A DNA stretch of 64,000 bases from Narcine bancroftii (Eukaryota). A program made the translations under genes and the position numbers. Positions 1-64,000 of this stretch are shown here, piece after piece (the stretch's first letter is position 1; each line of letters starts with the position of its first letter). The notes under the pieces are model-generated. The model did not search any database. It had not been told where the DNA came from and saw only the letters and a program-made list of their open reading frames with translations. Where the stretch lies: assembly GCF_036971445.1 (NCBI RefSeq), contig NC_091479.1, positions 74,276,001-74,340,000 of the forward strand. The letters run 5' to 3'.

Positions 1-80
1 TGTATATATTTGAAAAGGAAAATGTATGTATCTTGGTCAATGTGGTTTATGGTGTGAAAAATAAAAAAAATTTAAAAAAA
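1..80 (+). mobile_element. 3' end and A-rich tail of an L1-like LINE
   Basis: Closely similar to the 3' terminus of the L1 copy at 33535-33611 (tttatggtgtgaaaaataaaaaa..tttaaaaaaa). Confidence 0.75.
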
Positions 81-402
81 ACATAGACTATAAAGCAAGC
101 AGTATACCAACTATGTTGCCGGCAATAGGTTACCTGCACTCATCCCTGACTTACACTGCTGATGTCACTCTGGTGCTAAGCTCCTGTAAAGTCCTGGTTC
201 AGTTGTTTATGGCAATGTCCTATAGGGTGGCTGGGCCTTGAGCACAAATCCTATAATCTGAGAATTCAGGATAAGATCAGCCCACTGCTGATTAAAAAAT
301 AATATGTCATAGTCATCTATGTTTAAGGAGGTTGCTTTTAAAAACTATCACTGTTCACTTGATGCATTAGCAGAGAGCAGTTAATAACCAATGACGTTTA
401 AT

Positions 403-632
403 TTAGATGTACAACATGGTAAAGGGCCCTTCTGGCCCATCAGCCCGTGCCACCCAAAAACCCCTATTAACCTACATTCCCCCATATGTTTTTAAAGGTA
501 GGAGGAAACTTGAGCACCCAGAGGAAACACATGTAGACACAAAGAGAACTCCTTACGGGCAACGCTGGATTCGAACCCGGGTCACTGGCACTGTAATAGT
601 GTTGTGCTAACTGCTAAGCTAACTGTGCCATC
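403..632 (-). mobile_element. tRNA-derived SINE
   Basis: Pol III B-box GGGTTCGAATCC on the minus strand (567-578); homologous copies at ~11.4, 19.8, 42.3, 47.1 and 62.0 kb. Confidence 0.75.
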
Positions 633-699
633 CCAACTGCCTGATGCAAACCTAATCTGTACCTAATAAGGTACTGCCAGATGTTCAACTAAGGAAATA

Positions 700-1810
700 A
701 GAAAGGATAGACAAAATTCAAAGTTTGCAGGTGCTATACTGGAAATCTTGCTGGAGATGATGGGAAACAAGAGAAATCAATATTTGCAAGAAGACTAGAT
801 CCCCTCCTGTTCCCAATGTTGAGCAAGCCCAGAACAAAGGGTTACAGTCCAAGGATAAGGGCAAGCCATTTAAGACTGAGATGAGGAGTGTTACAAGATC
901 AAACCAGCAACCACAAAGAAGGCACATCACACAGGGATAAAGATGAACAATTACTTAATTAACAAAAATTCACTTTCAAACTTTAATTCAAAATCCCCCC
1001 CTTTTATAACAATGCCCACTGGTTACTAAGAAAATTTACATCACAGTGTAAAACTAATAAATTCCCCAGCCTAAATGTAACATATGTAATTAATGTCTAA
1101 GTTATATTTCCAACCAGCCCACAGAAAAACTTAGACACAAAACAAACACAAAAACACACAAGACTCACAAAACTTCGATCTCAACTGAAGCAAAGATCAT
1201 AAACAAAATTTAGTTTGTTTGGTAAATTGAAGCCACAAGATCTTTGAGAGAGAGAGCACAAAATTCGAAGTTGTCTTCTTGTGTTGCTTGCAAAGAGGAA
1301 CAATGGCTTGGTTCGGATCCTTCTGGCTGCCTTCGGAATGTTCATCCTTTTTTGAAATCCCAACATTCGAAACTGTCCTCCAGACCATGACTCATGCCCT
1401 GGGCCTTCTTCACTCCACAGCACCACCCAGTGGTGGTTTGTCTTCCAAGTCCAGAAATTTCTAGATCATTTTCTGCACATGCTCAGTCCATCTCCAACTC
1501 TCAGCAGTCCACCTTCACCTTGGCTCAAAGGCAAACTCTCACTTTTTAACATAAAACCACACAACACATAGGTCAATACACAACACAGAACTCTGTATCA
1601 GGAGAAACTCTTTTAGAGTTGTGAACTTGTGGAACTCCCTCCCATAGAAAGTTGCTGAGGCCAGTTCAAAAAGGGGTTCAAGGGGTTTGGAGAGAAAGTA
1701 GGAATGGGATACTGAAGTCATGATTCAATACAATCGTGGTTGATCATGAATGATGGAGAGGCTCAACAGGCTAAATGACCCCCTCCTGCTCCTATTTTCT
1801 ATGTTTCAAC
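700..1810 (+). mobile_element. Degenerate CR1-type LINE 3' end, split by a solo LTR
   Basis: taagactgagatgaggag|aaactc...ttgtgaacttgtggaactccctccca becomes a continuous CR1-like 3' region once 889-1604 is removed; ends in cctgctcctattttctatgtttc. Confidence 0.7.
889..1600. mobile_element. Solo LTR (712 bp) with 4-bp TSD GGAG
   Basis: Termini TGTTACA...TGTATCA; GGAG at 885-888 and 1601-1604. Confidence 0.8.
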
Positions 1811-3459
1811 ACATCAGAAAGAAGTGCAGATGAAGGGAACAAGCTGTAGATAAGAGGAAGATTTCAATGGGCTAGACATGTGGTCACAAAGGAGGCAAAT
1901 GGAAATAAATCAGAAGTAGATAGCAATGCAAGACAAACAAGGGAATCACAACAGTTGGTATAATACTGTACAGAAGAAAGGACGGTAAGCATCTCTGTGG
2001 ATCTCTAAACATGGAAGAATGTATAGGTAAGATCTGTACGGTTTTAATTTGGAATACATTGTTTGATTAGAAAATGATACTAGTGATTATACTGCCATAT
2101 GAGTAATTCAAAGAATTGGACTTCAAAGGGAGAGGATAAGACATGTGTGACCTCAATACCCACCCACCCACCCCACTGCTCCAATCAGCGCCCAAGCTCA
2201 ACCTGTCTGTCAGAGGGTCCAGCGGCGGGGTTCCGGATCAATTAGCAGGCGGAATGATGGGAGTAGTGGGGTGGCGGGGGGGGGGGGGGGGGGGAGAAAA
2301 GATTGTGACATCTCTTCTCCCTGCCTGCACAGCCAATCACTATGCTGCAGGCCCAATGTGATGTTGGCAGGTGGAAGGACTTGATGGGGGTTAAGGTCCA
2401 GAAGCTCCTCCCTGTCTAATCCACAGCACTTGCTCCCCACGTGTGATCTTGAGCTCTGTTTCTTTCCTCCCATTTGTGTGGTGTGCTCCATTTTTCATTG
2501 ACTGTTCCGCTGGAACTAAAACATGCCTCTGCAAGATGAGGGAGCAGCTGAAAGGGTAGGTAGAGGAGGAACCCATTCATTGGCCTGACTCACATAATCG
2601 GAACCACTTGAATCTGGTTTGCCATCTCGGCACAGGAGCACAGCGGGGATGCCCGTGCTGGAGTGACCACCAGTACAGGTAGGTTGTCACGTCCTTGCTC
2701 TGGGCTCCAGCTGCACAGAGGTAGGGGAGAGGCTTCCCCTAGGAGCCAGACGCTTAACTTGGAATATTAAAAAAAGTGAATGTTAGGTGAGGAAAAGCAG
2801 CCACAAGAGCCCTGTATCCATGGATTTGGGTTTGACGAGGAGTCAAGCGGATGCTGTCTTGACCTGCCCTGGAACCGAAAGGACAACAGAGAAACACAAA
2901 AAAGCCTGCTGATGCTGGAATCTTGAGCAGAGAAAGAATTGGTGGAGGAAGTCACAGGTCAGACAACATCTGTGGGGAGAAATGGTCAGTTGTCGAACTC
3001 GGGGCAGAACATCAAGAGGCGATACGGTTTGGGGCAGGGGGACACTTGGTCTCGGATTGGCGTCTTTTCAAGCAGTAATATATCTGAAAGCTCCAGAAGC
3101 TAGTGCTCTGCAGGTGGGTGGGGGGGCGGGGGCATGGCCCGCAAATGCCTCCCACCCCACCATGACGCCGACCCTGTGTATATACGAGGTCTTTTAAACT
3201 GTAATTGACGATTGGGGTTCTGCGATTTCCAGGTGCTCCCAAAAGGGTTCCATGAGCCAAAAGGTTTGGGAAGCCCTGGCTTAGTCAATATTGAAAGATA
3301 CATTTTATTGCTGTGAATAATAGCACAATATTTTCAAAAGGATTTACTGGTGATGAAACAATTTTTTCACTGTAACACATAGGATTGTCCATTTCTTCTT
3401 TACCCTCCACTGTACTCGGTTCTCCACTGTCCTGGCATCATTAAGGAGAGCGGCCTTCT

Positions 3460-3585
3460 GGGCAGGAGTGGCGACGGCAGTGGGGAGATGTTGGGGATCA
3501 GTGACAGTGGCAGGAGTGGGGACCTTGGGCTCCCGGGCAGGATCAGTGACAGCGGTGGGGAGGTGTCGGGGATCAGCGACGGTCG
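3460..3585. repeat. Short degenerate GC-rich tandem repeat
   Basis: Recurring ggatcagtgacag(t/c)gg and gtggggag motifs. Confidence 0.5.
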
Positions 3586-3709
3586 ATACAAATATTCTAC
3601 TGATGCCTCTGAGCTTGCTTAAAGGCATTCCCAGTTATTCAAAAAATTCAATTCACTGAAAAACATCCAGTCACAAGCATTTTGGATAATCAGAAATGTC
3701 TGTACTTAC

Positions 3710-3846
3710 CTTTCAAACTGAGAATCTGTCATTCTAAGACAATAACACTCAAGGACTTTTCGAAGTTCATAGCACTGAATGCATTCATCCTTGTTATAAT
3801 CAAATAACTTAAAGGCTCTGATGAGATTTTTTACATTCTTTAGGAT
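3710..3846 (-). CDS. EFCAB6: EF-hand calcium-binding domain protein 6, coding exon (137 nt)
   Basis: ttttcttag|...|gtaagt; ILKNVKNLIRAFKLFDYNKDECIQCYELRKVLECYCLRMTDSQFE(R) contains an EF-hand-like segment and resembles human VFKNIKTVMKAFELIDVNKTGLVRPQELRRVLETFCMKL. Confidence 0.88.
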
Positions 3847-4049
3847 CTAAGAAAACACAAGTAGTTTAGATGTTTTCAAAATTATTACACAGAAAATTAA
3901 ACAGTTTGCAACAATCAAATCAGTGATAGTTCCATCCTCTTTTTTGTGAATCCCAAATGAAGCTGACTTATCTGTAATACCACACTTCATTAATATGGCA
4001 GACATTCTAGTCCCATTTAAATCACAAACTAGCCTTAATAGACTATTGA

Positions 4050-4470
4050 TGTGTATGCTGTAGAAACAGGGCATTCAGCCAAACCTAACCATGCCAAACA
4101 AATTGCTGATTTGAAATAGTCCCATTTGTCTGCATTTGATGGATATCCCTCAAAACCTTTCCTATCCATGTACCTGTTGAAAAGTCTTTTAAACATTGTA
4201 ATCATACCCACCTCTATGGCATTTTGTTACTTTTTCCCACGAATGAAAATATCCCCCTTGGAGCCCTTTAAAATCTTGCCCCTTTCATCTTAAAGCTGTG
4301 CCCTTTAGTTTTTGGCTCCCGTACCATGGACAAAAATAATTGCCAATATTCACCTCATCCATGCCACTCGTGATTTTATAAAGTTAACAATCTTCTTATG
4401 CTCCAAAAGAATAAGACCCAACCTTTCCAATTCACTCCATCCAAACCAAGTAAAATCTTTCCAGCTTAAT
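4050..4470 (-). mobile_element. CR1-type LINE 3' fragment
   Basis: Similar to the other CR1 3' ends here (aaacctttcctatccatgtacctg, catcttaaagctgtgccc). Confidence 0.65.
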
Positions 4471-4479
4471 CTCTTTTCT

Positions 4480-6220
4480 ATAGCTGGATGACAAATGGGT
4501 TCGAGACCAGGGACTGGAGCTGTTTCAGGACGCCTGCCACCCATGATGGCTATGTAAACATCGATGAGTACACCAGCTCACTGACTGGCAATATTAGCAA
4601 GTGCATTGAGGATTTCACAGAGGTCACATGCCACACATTCAGGGCTAACCAGCAACCATGGTCGGACGCAGAGGTCTGTGCACATCTCAGAGCTCAGGAT
4701 GCAGTCTTCAGGACAGAAGACAAGAAGGTACTAAGGTCAGCCAGGGCTGAACTCTCCCACGCAATCCAGAAGACAAAGCTTGGGTCCGCACAGATAATCC
4801 GCAGACAGGTGTGCGACATGGGCGACATGAGGTGCCTGAGGCAAGGTATCAAAACAATAACAGATCATAAGACAACCTTGCAAGTCACCAATAACAACGC
4901 CTCTCTTTCAGACAGACTGAACATCTTCTATGCACAGTTTGACAAGAAGAATACGCTGGTACCAAAGAAAGCTCTGTCTCTCCCTGAAAAACAGGACCCT
5001 TGCATAGCTGCAGCTGAGGGAAGGAGAATCCAATCCAAGGTGAACCCACACAAGGCATTGGGATTGGACATCATCCCCCGTCATGTACTAGGATTGTGCA
5101 GACCAACTGACAGAGGTCCTCAGACATCTTCAACACATCACTGCAGCAGTCCACCATCCTTGTGGGTTTCAAGGCAGCCACCATTATCCTGGTATCAAAG
5201 AGGGCAACAGTAACAGGCCTCAACAATTACCACCCAGTGGCACTGACCTCCACGATTATAAAAATTTTCAAGCGCCTGGCGATGAAGCGTAACAAAGCGC
5301 AGCCCCTAGAGACACTGGACCACTGACAATGCTATAGCCTTGTCCCCTCCATTTCATCCTGACCCACCTGGAGAATGATGCCTCATTTGCCAGGCTGCTG
5401 TTCATTGATTTCAACTCAGTGTTTAATTCAGTCACATCCCAGAGGCTGCTGGAGAACCCATCCTTGCTGGGTCTCAGCAGGATTCTGGATTTCCTAACAG
5501 AAAGACCAAAGCCTGTCTGGGTCGACAGCACAACGTTGAGCACCATCACATTGAGCACTGGCGCACCTCAGTGCTATGTGCTCAGCCCACTCCTGTTCAC
5601 ACCACTGACCCCAACTGCAAGACCAGATCCAGCTCCAACAGTGTCATCAAGTTTCCAGATGACATAACAGTAGTTGGTCTCATCAGCAACAACGATGAGT
5701 CGCACTATGGAGAAGAGGTGGAAAATATTATGAAAAGATGTGAGAATAGTAACCCGAGTCACAATGTGGATAAGACAAAGGGGACTTCAGGAAGATCAGG
5801 GACAACCGACCTCCACTGCCCATCAATACTCTGTAGTAGAGAGAGTGGAGAGCATCAAGTTCCTCAGAGTCAATGCAAGAAGTGACAATCCTGGACACAC
5901 AACATCTCCTCACTTGTCAGGAAGGCACAACAGTAACTGCACTTCCTTAGAAGGCTGAGGTGGGCAAAGTCACCGACTACCATTCTATCAACCTTATACA
6001 GGAGATATAGCGAGAACATCCTGGCCGGCTGCATCACAGTGTGGTGCGATTGCTGTAGTGTATTGATCAGAGGTCAATCCACAGGACCATAAAAGTTGCT
6101 GAGAGGATCACTGGGGTCTCTGTTTAACTCCCCCTCCCACCCACTCCCATCAATGTTATTTACTGAGGATCATTGTTTAAAGATGGCTCGTAAAATCAGC
6201 GATGATTCTTACTGCACTAC
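4480..6220 (+). mobile_element. Degenerate Rex1/Babar-type LINE reverse transcriptase region
   Basis: Frameshifted RT motifs: NQQPW, LNIFYAQFD, ARLLFIDFNSVFN, STGAPQCYVLSPLLF, IKFPDDITVVGLI, VERVESIKFL. Confidence 0.85.
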
Positions 6221-6288
6221 CAATAAGTGGTAATTTTGCTTTGCCCATAGGAAAAAGAATCTCAGGGTTGTTTGTGATGTCATGTATG

Positions 6289-6555
6289 TACCATATATTT
6301 CGGCGTATAAACAAAACAAAAAAAAAAAAATCACTCAAAAAGTGGGGGTCGACTTATATGGCAGATACACTTTGGAGACCTTAAATTCACCGAAAAAAAC
6401 AGATTGACGTCATTTCGGCATATAAGTCGTCAGTGGAAGCACCTCCCCACCCTCGGCACTGCCGCTCACCACTGGTCGCCACCAAAGCCTCTCCTACCTG
6501 GGACCCTGAGGTCGCCGCCGCCTCTGCCTGGTAGGTGGAGGTTCCTGCTCCCAGA
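6289..6555. mobile_element. Truncated non-autonomous DNA transposon, same family as 39188-39689
   Basis: Starts taccatatatttcggcgtataa; shares gaagcacctccccacc...cctacctgggaccctgaggtcgc with the 39.2 kb copy. Confidence 0.65.
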
Positions 6556-6825
6556 TTACAAATTTGCAAAATACTGGGCCACCTTCGGAATAATTACTCT
6601 TCTAGGATGCATTTCAAAATCCACCGCTTTAAAATAGATTTTGTTCATCTTTCGTCATAATTCACTGACAAAGATAAAACACAACTTGCCTTGGGGCACA
6701 TTGCTGGTCAAAGGCATTTTGTAAGCACGAGGTTTTTTTTTTGGTAGGTGCATTTTTCCACTTCACAACAATAAATGCAAATCAATTTTTGGGTTTTTGT
6801 TTGTAGAATTTGATGAATTTCTCAC

Positions 6826-6892
6826 CTTTTCTCTGAGGTGATTCTCAATTTGTCTTAATGTCATATTGCAATTGGAGGTGATGGAACAGCTC
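6826..6892 (-). CDS. EFCAB6: EFCAB6 coding exon (67 nt)
   Basis: ttccccag|...AAG|gtgaga; (R)SCSITSNCNMTLRQIENHLREK vs human NCCRTLKELEIQVGEK; phases fit both neighbouring exons. Confidence 0.82.
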
Positions 6893-7414
6893 CTGGGGAA
6901 AGAGGAAAAATAGAAAAACAGATGTTATTGTGCAATGAATACAGATAGTTATTTAAAATCTATACTTCAATTTATCCATTTAAATGCATGCTATTTACTT
7001 TCATCGATACCTGCACTATTTATTGGGCATGGTGGGTGAGCTGGCATCACCACAAAATATCTTTGGTTGCACACGTTTCTTGAAAAATCCCAAATAGAAA
7101 TTACTCATCAAATGCGATAAGGACAAAAATAAAACAGCTTAAATGTTGACACTTCAAAAGTTGTGACACTGTTAATACATATTTAACCCAATTCATTGCA
7201 TACACATATTCATACTTCTTTTGCAATGACCCCATAACTGGCAAGTGGGTCTGATTTATTGGCTTGATTACTGTAATATTAGATAGTTAAGAGATAACTG
7301 AAAAAATAAACTTTTCTTTTCATGGGTGAAATGGTTGTAATTACTAGACATATAAATCTGTCAGAGCCCAAAGAAAACATTTGAGCTTCTACCTTCATCC
7401 ACACAAAACTAGGA

Positions 7415-8395
7415 ACCACTTACAGCACAGAACAGGCCAGTTCAGCCCTACTAGTCCATGCCGTATCAAATCCCCACCCTCCTAGTCCCACTGACCAGCA
7501 CCCGGTCCATACCCCTCCAGTCCTCTCCTATCCATGTAACTATCCAGCCTTTCCTTAAATGTAACCAATGATCCCGCCTCAACTACGTCTGCCGGAAGCT
7601 CATTCCACATCCCTACCACCCTTTGCGTAAAGAAATTTCCCCTCATGTTCCCCTTATAATTTTCCCCCTTCAACCTTAAACCATGCCCTCTAGTTTGAAT
7701 CTCCCCCACTCTTAATTGAAAAAGCCTATCCACATTTACTCTGTCCCTTTTAAAATCTTAAACACCTCTATCAAGTCCCCCCTCAATCTTCTACGCTCCA
7801 GAGAAAAAAGCCCTAGTCTGCACAACCTTTCCCTGTAACTCAAACCTTGAAATCCTGTCAACATTCTTGTGAACCTTCTCTACAGATGACCATCAAAATT
7901 GCATAGTTAGGTAGTGTTTTGTTACCTGCAAAGCCTGTATGGCAGAGCATTTACTTGGATTTTGGTATTATCAGTAAGCAAATGCTCTAATAATGAAAAA
8001 AAAGATATTTTAGTAAAATTTTGTTTATATCTTTCCTATAATTTGGTGACCAAAGCTGTACACAATACTCCAAATTTGGCCTCACCAATGCCTTGTACAA
8101 TTTCATCATAACCTCCCTACTCTTGAATTCAATACTCCGATTTATGAAGGCCAACATTCAAAATGCCTTCTTCACCACACCATCTACCTGAGTATCAGCC
8201 TTGAGGGTACTATTTACCATAACTCCTAAATCCCTTTGTTGCTCTGCACATCTCAATAGCCTACCATTTAATGCATATGACCTATTTAGATTTGCCTTTC
8301 CAAAATGTAACACCTTACACTTATCTGTATTAAATTCCATCAGCCATTTCTCAGCCCACACTCCAGCCTTCCTAAATCACCTTTTAATCTACAGT
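7415..8395 (-). mobile_element. 5'-truncated CR1-type LINE carrying an internal 136-bp foreign insert
   Basis: ORF2 C-terminal peptides WAEKWLMEFNTDKCKVLHFG, QRDLGVMV and TRGHGLRLKG...NFFTQRVVGMWNELP. Confidence 0.9.
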
Positions 8396-9548
8396 AATCA
8401 CCCACAGATGAGATAGGGAGAGGGCTGGTCCTAAAGCGGTGTGCCAAATTTTTGCAATAGGTACAGTAACAATATCCCAGAAAAAAAAATCATGCATCTG
8501 GAAGAAATTCACTGCTGTACTATTCACAAAAGTAACTGAATCAGTTACTCAACCGTTGCTTTTCTCATTTAAATATGCGGCACCCATCAATCAAAATTCT
8601 GTTACATTTTTGTTTAAAATTTTACTAAAATATCTTTTTTTTCATTATTAGAGCATTTGTTTACTGATAATACCAAAATCCAAGTAAATGCTCTGCCATA
8701 CAGGCTTTGCAGGTAACAAAACACTACCTAACTATGCAATTTTGATGGTCAAATTAACAAATTAACTTGAATATAGAATGGTTTTATGTTCAGTGGGATG
8801 ATATCATGTGCTTTATCTCAACTATGCGAGCTGAAGCACCACAATTGACATCAGTTTTTTTTGCGAGGAAACAATCAGGGCTCTCATTCCCAAAGGCTAG
8901 AATATGCTATAAAACATTACGTTTTTTAACAAAATACTTCATGGGACCAATCACCGACAAGATATTCAACACACAGGTGAATTTTCAGATGCCACTTGTG
9001 GCTTACAGCAATATCCCAAATCCATTGTGCTCAAGGCAAAAATTAGAAATTTTACAGAACTTCTGTGAAAAATCTGCTTCATTATCACATGTAAAACACA
9101 TGCAATATTTCCTGGAGATCTTTCTCTAGATATATAAAGGCTAATGTTTTTCACCCAGGATACCACCAAATTATAAATTCTAAATGTGAAGGTATTAATC
9201 TTGTCCTAAACCCTCCACTATCAACCTCTACAAATCTAACTACCCAAAATACAAAACCAATAAAGAAACTTTCATGATTTTCAGAACTTGAATGGAAAAA
9301 AAAATGTACTATTATTTCCTTGTCGATGGTGCAACCACATATTGAACTCAACCAGAAAATACTGGTCAAAATCAGCATCTGTATACAGAAAGGTTTTGGA
9401 TACATACTGTTCCTCAGATTTATGAAAGGTACAAACACAAAACGTTGCCAGATAATTTTTACTTGCCAACTTGCTACTTCTTTGCAGTGTTTGCCCAATT
9501 TTATTTCAAATTTCTAGTTTATCTTTATTTTAAGATTTCAGTGCAAAC

Positions 9549-9643
9549 CTACTGTTTGCCCTTCTTACTTGGGACGCATCCAATGAGTAAAATTTCTCCA
9601 AAAATACCATATAAGGTACCGTTTCATCACTATTGATCGGAAT
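9549..9643 (-). CDS. EFCAB6: EFCAB6 coding exon (95 nt; donor position inferred from phase)
   Basis: ttttaaag|IPINSDETVPYMVFLEKFYSLDASQVRRANS(R) vs human IPLSTSGTVPYLEFLSRF; the phase-2 donor AG|gtttgc is needed to join the next exon in frame. Confidence 0.78.
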
Positions 9644-10097
9644 CTTTAAAATAGGAATAAACCTTATGATAAAGAACAGAAGATTGAGCAATACTGCAAT
9701 TGTTCCTCAAAGAAATGCAGTGACGGCAGAGTGAATCATTCACTTTTTTGGACTGGCTGAAGTATCAAATTTTAAAAGCATCTGAAGCAGAAGTTCATTT
9801 TTCCATGTTTATACGATCCAAGTAATTAATATTTCAGAATCAACTTTTGTTCTACAATCTGCAAAACTATATGGGTATTTAACTCTTTGCAACAGATAAA
9901 TTACCATGACAACAAATTCCTTTGAATCAGCAGAAAACTAAATTGATTGTCCATCATATGACACAAATGATGACTTGTCCCATTTGTGACCATCCATTCT
10001 TCTTCCTTCTTGCTAATGAAATAGTTTTATTCCAGTTGAGTTGCTGTCTCATTTTGTTCTTCACCAATAACATCATTACATTCTCCAGAGTGCCACT

Positions 10098-11067
10098 TGT
10101 GACAGATATTGTATATAGAAAGGTTTTAAAAGGAGATAAATCATGGCAATTAAAAAAAAACTGTAGGTCACATACAAACACTTCAAGACAGATCTCATTT
10201 AAAATGCCAGAGCTCTGCTCAAGCCAGACAGTCCAGGCTCCGAGTGCCTTTGCACAAACTTTGAAGAATGCCTATAAGGATTTCATCAGTAGGTGTTAAT
10301 TGGACATGCTATGGAGTAATGGATTTGGAAATCAACAAATCAATGAACTCAGAAGATTAAGTCCAGAGCCAGAGAGAGAGAGAGAGAGAGAGAATTCAGT
10401 TCTACAGGTCCATAGTTCAGCAGCAGCAGCTGGGACTGGAACAGGACAAGCTGGCAAGCTTGTGGAAAAACCCCATTTGGAAGACGGGTTGTGAGTGCTT
10501 AGTTCAGCCTGGTCAAAGCCCTTGTGGTCCATACAAGAGGAGATGGCTGGCTGTATAATGTTTCACTTTAAATAAGGGAAACAAAAAGGAAGTCTGTGGT
10601 AACCTGAAAGAAAGAGGTTATCATCTGGAAAACCCTCAAGGGGCAAGTTTCTTCGGAAAGAAGAAAGGAATCAATTGTGGGTGTCCACTGAGCAACAAAT
10701 CTCTCTCTAAAAACCAACAAGAACCTTCCTGAGCAGTAACCATTTACCTTTCAAGCACTAAAGTCTTGAAATTCATAAATGTTAAATTCTGTGCACAACA
10801 TAAGAATTGCCTACAACCGGTGAACTTAGAGAAGTGAGATTGGATTGTGAATTAAAGAACTTGTCTTAACTTGCACACACATTACATACATGTGTACTTA
10901 GAATAAGAAGAAGGTTAAATTAGGTTAAGTTAATAGTAATAAGTTAAAGTTTGATCCCGTTTTCATGTTTGATAAAAGATAATTAAAAGCCACTTTTGTT
11001 TAAGTAACCATTTGTCTTGGTGAATTTCTATTACTGCTGGGTTTTGGGGTCCTCTGGGCTCATAACA
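10098..11067. mobile_element. Solo LTR (~970 bp), reverse-complement homologue of 30830-31847
   Basis: Termini TGTGACA...CATAACA; flanks cact/aact (4-bp TSD with 1 mismatch); collinear with the 30.8 kb copy. Confidence 0.8.
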
Positions 11068-11384
11068 AACTCAAATGAAATTTTAACCCACACTTACCAT
11101 GTACTATTCAAATAATTTCAAATAAAAGCATCCACAAAATCATAAGCGAACCACATTCTATGTAAACCGGGCTGCAACCATTTCCTTTCTAGAAAGAGCA
11201 GCAGGAGTTCTGGACTTTGACTGCATCCTTTCCCTAAAACATACAATTCTACTCCTTCCATTTCAAAGCTGTGTGTGATCAGAGAAATGCAAACAAACAT
11301 GCACAAATATTATTTATTCTTTGATGCACACGTTGTTATCAAAAAGACTATTGAGTGCTCATTCCTCATTATTTTTTTCCCCAC

Positions 11385-11555
11385 CCACAGCCCGATGCTA
11401 CCCAATTACACCCAAATGACCTATAACCCCCACACCCTTTTGAATGGTTTTGAGGAGAGCTGTGCAGACTTGGGAAGAACGTATAAACTCCTGACAGAAA
11501 GCACCAGCTTAAAACTTCAGTTGTTGGCACTGTAACAGTGTTGTGCTAACTGTGA
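11385..11555 (-). mobile_element. tRNA-derived SINE, degenerate
   Basis: cccaattacaccc...aaactcctgacaga...gcactgtaacagtgttgtgctaac, as in the other copies. Confidence 0.6.
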
Positions 11556-12507
11556 ATTGTAACTACCTTCTTGTATCTAAATAGTTCAAGCAATGAGAAT
11601 ATTCTTACAATGCTATTCAATAGGAAGTTCCAGGACCCTGATTAAGCAACTTAAAATTCAATTTGCAGTTTGGTTGGTATTTGCTAATCTAGGTTAATAG
11701 AGATGATAAATTTTGAAGGTCCTATTAAAGAAGCTGAAGTCTTATTTCTTGAAGCAATTATTAATTTAATAGCTCATGAAATGGATAGAGATGAGGTGAC
11801 ATGGAAAAAGGAGGATGACATCAGCATGAAGAGGAGAGAGACAAATTATTTAGGAAGCCCTGTCATGAAATAAGAAGGAAAAGATAATGTTGCAGCAGCA
11901 CCTCTGACTAATATGGGTAAAGACAAAAAGAATGAAACTCAGAAATTAGAGAGGTAAAGCACTTTCTGCCAATCCACTGTAATTTTCTCATTTTCTGCCA
12001 GATACTACAACCCAAATTATGGGAAGGTTCTTGAACTCTTGGCTGGAGACACAAGGGTCAGGCATTAAAGAGGAAAGACAGCTACGTGGACACAATTCAG
12101 CAAAATGTTTCCAACTACTGTAAGCAATTTCCGAGAAGATCTTAATAATACTTCAGAATTACAAATGAGGTTCAGAGTAACTTAGAATTTACAATAGAGC
12201 TGCACACAATCCCCAATAAACTTCAATTTGTTAAAATGAATCCAAGATTTCATGAAATATTAAAAGTTGATAGGTCTTCTGTTGGACAAATAATAGCAAG
12301 TGTATACTTAAAAAAAAATCATGAATATCACATTCTCAGATTCAATAATTTCCATGACAGCAGAATTGATTTTAAATGTGCCATATTATGAAATCTCAAT
12401 GTCTTTATTCGATTTCAGAAACAGCTCTTTCCTGCTGCCCAGGATTGTAAGAGAAGTAAAATTGGACAGCTGTTTCACATTGGACCTTAGGCATTTAATG
12501 AAATCAC

Positions 12508-12730
12508 CCTTGCAAGCAGATCCTGAAATTGTTTCGGATTGAGAGGCAGTAAAGACCTTTCAATCACTTTGCAGAATTCGCCTTTGGTGATCGTCAGTCT
12601 CCGTTCAACATCGTAAGCATCGAAAGTTCTTCGTGAGTCTCTTTGCCTTTCTTTCTTTAGCCCCCCTGAGCAAGAATGCATGCGATTTTTGTAATGGAGC
12701 AGCCCAGGCCTGTGTCTAAGCTCAATGAAC
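12508..12730 (-). CDS. EFCAB6: EFCAB6 coding exon (223 nt; first EF-hand region)
   Basis: catttcttag|...AGG|gtgatt; RRTFDAYDVERRLTITKGEFCKVIERSLLPLNPKQFQDLLAR vs human QKAFQLLDTGQNLTVSKSELRRIITDFLMPLTREQFQDVLAQ; 5' boundary less certain (alternative acceptor at 12665). Confidence 0.8.
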
Positions 12731-15089
12731 CTAAGAAATGAATTTTTAATCAAGTTTTAACAGAAAAGCAGGTTTTTGATCATTGGCAAGAGGGGCGGGC
12801 GTGGGGCATGTGGGAGTTGGGTTGTGTGGTTAAGTCACTGAGGCAAGTGGGAAGATGTTGGAAGAAAATGACATGGCGGGAAGAAACAAGTTCTGTTGTA
12901 GAGAAACCACGAGTCCATCAGGACAGTCTTCTTTGCCAACATTAGAGAAGGTGGAAATGGTCTTTGGGAACAATGAAGATCTTGAGGAAATTAAGTCCGT
13001 GCTTATTTGTTCGATCGTTGGGTTATTGGAGGAATGAGATGTCAGAGACTGGCAATTGACCTCTCAGTTCTCCAAGCACACCGCCCTTCAGATTCAGAGT
13101 GAGTGGTATAGCAAGCAATTAGATTGAGGGAAACATAAAAAGAAAACAAGGGGAAGAGGTCCAAGTGGATTAAGAATTCTGAAAATGGACAAATAGTTCA
13201 CAATCTAAGGTTAAGAAACAGTAAAAGAAATGGGTTCAGCATACTTTATACAAATGATATAGAAGGAAACTGAGGCCTCTGCTGTGTCAACCATTCAATA
13301 ACAAAAGGGGGAGATCAAAAGGGATAATTAAAATGCAGCAAGGATAAAAACTGGACTGACAGGTGGGTGTCAGAGTTAAATGAAGGGGAAGAAAGATAGT
13401 ATTCAAGAACTGTTGAAATTTGAATCCCTGAAAATACAGGGCAAAAAAGTTTTTTTTAAAAAGCAGGTAATGCAAAGGGTAATGGTCTTAATGTTTAATT
13501 CAACAATTCAGACAACCACCCATTCCAGTTTGTATCTGAGCTGGCTAGTTCCACAAGAAGGTCACCAATCTGAAACATTAGCAGGTTTCATGTCTGGCCT
13601 CCACCTCTTGGATCTAAAACTTAAAACTTACCTTTCAGACAGCAGCCCTAAAAGGCTGCTCCAGCGTCCCATTCATATTCAGAGGCGCTTTGTAGCATCC
13701 TCCAGAGCCTGTGGAGGCGAGGCGACTGGTGCCGCAGCATCACCTGCCATAAAAATGTGGCAGAGCAATGGCTGACTTACTTCGCTACCCATAATTCCCC
13801 GATGAAGCTGGAACCGCTCTGTGGTTCCCAGAACAGTTCTAGCTGCATGGGGGATTATGGGTAGGGAAGACAGCCATTGCTCCGCCGCATTTTGAGCTGC
13901 AGAGAGCAGCCCCGAATGTTGAAATGGCCTGATGTGGTTGTCTCAGCCTGCACCAGCTGCCCCCGACGGCTTACCACCAGCTCCTGGTGTCTCAACGGCC
14001 CCCACTGACAGCTCCCGCAGCCCTGACAACCCCCGCTGGTGGCTCCTGCTGCTCTGATGGCCCCCGCTGCCTCAACGGCTCCCGCCCACCGACCCTGCCT
14101 TGGAAGGAGAGGTGTGAGTGGGGAGGTGGGTCTTGGGCTTGCAGTGGCTGTACATTCAGGTCAGATGGCAGAGCGCAGCACTCCACCGATTATCCTTCCC
14201 CAAGAAGGGATGGAATTGGCGCCTTGGAGCTGCCCACGGCATATTCAAAGAGATAAATATTTAGGCAGAGAGTGTTTGGCCTGCCGAAAGGCCTATTAAC
14301 TGTTTCTCCCTCCACATATACTGTAATTTCCAACACACACAGCATTTTGCACCTTGGTTTCATTGTATTTTTCTTAATCTTCCCCATTTTCACTCATTTC
14401 TTTATTTGTATCTCAATTGCACACAGGTTGTAAATGATTGATCAGCCCCTAGCACCCTCCTCGGGTGTCATTACCACATGTAATTTATTCCCTGTGAATT
14501 CACCATCTCATCACATATGTTTTTTACTCTTTCTCAACCCACCCTTGCCCTCTGCTATGAAACCGATTTTCACGTTTTCTCAGTTCTGATAAAATCCCAT
14601 GGATTTGAAACTCTGTTTCTCACTCGAGGGATACTGTCAGACCTGCTGGATACTTTCAGTATCTTTTATTTCAGATTTCTTTTCCAGTTTTTTTTCCAGT
14701 TACCTTGCCAGGTAATCTATATTGAGGATAAAATGTCATAAACATGCACTGTACATTTGCAAAGTCACCACTTTTTTCTGCTCATGAACAAAACAGTTAT
14801 ATAAAATTATGTTCCCTATCTGCATTGCTGACAAAATTATATTTTACATTTTTGTTGCTTTTTTTCACAGGTGGTAAAATCCAACAATAGAAATCATAAT
14901 TAAAAGGAGCTATCGCTCCCAACTCAGATCCAGATGGTTCCAAAGAAATCAAAGACATACTTTTGTAGGCCTGAAAGACCCTTGAGAAATTACTGCCAGT
15001 CCCATTCATCAAGGACACATGACCAAAACACCTGCCTGCCATTAAATGCCAAGTAAAAATTGCTCCCTTTCACAAATTCATCCAACAGT

Positions 15090-15395
15090 TGGTTCAGCAA
15101 ATGGGAGAAAAGACAGAAGAATTTTACTAGGATGTTATTTGGAACAGAGGGGATGAGACTTTGGATAAGCTTGGACTGTTTGCTCAGGCACGTCAGAGAC
15201 TGAGGGGAAACCTGATGGAAGTATTTATATATGTATATTTAAAGTTATGAGAGCCAATAATAAAATGGACATTCAAATATTTATTTCCAGCATAAAATGT
15301 TGCATAGTGCGGGGGGTGGGGTTTTAAGCTGCCAGAAGAAGCGAGGAAAGCAGACACTGGACTAATGTTTAAGAAGTATCTTCACAGGGACATGA
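15090..15395 (+). mobile_element. Degenerate CR1-type LINE fragment
   Basis: tttactaggatgtt...ttggataagcttggactgtt...agactgaggggaaacctgatggaagta. Confidence 0.6.
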
Positions 15396-15640
15396 AACAC
15401 TCAAGTCTGCAGCCGCTGTGATTGTAGTAAAAACATAGAAATACTTGAAGAACCCGACGTTTCAGACGTGTACAAACGGTCCAGATTTACGTTGGTTTGG
15501 ATTATGCAGTTCTAAAGGTCCAATTTTTGCAAAATATGCCAATCCTGACTGAGAAGTTTATGCCTGGTTCGTATTTGGCAATAAAAATATTCCAGTAAAT
15601 TGGAATGTGTGAACATTTCATTTTTAGTGTCCCGATTTAC

Positions 15641-15774
15641 CTGAGGCTGATAAAATCACGTCCTGAGCCCCTCCGGGGCGTTTTCTGGGGTCTTGCAGTC
15701 AGTGGCATTCCACGAGACTCCAAACAGAGCGACCCCAGGTCCGGGGTGGATCCGACCATCCTCTTCGGAATCAT
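15641..15774 (-). CDS. EFCAB6: Putative first coding exon of EFCAB6 (exon 15641-15796, ATG at 15774)
   Basis: cttgtag|...CAG|gtaaat; open frame MIPKRMVGSTPDLGSLCLESRGMPLTARPQKTPRRGSGRDFISL(R) ends in phase 2 and joins 12730 in frame; no recognisable homology for this peptide. Confidence 0.6.
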
Positions 15775-16342
15775 CTCCACTTGGTAGAATGGTGACCTAC
15801 AAGTACAGGCGATTGCTTTCTATCAAATTCAAGACTCTTGAAACCTGCCGGTCTCATTCACACTTCAAACACTATCCACCTTCACACGACACGGAATGTA
15901 TCTTTGAGCACGATCCGATGGGAGAGCAGAGTTGCAAAGGGGGTTCTGCTTCTCATCAAGTTTCACAGGCCAATTTGCAACAAGTTTTAAATAGGTTGAG
16001 TGCTTCCTATTCAATAACACGCCACCGATGCGATGGCCCATAAAGTCTTTATCCAAAGGGGTGGAATGAGACATCACACACTATTTCAGGGTCGAATTAA
16101 CCACGTTTCCAAAAACCTCGCTTTCCCTCCAGCCCCAGGACCCCGTCCCCTTTCCAAGACACCGATCCATTGTCACGTCTTACTCCCTTTCCCCATACCC
16201 TCTCTGTTACCTCCTCTCCTCTCCCTCCCTCCACGTTATCACCCAGCCCCTGTTCCACCACCACCTCCATGGACCCCCATCTCCCACGTCCTCGCTGTCA
16301 TTCCCACCCTCCTTCCCATGGGCTCCCCGAAGGCGACCTCAC

Positions 16343-16490
16343 CACTTCCCCGACCCGGCGACCCGTCCTCCCGCTCCCGGTGCACGGACGTGGTGCAGTT
16401 GCCGAGCAACGCCGTGACTGGTCGCAATTGTGGACACGATCCTGATTGGCTGAGTCCGCAAATCGAGTCTCCCCGATTGGTCTGCGCTTT
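16343..16490 (-). promoter_or_regulatory. EFCAB6: CpG-rich EFCAB6 promoter and putative non-coding exon 1, with an RFX X-box and two CCAAT boxes
   Basis: GTTGCCGAGCAAC at 16398-16410; ATTGG at 16445-16449 and 16476-16480; donor GTG|gtgagg at 16343/16342; local CpG enrichment. Confidence 0.7.
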
Positions 16491-18059
16491 GCAACTTCAA
16501 GGAGGAAGTCGAGGTGTGGGTGCAGACGCTGGGAAGGGCACTGGCCCGAAACACCGGTGCATCAGCTTCACCTCCTGCGAGAAAGCCAGCATTTCTGTGT
16601 TTTTACTGGGGGACAGACGGATCCATCAGTTCTGAGAGGATGATCCTTTTTTGCATGCTTGGCTTGACCTGCTGCTGTGATTTTCAGATTTAGGAATCCA
16701 CTGCTATGTGCACACCTCGGAAAGATCTGCCCTGTTTTAGTGTGAATTTGTACACAACGACAGGGGGGTCAAGATCGAGCTTTTACACCGATGAACATTG
16801 GGCCCTTGGATGCTAAATTAGCTCAAAAATAATGCAGGTTAAGATGACTCCACGGTTTGTTGACACTGCAACCAAGACTGAGATCCAAACGCCTCCTGTG
16901 GTGGACTGCCCGCTGTGGTGGAGAGCTAGAAATTAAAATAAACATTCACACCAAACACACCAGTGTGTTATTCTTTCATACTCGTTTATTACCCCTAACT
17001 ATCATCAGTAAATACCTTCCTCATCCCAACTCATTGTTCAAAGCACTTCATTGGAACAAGATCAAACACATTTTGAGAATAAATCTTCTTGAGTCAACTA
17101 CAATTTGTAGTTGGTACAGATTCATGAGCAAACATTGTTGAAGGAACTTAGTGGATCAGGCACCATCCAAGGCTGACCATTTCTACCCATGAGTGCTTGC
17201 ATTTTTCCGGTACCTCGTTGTTTGCTCGTTAATAGCTGCAGTTTTCTTGATTCTGTAGTAGATTCACATTGAAATTGGAAAAAAAAACTAATTTTGACGA
17301 TTTCTAATTTTATTCCCTTACCTTGAATGATCTCTATCCAAATGTTCCATTCTGCCTACCTGAAATTATTTCACATACAAACAAAGATGAGTTCATTATT
17401 TAATTTTGAAGCTGTCTTGGTGAAAGAGAATAAAATAACATAAATATAATAAGAATGTAGAGTCCAATATTTGAAATCCAAAGTGACATTTCAATGTTGG
17501 TAGCACACTGGAAATTGTCATTCAGATGTTAAATTGTATTCCTTGAAAACAGGAGTCCTGAATGTATAGTTAATGGCAAGTATGTACAATAAACATGTAC
17601 CCATATTTAAAATACCAAGTGGTTTGGAGAAGGCTTGCTTTAAAATGACTGCAACAAGATTCTAGGAACAGAACAAATCCCTCTAATAAACTAGTGTAGC
17701 AGATTGATAATGCTGCACTTTCACAAAGCATCATATTTCAAAAGTAGATATTTGAACACCATCAATGGTAGTGTCCATGATAATCCTTCGGCAAAATTAA
17801 ATTAATTTTAAAAAAAAATTGTTTGTCATGCTTCTTCCAAGTAATGGCTCTCATTTATGATTTTTTTTAAAAGAAAAACTCAGCTAATCTTTAAGATGCC
17901 AGAACATGATCACTTTTTGTGTATCACGCCCAGCAGTTCATTCTCTTGACATCACTTTCAACTTCAGAAAAAATAGAATAAACTATTTTGTATGAACACC
18001 TACCTCAGAATTTAAATAGATGGCATCCGAGATAACGGATAAGGAAGTTGTCTGATAGC

Positions 18060-18350
18060 TGGAGCCTGTTTCCCATGGTGAGGATGTTTAAAAGTAGAGA
18101 ACATCGATTTAAGATGAACAGGAGGAGGTTTACAGAAATCTCAGGGGTAAATCATTCGAACAAAGAGAGTTAGTATCTGGACAAGATGCCAAAAGAGGTG
18201 GGGGAGTCAGGAACAATCTCAGTATTTGAGGTATGTCACCGGGGTAAGGCATAGAAGGATATGGAATTAATAAAGTCAAGTGGTATTGGTAAAGATAGAC
18301 ATAACAGTAGCCATAAATGTGATGACCCGAAGGATCTGTTTCTATTTTGC
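18060..18350 (+). mobile_element. CR1-type LINE 3' fragment
   Basis: gcctgtttcccatggtg...tttaagatgaacaggaggaggttt...ctggacaagatgccaaaagaggtgg. Confidence 0.6.
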
Positions 18351-18459
18351 ATAACTCCTTACTTCCAGCTCACTCCTGAATTATTTTTGAATGGTAAGCA
18401 GTGCTCAATTTTCACCATCAAACATGGTTTGGAAAATGGCTTGAATCAGACCTTTCCAT

Positions 18460-18584
18460 TTGAGAGAATGGCAGTGGACATGCTACCAAATATTGAGAGA
18501 ATGCAGTGGACATGCTACCAAATATTGAGAGAATAGCAGTGGACATGCTACCAAATATTGAGAGAATGGCAGTGGACATGCTAC
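18460..18584. repeat. Minisatellite, ~33-bp unit, ~3.7 copies
   Basis: ttgagagaatggcagtggacatgctaccaaata repeated. Confidence 0.9.
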
Positions 18585-19749
18585 CTATTAACTGAACAAG
18601 GACATGGGGTTAAAAGAACATAAAACCATGGAAAGGTTTTGCCAAATTTTTGGCAACTTGGATGAAACATTTGATGGGAAAGGTTATTAGCAGTGGTGAT
18701 CATCTGCATGTCACAAGGGTGAACAAAGCTACAAAGAGGATGGGGAATGTGATATTAAATACAATAATGATGAGATCCATGAAACACTGGAAAAGAACAT
18801 GAAAATCATGAAAATGCAACCTGGAAACAAGAGTGCAAGGAAATAAAATATTACACTTGCTTTTCGATAGGCTCATTAAAAATAGGGAATCTACAAAATT
18901 ATTAGAAACAGCTATAGGATGCAATAGTGAAAAGTTTGAAGATTCTTTGTAAAAATGCTTTCATTGGGAAAATAAACAATCTTGAATTCAAACCAGATTA
19001 ATGATTTATTTCATTTATAGTTGAGTTCTTCTATTGCACAGATTGGTTGCCACAGTTCTCTTTACACAACAATAGCAAGTACATTTCTGATTAATTCATG
19101 GTCTATGAATTGTTTTGAGACATTCATCACATGGCAAAGATGGATCATAGATATTTTCTGTTCCAGTGTAGATGACTTCCATCGGTACATAAAGTTTTTA
19201 ATTTCTCCAAAAAAAAATGGAACAGTATGATGGGACCAGCAAATAAATGGAGGTGGGGGGATAAATAACTGAGGAACGATAACAGAAAATAACAAAATAT
19301 GAGCAGTAACTGAGGCTACATGGCAACTGATATGCTTAGAAATAACAATGATTTACTTAAAGTGCAATCAAACACATTTTGAGATGCAAAACAATCATTG
19401 CCTTTTTTCTGGAGCTTTCTTTCATCATCAGACATTTTGATGATATTATTCTGATATGAATAATTCTCTGGAGCAGCAGAAAATAATTCAAAATCTTATG
19501 TTTGCAGCAGCTTTCAGTGACATTAAAAGTTTAATGAACAATGGACAAGGTGGCCATTCATTGCCAGTGTCTAGAAATACCGATTATCTCGAAATACTAC
19601 AGTATTTGTGTGGAGACAGTAAATGTTGCTCCTCAGTGTGACCCAGGCAGCTGCAAATCTCAAAAAAACTTCTGACTAGATAAAGCCTTCTGAATCATTC
19701 ACAGTCATCGGAATGCACCATTTTCTTGTGCCCAGGTTTTAAAAAAAAA

Positions 19750-19948
19750 TTTAGACATACAGCATGGTGACAGGCCATTTCGGCCCATGAACCCGTACCA
19801 CCCAATTAACATACAACCCTGTACGTTTTGAACAGTGGTAAGAAACTGAAGCCCCCACAGACACGGGGAGAATGTACAAACTCCTGACAGACAGCGCGGG
19901 ATTCAAACCCCAGTCCCGATCGCTGGAGCTGTAATGGCAATGCGCTAG
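19750..19948 (-). mobile_element. tRNA-derived SINE
   Basis: tttagacatacagcatgg...acagacagcgcgggattcaaacccc. Confidence 0.75.
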
Positions 19949-20389
19949 GTGCAGGAATTAAATGTGTAATTTAAAAAAAAACACATATGATTTAACTGAA
20001 ATTTGGTGCAGTACGGATTGACACAAATATTCATTACATCTCAGGTAAACAGCTGAGGCAAGTCTTTTCATAAAGATCTTATTAGGTATCAAATAGAACT
20101 GAAACTGCAGAATGATAATGGGGGCTCTATTAAACAGTACGATTAAATAACTTTTTAGTATTTGCTGAGACAGAAAATGTATTAACAATGCAACTTCCCC
20201 ATGTATGCCTGTGCGAAGACATTTAGGCATTTGCATAACTAAAGGTCTGAAGAACATCACTTTCAAGAAAACCATCAAAACTCCAGAACAAAATTTTGAG
20301 ATGTTTCAATAAATTTTGTTAAAGGCAATATCAGGAACAGAATAAAAACACATTATTGACTCCCATATTTAACTGCAAAATAGATGCAG

Positions 20390-20600
20390 ATGTTCCAACA
20401 GCTCGTAGAGCTGCTGCCTCACTGCACCAGTGACCTTGGTTCAATCTCAACTTCCAGTGCTCTCTATGCAGTTTGTACATCCTCTTCGGGACTGAATGGA
20501 TGAACTCTAGAAACTCTTAATTTCCTCCCACATCAAAGATTTGCATATTAGTAGGTCAATTGGCCAATGTAAATTGCCCCCATTGGGCTAAAGTGAGTAT
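20390..20600 (+). mobile_element. tRNA-derived SINE, degenerate
   Basis: gtagagctgctgcctcac...gaccttggttcaatc (B-box-like)...tttcctcccacatc. Confidence 0.6.
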
Positions 20601-22979
20601 TATTGTATTATTCTATACATTTCTAAGCTGTATCAGTTGGAAAATCACAGCATCAAAAGCTAACAATAGTAACAAACCAACATTAAAACCTTTAGACAGG
20701 AGTAGCAATGATAGCTGATATCCTTTCTCCTTATTTAGTCAGGTTAGTTTGAATAGAACACATATCACTGATTAGCTCCTTTCTTGATCACACAGGGGAA
20801 AATTATCACACCAGGCATAAACTGAGAAATGCACAGTACCTCCACAGCAAGTTTAAACTTTCCAAAAAAAAATCCTTTACCACTTTGAGGATAGAAAAAA
20901 AAGTTAAAAAAAATCAGTCAGGCACAAAAATGACAGCAAGTGAATATGCAATGGAAGTAGTTGTAATACAGCACCATAACTTCTGTGAAGAGTTGTCACC
21001 AGAATCATTCTTCGAATGAAGAGTTTTTCTGGAAGATCTTCCTCCTCAAATCCCACTATGCCTCCAATATTTGGTTATTAATGGAGCACATGGCAGGTTT
21101 GAAAGGGGCTTTATCACTGATTTCAATACCAGGGTTGTCATCTCTGCAGAGGCATGCAAAAAAAAATATCAAACACGGCAAGATTTCAAGCAGAATTATT
21201 TCAGATACCAAGAAGAATGTTTTTTTTAAAAAAAAAACAGCATTTGCAAACTGATTACCCATTTATCACAATAAACACAGACACTTCAGGGTATCATAAA
21301 CAAAAATGATTTTCCTCTAATTATCTATTCAACCATCAGTCAGACTTCATGTTGGCATTTCAACTGCATTCCCCCAAAAATGAAGAAGATCAGATTGTTT
21401 TGTTTATTTGGCATCAGGTTTAAAAATAACAAAACTGCTTAACCTTTTTAATAACAATCATGAAGTTAATATTTCAGCCAAAGAATATTTTCAACTCTTG
21501 GTCCTGAAAATGGAAATTACCATTCAATGGACTTGCAGAGGTTGAGAACTAGCATTGGGTTATAATGTAAGACTGACTGAGAGACAGTGAGAAACAATTT
21601 TAAGGAATTGCTCTGGTTTTGCCTGAGACTGGGATAAATAATGTATACATTTATTATTAATAGCATCCATTCTTACATTAATATTCAAATATGATTTAAC
21701 ACTAATTGTTCAACTGAATTTTGGAAAAGTCATCCCAGATACCATTACAGACAAGTTTGAAGCGTTACATGAAAATTAATAATTTTAAAAGACTAAATAG
21801 GATTTTGTTTTAAACCACGTAGTCTCGAGTAGCATATGGGAAATGATTTGCTTGCATTAAAGTGAAACAAAAGAGTCTGCAGATGCTGTGATTGTAGTAA
21901 AAACAGAAAAATGCTGGAGGAACTCAGTAGATCTCATAGCATCCATAGGAGGTAAAGATATACAGGTATATTCAATGTTTTGGGCCCCAAGTCCTTCTTC
22001 AAGGCAGTGCTCACATTAAATTGTTTGTTTTGGAAAGAACAAGATGTCAACCAGAAAATGCTGTCGATAAATGTTCTCAAATTTGGGAAGGGGATTCTTC
22101 TCGTATGGAAATTTTATTACAAATTTTAATAGGTTTAAAAAATAAAATGACAATATCCAGTGTAGAAGATGTGGGTGATTGGATACCAGATTTCTCCTTC
22201 ATTTGTCTCCCCATGCCATTGCTGCAGATTTGTGGAATGCATCTTATTTCAACTACATTAATTTATCCATTCCTATCACACTTGTCAGGTTACATCACTG
22301 AACCACTTACAAAATAAGTTCAAATTTATTAATCCTGAGGATACTTTGTGAAACAGTGGTTGATAAATTACTGAAACCACTGACCCTGTTGCATAAATAA
22401 ATTACTTGGGACCAATGTTTTAACCTTCTTGAAAGTATTGAAACTAATGGATCTTTTTTTTCCATTTTACCTGTCATCTTTTTAAATCTATATGAATTGG
22501 AATAAACACTACCTAAATGTTTATTACTTTTAATCCAGGTGTGGACACTAAATTGACACTAACTAGAATATCTAATCAATCTGGAATACGTCACATAATG
22601 ATTACAGAAAATAAATAAAATCTATTTTGCAGCTGTATTTTTCCTTATAATTTTGGTTTTGTTTGTGGGAGTGCAAGTATTTGTTTGCATATTTTTAAAT
22701 AGTTATTTTGGAGTATAGAGTCATTGTCCTTGCCATCAAAACTACTAGTTTATAATCAAGTTGCTTTCTTAGACAATGTGCCTTCGAATTCTACTAAAGG
22801 CAGCACACAAGTCAAGGTGGCAACAAGTGACAAACTTACTATAGATAGAGAATACCCAATATCTTTCACTAAAAGCTGTCATAATGCACATAACAGCAAA
22901 GATTAGCCAATGAATGATAAACAAATGCAGAGATGCATTTCTCATGTTGAGAATACTGAAGCGCATGCACGTTCCTTCC

Positions 22980-23092
22980 TTAAAGGCTGAAGTCGAAGTT
23001 GAGATCAGATTTTCCCATCTTCTGTTTGAAAACAGCATCAAATTTCTCATTCATTGATACAGTGAAGATATCCTTCCATAGGCCAACTCGAA
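22980..23092 (-). CDS. SULT4A1: Sulfotransferase 4A1, exon 7 (last coding exon, ends TAA)
   Basis: aatttcag|(V)RVGLWKDIFTVSMNEKFDAVFKQKMGKSDLNFDFSL*; 113 nt. Confidence 0.95.
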
Positions 23093-25064
23093 CTGAAATT
23101 TCAAAAAGAAATAAGTGCAACTTTAAATTCAGTTTGATGTGTTTCCTGAAGTTTAAGGTTAGAGACAATTGAATTTGAATCAAGGAGCTGCAGGCAACAC
23201 AATGATTCTGAGATCGTTACAAAATACATCATCATAATTGGATTGAAGTATGTCATGAGAGAAGAAGGCTGCAGAAGCTGTGATTGTAGCAAAAACACCA
23301 AAATGCTGGAGGAACCCAGCTGGTCAGAAGGATGTCATTACCAACTATGGCAATCAGGTTCAGAAGTAACAAAGAATGCCACCTTGGTTACTCTATGATC
23401 TCCTTTAATGTCCAATTTCTGGGAAAGATACAATTTTACAATCTGAAATAGTTTAGTGATACAGTGATAGATCCACTTTAAGTTGCAATATTAGAAGATA
23501 AATAGGTATAAATTAAATTGCACAGCTAAATTATTCAGTCAACCATATTATTCATTTGTAATCTTATCCACCAATTAATAGGAGATGGATGCAGAATAGC
23601 AGTTTAGTGTGTTCTGACCTTTAAACATGTTCTCAGTAATCTGTATTGTCCACTAAACTTTGTGTACTTTTAAGATATATCAAGGGTGAAGAATACAAGG
23701 TCTGCTAGCTGAACAGACTTTGAAGTCTATTGTTAGAGATACAAACATGGAAGCAGGCAGAAACTTGATTTTGGGAGTATAACCTGCAGTCAAACAAGAT
23801 GCCAAGATTGATCAGCATTGGTTCAGAAATGAAACACAGAAGTATCTTGCATTCAAGAGTGCCAAAAGCAACAGACAGGTTAAAGAGAATAAAAAGTGAT
23901 TACTCAAAATGGTTTAAAAAAAAACACATTCTTTTGAGGAAAAAGTTAAAAGTTGGATCAGTAGTTTACAACAAGGGAATTAGAGATATACCCAAGGTAG
24001 GGAAAATATAATGGCAAATGTTGGGCCCATATGCAGAAGTTCTATTGACTAATTTATTAGAATTTTGTATTTTGAAAACTGGAGGCAAGTCTTGTAGACA
24101 AAATGAGCATGAGGGGGACAAAGGGGGAATATTTTGCAGCCTATTTTTTTTAAAAAAACACAAATGTAGTATTGGTGGACAAAATGTGAAGGAGAATATT
24201 TCTATATGATAATTGGTCATTTTTGTCAGATTTGTTTTTAATAATCACATTTAACCTGCATTACCATTCATTTGAAATTGTCAGATTTGATCTTGCAGAA
24301 GGCAATGGAAAATAAAACCATTGGTGAAGAAAGAAATATTGACCACTGAATCCTCCAGATTGTTAGTTGGCTGTTCCAAACTATTAAAAAATTATTTATT
24401 TTAATTTTCACATTCAAAATAAATTTTGACTGGCAGAGCAATACAGCACAGGAACAGACCTTTCTGCCCACCATGTCTGTGCCAACCATGATGTCAATCT
24501 ATCTTCCTGCTTAGAGTCTGTATCCGTCCATTCCCTGCTTGTTCATGTGTCTATCCAGTTGCCTTGTAAATGCTGATATTGTATCTACTTCTACTGCATC
24601 CTCTGGCAGCCCTGACTCCATTCCTCAATGGATCCTTTCGTCACATGCTTTCCTTAATTATCCATTACATTCGAAGAATTTAAAATAAGGGGCCTCATTC
24701 GTGCAGCAGGATGCTGTCACCAGACAGAAGATAGAATTAAATCAAGAAATTGTGATTCAGTGGTGGCAAAATTAGGTTTTAACATCTTCAAAACTTGTCG
24801 AAGGAGGGAACTGAGTGAATGAAGGAAGTTTGATGGCCTGCAAAGGATGAGTTGGTGGATGCAATTCAACTATCACACAGAAAAGAGAATGAGGAACATA
24901 TATACTTCTGCAGTTAGAATTTAGCAGCAATGAAGGGGAAGAGGAAAAGCATGTGTATCAAGTGATGCAAGGAGTTAGTTATCCATTTTAAATTAATTTC
25001 CTTTAATCAAATGCAGAAATTAAACTGAAGAAATATGCGATTAATCAAGAATTGCAATACCCAC

Positions 25065-25171
25065 CTTGCTGCAATCTATCTGCCTGTGGGTTTAGATGAA
25101 AAGCCATAAAAGAAGAGCATAATGCTACCTTCTCACCAATTATACTGTCTTCAGTTCAATGAGTTGAAATG
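25065..25171 (-). other. SULT4A1: Candidate stop-containing cassette exon in SULT4A1 intron 6
   Basis: Very strong polypyrimidine acceptor (ttttgttttttttttcctttttgtttttag); donors AAG|gtagca (25129) or AAG|gtgggt (25065); in-frame TAA at 25142-25140. Confidence 0.5.
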
Positions 25172-26325
25172 CTAAAAACAAAAAGGAAAAAAAAAACAAA
25201 ATGCTTCAAACAAATTAAAAAAAAACTCAAAATGCAAATGAATGCGCAGCAATTTAACTTAAATATTTTTATCCAATGGTTCCTCTTGATAATTTTATTG
25301 CTATAGTTCACATCTATGCAAAACTGAATATTAATATAGTGAAAACAATGAATACAACCGAAAATATGAAAATGCCAAACACTTCAATAATTGTTAAAGC
25401 CTTTATCACTTTATCCTATGGAGATATAGTTTAACTAAATTTATGTAGATCAATCATGGCCTCTTTGAAAAATAAAGCATCCAGGAAGATACAACTGGAA
25501 ACATGCGTCTTGGTTAATATGTCCAATTTACTTAAAATTAGAAAAGTATGTTTTTAAAGCTCATGCAGTGAAGTCATATTTTGAATTCCAATGCATCCAG
25601 CAGGATAATTGGGATGAACTGATGGGTTTGTAAGAAAGAAGTGGTTGAAGGGAGTCAAGGGAAGGAAATGAACTGATTGTGTGCTCCAAGAGCAAGGATA
25701 AGCTCAGTGAGCCATGTGGCTTCTTTCTGCATCATACAAGAAAGAGGTGAAAATGTGCATAGTGGCATTTCATGGAGGCTTTGAGTATGAAAGATTTAAA
25801 CAAACAAATAACCAGAACACTCTTATATGTGATGTTCCACCATTCTTGACAGTGATGACACAAGAGGATACAAGTTGGAGAATGAACTGGGAATCTATCG
25901 GGGTGGAGGGGGGGGAAAGAAGATGACAAGAACCTGGGGAGAAGATCCAAGTGAAATTCAGCAGGGAATATGGATGAGTCGCTTGGTAACCATGGAGAAA
26001 AAAATTCATAGGGTTTAATTGACAGCCAGGCTTGAGCGACAGCAGTTTCATGCTCTTTAACTAACTCCAAGACAGGTTCAGCTCCCTGCTTAGGTCCTGT
26101 TTCATTGTTGGTATCCCTCGCCACTCAAGGGCTTCATACACGTGGCAAAGTTTCAGACACGATGTAGAAATAATGACTGCATGCAAAGTAAATCTTCAGG
26201 CGTTACATATACACAAACCAAACTGAAAACTCAGCAACAATTTTTCTATCCACAAAAAGTGTCAGCACCTTGCAACCAAAAGGTTAACTTGTGCAATAAC
26301 ATGTCCCAGACAGTGGTTACATTAC

Positions 26326-26464
26326 CTCTCCCAATGGGAAGAGCTTCTGCATTACAGCACTGATCCACAAGCTGATGACAATGTTCAATTATAGCCTCCA
26401 TTTGAGTTTTATCGTACGTCACTCCAAGAAACCGGACCAAGAGTTCCACAGTCCTTGCAAGATT
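26326..26464 (-). CDS. SULT4A1: SULT4A1 exon 6 (139 nt)
   Basis: NLARTVELLVRFLGVTYDKTQMEAIIEHCHQLVDQCCNAEALPIGR; ag/gtaat boundaries. Confidence 0.95.
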
Positions 26465-26689
26465 CTACCACAAGAAGAAGAATGACAGATTTAACTGGAA
26501 TATTTGTGAAGGTCAGGAAAAATGCTACTAAATGATAATACAATTCATGACAAATTCACAAATGCCAGATCAATAGGTCAGCTGACAAAAAGTAGATGTA
26601 CAAACCTGGAAAATGAATATTCAGATTAATTTTTGCTCATGCAAGCAAAGCATTAATTACATCCTTCCCATTCACTTACATTTTTTAAT

Positions 26690-27020
26690 TGGTCTTTGCC
26701 AATAACATTAACAGGAAGGGTTAACTGCAATAAGATGAATATTTTTCCACGTATACAATATATTTTTCAAACCTCACCAATACAACTTCCACAAAAGTTT
26801 TTTTTTTCCCAAGAACTAAATAAACATGTATGGAAATTTGGAAAGGTAAAATGTCAAGAGTTTCTATCGAAAGATTAACATAGAAATATGAATCAGGCAG
26901 TTTGCAGCTTCCTAATTTTAAGAATTATTATCAAGTGGCTCAAATGAGATTTCTTACCTTTTATTGAGGGTTCAGGAGTTGAATGAAATAGGAGAGAAAT
27001 TAGCAGAGGATGGTATAAAC
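26690..27020 (+). mobile_element. L1-like LINE ORF2 internal fragment
   Basis: LPITLTGRVNCNKMNIFPRIQYIFQTSPIQLPQKFF and LQLPNFKNYY motifs typical of fish-type L1 ORF2. Confidence 0.8.
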
Positions 27021-27798
27021 ATGGACTTCACTGCTTTCCATTAAACCTACTTGCCTTTTCTTCCCCCTCCCGCATTTCCTGCATTTCCAGTTCTTTCAGA
27101 TACACAGCCCTGCCTTTCCAACCGCCCCAGTTCTGCTGCCCCTCCCTCCCTTCACCACCTATTATCTCCTGCCCTGCCACCCACTTATTTTAACGCTCAC
27201 TGGCATTTTCTCATACTTTGATGAAGGGCTGAAGCCTGAAAAGTTGGTTATGTATCTCTGCCTTTGCTACATGAAGGACACTGTTTGACCTGCTGAGTCT
27301 CCTGCATTCTGTGTTTTTACTGTGGGATACCAGTGTGTGAATCCACCCATCTATTTTCTTCTTTCTTTTCTCTTCTTCATATAACTATACATCTCATTTA
27401 TAACTTTTGTACAGCTTTTGTGTAGGAGCAAGGGTAAGAGTGGGGTAAAAACAATCATGTAACCATTGTAATTTTTTAAAAACTTAATCAAAACTTTTAA
27501 AAAAATTAATCAGATGTATTGAAATTTTTTTAAAATATTAAAAATATTGGATAAAGAATTAAAAGGATAAACCTTTCCATGCATACATTTTGAAATGTAA
27601 TTATATGAGCATGTTTAAGGACTTTACTGGACAGTCTTTGAGCACTTTGGAGAAAAAGCAAGAACTAAAACAAGTTGGCTTGCTCTTGATAGATACTAGC
27701 ATGTGTTTGATGGACATAATAGGCTCCTACACTTGAACAATTCAATAATTTTAAGTGGTTTTCATCCCAGCCAAAGTAGCGATGAACACAAGTCTCAC

Positions 27799-27893
27799 CT
27801 TGTGTAAATCTTCATAAAGCAGGAAGAGGACATTGGAGTCCATGCGATGTTCCCAGAATTCTTGAACATGTTCAAACCATGATCCATAACCCA
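27799..27893 (-). CDS. SULT4A1: SULT4A1 exon 5 (95 nt)
   Basis: tttccag|(L)GYGSWFEHVQEFWEHRMDSNVLFLLYEDLHK|gtgaga. Confidence 0.97.
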
Positions 27894-28703
27894 CTGGAAA
27901 AATGACAGACTCATTAAGAGCTTAGTAAACCATTGTACCTTAGTACATTAGAATTTCTTCAGAAATTCAGAGCCAAAACCCAGCTTTATCCACATACTTT
28001 CTTTTTATTATCTATCTTTTGTATTTATTACCTCTTTTTAATTTAAGGTAGTTTTTTTTAAATGTCATGATTATATTATTATTTATTTATTTCTTTAAAC
28101 ACACAAAGTACCTGTTCAGCCACAGGAATTAAGAATTTTGGTGCCTGTGCATAATGTGTATGACAATGAACTCATTGTTACTTCCACTATACTTGTTCAA
28201 AAAGTAGATGTACATTAATACTGTGGCTAAATATCCCAGTGCTGTTTTGCCTCATCAGCAAAAGATGGGTGGTTCACAACAGTTGGTCTGATTTTCTTTT
28301 TTGATAAATGAAAATAAAGATACATGAAAAATTATTATCTTGTTTGGAAAAACTCATCACAAATGCCACTCTTATATGCGAATGGTGAGTCTTGAATCCC
28401 TGTTTTATAATTAACAGGGTGATTTGGAAGACGACTTTGTAATTTTCCATGGTTAAATAATGAATCATCTTTGACATCTCACATTTTCAAGGTTGGAATC
28501 ACAAATAAATAGATCCCAAATGCTGGGTTTCCACACATCTTCCCATTACAACAGGCTACCCCTTTGCTCACAGATTGGAAAGTCTAGACTGCTTTCATTA
28601 GCACACAATGCAGCGGCTCAATTCAAGATTCTTTTGAACATCATCCTATCTTGGACAGGATAAATGAAAACAACAATTCCTCGAGAGTAATTCTGACACT
28701 CAC

Positions 28704-28830
28704 ACTTATCGTTCACAAACCGTCGACAGAATTCCTGAAAAGTCCCTCTGTAGCTCATTGTTCGTAAAGAACGATGAAACTGATAGTATGACACCACCAA
28801 GTCTTTGGGATTTCTGGCCATGCATATAAC
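28704..28830 (-). CDS. SULT4A1: SULT4A1 exon 4 (127 nt)
   Basis: ctgcag|VICMARNPKDLVVSYYQFHRSLRTMSYRGTFQEFCRRFVNDK|gtgagt; contains the RNPKD..VS 3'-phosphate-binding motif. Confidence 0.97.
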
Positions 28831-28896
28831 CTGCAGAAAGAAAGGTTTGGAACTGGGAATGGAAACTTGAAATGTAATTTGCTACAATATTGCATT

Positions 28897-28902
<6 letters not shown>

Positions 28903-28934
<32 letters not shown>
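28903..28934. repeat. (TA)n microsatellite
   Basis: About 16 TA units. Confidence 0.95.
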
Positions 28935-28935
<1 letters not shown>

Positions 28936-29860
28936 GAGAAACCCAAGGATTGTTTCTAAAAAGGGGCATTTCAATTGAAAAGGAAACAAACTTTGGGACC
29001 ATTTGGAGGAAGGAGAGCTGGTAGGTTAATTCTATCTATGTCAATGTTTCCTCCTGCAATATGTACTTACATTTTTCACAAGAACCATAACCATAAACAG
29101 AACCTTCTGGAAATCTATGTATAGAACATCCACATGTTACTTCTCTAAAGAACTCCAATAAACCAGTCAAACATGAATACACGTTCACAAAATCAAGCTG
29201 ACTTTATCTGACTATTTTGAATTCTTCTGAGTGTCATGCTCCAAAAGACTTTAACAGCAATTTCTAACAGCTGCGGGGATAACAAGCCAGTAATTTCTTG
29301 CTTTTCATCTCCCTCCCTTTTTGAATAATGATGTTATGTTTGCTATTTTTCAATCTAATGGAGCTCTTCCCAAACAAAGTCAGTAACGTTTGGAAAAAAA
29401 TTCAACACTTTATCCATCTCACAAGTTACTCCTTTTAAGATCCCTGGATGACTTCTTGTCAGCCATGCTCAACACTCCTGCCTCAGCTATTTGTGGGATC
29501 TTATTTGTATCTTTTGCAAGCAAGAGGAAGGGTGAGAGATGCTGATTACACCTTTGTCAACAAACCAGAGCTTGCTGGCTGGTTAGGAATGACAGCTCAG
29601 AGACTAATGGATCATCTTTCTTTCAGTTGCAAGTGAAGGGGTGTGACTGATGAAGGCATCCTTTATGTTAGTCAGATCTCCACAACAACCAACTGTCATC
29701 TGGACAGGCAAGAAAGGAAAAATTGAAAAATAAATTCTAAATAAAACCGCCTCTAAAACACCGCAAGCTGAATTTTGAAGAATTTGATTCATAAAACCTT
29801 TTTTTTTAAGAAAACCAGTCAACAAGGACACTAAAAATTATGTAACACATAATATTTTAC

Positions 29861-29941
29861 CTTTGACTGTCCATTGTGAAGATCTGTAGGTAGGAAACGA
29901 TATGGCAGGTGACTCTTAATAAGTCGAGGGGATGTCAGCTC
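29861..29941 (-). CDS. SULT4A1: SULT4A1 exon 3 (81 nt)
   Basis: ttcag|ELTSPRLIKSHLPYRFLPTDLHNGQSK|gtaaaa; includes the KSHLP motif. Confidence 0.97.
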
Positions 29942-30829
29942 CTGAAGGTAAAGACATAATTAGTTTACAGAAAACTTACTCTGGAGAGAACTTTTCTTGG
30001 GACTCTGCTTCTTCATTGGACAGGGTGCAAACAAGGAAACCAAGCATAATCTATTTTGCATGATTAACCTTCCTAACTCTGCTTGTTGAAATAACTCATC
30101 GGCATAATGCATAAAGAGAAATTCATGCAAGAAAGACATCAATGGAAAGTGAAATAATGAAGCAATGTGGAAAAACAGGCAGAAGCCAGGAGAGAAAAGG
30201 CACTATGGATATGACCCAACATACCACTTCATTGTTTCAAACCTCTAATAATCATCATTTAACACCCAATCAGAGGCAGGATACCAATGATCTTCTGTTA
30301 AAATCCCACTTTAAAAGAAGCACTGACAGGAACAAAAAACACAAAGTGTACTGAAGGCAGGCTATCTTCAACATACATGACACTGCAGAACAAGTTGGCA
30401 AAGTACTGATGCTGCAATGATACGGTAGCAATGCCAACACAAAGGGAAAATAATTGTTTGACTCCTTTCTTGCCAATCAATACGTCTTTGACCATGACAA
30501 TATGTTACAAAGACCTTATGTAATTAATATCACACTGAACATATGGTGGTTGTAAAAGGCAACATCGTTCAATAGGAAAGATCCAGAATCGATGCTGAAA
30601 TCAGCCATTTATGAGACAGTCAGTGATCCATGGGACGTTCTGCAGCAGATAAGTATTCCACCAAAATCTGCAATTTCATGGCCCAGCATTTCATTGTCTC
30701 AATGGCCAACATCCAGTCAAGGGTTATACTTTGTTTGGAGAGTATTTTAAAAGAGGATGTCAAAAATCAGCTTCTTTGCAGCTAACATGATGAAGCTGCC
30801 TCAGAACTGATGAAAACTGAAATAGCAAG

Positions 30830-31847
30830 TATTACGAGCCCAGAGGACCCCAAAACCCAGCAGCAACAGATATTCACCAAGACAAAAGGTTACTTAAACA
30901 AAAGTTGCTTTTAATTATCTATAAACATGAAAACAGGATCAAACTTTATCTTATTACTATTAATTCAACCTAACATAACCCCCTTTTAATTCTCGGTGCA
31001 TGTGTATATAATGTGTGTGTAAATTTAGAAATTTCTTTGATTCACAGTCCAATCTCACTTCTCACTCCTCCAAGTTCAATGGTTGCAATCAATTCTTACT
31101 CTGTGCACAGAATTTTACATTTATGAAGTTACACCAGGCTTTGGTGCTTGAAAGATAAATGGTTACTGCTCAGGAAGGTTCTTGTTGGTTTTCAGAGAGA
31201 TTTGTTGTTCGCTGGACACAAACTGATCCCTTCTAATCAACCACGTCAGTGTCTTGCCGAAGAAACTTGCTCATCAGGGTTTTCCAGATGATAACCTCTT
31301 TCTTTCAGGTCACCACAAAGTTCCTTTTTGTTTCCCTTATTTCAAGTGAAACATTAGGTAGCCAGTCCTCTCCTCTTGTATGGACCACAAGGGCTTTGAC
31401 CAGGCTGAACTAAGCATTCACAACCAGTCTTCAAACTGGGTTTTTACCACAAGGTTTCCACCTTGTCCTGTTCCAGTCCCAGCTGCTGCTGCTGAACTGA
31501 ATTCTCTCTCTCTCTCTCACTCAAAAAAAGCCTGTTTTACTCTCTCTGCTTGCAAAACCACATGACCCTCTAAGAACAGCAACCTCCACTCAGACTGACT
31601 ATGGCTCTGAACCTAATCCATGGAGTTATTTCATCTGTTGCTTTTCAAAACAACAATCCATTAGTGAAGTCTCTTGGGCACTCCCCAAAGCTTTTGCAAA
31701 CATATTCGGAGATGCCCTGTCTAGCTTGAGCAGAGCTCCAGTATTTTAAATGAGATCGGTTTTGAAGTGTTTTTTTATGTGACCTACGCTAAAAAACCTG
31801 CCACACTTTATCTCCCAAAATCATAAAACACAACATATTCTGTCACA
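30830..31847. mobile_element. Solo LTR (1018 bp) with perfect 4-bp TSD CAAG
   Basis: TATTACG...TGTCACA (first TG mutated to TA); CAAG at 30826-30829 and 31848-31851. Confidence 0.85.
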
Positions 31848-31899
31848 CAAGTTATAAACAGAGTTATCCAATCCCATGAATAATAGGTCTGGAACACTC

Positions 31900-32190
31900 C
31901 CACACCCATTCACGAATTTGAACCTAGACACCCTGTAGCCAATACAGGCCAACAGCAGATGCCATCTCGCTGGCCTGCCACTCTACCTTAGATCACCTTG
32001 ACCTCAAGAACTCATACATCTGGCTGTTGCTCACTGACTGTCGTCTAGCATTTTTATGCAAAACCAATGATAAAACTCAGGGATATGGAACATTTACAAA
32101 TGAATTCTCAGCTTCCTCATCAGAATACCCCAATCATGGTGTATTAGCAGCACCATCCCTTCGTCACTGACCATTAACATAGGGGCCTTA
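31900..32190 (+). mobile_element. Old Rex1-like RT fragment
   Basis: aacagcagatgccatctc...ctggctgttgctcactgactgtcgtctagcattt resembles the Rex1 RT regions at 5.3 and 37.2 kb. Confidence 0.5.
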
Positions 32191-32609
32191 AAGCTGCATG
32201 CTTTTCAATTGTTCAAGATACAACAATGCCAAAGATCCAGAGATCATCCTGAAAAGAGACACTACGTCCATTGACACATAAAACTGGCCAGATCCCTCCT
32301 GAAAAAGAGAGAAATCCAATCTTGGCAATCGATGTTCAGACATGATGGCAAGGTCAATGAAATTCCTATCCAGTGGTATTATCCATAAATCGAAGGCATA
32401 GTAGACTCTGGAATCATGGAATCTGAGGCTAAACACAATCTGCTGGAAGATCTCAATAGGTCCAACAGCATCAATGAGAAAAAAAAAATGGATGACATTT
32501 TGGGCTGGAGCCCTTCATCAAGGCTGAAAGGTCAACCATCCTTGGCCTGTTCAGCTCCTCCAGCAGATTGTAATTATTATTCATCAGCGGCACAAGGATA
32601 GCTTCTTCA

Positions 32610-34085
32610 GAATCAGAATTTATTGTCTTGAATATGTCACGAAATTAGCTGTTTTGTGGCAGCATCAGTGTGCAAATTTTTATATAAACTATCTTACAAA
32701 ATAAATAAAAATAGTACATAAAAAGACCAAGTCAAGGAATGTCTTTGGTTCATTAATCATTCATAAATCTGATGGCAGTGGGGAAGAAGCTGTCCTTGTG
32801 CCACTGAGTGCTCGTTTTCAGGCTCCTGTACCTTTTTTTCCCCCCAATGACAGCAGAGTGAAGAGGGCATGGCCTGGGGGGTGGGGGATCTTTGAGGATA
32901 GAGACAGTTTTCTAAAGACACCGTCTCTTGTAGATGTCCTCAATGAAGTGAAAACTAACAACAATTATGCAATCTGGACATGTGAGAAAGTAGAAAAATT
33001 TTGGGAAGATCTAAATCAGATATTAAATAAAATAACAGAAAACAATATACCAAAGGATCCAGAGATCTTCCTCCTAAGTAACATAAAAAACAAAGAATTT
33101 GGAATTGATTTGGAGGATGCACAAAAACGATTTGTTAAGATAGCTCTAGCCGTAGCAAAAAAATGTATTATGTCAACCTGGAAATTGGAAGATAATTTGA
33201 AAATACAACAATGGTATATAGAAATGAATAAATGTATTCCATTAGAAAAAATAACATATAGTTTAAGAAATAATATTGAAATATTCGAACAAATATGGGA
33301 GCCTTACATTAAACATAATAGCGAAAACCTACCGGGGACAATCACTACCTAAGTTAACAGAAGGAAAAGGAAATGAAAAGAATGGACTCAGTGGAATTTC
33401 TGGTGCATTTTTATTGAATGACAACATTGTCTGACTGGTTTAATGTATCCGAGATTTTATACCTTAAATGGACGGGAGGGGGGAGGTAGGGAGGGTGGGA
33501 TGGGGGGAGGAGGGGGGGGGGAAGAAAATGGCACTGTATATGTGTGAAAAGGAAAAAGTGTGTATCATGGTTAATGTGATTTATGGTGTGAAAAATAAAA
33601 AATTTAAAAAAAATGAAGTGAAAACTGTTGCCCGTGATGTCACAGGTCGAGTCAATAATTCTCTGGAGTTTTTACCCCTCCTAAGCATTGGCACCTTCAT
33701 ACCAGGCAGGGATGCAACCAGCCAGAATGCACTCCTTAGTAGTACACCCGTAGAAGTTTTCAAGAGTTTTCGGTGACATACCGAATCTCCTCAAACTCCT
33801 CACAGAGCAGAGCATTCTTCGTGATTGCATCAACATGGAGACTCTAGGACAGATCCTTGGAGATGTTGACACCCAGGAATTTGAAGTTCTTGACTCTCTC
33901 CACTTCTTACCCTCTGCCATCAGATTTCTGAATGAAGAATGAACCACAGACACTATCTCACTTTGTCTTTTTCTTGCACTGTTTTTATATATTTTGTGAG
34001 GTGGTTTAAATAAATGTTTGCTCTGTGATGCTGCCACAAAGCCACAAATTTTGTGACAAGTTCATGATCATAAATTCTGATTCTT
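32610..34085 (-). mobile_element. Rex1-type LINE 3' part, interrupted by an L1 insertion
   Basis: Minus-strand SLRRFGMSPKTLENFYGCTTKECILAGCIPAWY; tail cagaatcagaatttattgtc. Confidence 0.7.
32957..33611 (+). mobile_element. Young 5'-truncated L1-like LINE with 15-bp TSD
   Basis: Uninterrupted ORF2 C-terminus (AIWTCEKVEKFW...PLEKITYSLRNNIEIFEQIWEPY), G-rich 3'UTR, AATAAA and A-tail; TSD AATGAAGTGAAAACT at 32942-32956 and 33612-33626. Confidence 0.9.
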
Positions 34086-35605
34086 TCTAAAGTTTCTAAA
34101 GTCCACCCATCCAAACTTAGGCACCTCCAACAATACTTAAGCAGCTCAATATAATTCAGGACAAAGCAGCGTATTTGTTTGGTCCTTTCAGAACCAAGCA
34201 GTACAGAACCTCAAACAATGCCTGTCAATACCATTTGCTGGGCAGTAGGCATTCTGCATCCTTCAAATTTGGCTTAAAAATATTTGGTCATTCCTCAATT
34301 GCTCGATCAAAGTCCTGGAATTGATTACCTGGCAGTACTGTGGCAGTACCTTCACCGCAAGGATTGCAGCTTTTTAAATACAGAAGTTCACCATTCAAAG
34401 GCAAAGAGGCATTAAATACTGGCCCTGGAAGATTCCAGATGTAAGCAAAAACAATAAAGTTTATTCTTCAAGCAAAAGAAATCTCTGAAAATGTTGAGAG
34501 CTTGAGAATGAATGGCTGATTCCTGCACTTGATATGTCAATATTTTTATATGTAGACTAGCTATTAACGATGTGTTACTGTCTCTGTATTCAATCTGTGA
34601 ATCACACTCCATCCACAGAACCTGTTGGGTTATCTTGACTTGTACTCTGTTTTGACATAACTAATGCAAATTTAGAAGACAAAATAATTTAAATTTAACT
34701 GATCAGATGACCTTGCTGCTTAACTGTCCCCAGAGAAAGAACCCAAAAGCCAAAGGTTAATCCTAAAAATGACCCTGTTAGTGTTCGTTGTCAATTATCA
34801 CAATGGATCTGACTACCAAGTGGAAATGATATAAAACATATAGTCACCATTGTGAGGTACTGTATGTGGTAGCAGACATCATTAATTTTCCCTTATTTAC
34901 CAGAGCGTCGATAACAATAGAATTACACCACGGGTTATGCACAGTGCCTTTTAAACCACACAATAAGCCTCTGAATACCCGCTTTGAGAGGGAAAGCGGT
35001 CTAATTTTCATGGACAGTTTTAGCAGTGGCAAAGCTTCACCCTCAGATTTCCCTTCTTTTGTTGGTGCCATTCTGAGACTTAATTAATCTGTCTAAATGA
35101 AGTGAAACACAAAAGTCTGCAGATGATCTGTTCTGTTTAAATGACCATTTATAAATAATCTTATTTAAGATCATCAAAATTTATTTAAAATCATTTTTGG
35201 CCAGTTTATTGGTAAATGAAATATTTTTTATTTTATATCAAAAATTAGGCAAATTAATTTTTTTAATACAAAAGAAATTTTGACGGATGCCTGATTTTGA
35301 TCTTGCAGGGAAGCTCAACAATAAGGCATTGGTTACTGCCAAGTGATTTCTGAAAGTATCAAAGAATAGACAACTCGAATGCATCACAGAATCTGAGGAT
35401 CTGGTACTCCCACTCAAAGAAAAGGAACCTTCTCAGGTATAATTCATACCGTGGCTAACAAAAAAAAAATCAGATTTCTTTTGAAGGAAAGATCTTCATG
35501 GTACTTCTGGAAAAAAATTGATCCAATTTTAGTACATGTGAGCTTCTAATTCTTATTAGCCACATAGGAGATGAACAATGAGAAGTTGAAATGAACTATG
35601 CTTAC

Positions 35606-35736
35606 CTTAATAATATCGAGACCAGGCTGAGGATATTCCAGGACTGGTAACTGCTCATCAATATTCATTATTCCAATCTCATCTGGATCAGCATCCTGGT
35701 TCACCAAATACACCAGTTCCTGGAGGAGACTGGTCC
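35606..35736 (-). CDS. SULT4A1: SULT4A1 exon 2 (131 nt)
   Basis: ccag|(G)TSLLQELVYLVNQDADPDEIGIMNIDEQLPVLEYPQPGLDIIK|gtaagc. Confidence 0.97.
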
Positions 35737-37119
35737 CTGGCAGAAAAAACCACAGAGATGATGAGGGTTTATTGTTGTGCACAAATCAGCACCAAATTTC
35801 TGAGCTGAGTTTATTCCAAGTTATGCCTTCTTCGTTTATCCTGCAAATTTTATCCAACTGTAGTTTTAGTGCTTCATCAATACTGCTGGATGGTTAACCT
35901 GATGATTATATCCAGAATTTTGTGTTTTAATTTAGGGATACTTTAAAGCCAAGAAAACACCAAATCTGCAATCACAAATTAAAGACATGGAAGTCTCTTC
36001 AGGAAGAAGGGAAAATAACAAAGCCTTACACGCATTTTCTACAATGTGGCAATTCTGGGTAGATCCATCGCTTCTCCAGATGTCACATGGTCAGTGAAAT
36101 GAAGGTCAAAATATTGCACAGGTAGTAAAAAATGAAAAAAAAAAATGCTTAAGCAATGTAAAGTAGCTCCAAGTTATCAATTAGGACTGTTATTTGTAAT
36201 TGAAAGTGGATAATATTTCAAATGGATGCCAGTTCAGTGCAACTCAAGGATTCCACCCATCACAGATCTTTGGAAGCTTTAAAATCATTACAAATCCAGA
36301 GAAATTTAAAAAAAACTGTATTGATATAATATTCCCCACAACTACCACCCTTCCAATTTTTCTGAAGTGTCAGGACTTGCATTGTAATAGCATCAGGAAA
36401 CTACATGGTCATTTAAATTTCTCAATTCACCACTAAGGCCTATCTAATTTGAATGGTTATGTGTTAAATCCCATTAGTCAATGGGAAAAAGTATCCAACA
36501 CACCAACAGAACTGAATTTTGGAAATTGCTGGAAACTGTGCATCATAATCCCAGGGACAGCATTCTTATTATGTGTATAAAAGAGTCAAAATTCCCCCTA
36601 TTAAAATTTTTTTTTTTTAAATTGTCTAAGAGTATTTTGAATAATGAAATTAACTTCACATGACTTGGATTTTCAAAGATTCATTTAGGAATATCAGCCC
36701 ACAAATGACAATGCAGAGAAAGACAGTCATTCAGGGAACATTACAAAAATGACCACCTAGGCTCAGCTGAAGGCACCAAATGTTTAGTCCTTGCTGGTAT
36801 CTGTTTTATGAACCATTTCTCTATTCATATATCATTATTGTTGGAGTCAACTGCTGACCAAAAAAATAACTTGATAATTAAATCAAAGCAAATAATTGCT
36901 AGTACCTCTTGATAGGTAGTCTCAATCCTGAGTTCAGACTTACAAGACTCCCTCGCTCAACATGAAAACTCATGTCTCATGGAAAAAGCACAACAGAAAA
37001 TATGTAACTTCCCAGTAAATGCTCACTTCTAACATGCATGTTAAATAGATCATATTAAAGATACAACAAAACAAATTAACATTACATTTATTTCCAAAAT
37101 CTTTTGAATAATGTCATTT

Positions 37120-38380
37120 GGAATGCTTTGAGTGTCTGGTGACAGAATGCATCATAGCATATCTCCAGAGCACTGGACCCTTTTCAATTTGCCTTAGACG
37201 GAACCATTCCACTCATGATGTTATAGCCTTGTCCCTCCACTCCATCCTAACCAACTTGGAGAACGATGCTTCATATGTCAGGCTGTTATTCATCAGCGTT
37301 TAATACAATCATACCCCAGAGACTGGTTGAGATGCTGTCCTCACTGGGTCTCAACACCCCTCTCTGTAACCAATTTCTGGACTTCCTAACAGAAAGGCCA
37401 CACTCTGTCTGAGTTGGCAGTAGTACTTTGAACACTGGCACACCTCAGGGCAGTGTGCTCAGTCTACTCCTGTTCACGCTACTGACTCACGACTGCAATA
37501 CCAGATCCAGCTCCGAGAGTCAAAGTTTGCAGATGACACAACAGTTGTTAGCCTCGTCAGCAATAATGATGAATCGCACTACAGAGAAGAGGTGGAAAGT
37601 CTTGTGGAATGGTGCAAGAGTCTCAACATGGACAAGATAAAGGAGATGTTTGTGAACTCAGGAGGACCAACCTCCACTAAACATTAATAGATTGATAGTG
37701 GAGAGGGTAGAGAGCACCAAGTTCCTCAAAGTCCACTCAAGTAGTGACCTATCCTAAACTAAATAACATCCCCTCACTTGTCAGGAAGATGCATCAGCGA
37801 TTGCACTTCCTGAAAAGTTTGAGCCAGGCAAGGCTACTGACCACCCTCCTGTCAACTTTCTACAGGAGTTCTAGCGAAAGCGTCCTGCCTGGCTACATCA
37901 CAGTGTAGTTGCTGTAGAGCACTGAATCAGAGATCAATCCACAGGACCACAGATGCAGCAGACCATCACTGGGGTCTCCCTCCCCTTCATCGACCTGGAT
38001 TGTTGCCTGAAGAGGGCTCTCAAAGCCATTAAGGACCACTACTATCCCGAACACAGCATCTTCCAGGTACTCCTGTTAGGAAAGAGGTACAGGAGTATCA
38101 GAGCCAGAACAACCAGGCTGAGAAACAGCAGCTTCCCACCGGCAGTGAGAATGCTGAATGACTGATGAACTGTTCACAGAAATCATCCGAGACTACACTA
38201 TTTATTTAACAATATTTATTTATTTTTATGTATGTACTGCATATAACTTGCTTGTAAATTCAGTACGTGTGCCATGTCTATATATGCATTTGCACGTTTT
38301 TACTCAGAGGATCAAAGAACATGATTTTGTCCAGTTGTACTTATACAATTGGTTGATAGTAATAAACTTGAACTTGAATT
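37120..38380 (+). mobile_element. Degenerate 5'-truncated Rex1/Babar LINE
   Basis: YVRLLFI, NTGTPQGSVLSLLLFTL and GKRYRSIRARTTRLRNSSFPPAVRMLN motifs; tail aataaacttgaacttgaa. Confidence 0.85.
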
Positions 38381-39187
38381 TTGTGAAATATGATAAAGTC
38401 CCAAGAATTCATAGAATGTCCATATTTAACAAAACTGGTACAAGTGCTCCAGGAACTGAGCTAATGGTGAAAGAAACTATCAAATGTTGTCCAAACACAA
38501 ACGTCACCTCCAGCAACGTTAAAAATGTAAACGCTGTCATTCCCAATTCATACTTACTAGTACTATCTAAAGAAAATAGATCTGATGTACAATGTATACC
38601 ATGTAAAATGTTATCACTTATGGGAGTCATTTGATTTTAAAAGCACAAAATTGAAGTCCTAATTTTTTTTACTTTTGAACATCTCAAATAATTGCTGTTA
38701 ATGAATCTGCATTCATCTCATTACCACTTCCCATAAGAGGATTTTATTTTAAATACAGTCAGTCCCTGGTTTATATAGTTTCCATTCCTGACAACTATTC
38801 ATAAGCCACATCAGAAACATCTGCTTTCTATAACCACCCATATGGTTAATCCCTCTGAATACATGATCTAATTATTTTTATTACTTTCAATAATTATTCT
38901 AACACTGCCCATAAATAAACTAATAGAATATACACTGTATGTAGACATTATTGCATACCATGACATTTTATTATTATACCAGCTTGAAAAATGTTTAAAA
39001 TACATGGGAGAATTTGCATAATGTCAGATTTCTACAAATCAAGTACCAATATTTGTAACCCAGGGAGCCTCTGTGCTTGTGAGACACTGCATGGATATGG
39101 GATTGTAAAGACTGCTACCACTTGACATGCAACTGGAATACAAACATACAAAGTTCACAATTCTGCAGAACTGAAACCACAAAAGTA

Positions 39188-39689
39188 TACCAAATATTTT
39201 GGTGTACAAGTAGAGTCATGAAACCCTTTAAAAATTCTCAAAGAGGGAAGGGGGGGGGGTCTACTTATTCGCCAGATATACTTTTCAGATCTTAAATTCA
39301 CACAAAAAAAATTGACGTCAATTCGGCATACAAGTTGATGGCAGAAGCACCTCCCCACCGCTGGGTGTTGCATTACCGCTCCTACCTGGGACCCTGAGGT
39401 CGCTGTCGCCACTCCTGCCTGGTAAGCTGAGGTTCCTGCTCCCGCCGGGAGCATGATGTCGGTGCTCCAAACACCTGCCCAGCAGGCCAAGATTTTTTTT
39501 TAAACTTTCTTAATTTACAGCTCTGTTACTTGCGATTGGGGTGTTTTAAAAATTTTTGGGTTGTTTCTGGGAGGCCCGGACAAATGTGGTTGACTTGTAT
39601 GCCGGATATACCATAAAAACATTAAAATTAGGCTGAAAAACGGGGGTCTACTTATATGCTGGTCAACTTATAAGCTAAAATGTATGGTA
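39188..39689. mobile_element. Non-autonomous DNA transposon (MITE) with imperfect TIRs, possibly Tc1/pogo-like
   Basis: taccaaatattttggtgtacaag ... cttataagctaaaatgtatggta; internal ggggtctacttat repeats. Confidence 0.65.
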
Positions 39690-40406
39690 ATACTGTAGTA
39701 ATTATTTTCACCTCTGTGAATATCCCCCCCCCCACGTATGTATCCAAGCTGGGTAGCTACCAAAAGCATCCAAAAAACAATTAAGTAGCCAAACACATTG
39801 TTTTCTTTATGTCAAAATATACTGCTTTAAAAATATCAGTGATGTGCACAAATACATAATAGACAGTGAAGAAGTACCTGAATTTAAAACTGATATGTGC
39901 TAAGCTGTCCACGTTCAACAGGGAGAAAATGGACTGTTTCACCAACTCCGCAGCAAAGCTGGGCAAGGACGAAAGAAAATTATCATCTTAGCTCTACATT
40001 CATAACCTTTTCCTTGTGAATTCTAGGTTCTGCTGCAGAATATCAAGGTGAGGGATCAATCCTATTCAGCTCCAACATTCCTGATTACTTCAGCTACTGT
40101 CAGTCAAATTTCCTGCAAATATTAGCTATCTAGGTACACACTGTAGAAAGTACTGAAGAAGCAATATTGCCTTCAGGACACTGTGTGTCAGATTAAGTCT
40201 TGAGGAAAGAAAATTAGAAAGGGGTGGGGTAAGGAACAACAAATTATCCAAAAGAAATTTTGCTATGTATCTAGGAAAAACTCACATGCTGGTTCCTAAT
40301 TATCATCCCATGTGTAAGACCTAGGTATAGTACACTACATCACCATTTAGAGTCAATGTAATTGGTATAATCTATTACCCTGGTGTCTGCAGTTAGTAAT
40401 TGTGCC

Positions 40407-40512
40407 CTTCTTTCTTCTTTGGCTTGGCTTCGCGGACGAAGATTTATGGAGGGGGTAAAAAGTCCACGTCAGCTGCAGGCTCGTTTGTGGCTGACCAGTC
40501 CGATGCGGGACG
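40407..40512 (-). mobile_element. Very short 3' stub of an RTE-like LINE
   Basis: Minus strand ends ...cgtccgcgaagccaagccaaagaagaaagaag (short-repeat tail); CpGs retained. Confidence 0.55.
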
Positions 40513-41210
40513 ATATTGTGAGCTCAAGACATTTTCCCAAACTGTGCTTTCAGCAGAAAATGGAATTTCGAACAGGTCTATTAAATCAAGGCTATAAATA
40601 ACTGGATCACTAACCTTGTGCAGTAAAGCCATCTTTATTAGCCTAAAGCATGACATCATCTTTTAGAACCAACCAACACTGGTTATTTCAACTTAAAGGG
40701 ATGGAGGGAAGGGATTCAACGAAAAGTATAATTTTATTCACAAGCATTGATTCAATTTTTAAAAAAATTAATTTGAAAGAGAATAAATATACAGTATTCT
40801 ATGAAAAAGTAATCTTCCCCTGGTCCTGCAAATAGGATACGAAATAAAATTCTTCCATCGGCATTTTATTCTAATACTCCAGTGCTTCAATCTTTATTTT
40901 CAAGAATCAAGTTTATTCCTGAAGCAGAGCTCATTCCAACTAGTGACCCTTTTCCTTGACATTACCACCCATAAATATACTAAATGATAGTTTACTGGGC
41001 CACTGATATCTGTACAAAATTATATGAGAGACATAGCAAAGTATTGCAGCAAGAAAGAGTGAGAGTTTCTCAAAGATTACACGGAAATCCTCTTTTTTTG
41101 TTTGTTAGTGACTCCCAGCATTTTCTTTTGCTGTGGTTTGACATCAGGTTCTGGAAATTATTTAACTTGGCTTTCAGTTATTTATCTTGCAAACAGCATC
41201 AGGTTTTCAG

Positions 41211-41322
41211 ATTGTCCTGTTCCAGTCCCAGTCCCAGCTGCTGCCGAACTGAATTCTCTCTCTCTCTCTATCTCAGAGAAAAGCCGGTTTTACTCTCTCT
41301 GCTTGCAAAACCACATGACCCT
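41211..41322. mobile_element. Partial copy of the 1-kb LTR family
   Basis: Matches 31463-31570 (ttgtcctgttccagtcccag...gcttgcaaaaccacatgaccct). Confidence 0.75.
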
Positions 41323-42324
41323 GTTAGAACCCAGTTTTCAGCTGGGTTTGATGTACAGCTCTGATTTACTGATTGTGCCATACTGTTCATAATTGCCCCC
41401 ACAATCGCCATAAAAATGGTGGGGGTCGTGCGCATGCTCTGCACATCAAACATGCAAATTGTTCAGTAATCCCAATTCAGCGCATACCACAAAAAGTAGC
41501 CTTTCATCTTCAAAATAAAACATATATAAACTTAATTCAGAATTATATTGAAGTTAAAAAAAAATCACATAATTTGATTTGACTTTTACAATGTCTAAAA
41601 TTCAAAGTTATGAATAAATTGTGAAAGTAAAACAATCTTACAGATAAGTAATTTTACTGACCAACAAGGAAAAGTACATTGTTTACTCATGAATTACACG
41701 CCATAAAAACATTAACATGGTACACACAAGTCCACTTCCAGACTCCAGTTAGATAATTGACTATATCGATAGACCATTTAAACATGAACACCAGGAACAA
41801 GAAATCTGACTGGTGATGCATAATCAGGTGCTATGGTAGTTAAGCTTCTCTGTTTTAATTATCTTCCCATTTCTCACCCAGTGAAATGAGAATATTTTAT
41901 TAGCTTGTTTATTTTTAAGCATTATAAAAATTCACATCCAAAGATGCATGCAAAGATATGTGTACCAATCTGTTATGATTTTCAGACTGCAATGTCGGGA
42001 AAATCATGGAAAAAAATGAACATAATTACTGCCCATGTGGTTGTTCACAGCCTTTTTAGACTGCAAGTATCTGAGTGCAACAGTCCCGGTGGTTGGACGT
42101 GCACTAGCGTGGATGATGGTCAACAAATTTTTCCGGTATGATTTACATTGCAGGCTTCCTCCAAAAAGTTGTAGGGGTCCTGCAGGATAAATCACAGTGC
42201 AGGAATTGAGGAAAAATTCCTAAACATTCCTTTTTTAGACTACCTGTGTAGCAGCAAATTACCTTGATTGTGCCGTTACATGTCTGCAATCTAAAAAATC
42301 ATAAATGGCAGTTATTTTCAAAAA

Positions 42325-42534
42325 TTTAGACATACAATACTGTAACAATTCAGCCCAACAAAAGTCCGTGCCGTCCAATTTACACCACATTAACCTACAC
42401 ACCAGCACATTTTTTGAAGGGTGGGAGAAAATCCACACAGGCACAAGGAGAATGTACAAACTCCTTACAGTCAGCGCAGGTTTCAAACTCAGGTCCGGTC
42501 CCGACTGCTGGCCCTGTAAAGCATTGCTCTAACC
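42325..42534 (-). mobile_element. tRNA-derived SINE, interrupted by the hAT element
   Basis: tttagacatacaatac...gagaatgtacaaactccttacagtcagcgcagg. Confidence 0.7.
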
Positions 42535-45079
42535 CAGGGGTCCGCAACCCACGGCTCTTTCATTCCTCTGCCGTGGCTGCCTGTGGCTTTGAAAAAAATA
42601 ATGTGAATACAGTAAATGGCTATTTTATTTAAATTATATTTTTATTTAGTTAGTTTATCAATGTAATTATTATTTTGGAGATTAAGGTGATCTTTTAACA
42701 TTTAAATAAAACATGTTGTAATATTTTGTTAATCAAAATTTGCATCACAGCACTGTAGTGGTTCATACCACTGTATACGTCACCTGTTGCTGCCCGGCAA
42801 GTGATTTCTTTTGAACTTTCAACCCCCGGTAAGCTAACCATGGATAAATCCAAAAAAAGAAAAGTTTCTGATGAAAATAGAACATTTAATGCTTCATGGA
42901 CAGATTCATTTGCTTTCACTGCTGTCAAAGCTGATCAGAGTAAAAATACTTTGAAGAAGTGGATGAAATCTAAAAATTCAAGAACTGCTGCTAGTTTTGC
43001 GGCAGCTCGGGAGATCGGGAAGCCGTTCACAGATGGAGAATATATAAAAGATTTGTTTATCAAGATATCAGAACATCTATTCTCGGACTTCAAAAATAAG
43101 AGTGAAATTGTTCAGAAAATCAGAGATATGCCACTCTCTGCAAAGACTGTCAAGGACAGGACCATAAAAATGGCAGCAAATATCACCAGTCAACTAATTA
43201 ATTCAGCTCCAGCGTACTCAATTGCCTGTGATGAATCAAAAGATGCAAGTGATATTCAGCAAATAGTGTTATTATGCGGATATGTGAACTCTGCTGGGCC
43301 ACAGGAAGAAATTGCTGAGGCCAAACACGGGGGGAGGACATCTGTGAAGCTGTGTTAGATTGTTTAAAGATCAAAGAAATAAACACCACCCCTTGGTGTC
43401 AGTGGCTACTGAAGGGGCACCAAGTATGACAGGAGCACAGAAGGAGTTTGTGACTACTTCAGAAGTCACTAGATAGAAAACTGCTGATGTTTCCCTGCAT
43501 TCTGCACAGAATGCACAGAAGTGATGAATCTTGTCATATAGTAAACAAAATAATGGCAAAAGGATTAAACCACCAACAGTTCTGTTCATTATTGGAAGAA
43601 GTTAAAAGAACATACTTTGATCTCCTGCTGCACAACAAAGTCCAGTGGCTGTCCAAAGGGGAGGTGCTGAAGCGGTATGCTGCGTGTCTGGAGCTTGTAA
43701 ACATTTTCCTGGAAAGCAAAGGGCTCACCTTTCCAGAGTTAAAACAGCCAGAATGGATGGAAAAGCTGCACTTCCTGGTGGATATGACAATGCAACTGAA
43801 CGTGCTGAACAAATGTCTTCAGGGGAAAGGAGGCTTAGCCCTGCAGATGCTGGAGGAGATTTTGGCATTTGAGCGCAAGATGACAGTGTTTGCTAGAGAT
43901 GTACCGAGAGGTACGCTGTCTCACTTCCCTGCTTTGAGAGGGTTCAAAGAAGCACACAATCAGATCAATTACGAGCATTTACAGGGTGCAATCATTGCAA
44001 TGCAAACTGTGTTTGGGGAAAGATGCAGTGAGTTCAGAGAGGAAAAAAAAAACACTTTGTCCTTCCCTGTCACTCCCCTAAACATTAATTTATCCCTGTT
44101 GAATATGACTGCATTTACAGATGCAAGTCAACCCAATCTTGAGATCGAACTGGCCAATATAGCTGACAAAGACTTATGGGTGTCTAAGTTCAGAAGCTTG
44201 ACAGCTGATCTTGAAGATGTTGATCGTTCGAAGGCCATTCTTGTTCAGAAGCACAAATGAAGTGAAATTGAAAACCTCCCCAAACTGGATAAACTTGTGT
44301 TCGAAACATGGAATTCAATTCCTGACATTTACATGAACATGAAAAAATATGCATTTGGTGTCCTGTCGATCTTTGGATCCACATACTTATGCGACCAGTT
44401 TCCTCCAGCATGAACTACATAAAAAGCAAACATCACTTGCACCTCACGGATGACAGCATGCAATCCTGCATGAAGATCAAAGTGATGTCTTGCAGCCTTG
44501 ATATTGATCAGCTGTGCAGTGAGGTTCAGGAGCGGAAGTCACATTAACCAGGTGAAAGAAATCATTTAATGAGTTATTATTTTGCAAATATAAATTTTTA
44601 TACTGGAGCCTGAACTGATGTAGTTGTGTTTTATATTTATATTTAGTTCGACTGAGGAAATCAATGGATGACGGCAACCTTCAGAATAAAGTACAAACCG
44701 GCATTTTTTTGTTTGCTCTTTTTAATTAAAGCGAATATTTTTTTTTTAAAAAATTCCACAAATAAGGGATGGACTCAAACAGGCCCGCATTGTGTATTTT
44801 ATTTGAAACTTATACGTGCCAGTGTCTTCTTTTAAAAAAAGAGTTCAAAAGAATTTGAAGTTTTGCTTTGTTATAAAATGTCAGTCATTTTCGGTTTGTA
44901 GTTTCTATACTTCCTAAATGTAACAAATTATAGTCCTCATATACATAGCCCAAGTGTAAAGAAACTAGATCTGTGGCATTTTCTTCAGTTTAGGGATTAA
45001 ACTGCTGCTCCAGATGGGTTTTATTTGGTGGGAAACAGGCCCAAATGACTCTTTTAATGCTGAAGGTTGCCAACCCCTA
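42535..45079 (+). mobile_element. hAT DNA transposon (Buster/SPIN-like, GTF2IRD2-type transposase), decayed and internally deleted
   Basis: TIRs CAGGGGTCCGCAACC / GGTTGCCAACCCCTA; near-TSD ctctaacc/ctctacca; frameshifted transposase 42840-44547 with GKPFTDGEYIK, SIACDESKDASD, ATEGAPSMTG, WLSKGEVLKR and IFGSTYLC. Confidence 0.9.
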
Positions 45080-45689
45080 CTCTACCAAATTGACCTAAAA
45101 ATAAGTTTTCAGAAACTAAATGATAAACAATGATTACTCTCTGCAGAGTCTTATTACTCTTTATTCCAGGATCTTACGAAGTGAATGTATCTCTCTATTT
45201 CTGATTATGCATCTTAGCTACAGTAACATTTATGACCAACGTATATTCTAATAGACTAGAATCTTGCATTTCCAACCAAGATCATCTTGAATATGAATGT
45301 TTTTTGTTCATGTAAAGTGAGATGTTTGAATGAAAATGTTAACAATTTTTAAAAAATCTGCAATAATTTTGCCCACATCAAACACTTTATTTGCATTATC
45401 TCTGTTATTAAAAATGTTTCAAATCTTTTAAATTCCAATACAGAGACCAGGGAAGCTGCAGTTGAAAATCATGCATCTGCTATTTTTAAACGTACTCATT
45501 AATGCATTTATATTCCATTTGTTTAACCCATTTGTTTTGTGGATCAATTTGTAGCAAAATTAGTTAAAACAGTCCAGATTTATCTTCAATCCTTTAAAGA
45601 AAAACAATCCAAAAAGCACTATTCTGAAAGTGTGTTTGTAATTCTGCCATCCACTCCACCTAAAAATTTTAATCCAACCCTTAAATCCA

Positions 45690-46710
45690 CTTCCCCTCCA
45701 CCCTACCATTGAAGATATCTAACTCATCTAATTTCCTGCAATAATCCTCTCAACTATTGAAATATCTTCTAAATGTTGCCACCTCCTTTTGCGGCTCATT
45801 CCATTTACCCACCATCTCCTGTGAAAAAGGTACCCCTTGGGTGACTTCATAAATTTTTCCCCTCACACCTTAAATGTATACCTCTAGTTTTAGATTCCAC
45901 TTCCCTGGGAAATGGACGATGACTACTCATCTAACCCCTCATGATCTCCGTAAGGTTCCCTACCCTCAGCTCCTATAGTCCAGGGAAAAAGTCAAAGCCT
46001 ACCCATCCTTTCCTTATAATTCAAGCCCCCCCCCAGTCCCACTAACATTCTTGTGAAACTTTTCAGTTTATTGAAATCCTTCCAATAGTGGGTGACCAGA
46101 ACTATACACCATTCTCCAAGTGTAGTCTCTCTAATGTCTCATGAAGTTATAACATGTCCTCCCTGCTCCTCTACTCAATGCCCTGATTGATAATGGAAAG
46201 CATGTCAAACAGCTTCTTTATCACCCTGCCTGCCTGTGCCACACTTTCAAGGAAATATGTACCTATACCTCCAAGTTTCTCTATTCTACTACACTTTCCA
46301 GGCCCCTACCATTCACTGTCTAAGACCTGCCTCAGTTTAACCTACTTAAATGTCTTCCATTAGTCGAGTTAAACTGTATTTGCTGTTCCTTTGCTTACCT
46401 TCCCAGTTGATTTAGATCCTGTTATTACCTCAGAAAACTTTTACGAATTATGGTATCATCCGCAAATAACTAACCTCGCTAACTGCAAGGTCAACAAAGT
46501 TGTTAATATTGATGGTGAATAATAGTGACCCACCACCAACCCTACAGCACACAAGTGATCACAGGCCTCCAATCAGAGGAGCAAGCTTTCACAATCATTG
46601 TCTGATTCCTACCATCAAGATAGATCGGTATCCAAATGACGAGCTCACCCTGGATCCAAATCATCTGACCTTCTGGACCAGCCTATCATGAAGGACCTTG
46701 TCTGACCTTA
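45690..46710 (-). mobile_element. Degenerate CR1-type LINE
   Basis: gggtgaccagaactatacac, ctctactcaatgccctg and tatcatccgcaaat (FADDT-like on the minus strand). Confidence 0.75.
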
Positions 46711-46714
46711 TAAA

Positions 46715-47072
46715 TCGTGGTTCTCAACCTTTCTTCTTTCGATTCACATACCATAGGTGCTCTGTGATTAGTCAGGGATTGCTTAAGGAGGTATGTGGGT
46801 GGAAGGAAAAAGGTTGACAACCACTGTTTTAATTGTACCTAATTGACTTGTTATGTGCACAGTGTCGTAACTCCAAAGGAAATTGGGCAATGACAATTTT
46901 TTCCCCCAAGCAAAATAGTTCAGTAACAATTGGGTCCAGAGCAGTGGTCCTCAACCTTCACTTCCCTCTCACATACCACCTTAAGCAATCCCTGACTAAT
47001 CTCAGAGCACCTATGGCGTAGGGATTACTTAAAGTGGTATGTAAGTGGAAAGAAAAAGGTTGAGAACCACTA
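46715..47072. mobile_element. Palindromic composite hAT-type MITE
   Basis: (c)gtggttctcaacc...ggttgagaaccacta; two inverted arms, each with its own TIR pair; second copy at 61610-61983. Confidence 0.8.
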
Positions 47073-47089
47073 CTATAATTTGAAAAAAA

Positions 47090-47358
47090 AATTTAGATAT
47101 ATAGCACAGTAACAGCCCCTTACTGCCTACGAGCCCATGCCACTTAAATGCACCAATTGACCTACAAACCCCATACGTTTATTTTGGGGGGGTGGGGTAG
47201 GAGGAAACTGGAACATCTGGAGGGAACCCATTCAAGAACATAGAAACTCTTTAGAGATAGCACTGGATTTGAACTGGGGATCGGGGGGGGGGGAGGGGGG
47301 GGAGGGGGTGGTGGGTCACTGATGCTGTAATAGTGCTGCACTAACTGCTATGCTGTCA
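47090..47358 (-). mobile_element. tRNA-derived SINE containing a G-rich tract
   Basis: tttagatatatagcacagtaaca...ggatttgaactgg...gctgtaatagtgctgcactaac. Confidence 0.65.
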
Positions 47359-48237
47359 CCCAAATTTTAAAGGAACCTTTGATGACAATGGGACATAATA
47401 ATAATTTGACAGGAAGAACATGGTAATTTAAACAATCTTAATCCAGTTTGTCAAAATGTTAAAAGGATGGCATTTCACACAAATGTCTGGGTTGCATTTA
47501 GAAAATAAGGGTCAGGCTGTAGCTGAGTTCATTTTGTCTCACTGGGAAGGGTCTGGAGTTTCACAAAAAGATCACTGCCATTTAAGTTTCAATGTATTTC
47601 AGATGTCAAAGAGGTGACGATACTCATTGCCAATCTCCAAATCCTGGCCCTAACTTGTTTTTGTGGTCCTGATCTGGGTCTGGCTCGAGTCAACCAATTT
47701 CACATTGAAAATGGAAGACATCAAGTGGTATCGGCTAGTCCACATTACAGCCCACAGCATTGTAGCGCTGCCACTTGAGCAGACCCTCGGGGAGCGAGGG
47801 AGCGGAGATGCAGAGCTCCCGCGGGGTCCAGCCGCTCAGTCGACTGCCGTCCACTGCACACAAACTTTAAACAGCCCGTTGAGGGAGCCAACGGTGGTTT
47901 TAGTTAAAATCCCACGGCCGCAGGTCTGCGCCCAAGACGGCAGCACCTATTAATCGGCAGCAGCCATGAGGGGCTGCAGACTCCAGGGAAGCGGAGGCCT
48001 GGAGCAGGGCACACCCTTTCTGAGAGAGAGAATTTGAGAAGACGACCTGCGGGTTTCAGTGACCACGGCAGCGAACCAGTGAGGGGGCTCTGTGGCTGAG
48101 GGACTAGTGCATGTGGCAGGCTGCTGGCAACTTGAGGAGGTGAGGAACCCATGGAAACCGTGAGCTTCTGGAGAGTGCAGACACTCGGTATCTCGGTGGG
48201 GGTTGGGGGGGGGATGAAGACGGACAGGACTCTTGCT

Positions 48238-51200
48238 TCCGTCTCCCTCTCTCCGTCTCCCTCTCTCCGTCTCCCTCTCTCCGTCTCCCTCTCTCCGTCT
48301 CCCTCTCTCCGTCTCCCCTCTCTCCGTCTCCCTCTCTCCGTCTCCCTCTCTCCGTCTCCCTCTCTCCGTCTCCCTCTCTCCGTCTCCCTCTCTCCGTCTC
48401 CCTCTCTCCGTCTCCCTCTCTCCGTCTCCCTCTCTCCGTCTCCCTCTCTCCGTCTCCCTCTCTCCGTCTCCCTCTCTCCGTCTCCCTCTCTCCGTCTCCC
48501 TCTCTCCGTCTCCCTCTCTCCGTCTCCCTCTCTCCGTCTCCCTCTCTCCGTCTCCCTCTCTCCGTCTCCCTCTCTCCGTCTCCCTCTCTCCGTCTCCCTC
48601 TCTCCGTCTCCCTCTCTCCGTCTCCCTCTCTCCGTCTCCCTCTCTCCGTCTCCCTCTCTCCGTCTCCCTCTCTCCGTCTCCCTCTCTCCGTCTCCCTCTC
48701 TCCGTCTCCCTCTCTCCGTCTCCCTCTCTCCGTCTCCCTCTCTCCGTCTCCCTCTCTCCGTCTCCCTCTCTCCGTCTCCCTCTCTCCGTCTCCCTCTCTC
48801 CGTCTCCCTCTCTCCGTCTCCCTCTCTCCGTCTCCCTCTCTCCGTCTCCCTCTCTCCGTCTCCCTCTCTCCGTCTCCCTCTCTCCGTCTCCCTCTCTCCG
48901 TCTCCCTCTCTCCGTCTCCCTCTCTCCGTCTCCCTCTCTCCGTCTCCCTCTCTCCGTCTCCCTCTCTCCGTCTCCCTCTCTCCGTCTCCCTCTCTCCGTC
49001 TCCCTCTCTCCGTCTCCCTCTCTCCGTCTCCCTCTCTCCGTCTCCCTCTCTCCGTCTCCCTCTCTCCGTCTCCCTCTCTCCGTCTCCCTCTCTCCGTCTC
49101 CCTCTCTCCGTCTCCCTCTCTCCGTCTCCCTCTCTCCGTCTCCCTCTCTCCGTCTCCCTCTCTCCGTCTCCCTCTCTCCGTCTCCCTCTCTCCGTCTCCC
49201 TCTCTCCGTCTCCCTCTCTCCGTCTCCCTCTCTCCGTCTCCCTCTCTCCGTCTCCCTCTCTCCGTCTCCCTCTCTCCGTCTCCCTCTCTCCGTCTCCTCT
49301 CTCCGTCTCCCTCTCTCCGTCTCCCTCTCTCCGTCTCCCTCTCTCCGTCTCCCTCTCTCCGTCTCCCTCTCTCCGTCTCCCTCTCTCCGTCTCCCTCTCT
49401 CCGTCTCCCTCTCTCCGTCTCCCTCTCTCCGTCTCCCTCTCTCCGTCTCCCTCTCTCCGTCTCCCTCTCTCCGTCTCCCTCTCTCCGTCTCCCTCTCTCC
49501 GTCTCCCTCTCTCCGTCTCCCTCTCTCCGTCTCCCTCTCTCCGTCTCCCTCTCTCCGTCTCCCTCTCTCCGTCTCCCTCTCTCCGTCTCCCTCTCTCCGT
49601 CTCCCTCTCTCCGTCTCCCTCTCTCCGTCTCCCTCTCTCCGTCTCCCTCTCTCCGTCTCCCTCTCTCCGTCTCCCTCTCTCCGTCTCCCTCTCTCCGTCT
49701 CCCTCTCTCCGTCTCCCTCTCTCCGTCTCCCTCTCTCCGTCTCCCTCTCTCCGTCTCCCTCTCTCCGTCTCCCTCTCTCCGTCTCCCTCTCTCCGTCTCC
49801 CTCTCTCCGTCTCCCTCTCTCCGTCTCCCTCTCTCCGTCTCCCTCTCTCCGTCTCCCTCTCTCCGTCTCCCTCTCTCCGTCTCCCTCTCTCCGTCTCCCT
49901 CTCTCCGTCTCCCTCTCTCCGTCTCCCTCTCTCCGTCTCCCTCTCTCCGTCTCCCTCTCTCCGTCTCCCTCTCTCCGTCTCCCTCTCTCCGTCTCCCTCT
50001 CTCCGTCTCCCTCTCTCCGTCTCCCTCTCTCCGTCTCCCTCTCTCCGTCTCCCTCTCTCCGTCTCCCTCTCTCCGTCTCCCTCTCTCCGTCTCCCTCTCT
50101 CCGTCTCCCTCTCTCCGTCTCCCTCTCTCCGTCTCCCTCTCTCCGTCTCCCTCTCTCCGTCTCCCTCTCTCCGTCTCCCTCTCTCCGTCTCCCTCTCTCC
50201 GTCTCCCTCTCTCCGTCTCCCTCTCTCCGTCTCCCTCTCTCCGTCTCCCTCTCTCCGTCTCCCTCTCTCCGTCTCCCTCTCTCCGTCTCCCTCTCTCCGT
50301 CTCCCTCTCTCCGTCTCCCTCTCTCCGTCTCCCTCTCTCCGTCTCCCTCTCTCCGTCTCCCTCTCTCCGTCTCCCTCTCTCCGTCTCCCTCTCTCCGTCT
50401 CCCTCTCTCCGTCTCCCTCTCTCCGTCTCCCTCTCTCCGTCTCCCTCTCTCCGTCTCCCTCTCTCCGTCTCCCTCTCTCCGTCTCCCTCTCTCCGTCTCC
50501 CTCTCTCCGTCTCCCTCTCTCCGTCTCCCTCTCTCCGTCTCCCTCTCTCCGTCTCCCTCTCTCCGTCTCCCTCTCTCCGTCTCCCTCTCTCCGTCTCCCT
50601 CTCTCCGTCTCCCTCTCTCCGTCTCCCTCTCTCCGTCTCCCTCTCTCCGTCTCCCTCTCTCCGTCTCCCTCTCTCCGTCTCCCTCTCTCCGTCTCCCTCT
50701 CTCCGTCTCCCTCTCTCCGTCTCCCTCTCTCCGTCTCCCTCTCTCCGTCTCCCTCTCTCCGTCTCCCTCTCTCCGTCTCCCTCTCTCCGTCTCCCTCTCT
50801 CCGTCTCCCTCTCTCCGTCTCCCTCTCTCCGTCTCCCTCTCTCCGTCTCCCTCTCTCCGTCTCCCTCTCTCCGTCTCCCTCTCTCCGTCTCCCTCTCTCC
50901 GTCTCCTCTCTCCGTCTCCCTCTCTCCGTCTCCCTCTCTCCGTCTCCCTCTCTCCGTCTCCCTCTCTCCGTCTCCCTCTCTCCGTCTCCCTCTCTCCTCC
51001 GTCTCCCTCTCTCGTCTCCCTCTCTCCGTCTCCCTCTCTCCGTCTCCCTCTCTCCGTCTCCCTCTCTCCGTCTCCCTCTCTCCGTCTCCTCTCTCCGTCT
51101 CCCTCTCTCCGTCTCCCTCTCTCCGTCTCCCTCTCCGTCTCCCTCTCTCCGTCTCCCTCTCTCCGTCTCCCTCTCTCCGTCTCCCTCTCTCCGTCTCCCT

Positions 51201-53609
51201 CTCTCCGTCTCCCTCTCTCCGTCTCCTCTCTCCGTCTCCCTCTCTCCGTCTCCCTCTCTCCGTCTCCCTCTCTCCGTCTCCTCTCTCGTCTCCCTCTCTC
51301 CGTCTCCTCTCTCCGTCTCCCTCTCTCCGTCTCCCTCTCTCCGTCTCCCTCTCTCCGTCTCCCTCTCTCCGTCTCCCTCTCTCCGTCTCCCTCTCTCCGT
51401 CTCCCTCTCTCCGTCTCCCTCTCTCCGTCTCCCTCTCTCCGTCTCCCTCTCTCCGTCTCCCTCTCTCCGTCTCCCTCTCTCCGTCTCCCTCTCTCCGTCT
51501 CCCTCTCTCCGTCTCCCTCTCTCCGTCTCCCTCTCTCCGTCTCCCTCTCTCCGTCTCCCTCTCTCCGTCTCCCTCTCTCTCTCGCTCCTCTCTCCGTCTC
51601 CCTCTCTCCGTCTCCCTCTCTCCGTCTCCCTCTCTCCGTCTCCCTTCTCCGTCTCCCTCTCTCCGTCTCCCTCTCTCCGTCTCCCTCTCTCCGTCTCCCT
51701 CTCTCCGTCTCCCTCTCTCCGTCTCCCTCTCTCCGTCTCCCTCTCTCCGTCTCCCTCTCTCCGTCTCCCTCTCTCCGTCTCCCTCTCTCCGTCTCCCTCT
51801 CTCCGTCTCCCTCTCTCCGTCTCCCTCTCTCCGTCTCCCTCTCTCCGTCTCCCTCTCTCCGTCTCCTCTCTCCGTCTCCCTCTCTCCGTCTCCCTCTCTC
51901 CGTCTCCTCTCTCCGTCTCCCTCTCTCCGTCTCCCTCTCTCGTCTCCCTCTCTCCGTCTCCCTCTCTCCGTCTCCCTCTCTCCGTCTCCCTCTCTCCGTC
52001 TCCCTCTCTCCGTCTCCCTCTCTCGTCTCCCTCTCTCCGTCTCCCTCCCGTCTCTTCCGTCTCCCTCTCTCCGTCTCCCTCTCTCCGTCTCCCTCTCTCC
52101 GTCTCCCTCTCTCCGTCTCCCTCTCTCCGTCTCCCTCTCTCCGTCTCCCTCTCTCCGTCTCCCTCTCTCCGTCTCCCTCTCTCCGTCTCCCTCTCTCCGT
52201 CTCCCTCTCTCCGTCTCCCTCTCTCCGTCTCCCTCTCTCCTCTCCCTCTCTCCGTCTCCCTCTCATCCGTCTCCCTCTCTCCGTCTCCCTCTCTCCGTCT
52301 CCCTCTCTCCGTCTCCCTCTCTCCGTCTCCCTCTCTCCGTCTCCCTCTCTCCGTCTCCCTCTCTCCGTCTCCCTCTCTCCGTCTCCCTCTCTCCGTCTCC
52401 CTCTCTCCGTCTCCCTCTCTCCGTCTCCCTCTCTCCGTCTCCCTCTCTCCGTCTCCCTCTCTCCGTCTCCCTCTCTCCGTCTCCCTCTCTCCGTCTCCCT
52501 CTCTCCGTCTCCCTCTCTCCGTCTCCCTCTCTCCGTCTCCCTCTCTCCGTCTCCCTCTCTCCGTCTCCCTCTCTCCGTCTCCCTCTCTCCGTCTCCCTCT
52601 CTCCGTCTCCCTCTCTCCGTCTCCCTCTCTCCGTCTCCCTCTCTCCGTCTCCCTCTCTCCGTCTCCCTCTCTCCGTCTCCCTCTCCCTCCCCTCTCTCCG
52701 TCACCCTCTCTCCGTCTCCCTCTCTCCGTCTCCCTCTCTCCGTCTCCCCTCTCTCCGTCTCCCTCTCTCCGTCTCCCTCTCTCCGTCTCCCTCTCTCCGT
52801 CTCCCTCTCTCCGTCTCCCTCTCTCCGTCTCCCTCTCTCCGTCTCCCTCTCTCCGTCTCCCTCTCTCCGTCTCCCTCTCTCCGTCTCCCTCTCTCCGTCT
52901 CCCTCTCTCCGTCTCCCTCTCTCCGTCTCCCCTCTCTCCGTCTCCCTCTCTCCGTCTCCCTCTCTCCGTCTCCCTCTCTCCGTCTCCTCTCTCCGTCTCC
53001 CTCTCTCCGTCTCCCTCTCTCCGTCTCCCTCTCTCCGTCTCCCTCTCTCCGTCTCCCTCTCTCCGTCTCCCTCTCTCCGTCTCCCTCTCTCCGTCTCCCT
53101 CTCTCCGTCTCCCTCTCTCCGTCTCCCTCTCTCCGTCTCCCTCTCTCCGTCTCCCTCTCTCCGTCTCCCTCTCTCCGTCTCCCTCTCTCCGTCTCCCTCT
53201 CTCCGTCTCCCTCTCTCCGTCTCCCTCTCTCCGTCTCCCTCTCTCCGTCTCCCTCTCTCCGTCTCCCTCTCTCTCCGTCTCCCTCTCTCCGTCTCCCTCT
53301 CTCCGTCTCCCTCTCTCCGTCTCCCTCTCTCCGTCTCCCTCTCTCCGTCTCCCTCTCTCCGTCTCCCTCTCTCCGTCTCCCTCTCTCGTCTCCCTCTCTC
53401 CGTCTCCCTCTCTCCGCTCCTCTCTCCGTCTCCTCTCTCCGTCTCCCTCTCTCCGTCTCCCTCTCTCCGTCTCCCTCTCTCCGTCTCCCTCTCTCCGTCT
53501 CCCTCTCTCCGTCTCCCTCTCTCCGTCTCCCTCTCTCCGTCTCCCTCTCTCCGTCTCCCTCTCCTCCGTCTCCCTCTCTCCGTCTCCCTCTCTCCGTCTC
53601 CCTCTCTCC
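48238..53609. repeat. 5.4-kb tandem array of the 14-bp unit GTCTCCCTCTCTCC (~380 copies)
   Basis: Read directly; runs into the N gap. Confidence 0.98.
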
Positions 53610-53610
53610 A

Positions 53611-53810
53611 NNNNNNNNNNNNNNNNNNNNNNNNNNNNNNNNNNNNNNNNNNNNNNNNNNNNNNNNNNNNNNNNNNNNNNNNNNNNNNNNNNNNNNNNNN
53701 NNNNNNNNNNNNNNNNNNNNNNNNNNNNNNNNNNNNNNNNNNNNNNNNNNNNNNNNNNNNNNNNNNNNNNNNNNNNNNNNNNNNNNNNNNNNNNNNNNNN
53801 NNNNNNNNNN
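53611..53810. other. Assembly gap (200 N)
   Basis: Run of N; the round length suggests a placeholder of unknown true size. Confidence 0.99.
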
Positions 53811-53944
53811 TTAGGACTAGGGTTAACCATTAAACATTTCACTTATGCACTTAAGAAATTTTCTCAAAATGTGAACTGAATTCCAAACTCAAAACATCAA
53901 TCTTCATAATATGTCAAAACTTAATAATGAAAGGAATGAGCGAT

Positions 53945-54870
53945 CTCTGCGGAAGGTGGAGAAGGGAGAAGATAGGGAGGTGTGTCTGGTGGTGGGATTC
54001 TTTCACCCTGACCTCATATTCACTTGGTCTATTTCTGGCAACTCTCCCCTTTATCGATCTCTCTGTCTCCATCTCAGGAAAGAAACTTTCTACAGACATT
54101 TTCTATCAACCCATAAACTCCTACAATTACCTCGATTATACCTCTTCGCACCCTGTCAGGATTTTATTCCTTTCTCTCAATTCATCCATCTCCGAGACAT
54201 TTGCTCCCAGGATGAGGTCTTCCATTCCAGATCATCTGAGATGTCCTCCTTCAAAAAATGTTTCCCCTCTACCACCATCAATTCACCCTTTTTTCCCACA
54301 CACGTGCCACCTTAAGTAATCCCTTACTAATCACAGAGAACCTATGTCGTAGATGCAACAAGGATAAGATTCCCCTTGTCCTCACCTATTACCCTACCAG
54401 CCTCCACATTCCAACATATTAACCTCTGCAATTTCCATCATCTACAACATGATGCCACCAACAGTCACATCCTCCCTCCTCCACCTTCCACAGGGACTGC
54501 TTCCTCTGTGACTCCCTCATCCACTTATTGTCAGTCTATCAGGCTATAGCAGTATCTTGGGAGGGGGAGTGGTTTAGCGAGCCAGAGAAGTTGATGTTAA
54601 TGCCATCCAGTTTAAGGGAGCCCAAATGGAAGATGAGGTGTTGTTCCTCTAATTTGCAAGTGGAGTCTGGCAGTGCATGAGACCATGGACAGACATGTGA
54701 GCAAGGGAATGGGATAAGAAATTGAAATGGGTACCACTGGAAGATCAACACTATTGCAGTGGACAGAGCAATCTCCCAGTCTGCACCTAGCCTCTCTGAT
54801 GTAGAGGAGACCACATCGGGAGCATCGGATGCAGTAGATGACACCTGCAAATTCACAAGTGAAGTGTTGT
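53945..54870. mobile_element. Penelope-like element fragments in opposite orientations
   Basis: Plus strand: IPFSQFIHLRDICSQDEVFHSRSSEMSSF and IPLVLTYYP; minus strand: CKLEEQHLIFHLGSLKLDGINI (GIY-YIG C-terminus-like). Confidence 0.75.
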
Positions 54871-54882
54871 GTTATTGACCAT

Positions 54883-55124
54883 TGTAGACCTCGTCGAAAG
54901 AACCAAAGACTTGTTGATCCAAACCAAGGCTTTTATTAGTAAAAGACAGGAGCTCTTCACAGGTGGCCGACCAGTCCGGAATGATCCGACCTGGCTAGGG
55001 ACACAACCCTTTAAGGCCCAGACAGTAGGTGTGGCTAAGCTCTCAGCCAATCGCGGTAAGGACAGTCATTACATACTCTAGATACTGTAACTATATACAT
55101 TGGTGATAGGTCTGTACTATCACA
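54883..55124 (-). mobile_element. Short solo LTR (242 bp)
   Basis: TGTAG...ATCACA termini; flanks accat/atcat (5-bp TSD, 1 mismatch); AATAAA on the minus strand near 54932. Confidence 0.6.
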
Positions 55125-55173
55125 ATCATGGACTGATCTTTTGGACTGTGGATTGTTATCATAATGGATGGAA

Positions 55174-55282
55174 TTCTGAGGAACCAGATGGTGATTATAT
55201 TCTACTGAATTCCAGCTCCATAACCATTTGCAAAATGACTTAAGTAATCAGAAAAATGTCAGCGATAAAGGAATGACCCACA
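55174..55282 (+). repeat. 109-bp direct duplication (second copy 56245-56353)
   Basis: ttctgaggaaccagatgg...ggaatgacccaca, identical by eye. Confidence 0.9.
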
Positions 55283-55797
55283 CTCTGTGTGACTTGTGGT
55301 GCAACTGGGTTAAGCCATGCAGACAGAGAGGAAATGGAACATTCAGAACGGCAGTTGGAGTAGTGGAGACCAAGATAATGAAGGGTTTGAAACCACAATT
55401 TGAGAACCAAGGGAAGTCCTTGAGCTCAGGCTCAAAACGTAAACAGTATACCCCTTTATCTTCAAGATTGCTGTAAGACCATCTTAGATACCCACGTTCA
55501 GTAATTTTCAATTTGTTTCTTTGCTTGGAAAAAAGCTGGGCAACTGCACTGAAGTCTCACTCTACTAAATATGATGTTGCGAAGGAAGAAAATACGCTAA
55601 GTTTTTGTCTGCTTTATCAGAGTGCTTTTATTATAATCACAGCATCTGTGGACTCCTGTTTCTCTCCTTAACTATGAACAACAGGACCAAGAGAGGAGAG
55701 TTGTTTATGGTTCTTACAACAGGGATCTATTTAATTTCTGACTGAATGCTGATATTTGATAAATTGCAAATATAATACAAATTAAAACATTTTTCAG

Positions 55798-55908
55798 AGC
55801 TTGGAACCCCTCCCAGTGGCGGAACCAAATTTATCACCTCCATTGAATGACGCAGAAACGGTTGAAGTGGAGCCTGAAACCAAACAGGAGATTCTGGGGA
55901 ATAAACAG
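55798..55908 (+). CDS. SAMM50: SAMM50 (mitochondrial sorting and assembly machinery component 50) exon 2 (111 nt)
   Basis: ttttcag|SLEPLPVAEPNLSPPLNDAETVEVEPETKQEILGNKQ|gtgatt. Confidence 0.93.
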
Positions 55909-55939
55909 GTGATTATTTACTGGATATTTTTAAGTTGCC

Positions 55940-56205
55940 ATTTGAGATAAAAACTAGAAGACATGGGTTAAGGGTGAAAGAGGAAAAGTTTAAAGGGAAC
56001 ATTAGGGGGAACTTGGAATGAGCTTCCAGCTGAATTGGTAAATGCTGGCCCAATTTTGACATTTAAGAAAAGAATAGACAAATACATAGACAGGAGGGGT
56101 ATAGAGGTACATGGTCAGGTGCAGGTCAGTGGGACTAGGCAAAAAAATAGTTTGGCACAGACTAGAAGGACCTAATGGCTCTTCTTGTGAAGTTTTATGG
56201 TTCAA
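55940..56205 (+). mobile_element. CR1-type LINE 3' end
   Basis: aaaactagaagacatgggttaagggtgaaag...gtgcaggtcagtgggactagg. Confidence 0.75.
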
Positions 56206-56389
56206 AGTTCGTGAATGAGATTTTTTTTGAGTCATTTTGTCATCTTCTGAGGAACCAGATGGTGATTATATTCTACTGAATTCCAGCTCCATAACCATTT
56301 GCAAAATGACTTAAGTAATCAGAAAAATGTCAGCGATAAAGGAATGACCCACATGAAAATTTCTCTTTTCTCTCTGATTCTCCTTTCAG

Positions 56390-56491
56390 GTGATTGTTCA
56401 GCACGTGCACATTGATGGAATCAGCAGGACGAAAGATGACTTTTTAGTACATGAAATAGCTGATGTATTCAAAGCTAAAAACCTAATTGAA
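56390..56491 (+). CDS. SAMM50: SAMM50 exon 3 (102 nt)
   Basis: tttcag|[34 protein letters not shown]|gtaagt (POTRA domain). Confidence 0.96.
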
Positions 56492-56559
56492 GTAAGTATT
56501 TTAAGCAAGTTCTGAATTTTATTGCATAACATTCCAGAAATAACTTAGTATATGTGAAC

Positions 56560-56875
56560 TTAGAAGTTTAAGGTTTGATTTGACTGACATTTTCACTATG
56601 AGAAACATAGAATAGGTAGAAGAAGCTTTAATTTCTTTTGGTTGCTGCATCTAGGGCTAGGAGATTACGTATAATTAGGAGGGACAGTCTTTGTGTCATA
56701 ATGATGGATTTAAGGTGAGGGAAGAGAGATTTAATCGGTATATGAGGGGTAATATTTTTCACACAAAAGGTGGCAGTGTATGGACCAGGCTGCAGGAAGA
56801 AGGAGTAGTTGAAGCACGTACTATTGCAACATTTAAGAAAAATTTGGATGGATATATAGATAGAATAGGTTTAGA
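56560..56875 (+). mobile_element. CR1-type LINE 3' fragment
   Basis: GFKVREERFNRYMRGNIF...ATFKKNLDGYIDR. Confidence 0.7.
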
Positions 56876-57059
56876 GCAGGCTGCCACCCCCTTGGCTCCC
56901 AGCTCACATCTCTAGTGTTCCCCCAACAATCCCCCCTCCCCCTCCCCCACCCCAACCCCACACACATACAATGAACACACACCTTTCTTGGTATTAGGAC
57001 TACTGCAAATTTAAAACAACAACTAATCTAACACTATAAACAACTGTATGTATTTCACA

Positions 57060-57480
57060 AATAAAACTTATAGTAAGCCAATTTACCTGTAACTACATTG
57101 TCTTCACCGTTTTAGTGGGATGAATGTGCTTGCTGCAGGGATATCAGCTTCTCAATATCAGGCAGGAAGGCACTAAGAGGTCTTAGATACCCACGTTCAG
57201 TAATTTTCAATTTGTTTCTTTGCTTGGAAAGAAGATGGGCAACTGCACTGAAGTCTCACTCTGATGTTGCGAAGGAAGAAAATACACTAAGTTTTTGTCT
57301 GCTTTATCAGAGTGCATTTTCTTCAGATGTTCAAGAAGCTGGGAAGGTTTCATGGCTTCATTTGAAAAGACTCTTTCACATGGTTGGCACATGGGTTGCT
57401 GATACAAATCCACCATTCAGATATTCCACACTTTATTGCCTACTTCTTTATTGTTTCCTGTACTGCAGCCATATTTTATT
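57060..57480 (-). mobile_element. Internally deleted hAT (Buster/Charlie-like) transposase remnant
   Basis: BED-finger-like QPMCQPCERVFSNEAMKPSQLLEHLKKMHSDK lies within ~150 bp of C-terminal ITERGYLR and FLPDIEKLISLQQAHSSH*. Confidence 0.75.
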
Positions 57481-57627
57481 CTGCAACAAAAAAAAGTTAT
57501 TTTTGAAAATCATGCCAATCTCCACAAAATGCAGCAGAAAAAAACATAAGGAAATATAATTGGAAAGCAATTACTAGGAAAAGTACATGTGAAAAGTACG
57601 AATGTGAAACAAAAAAAATCAAATACT

Positions 57628-57738
57628 TAAGAACTACTTAACATTAGAAGTTACAGTTAGATGTAAATACATAATGAAAATGACATAAGAACCACTTAAC
57701 ATTAGAAGTTACAGATAGATGTAAATAAATAATGAAAA
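57628..57738. repeat. Tandem duplication, ~58-bp unit x2
   Basis: taagaac(t/c)acttaacattagaagttacag(t/a)tagatgtaaata(c/a)ataatgaaaa occurs twice. Confidence 0.9.
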
Positions 57739-58107
57739 CTACAATGTGCAGCTAGTGACACAACATAGCCTATATATGTAGAACATGCATATGTGTATTC
57801 ATGAAATATACTGGTAAGTTAATGCTGCCTGATGTTACATAAATATAAATAAATGAATATATCGGGTACCGCTACAGAGGAAAATGACAAATCATAGCAA
57901 AACACAGTGGAAAAACATAAGGAAATATTGTGGGATCCCCATCATATTTTTATTATGTCATAATTTAAATGTACATTACAAGACTGAAGATTATTTCCAA
58001 TGCTTACAAACCTAAAGCCTTGGCCCTGTAGTTTTACTACAGTTCAGATTTGGTTAATTAATGGGTTTTCACAAAATAACAGTGGATATTTTTTTCCCTT
58101 TCAACAG

Positions 58108-58195
58108 GTGATGAAGAAATCTCATGAAGCCCGTGAGCGGTTGCTTCATTTGGGAATATTTAGAAATGTTGAAGTCCTCATTGACACTGCCCAGG
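58108..58195 (+). CDS. SAMM50: SAMM50 exon 4 (88 nt)
   Basis: caacag|[29 protein letters not shown](G)|gtaact. Confidence 0.96.
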
Positions 58196-58282
58196 GTAAC
58201 TTTGACAATATTTTTGTTCTTGCTTCTGTAATCTAGTGGCTGTTGGGTACTTGGATGTCAGCACAGCTAAATACCATTCCCA

Positions 58283-59135
58283 ATAGAACATAGTACAGCA
58301 CAGGAACAGGCCTTCAGCCCATCAATTGTGCAGTGAACATGATGCTAAATTAAACTAAATCTCTCCTGCTTACACATAATTCATACCCCTCCATTCCCTG
58401 AATATTTATGTGTCTTATCTAGAAGCCTCTTAAGCAGTACTATCCTATATCCTTCCACTAGTATCCCTGGCAGCCTATTCCAGTCACCAACCATTATGTT
58501 TTTCAAAAATAAAATTTGCCTGCATATCGCCTTTAAAATTTTGCTATCTCATCTTAAATGTTTGCCCTCGATTATTTGACATTTTTACCTTGGGAAAAAA
58601 AACATTTCTGACATCTAACCTATCAATGCCTCATCATTTCATAAATTTCCATCAGGTGTCCTCTCAGCTTCTGATGCTCCAAGAAAAATCACCCATGTTT
58701 GTCCAACCTTTTGTAACAATTCTTCCCCTCTAATCCGGACATTATCCTGTAAACCTCTTTTGTAGCCTTTCCAAAGATTCCACGTCCTTTCTGTAATGGA
58801 GTGACCAGAAATGCACATTATTATCCCCAGTGTGGTCAAGCAAAAGTTTTATATAGCTGCAATATGACTTCCTTACTGTTGTACTCATTGCCCTAACCAA
58901 TATAGGGCAATAAAAGTTTTCTTTACCATTGTATCAATTTTTGGCCACATTCAGGAACCTGTGGACTTGGAACCCCAGATTCCTCTGTTCATCAGTACTG
59001 AATCCAGCTATTAAGTCAGTACTTTCCCCTTATATTTGACTTTTTTACCTCACACTTGTTCACACCTGTAGCTGATCTACATCTTTTGTGTTGTCCTTTG
59101 CCCTCTACAATACCCATAACTCCAACAATCTTTGT
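58283..59135 (-). mobile_element. Degenerate CR1-type LINE 3' part
   Basis: atagaacatagtacagcacaggaacaggccttcagccc tail; gtgaccagaaatgcaca. Confidence 0.75.
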
Positions 59136-59736
59136 ATGGGTGATGTAATATATTCCGTCCACAGGAACTTTATCAGCAAGCAATATGGTTCTCTAGTGCA
59201 TTCTGACATAATGCGAGCTTTTTTTTCCCATACATAGCAGGATCATTCCATTGTTCATGTTGATGGTGGAGGTGGGAAGGAGATAGGCTTTTAAATGGAA
59301 AGGGAAATTGATGATGTTAAACATCCAAGTCTGTACTCATACATATTGCAGCCTGCCAGAAAGACCTCACAGCAGAATGTGTTCTCTTTCTTGGCTGGCT
59401 CACGGGGAATGATACAGACTGATAAGTTAAAATGAGACAAAAGAGTTAACACTGTTAGGACAAGTTGATCTATGTCTAAATTTTGCTGTGATTTTAAAAG
59501 TAATTCCCATCTTGGCCAATTTTTAAAAAAACATTGGCTCACCAATGTTACATAATATTTTGTTTTTTGCAGGATTAATAATTATTACATACTTATAACT
59601 TTTTACAGACCAGCATTCAGAAAATCAGATTTTTTAAAAGATTCTCTTTAACTTGTTCTGCCTTTACAAAGACCTGTGAATAGATGACTAATGCTTTGTC
59701 TTTCGAATTTCTTGATGAATATTGTTGGTTTCAAAG

Positions 59737-59843
59737 GTGAAGAGGCATTGGCTGATGGATTGGATGTAATCTTTGAGGTGAAGGAAATGAGACGCTTAAC
59801 TGGGAGCTACAACACTATGGTTGGGAATAATGAAGGAAGTATG
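59737..59843 (+). CDS. SAMM50: SAMM50 exon 5 (107 nt)
   Basis: tcaaag|(G)[35 protein letters not shown]|gtaaga. Confidence 0.97.
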
Positions 59844-59937
59844 GTAAGATGACCTCCATTTCAAAGTACTAACTATAGCAAGAGCTATAATTGTTCCCAG
59901 TAGATTTGTTAAAAGTAATTTTTTTTCCCCCTGATAG

Positions 59938-60068
59938 GTTTTGGGTTTGAAGCTGCCTAATCTGTTTGGTCGAGCAGAAAAGATAACTTTCCAGTTTTCA
60001 TATGGAACAAAGGAGACCTCCTATGGCATTTCGTACTTTAAACCAGAGCCTGGCAACTTTGACAAGAA
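59938..60068 (+). CDS. SAMM50: SAMM50 exon 6 (131 nt)
   Basis: gatag|[43 protein letters not shown](N)|gtaatg; preceded by a 94-nt intron. Confidence 0.97.
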
Positions 60069-61412
60069 GTAATGCAGTTAGACGTTTCTTTTCTGCTTTT
60101 CCTTTTGTGAAAAACTGCTTTTTCAGGTTTTTCGTTCATGTCGACTGTGGGGTAGGGTTTGGAATGAGCAGGAAAAAAAGAAAGGATTTGAGCTTTTTTT
60201 AAAAAAAAATGTTTGGAGCAGTACAGGGCAAATGATGAGCAGTGGACTGTTACTTTTTTTTTGCAGATAATATGTTATTTGTTTAAAGAGTGTAAAGTAA
60301 CTGAACCTTAATAGAAGTAGAGCACTTTTGACAGAAAGTGCAGTGTGTAGGATATTTACATGAAATGAAGTATAGAAAATCTTTGCTTAAAATATCTGTT
60401 GCGACATTATTGTCTTTATGCTTGATTGGCAGAAGAATTACTTCATCATACACAACCTTGCTGTGTCATTACACGAAACAGTCGTTGATATGTGTTTCTG
60501 AGGGCCTTTCATCAGCATGCATCACTTCCTCAATTTCATTTTGGAGAGAATATGAAATTATAGAATGTAAATCTTAGAAATATTATAATTTTGGGACCAA
60601 TATTTTCAGTTGCAGAAGTTCAAAAGCCTCAGGAATTTTGGATAAGTGCAGATGTGCACTTAAAAGTTCAAAATGAAGAAGTTGCTGTTGAAAAGGGGCA
60701 GTACCATTGTTACCTTTGCTAAGAAATTGTCTGGATTGTTTTCCCCTTCTCATTCAAATGCATTGAGCAGCAAGAAATTCACAGATTAAAGTAAATTGGC
60801 ATGAGAAAGTTGGGTTTGGTAAAAGTATCTATTACAACACATTGGTAAATTGCGGCCAATTAATCTGTCCAGCATGGAAAATTACTTAGAGCAAATGTGT
60901 GTTATTCTTTCAGATTTCAATTATTGATTATTTGGAACACAGTTTATGCTCCCCTTGCAGAAACAATAACTAGAAAGAAACTTGCCACTGACACAGGAGT
61001 CTGTGATCTTGGCTTAGATGACTCAGTTATTTATCAGTTGAAGCCAGTGAGTTTTCAAAACTTCCTTTAATGAAATGAATATCAAATCGATTCCTTGCAA
61101 TTGCCTGTCTGTATCATCTCGTTGTTAATCTAGTGTGACACAAGATTTAATTTGTACTTTTTCTTGGTAAGTTTAGCAGTATGCTTTATTTCATGCACAA
61201 TTTGTATACTTAGCATTGCAAGTGCAATATTGGGTTTTCATCAATAGAACTACTGTTGGTAGTATTGTTTAGCTGTTAACGTGTTTGTATTTGTATCCAT
61301 TGATCTACATGAGCAGAGGTTATTTTTAATTGTGCCTGCTTAAAAATAAGCAAATAGCTCATGATGTAAATGAAAAGTGAATCATCAATTGAAATGTACA
61401 CTTCTTCTTCAG

Positions 61413-61500
61413 TTATTCTGTTAACTTGTATAAGGTGACTGGGCAGTTTCCCTGGAGTTCACTTCGTGAGACTGATAGAGGGATCTCAACAGAATACAAT
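61413..61500 (+). CDS. SAMM50: SAMM50 exon 7 (88 nt)
   Basis: cttcag|(N)[29 protein letters not shown]|gtaagg. Confidence 0.97.
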
Positions 61501-61609
61501 GTAAGGGTGAAACATTAATTTGTTCATAAATTTGAGACAAGTTACTTGACTAAGTGAAAACACTACTTTGTAAGAAAGCATGCTTTTTGTTAAGAGCACA
61601 TAATCAGTC

Positions 61610-61983
61610 CAGTGGTTTTCAAACATTTTCCTTCCACTCACATATCACTTTAAATAATCCCTATGGTGTAGGTCTCTGTCATTAGTAAGGGATTACTTAA
61701 AGTGGTATGTGGATGGAAAGAAAAAGTTGGAAAACCACTGTTTTAATGGTACCTAATTGACTTGTTATGTGCACAGTTTCATAACTCCAAAGGAAATGGG
61801 CCAATGACAATTTTTCTCAAGCAAAATATTTCAGTAACAATTGGGTCTAGAGCAGTGATTCTCAACCTTCCCTTCCCACTCACATCCCACCTTAAGCAAT
61901 CCTTTACTAATCACAGAGCACCTATGGCATAGGGATAAGTGAAAGTGGTATGTGAGTGGAAAGAAAATGTTTGAAAACCACTG
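61610..61983. mobile_element. Palindromic composite hAT-type MITE (second copy)
   Basis: CAGTGGTTTTCAAAC...GTTTGAAAACCACTG; collinear with 46715-47072. Confidence 0.85.
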
Positions 61984-62039
61984 ATCTTCAAATGAGAGGT
62001 AGAGTGAACCATTAAGTATCATTCTTTTTTAAAAACAAA

Positions 62040-62265
62040 ATTTAGACATACAGCATGGTAACATGCCGTTTTGGCCCTCTAGCCTGTGCCGCCCAATTAC
62101 ACCCAATTGACTTACAAAAAACCCCGCATACATTTTGATCGGAGGGAGGAAACCCATGCAGACACGGATAACATACAAAGTCCTTACAGACAGCGCAGGA
62201 TTCAAACCCATGTCCCAGTCCTTGCACTGAAACCGCATTACGTTCACCACTATGCTAACTGTTCC
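62040..62265 (-). mobile_element. tRNA-derived SINE
   Basis: tttagacatacagcatggtaaca...acagacagcgcaggattcaaaccc. Confidence 0.75.
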
Positions 62266-62495
62266 GTCCACTTTCATTCTTATTTTGAGCTGTGTGAAGA
62301 TAGGCTGATTGTTTAGCTTTTTTCCAGTCACATCAAACACCAGTTTTTAAACATTATACCACTATTTGGGCAAATGGAGAGGATTTTGAGAACCAATGCA
62401 ATGCAAAATAATTGTTCTGCTGGAGTTGTAAAATGCTGCAGTTATCGAGTGTTATATTAGTGCATTTATATAAACAATTGTCATTTTCCTCATAG

Positions 62496-62624
62496 TTTCC
62501 ACTATGGAAGACCCATCATACTCTAAAATGGGAAGGAGTATGGAGGGAGCTAGGCTCTCTGTCTCGCACAGCATCATTTTGTGTTCGGGAAGAAAGTGGA
62601 CATTCTCTCAAATCATCAATTTCG
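62496..62624 (+). CDS. SAMM50: SAMM50 exon 8 (129 nt)
   Basis: catag|[43 protein letters not shown]|gtaaat. Confidence 0.97.
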
Positions 62625-63244
62625 GTAAATCCTCATTTACTTCTAATGCTTCTGTTTTAATGCAGTTGCATTACCTAATTACTCCATTGATTTCTTTATG
62701 ATTTTTTTAACTTTAATTCAGCTGTTAAATGAATACTTATTTTCTTATGTTTATGGTTTTGCTTGTTACATTAGAAACTAACATTAGATATTGAATATAC
62801 ATTGTTCAGAATTTGTTTCTGCAAATATACTCCTGGTTTATTGGAATATTTTTCAATTAAAGCATAGTCATTTTTATCACAATATTTTTAGAATTGGCTC
62901 TCCAAATCTCAATAGGAGCTGGAATTCAGAAATTAATAATGATCAAATCCACTTTTTTTTTAACTTTAAAAAAAAAGTTGTACTTTTTCACCATGCATCT
63001 TGTATTATCAAAGCATTTCAAACACTCCACACTGTTGAGTTAATTGACTCTTGGGTAAATACATAATTTAGCTATTTCTGTTCTTACGCTGTAGTATATG
63101 TGGTATCGATGTACCTGACCAGTTCTTCTCTAGTGTTCTGACTAATTTGGTTTTGAGGAATAGGGTTCTCTTGTTTATGAGAAAATATTTTGGATGTTTA
63201 TGTATTATTTGTATATTGTAACCGATTTTTCTATTTCTTCACAG

Positions 63245-63316
63245 CACTCAATGACCGTTGACACCCGGACCTCAGCGATAATTCCCAAACGTGGATCTTT
63301 ACTTAAGATAAACCAG
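63245..63316 (+). CDS. SAMM50: SAMM50 exon 9 (72 nt); gene continues beyond the window
   Basis: cacag|HSMTVDTRTSAIIPKRGSLLKINQ|gtaacg. Confidence 0.95.
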
Positions 63317-63629
63317 GTAACGCAAAAATACATTTGAGAATTGTTCAAAGGAATGATTAGTTTTAGCTTTGGTTCATTTGAAACTGGTCATTTGGAAAAA
63401 AGGGCTTTAATTTTTAATTGTGAAATCTACAACAATTTGGCTATTTTTTCAAATGTGTTAAATAACATTTGATTCTGAACCAGTGGAGGAAATGCTAGGT
63501 CAGATTATCATAATCTCGAGTGAAGACACTGGTTTTATTTAGCATATTAAAGGATGCTGGAGAGTTTTATGGAGGGAAAGTTTAGAGGCTTGGTGGTGGT
63601 AGTAGTAGGCTTTGCTTCTACTGCCAAGT

Positions 63630-64000
63630 TTCTCAGCGATAGGATCCTGGACGCCGCCATTCATCTGGAAAGGCTCACTTTATGTCGGGCAGACAGAGAT
63701 GTTGCTTTGTGTGGTAAAGTGTGGTGGCCTGTGCATATTACGTACCACAAAATGGTGCGAGTCAGCATGTGTCTCCATCACTGCTCAAAGCTGGTGGAAT
63801 TTGTGATGGTCAGGTGTAGAGGATTTTATCTACTTGGGAATTCACCACAGTTCTCATAGTTGCAGTGTACATCCTTCCCCGGCGCTAGTGCGAAGGAGGA
63901 AATCTGGGAACTGCATGAGGCTATAAACGAACTCCAGACCGCAAACCCTGGCGGACTGATCGTTATCGCTGGGGATTTTGACCAGGTGAACCTCAAGTCA
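63630..64000 (+). mobile_element. Rex1/Babar LINE endonuclease region, cut by the window edge
   Basis: ILDAAIHLERLTLCRADR, VRCRGFYL, VAVYILP and IVIAGDFDQVNLK (APE-like AGDFN motif). Confidence 0.75.

Follow-up and report, generated by a model that had tools for sequence, protein, structure and literature searches.

The SULT4A1 locus in the ray window

The window, i.e., the whole stretch of 64,000 nucleotides from Narcine bancroftii that was analysed, carries exons 2–7 of SULT4A1 on its minus strand, at about 35737, 29941, 28830, 27893, 26464-26326, and 23092. The gene encodes a highly conserved orphan protein of the brain; its loss is lethal in mice, and it lies in the Phelan-McDermid region (PMC11275347). 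By tblastn, the per-exon identity of exons 2–7 to a shark protein is 84–97%. The peptide of exon 6 matches the N. bancroftii RefSeq model XP_069758390.1 at 100% identity; this model represents the skip form, as it does not contain the 107-nt exon described below. The codon at the exon 6/7 junction (26326 plus 23092-23091) encodes Val, whereas the remaining 143 of 144 canonical records carry Gly there; its exon-7 bases are confirmed by the contigs of sets X1–X3. Contigs of the 3′ UTR reach at least 22300.

Searches for exon 1 found it neither in the window nor in genome G000, and the RefSeq model P0001 has an unrelated N-terminus. Above exon 2 lie a 5.7-kb, purine-rich simple repeat (about 48107-53842) and an N gap (53611-53810), and exon 1 may be located in this assembly gap beside the repeat. 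On the 3′ side of SULT4A1, EFCAB6-like exons are found at 12648-12505 and 3846-3709 on the minus strand, a gene order that is also the human one.

The features between exons 5 and 7 are as follows:

27799..27893, minus strand: SULT4A1 exon 5, spliced to exon 6 in contig sets X1–X4
26326..26464, minus strand: SULT4A1 exon 6, 139 nt, ending in phase 1; located by tblastn against shark SULT4A1 and spliced in X1–X4
25172..25203, minus strand: acceptor of the cassette exon with its U-rich polypyrimidine tract and AG, used in X1–X3
25065..25171, minus strand: poison cassette exon of 107 nt, likely orthologue of human exon 6p; both joints lie on one contig in X1, X2, and X3, and 7 of 9 amino acids of the tail agree with the whale shark
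25140..25142, minus strand: premature stop codon TAA, taken from the sequence, 75 nt before the last exon junction
25123..25136, minus strand: two candidate donors inside the exon, following 25137 and 25129, neither among the listed joints
25059..25064, minus strand: 5′ splice site GTGGGT that is in use; the bird-type exon of contig L013 shares this hexamer
22980..23092, minus strand: coding portion of exon 7, including the dimerization motif KxxxTVxxxE (PMC4079325), untranslated upon inclusion

Interspersed repeat fragments in introns 5 and 6 (26693-27456, 23255-23445, and 24401-24591) show very deep contig cover, which stems from other copies.

From the letters alone, the initial annotation had proposed a truncating cassette exon with an exceptionally strong acceptor in intron 6. 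The coordinates proved right: the last base of the acceptor AG is 25172 and the first of the exon 25171, the two donors follow 25129 and 25065, and the flanking boundaries are 26326 for the end of exon 6 and 23092 for the start of exon 7. The strength of the acceptor was borne out as well. By pyrimidine content, it ranks first among the 368 YAG sites on the minus strand between 36000 and 22300, with 19 pyrimidines in 20 positions (17 of them T), compared with 13–16/20 for the annotated acceptors (the exon-2 position was one base off). In addition to the two donors already proposed, a third candidate follows 25137 and would give a 35-nt form.

Reading past the last G of exon 6 adds ten residues before the TAA at 25142-25140. 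As annotated, this stop lies 75 nt from the end of the 107-nt exon, i.e., farther ahead of the last exon junction than the 50 nt which serve as a criterion for alternative splicing coupled to nonsense-mediated decay (AS-NMD). The early stop deprives the inclusion form of exon 7 with its dimerization motif. A search of genome G000 gave no further true copy of the exon; the second match there is the pyrimidine tract.

Inclusion and skipping in RNA-type contigs

Four contig sets, from four of the five runs listed, were compared with the window. X1–X3 stem from three runs of one study on organism A, and X4 stems from another study on the related organism B. None is recorded as RNA, and this nature was judged by behaviour: as all four contain GT..AG joints and have a depth of 0 in the intron bins 25547-26310, they behave as RNA.

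The 107-nt exon is real and spliced in. One contig each in X1, X2, and X3 joins 26326 to 25171 and 25065 to 23092, with 0 letters differing from the window and depths of 15.4, 31.4, and 14.5, respectively. Both junctions that the initial annotation had named for checking were thus found on single contigs. In X4, a contig with a depth of 23.9 joins 26326 to 23092 and skips the exon; over ~780 nt of exon 7, it differs from the window by 26 other letters and 34 gap letters. The cassette exon is therefore seen with both ends spliced, and its skip form comes from a different organism. Neither organism gave both forms, as inclusion was seen in organism A only and skipping in organism B only.

No skip joint is among the listed joints of X1–X3, and neither the 43-nt nor the 35-nt form is among those of X1–X4, rare forms being dropped by assembly. 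Of the two donors proposed before, the one giving 107 nt is seen spliced, and the 43-nt form, which had been expected to escape NMD, found no joint in its favour. Since assembled contigs lose rare forms and give no inclusion rate, we took them as evidence of presence only.

For comparison, the four runs were also mapped to a complexin gene of G000, probably CPLX1/2-like and usable as a neuronal marker, across its last exon and 3′ UTR. Complexin contig depth was 271 in X4, 15–22 in X1, 3–8 in X2, and 16–35 in X3, where depth measures expression poorly, the tissues are unrecorded, and the organisms differ. The high depth in the skipping run fits neural skipping and is a weak hint; the inclusion runs X1–X3 hold complexin transcripts, too. 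In the complexin gene (L009:3104-6668), the last exon spans ~3.5 kb, and its 3′ end agrees within 8 nt between organisms A and B.

UGCU, UCAU, and UGCAUG motifs near the exon had been noted as possible regulatory elements. They are present, but their counts are at background, so that they do not support a regulatory argument. The 100 nt upstream of the exon contain 1 YGCY and 1 YCAY, and the intron average of the gene is 1.01 and 1.96 per 100 nt, respectively. Intron 6 (3233 nt) contains 2 TGCATG (25567-25562 and 26185-26180) versus about 1.6 expected. Enrichment of MBNL, CELF, or RBFOX motifs was not found in these two stretches.

Related tails in other vertebrates

Sharks and rays split ~250–300 million years ago. 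The RefSeq isoform X2 of the whale shark (XP_048464035.1), a computed gene model that was compared as protein only, adds a nine-residue tail to exon 6 and then stops, and 7/9 residues of this tail are identical to the ray. At best, the two tails match in 24/26 nt, a value equalled by 0/7115 other AG sites of the window. The conservation across species which is looked for in an AS-NMD poison exon is thus found in the ray and whale shark tails.

The 58-aa insert of catshark isoform X1 was rejected because it is uninformative: its best match to the ray (13.8 versus a null maximum of 12.5, 24 segments) falls on the low-complexity pyrimidine tract. Further lineage-specific tails arising from intron 6 (P0005, P0160, P0263-P0265, P0122, P0126, and P0047) include this in-frame catshark insert, a galliform DFSPAP-type, and a mammalian VL-type. 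The Ovis model P0047 terminates with the 6p tail, so that an alternative acceptor may lie upstream.

We sorted 384 SULT4A1 proteins, which are related gene models and not independent samples, by the sequence following exon 6. Canonical exon 7 follows in 193 of them, a tail starting with Gly (mostly intron read-through) in 75, and some other tail in 26; 39 are without a recognisable exon-6 end. Truncated tails from the same junction number 26 in mammals (AHCLFA-type), 11 in birds and snakes (AH*, AY*, AC*), 13 in teleosts (VHG/AHG-type), and 1 in sharks. The teleost tails are taken from gene models, and their exon may be cassette or terminal. Among the few records listed for lamprey, hagfish, coelacanth, gar, chimaera, and frog, a matching tail was not found. 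The stop comes after 2 residues in birds and snakes, after 9–10 in sharks, and mostly after 13 in mammals. Lineages thus differ in where and in which frame the stop occurs but retain the junction, so that selection would act on the stop and not on the peptide; judged by these sequences, it is the early stop that appears to be conserved.

A scan of metagenomes yielded the bird-type genomic contig L013, which spans the whole of intron 6. Its genomic sequence alone predicts an exon of 130 nt that reads AH*, with a U-rich acceptor and the donor GTGGGT, the hexamer of the ray. A TGCATG lies inside this exon (L013:5492-5497); the nearest one in the ray is ~390 nt upstream of the exon. With one 1-nt shift, the bird-type exon DNA matches four mammalian tails at 25–28/35, and 0/997 controls reach this level in each case. 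For the other tails, the number of controls scoring as high among 997 was 0 for tuna, 1 for carp, 19 for darter, 61 for catfish, 565 for paddlefish, and 570 for the whale shark, which is not above the null; three unrelated control tails gave 65, 658, and 791. The matches to tuna and carp would place this exon type on both sides of the bony-vertebrate split. A degenerate mammalian-6p pattern had 0 matches in the metagenome contigs and thus yielded no mammalian 6p DNA, and contig L012 contains no such exon within the only ~1 kb of intron present. Contig L014 is a spurious match.

The ray exon was compared with amniotes in anchored tests, which overlap in information and use a nine-codon window picked after viewing the tails. 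Four non-primate mammal tails match the ray at 18–19/26 without gaps (3–20 of 7115 AG sites as high), and the tails of human, orangutan, and marmot match at 16–17/26 (46–161 of 7115). A mammal-only profile reaches 19/26, equalled by 24/7087 sites, and an amniote profile reaches 21/26, equalled by 7/7087. Over its whole length, the ray exon scores 34 against the bird exon, versus 12.2 ± 7.6 in shuffles (4/1000). With the donor included, 9/4203 length-matched and 1/1664 GC-matched pseudo-exons score as high against the bird exon; in this test, the best donor for the ray acceptor is the true 107-nt donor. If exon length is left free, 204/6978 pseudo-exons match the bird exon equally well. The first 30 and 36 nt of the ray and bird exons are not significantly similar (323/7116 and 630/7115), five teleost tails do not match the ray above the null, and the match to the paddlefish tail is marginal (297/7115).

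Blind alignment gave no such result. With blastn and Smith-Waterman on the whole ray and bird introns 6, the exon was missed and the best matches lay elsewhere, and a MAFFT pair alignment of the introns put the acceptors out of register. The similarity between ray and amniotes is thus modest and visible only in the anchored tests (p about 0.001–0.03). The ray shares the in-register pattern A..L[FI]..KT with mammals, and the CTGAAGA core and donor hexamer of the ray recur in the bird. From these sequence comparisons, common ancestry of the ray exon with mammalian 6p is likely.

Proposed role, rival explanations, and known systems

Exon 6p is treated as a pseudo-exon or as inappropriate splicing in the human literature (PMC11275347, PMC4079325, PMC12137872). 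The picture given of it in the initial annotation, a truncating exon between exons 6 and 7 that is mainly non-neuronal and controlled by MBNL/CELF, agrees with the same sources. The human variant is reported for all tissues tested except brain, lung, and cervix; it dominates in non-neural tissue and drops upon neuronal differentiation, and its protein is unstable and undetected in cells (PMC4079325). Exclusion of the exon is promoted by MBNL1/2 and CELF1/2 in human cells and mouse tissue (PMC12137872, citing Idris 2019). With cycloheximide, the human exon (127 nt), classed as NMD_in, has a delta-PSI of +0.34 (FDR 3e-13). For the mouse exon (129 nt), the value after Upf1 knockdown is +0.11, and its class is nonNMD in one table and NMD in another (PMC13078869 supplement).

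In our view, the 107-nt exon is a cassette exon between exons 6 and 7 that probably represents the cartilaginous-fish orthologue of human 6p and likely acts as an off-switch outside neurons. The core of the initial annotation, a truncating cassette exon paralleling human 6p, is supported by the splicing in X1–X3 and the whale shark tail. By analogy with humans, the strong U-rich acceptor would drive default inclusion. The >50-nt rule and the human and mouse data suggest that the included message would be an NMD substrate and that any truncated protein would be unstable. Neurons would repress the exon and so make the full-length protein, as the human findings and one weak hint in the runs suggest. 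As for the origin, the tails and one bird-type intron point to a single exon in the jawed-vertebrate ancestor, which lived over 400 million years ago. With moderate confidence, we extend this to the claim that exon 6p is a single neuron-specific off-switch which the common ancestor of all jawed vertebrates already possessed. Selection for the early stop would have preserved it in rays, sharks, teleosts, snakes, birds, and mammals, even as its sequence drifted too far for blind alignment to recognise.

Another possible regulator is PTBP1. In row 7928 of PMC13078869 supplement file 3, the mouse Sult4a1 exon carries a 1 in the column “Linares et al., 2015”. This data set is reportedly one on PTBP1.

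The initial annotation had left two origins side by side, an exon dating to the jawed-vertebrate ancestor and convergence. For the latter, a poison exon would have arisen in intron 6 of sharks and rays independently of amniote 6p, with the same working. The failure of the blind intron alignment, the null results of the ray-teleost and bird-shark tests, the unequal exon lengths (107 versus 127–130 nt), and the unrelated alternative tails which intron 6 gives in some lineages (the 26 other records) speak for this. Against an independent origin stand the in-register pattern shared with mammals (24/7087), the core and donor hexamer shared with the bird, and the matches of the bird DNA to the tuna and carp tails. 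Hence, we consider convergence unlikely, and the balance leans to common ancestry, though in the anchored tests only.

The exon could also be conserved but without neuronal regulation in the ray, such that inclusion in most or all tissues dampens or disables SULT4A1. The lack of a skip contig in X1–X3, the Val at the exon 6/7 junction codon, and the failure to find exon 1 in the genome search are consistent with this. Yet contigs lose minor forms, the related organism B produces the skip form, and the RefSeq model with the identical exon 6 skips the exon. Moreover, exons 2–7 are intact at the shark-protein identities given above, and the human variant is likewise dominant in non-neural tissue (PMC4079325). 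This reading is improbable. We regard it as most improbable of all that the included form is a functional short protein whose tail peptide is itself conserved. The 7/9 residues common to ray and whale shark would suit such a protein, but the tails of birds and snakes comprise just two residues, a 1-nt shift separates the bird DNA from that of mammals, and the human variant protein is unstable and undetected in cells (PMC4079325).

If our preferred reading of an inherited off-switch is true, the age of exon 6p, which papers see as a mammalian pseudo-exon and which largely sets the neuron restriction of SULT4A1, would be extended to the jawed-vertebrate ancestor. The exclusion of SULT4A1 protein from non-neurons would then be an old, selected feature. 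It would also provide a poison exon that is deeply conserved although its gene encodes no splicing factor and that is invisible to ordinary alignment, as well as a phylogenetic handle on cis-elements and regulators, with zebrafish or chick as test systems. In the literature covered, no description of the exon outside mammals was found; subscription journals, bioRxiv supplements, and splicing databases (e.g., VastDB) lie outside this coverage, and the latter two may list the event in non-mammals. A search of 12 of the 13 supplement files of PMC11188260 gave no match. What is new is the spliced ray counterpart; the type of mechanism is known already, and RefSeq lists such isoforms without comment.

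Compared with human and mouse 6p, the ray exon has the gene, the intron, and the phase in common. In both, a stop-bearing cassette exon precedes the last junction, the dimerization motif is lost, the tail starts with Ala, and the first nine codons are partly similar in register. In contrast, 6p has 126–129 nt and a 13-aa tail, whereas the ray exon has 107 nt and a 10-aa tail. MBNL/CELF control, a tissue switch, and an NMD response are reported for human 6p, while the ray exon is known from contigs and sequence and is not accompanied by enriched MBNL/CELF/RBFOX motifs. The whale shark isoform X2 resembles the ray in its truncation after exon 6 and its 7/9 identical tail, but it is known from a computed model and not from DNA or spliced contigs.

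The poison exons of SRSF3 and TRA2B serve autoregulation. Like the ray exon, they are stop-bearing cassette exons kept over long evolutionary time (PMC13228269). Unlike these ultraconserved exons (PMC13228269), the ray exon has drifted beyond blind DNA alignment, resides in an enzyme-like gene, and is likely a cell-type switch.
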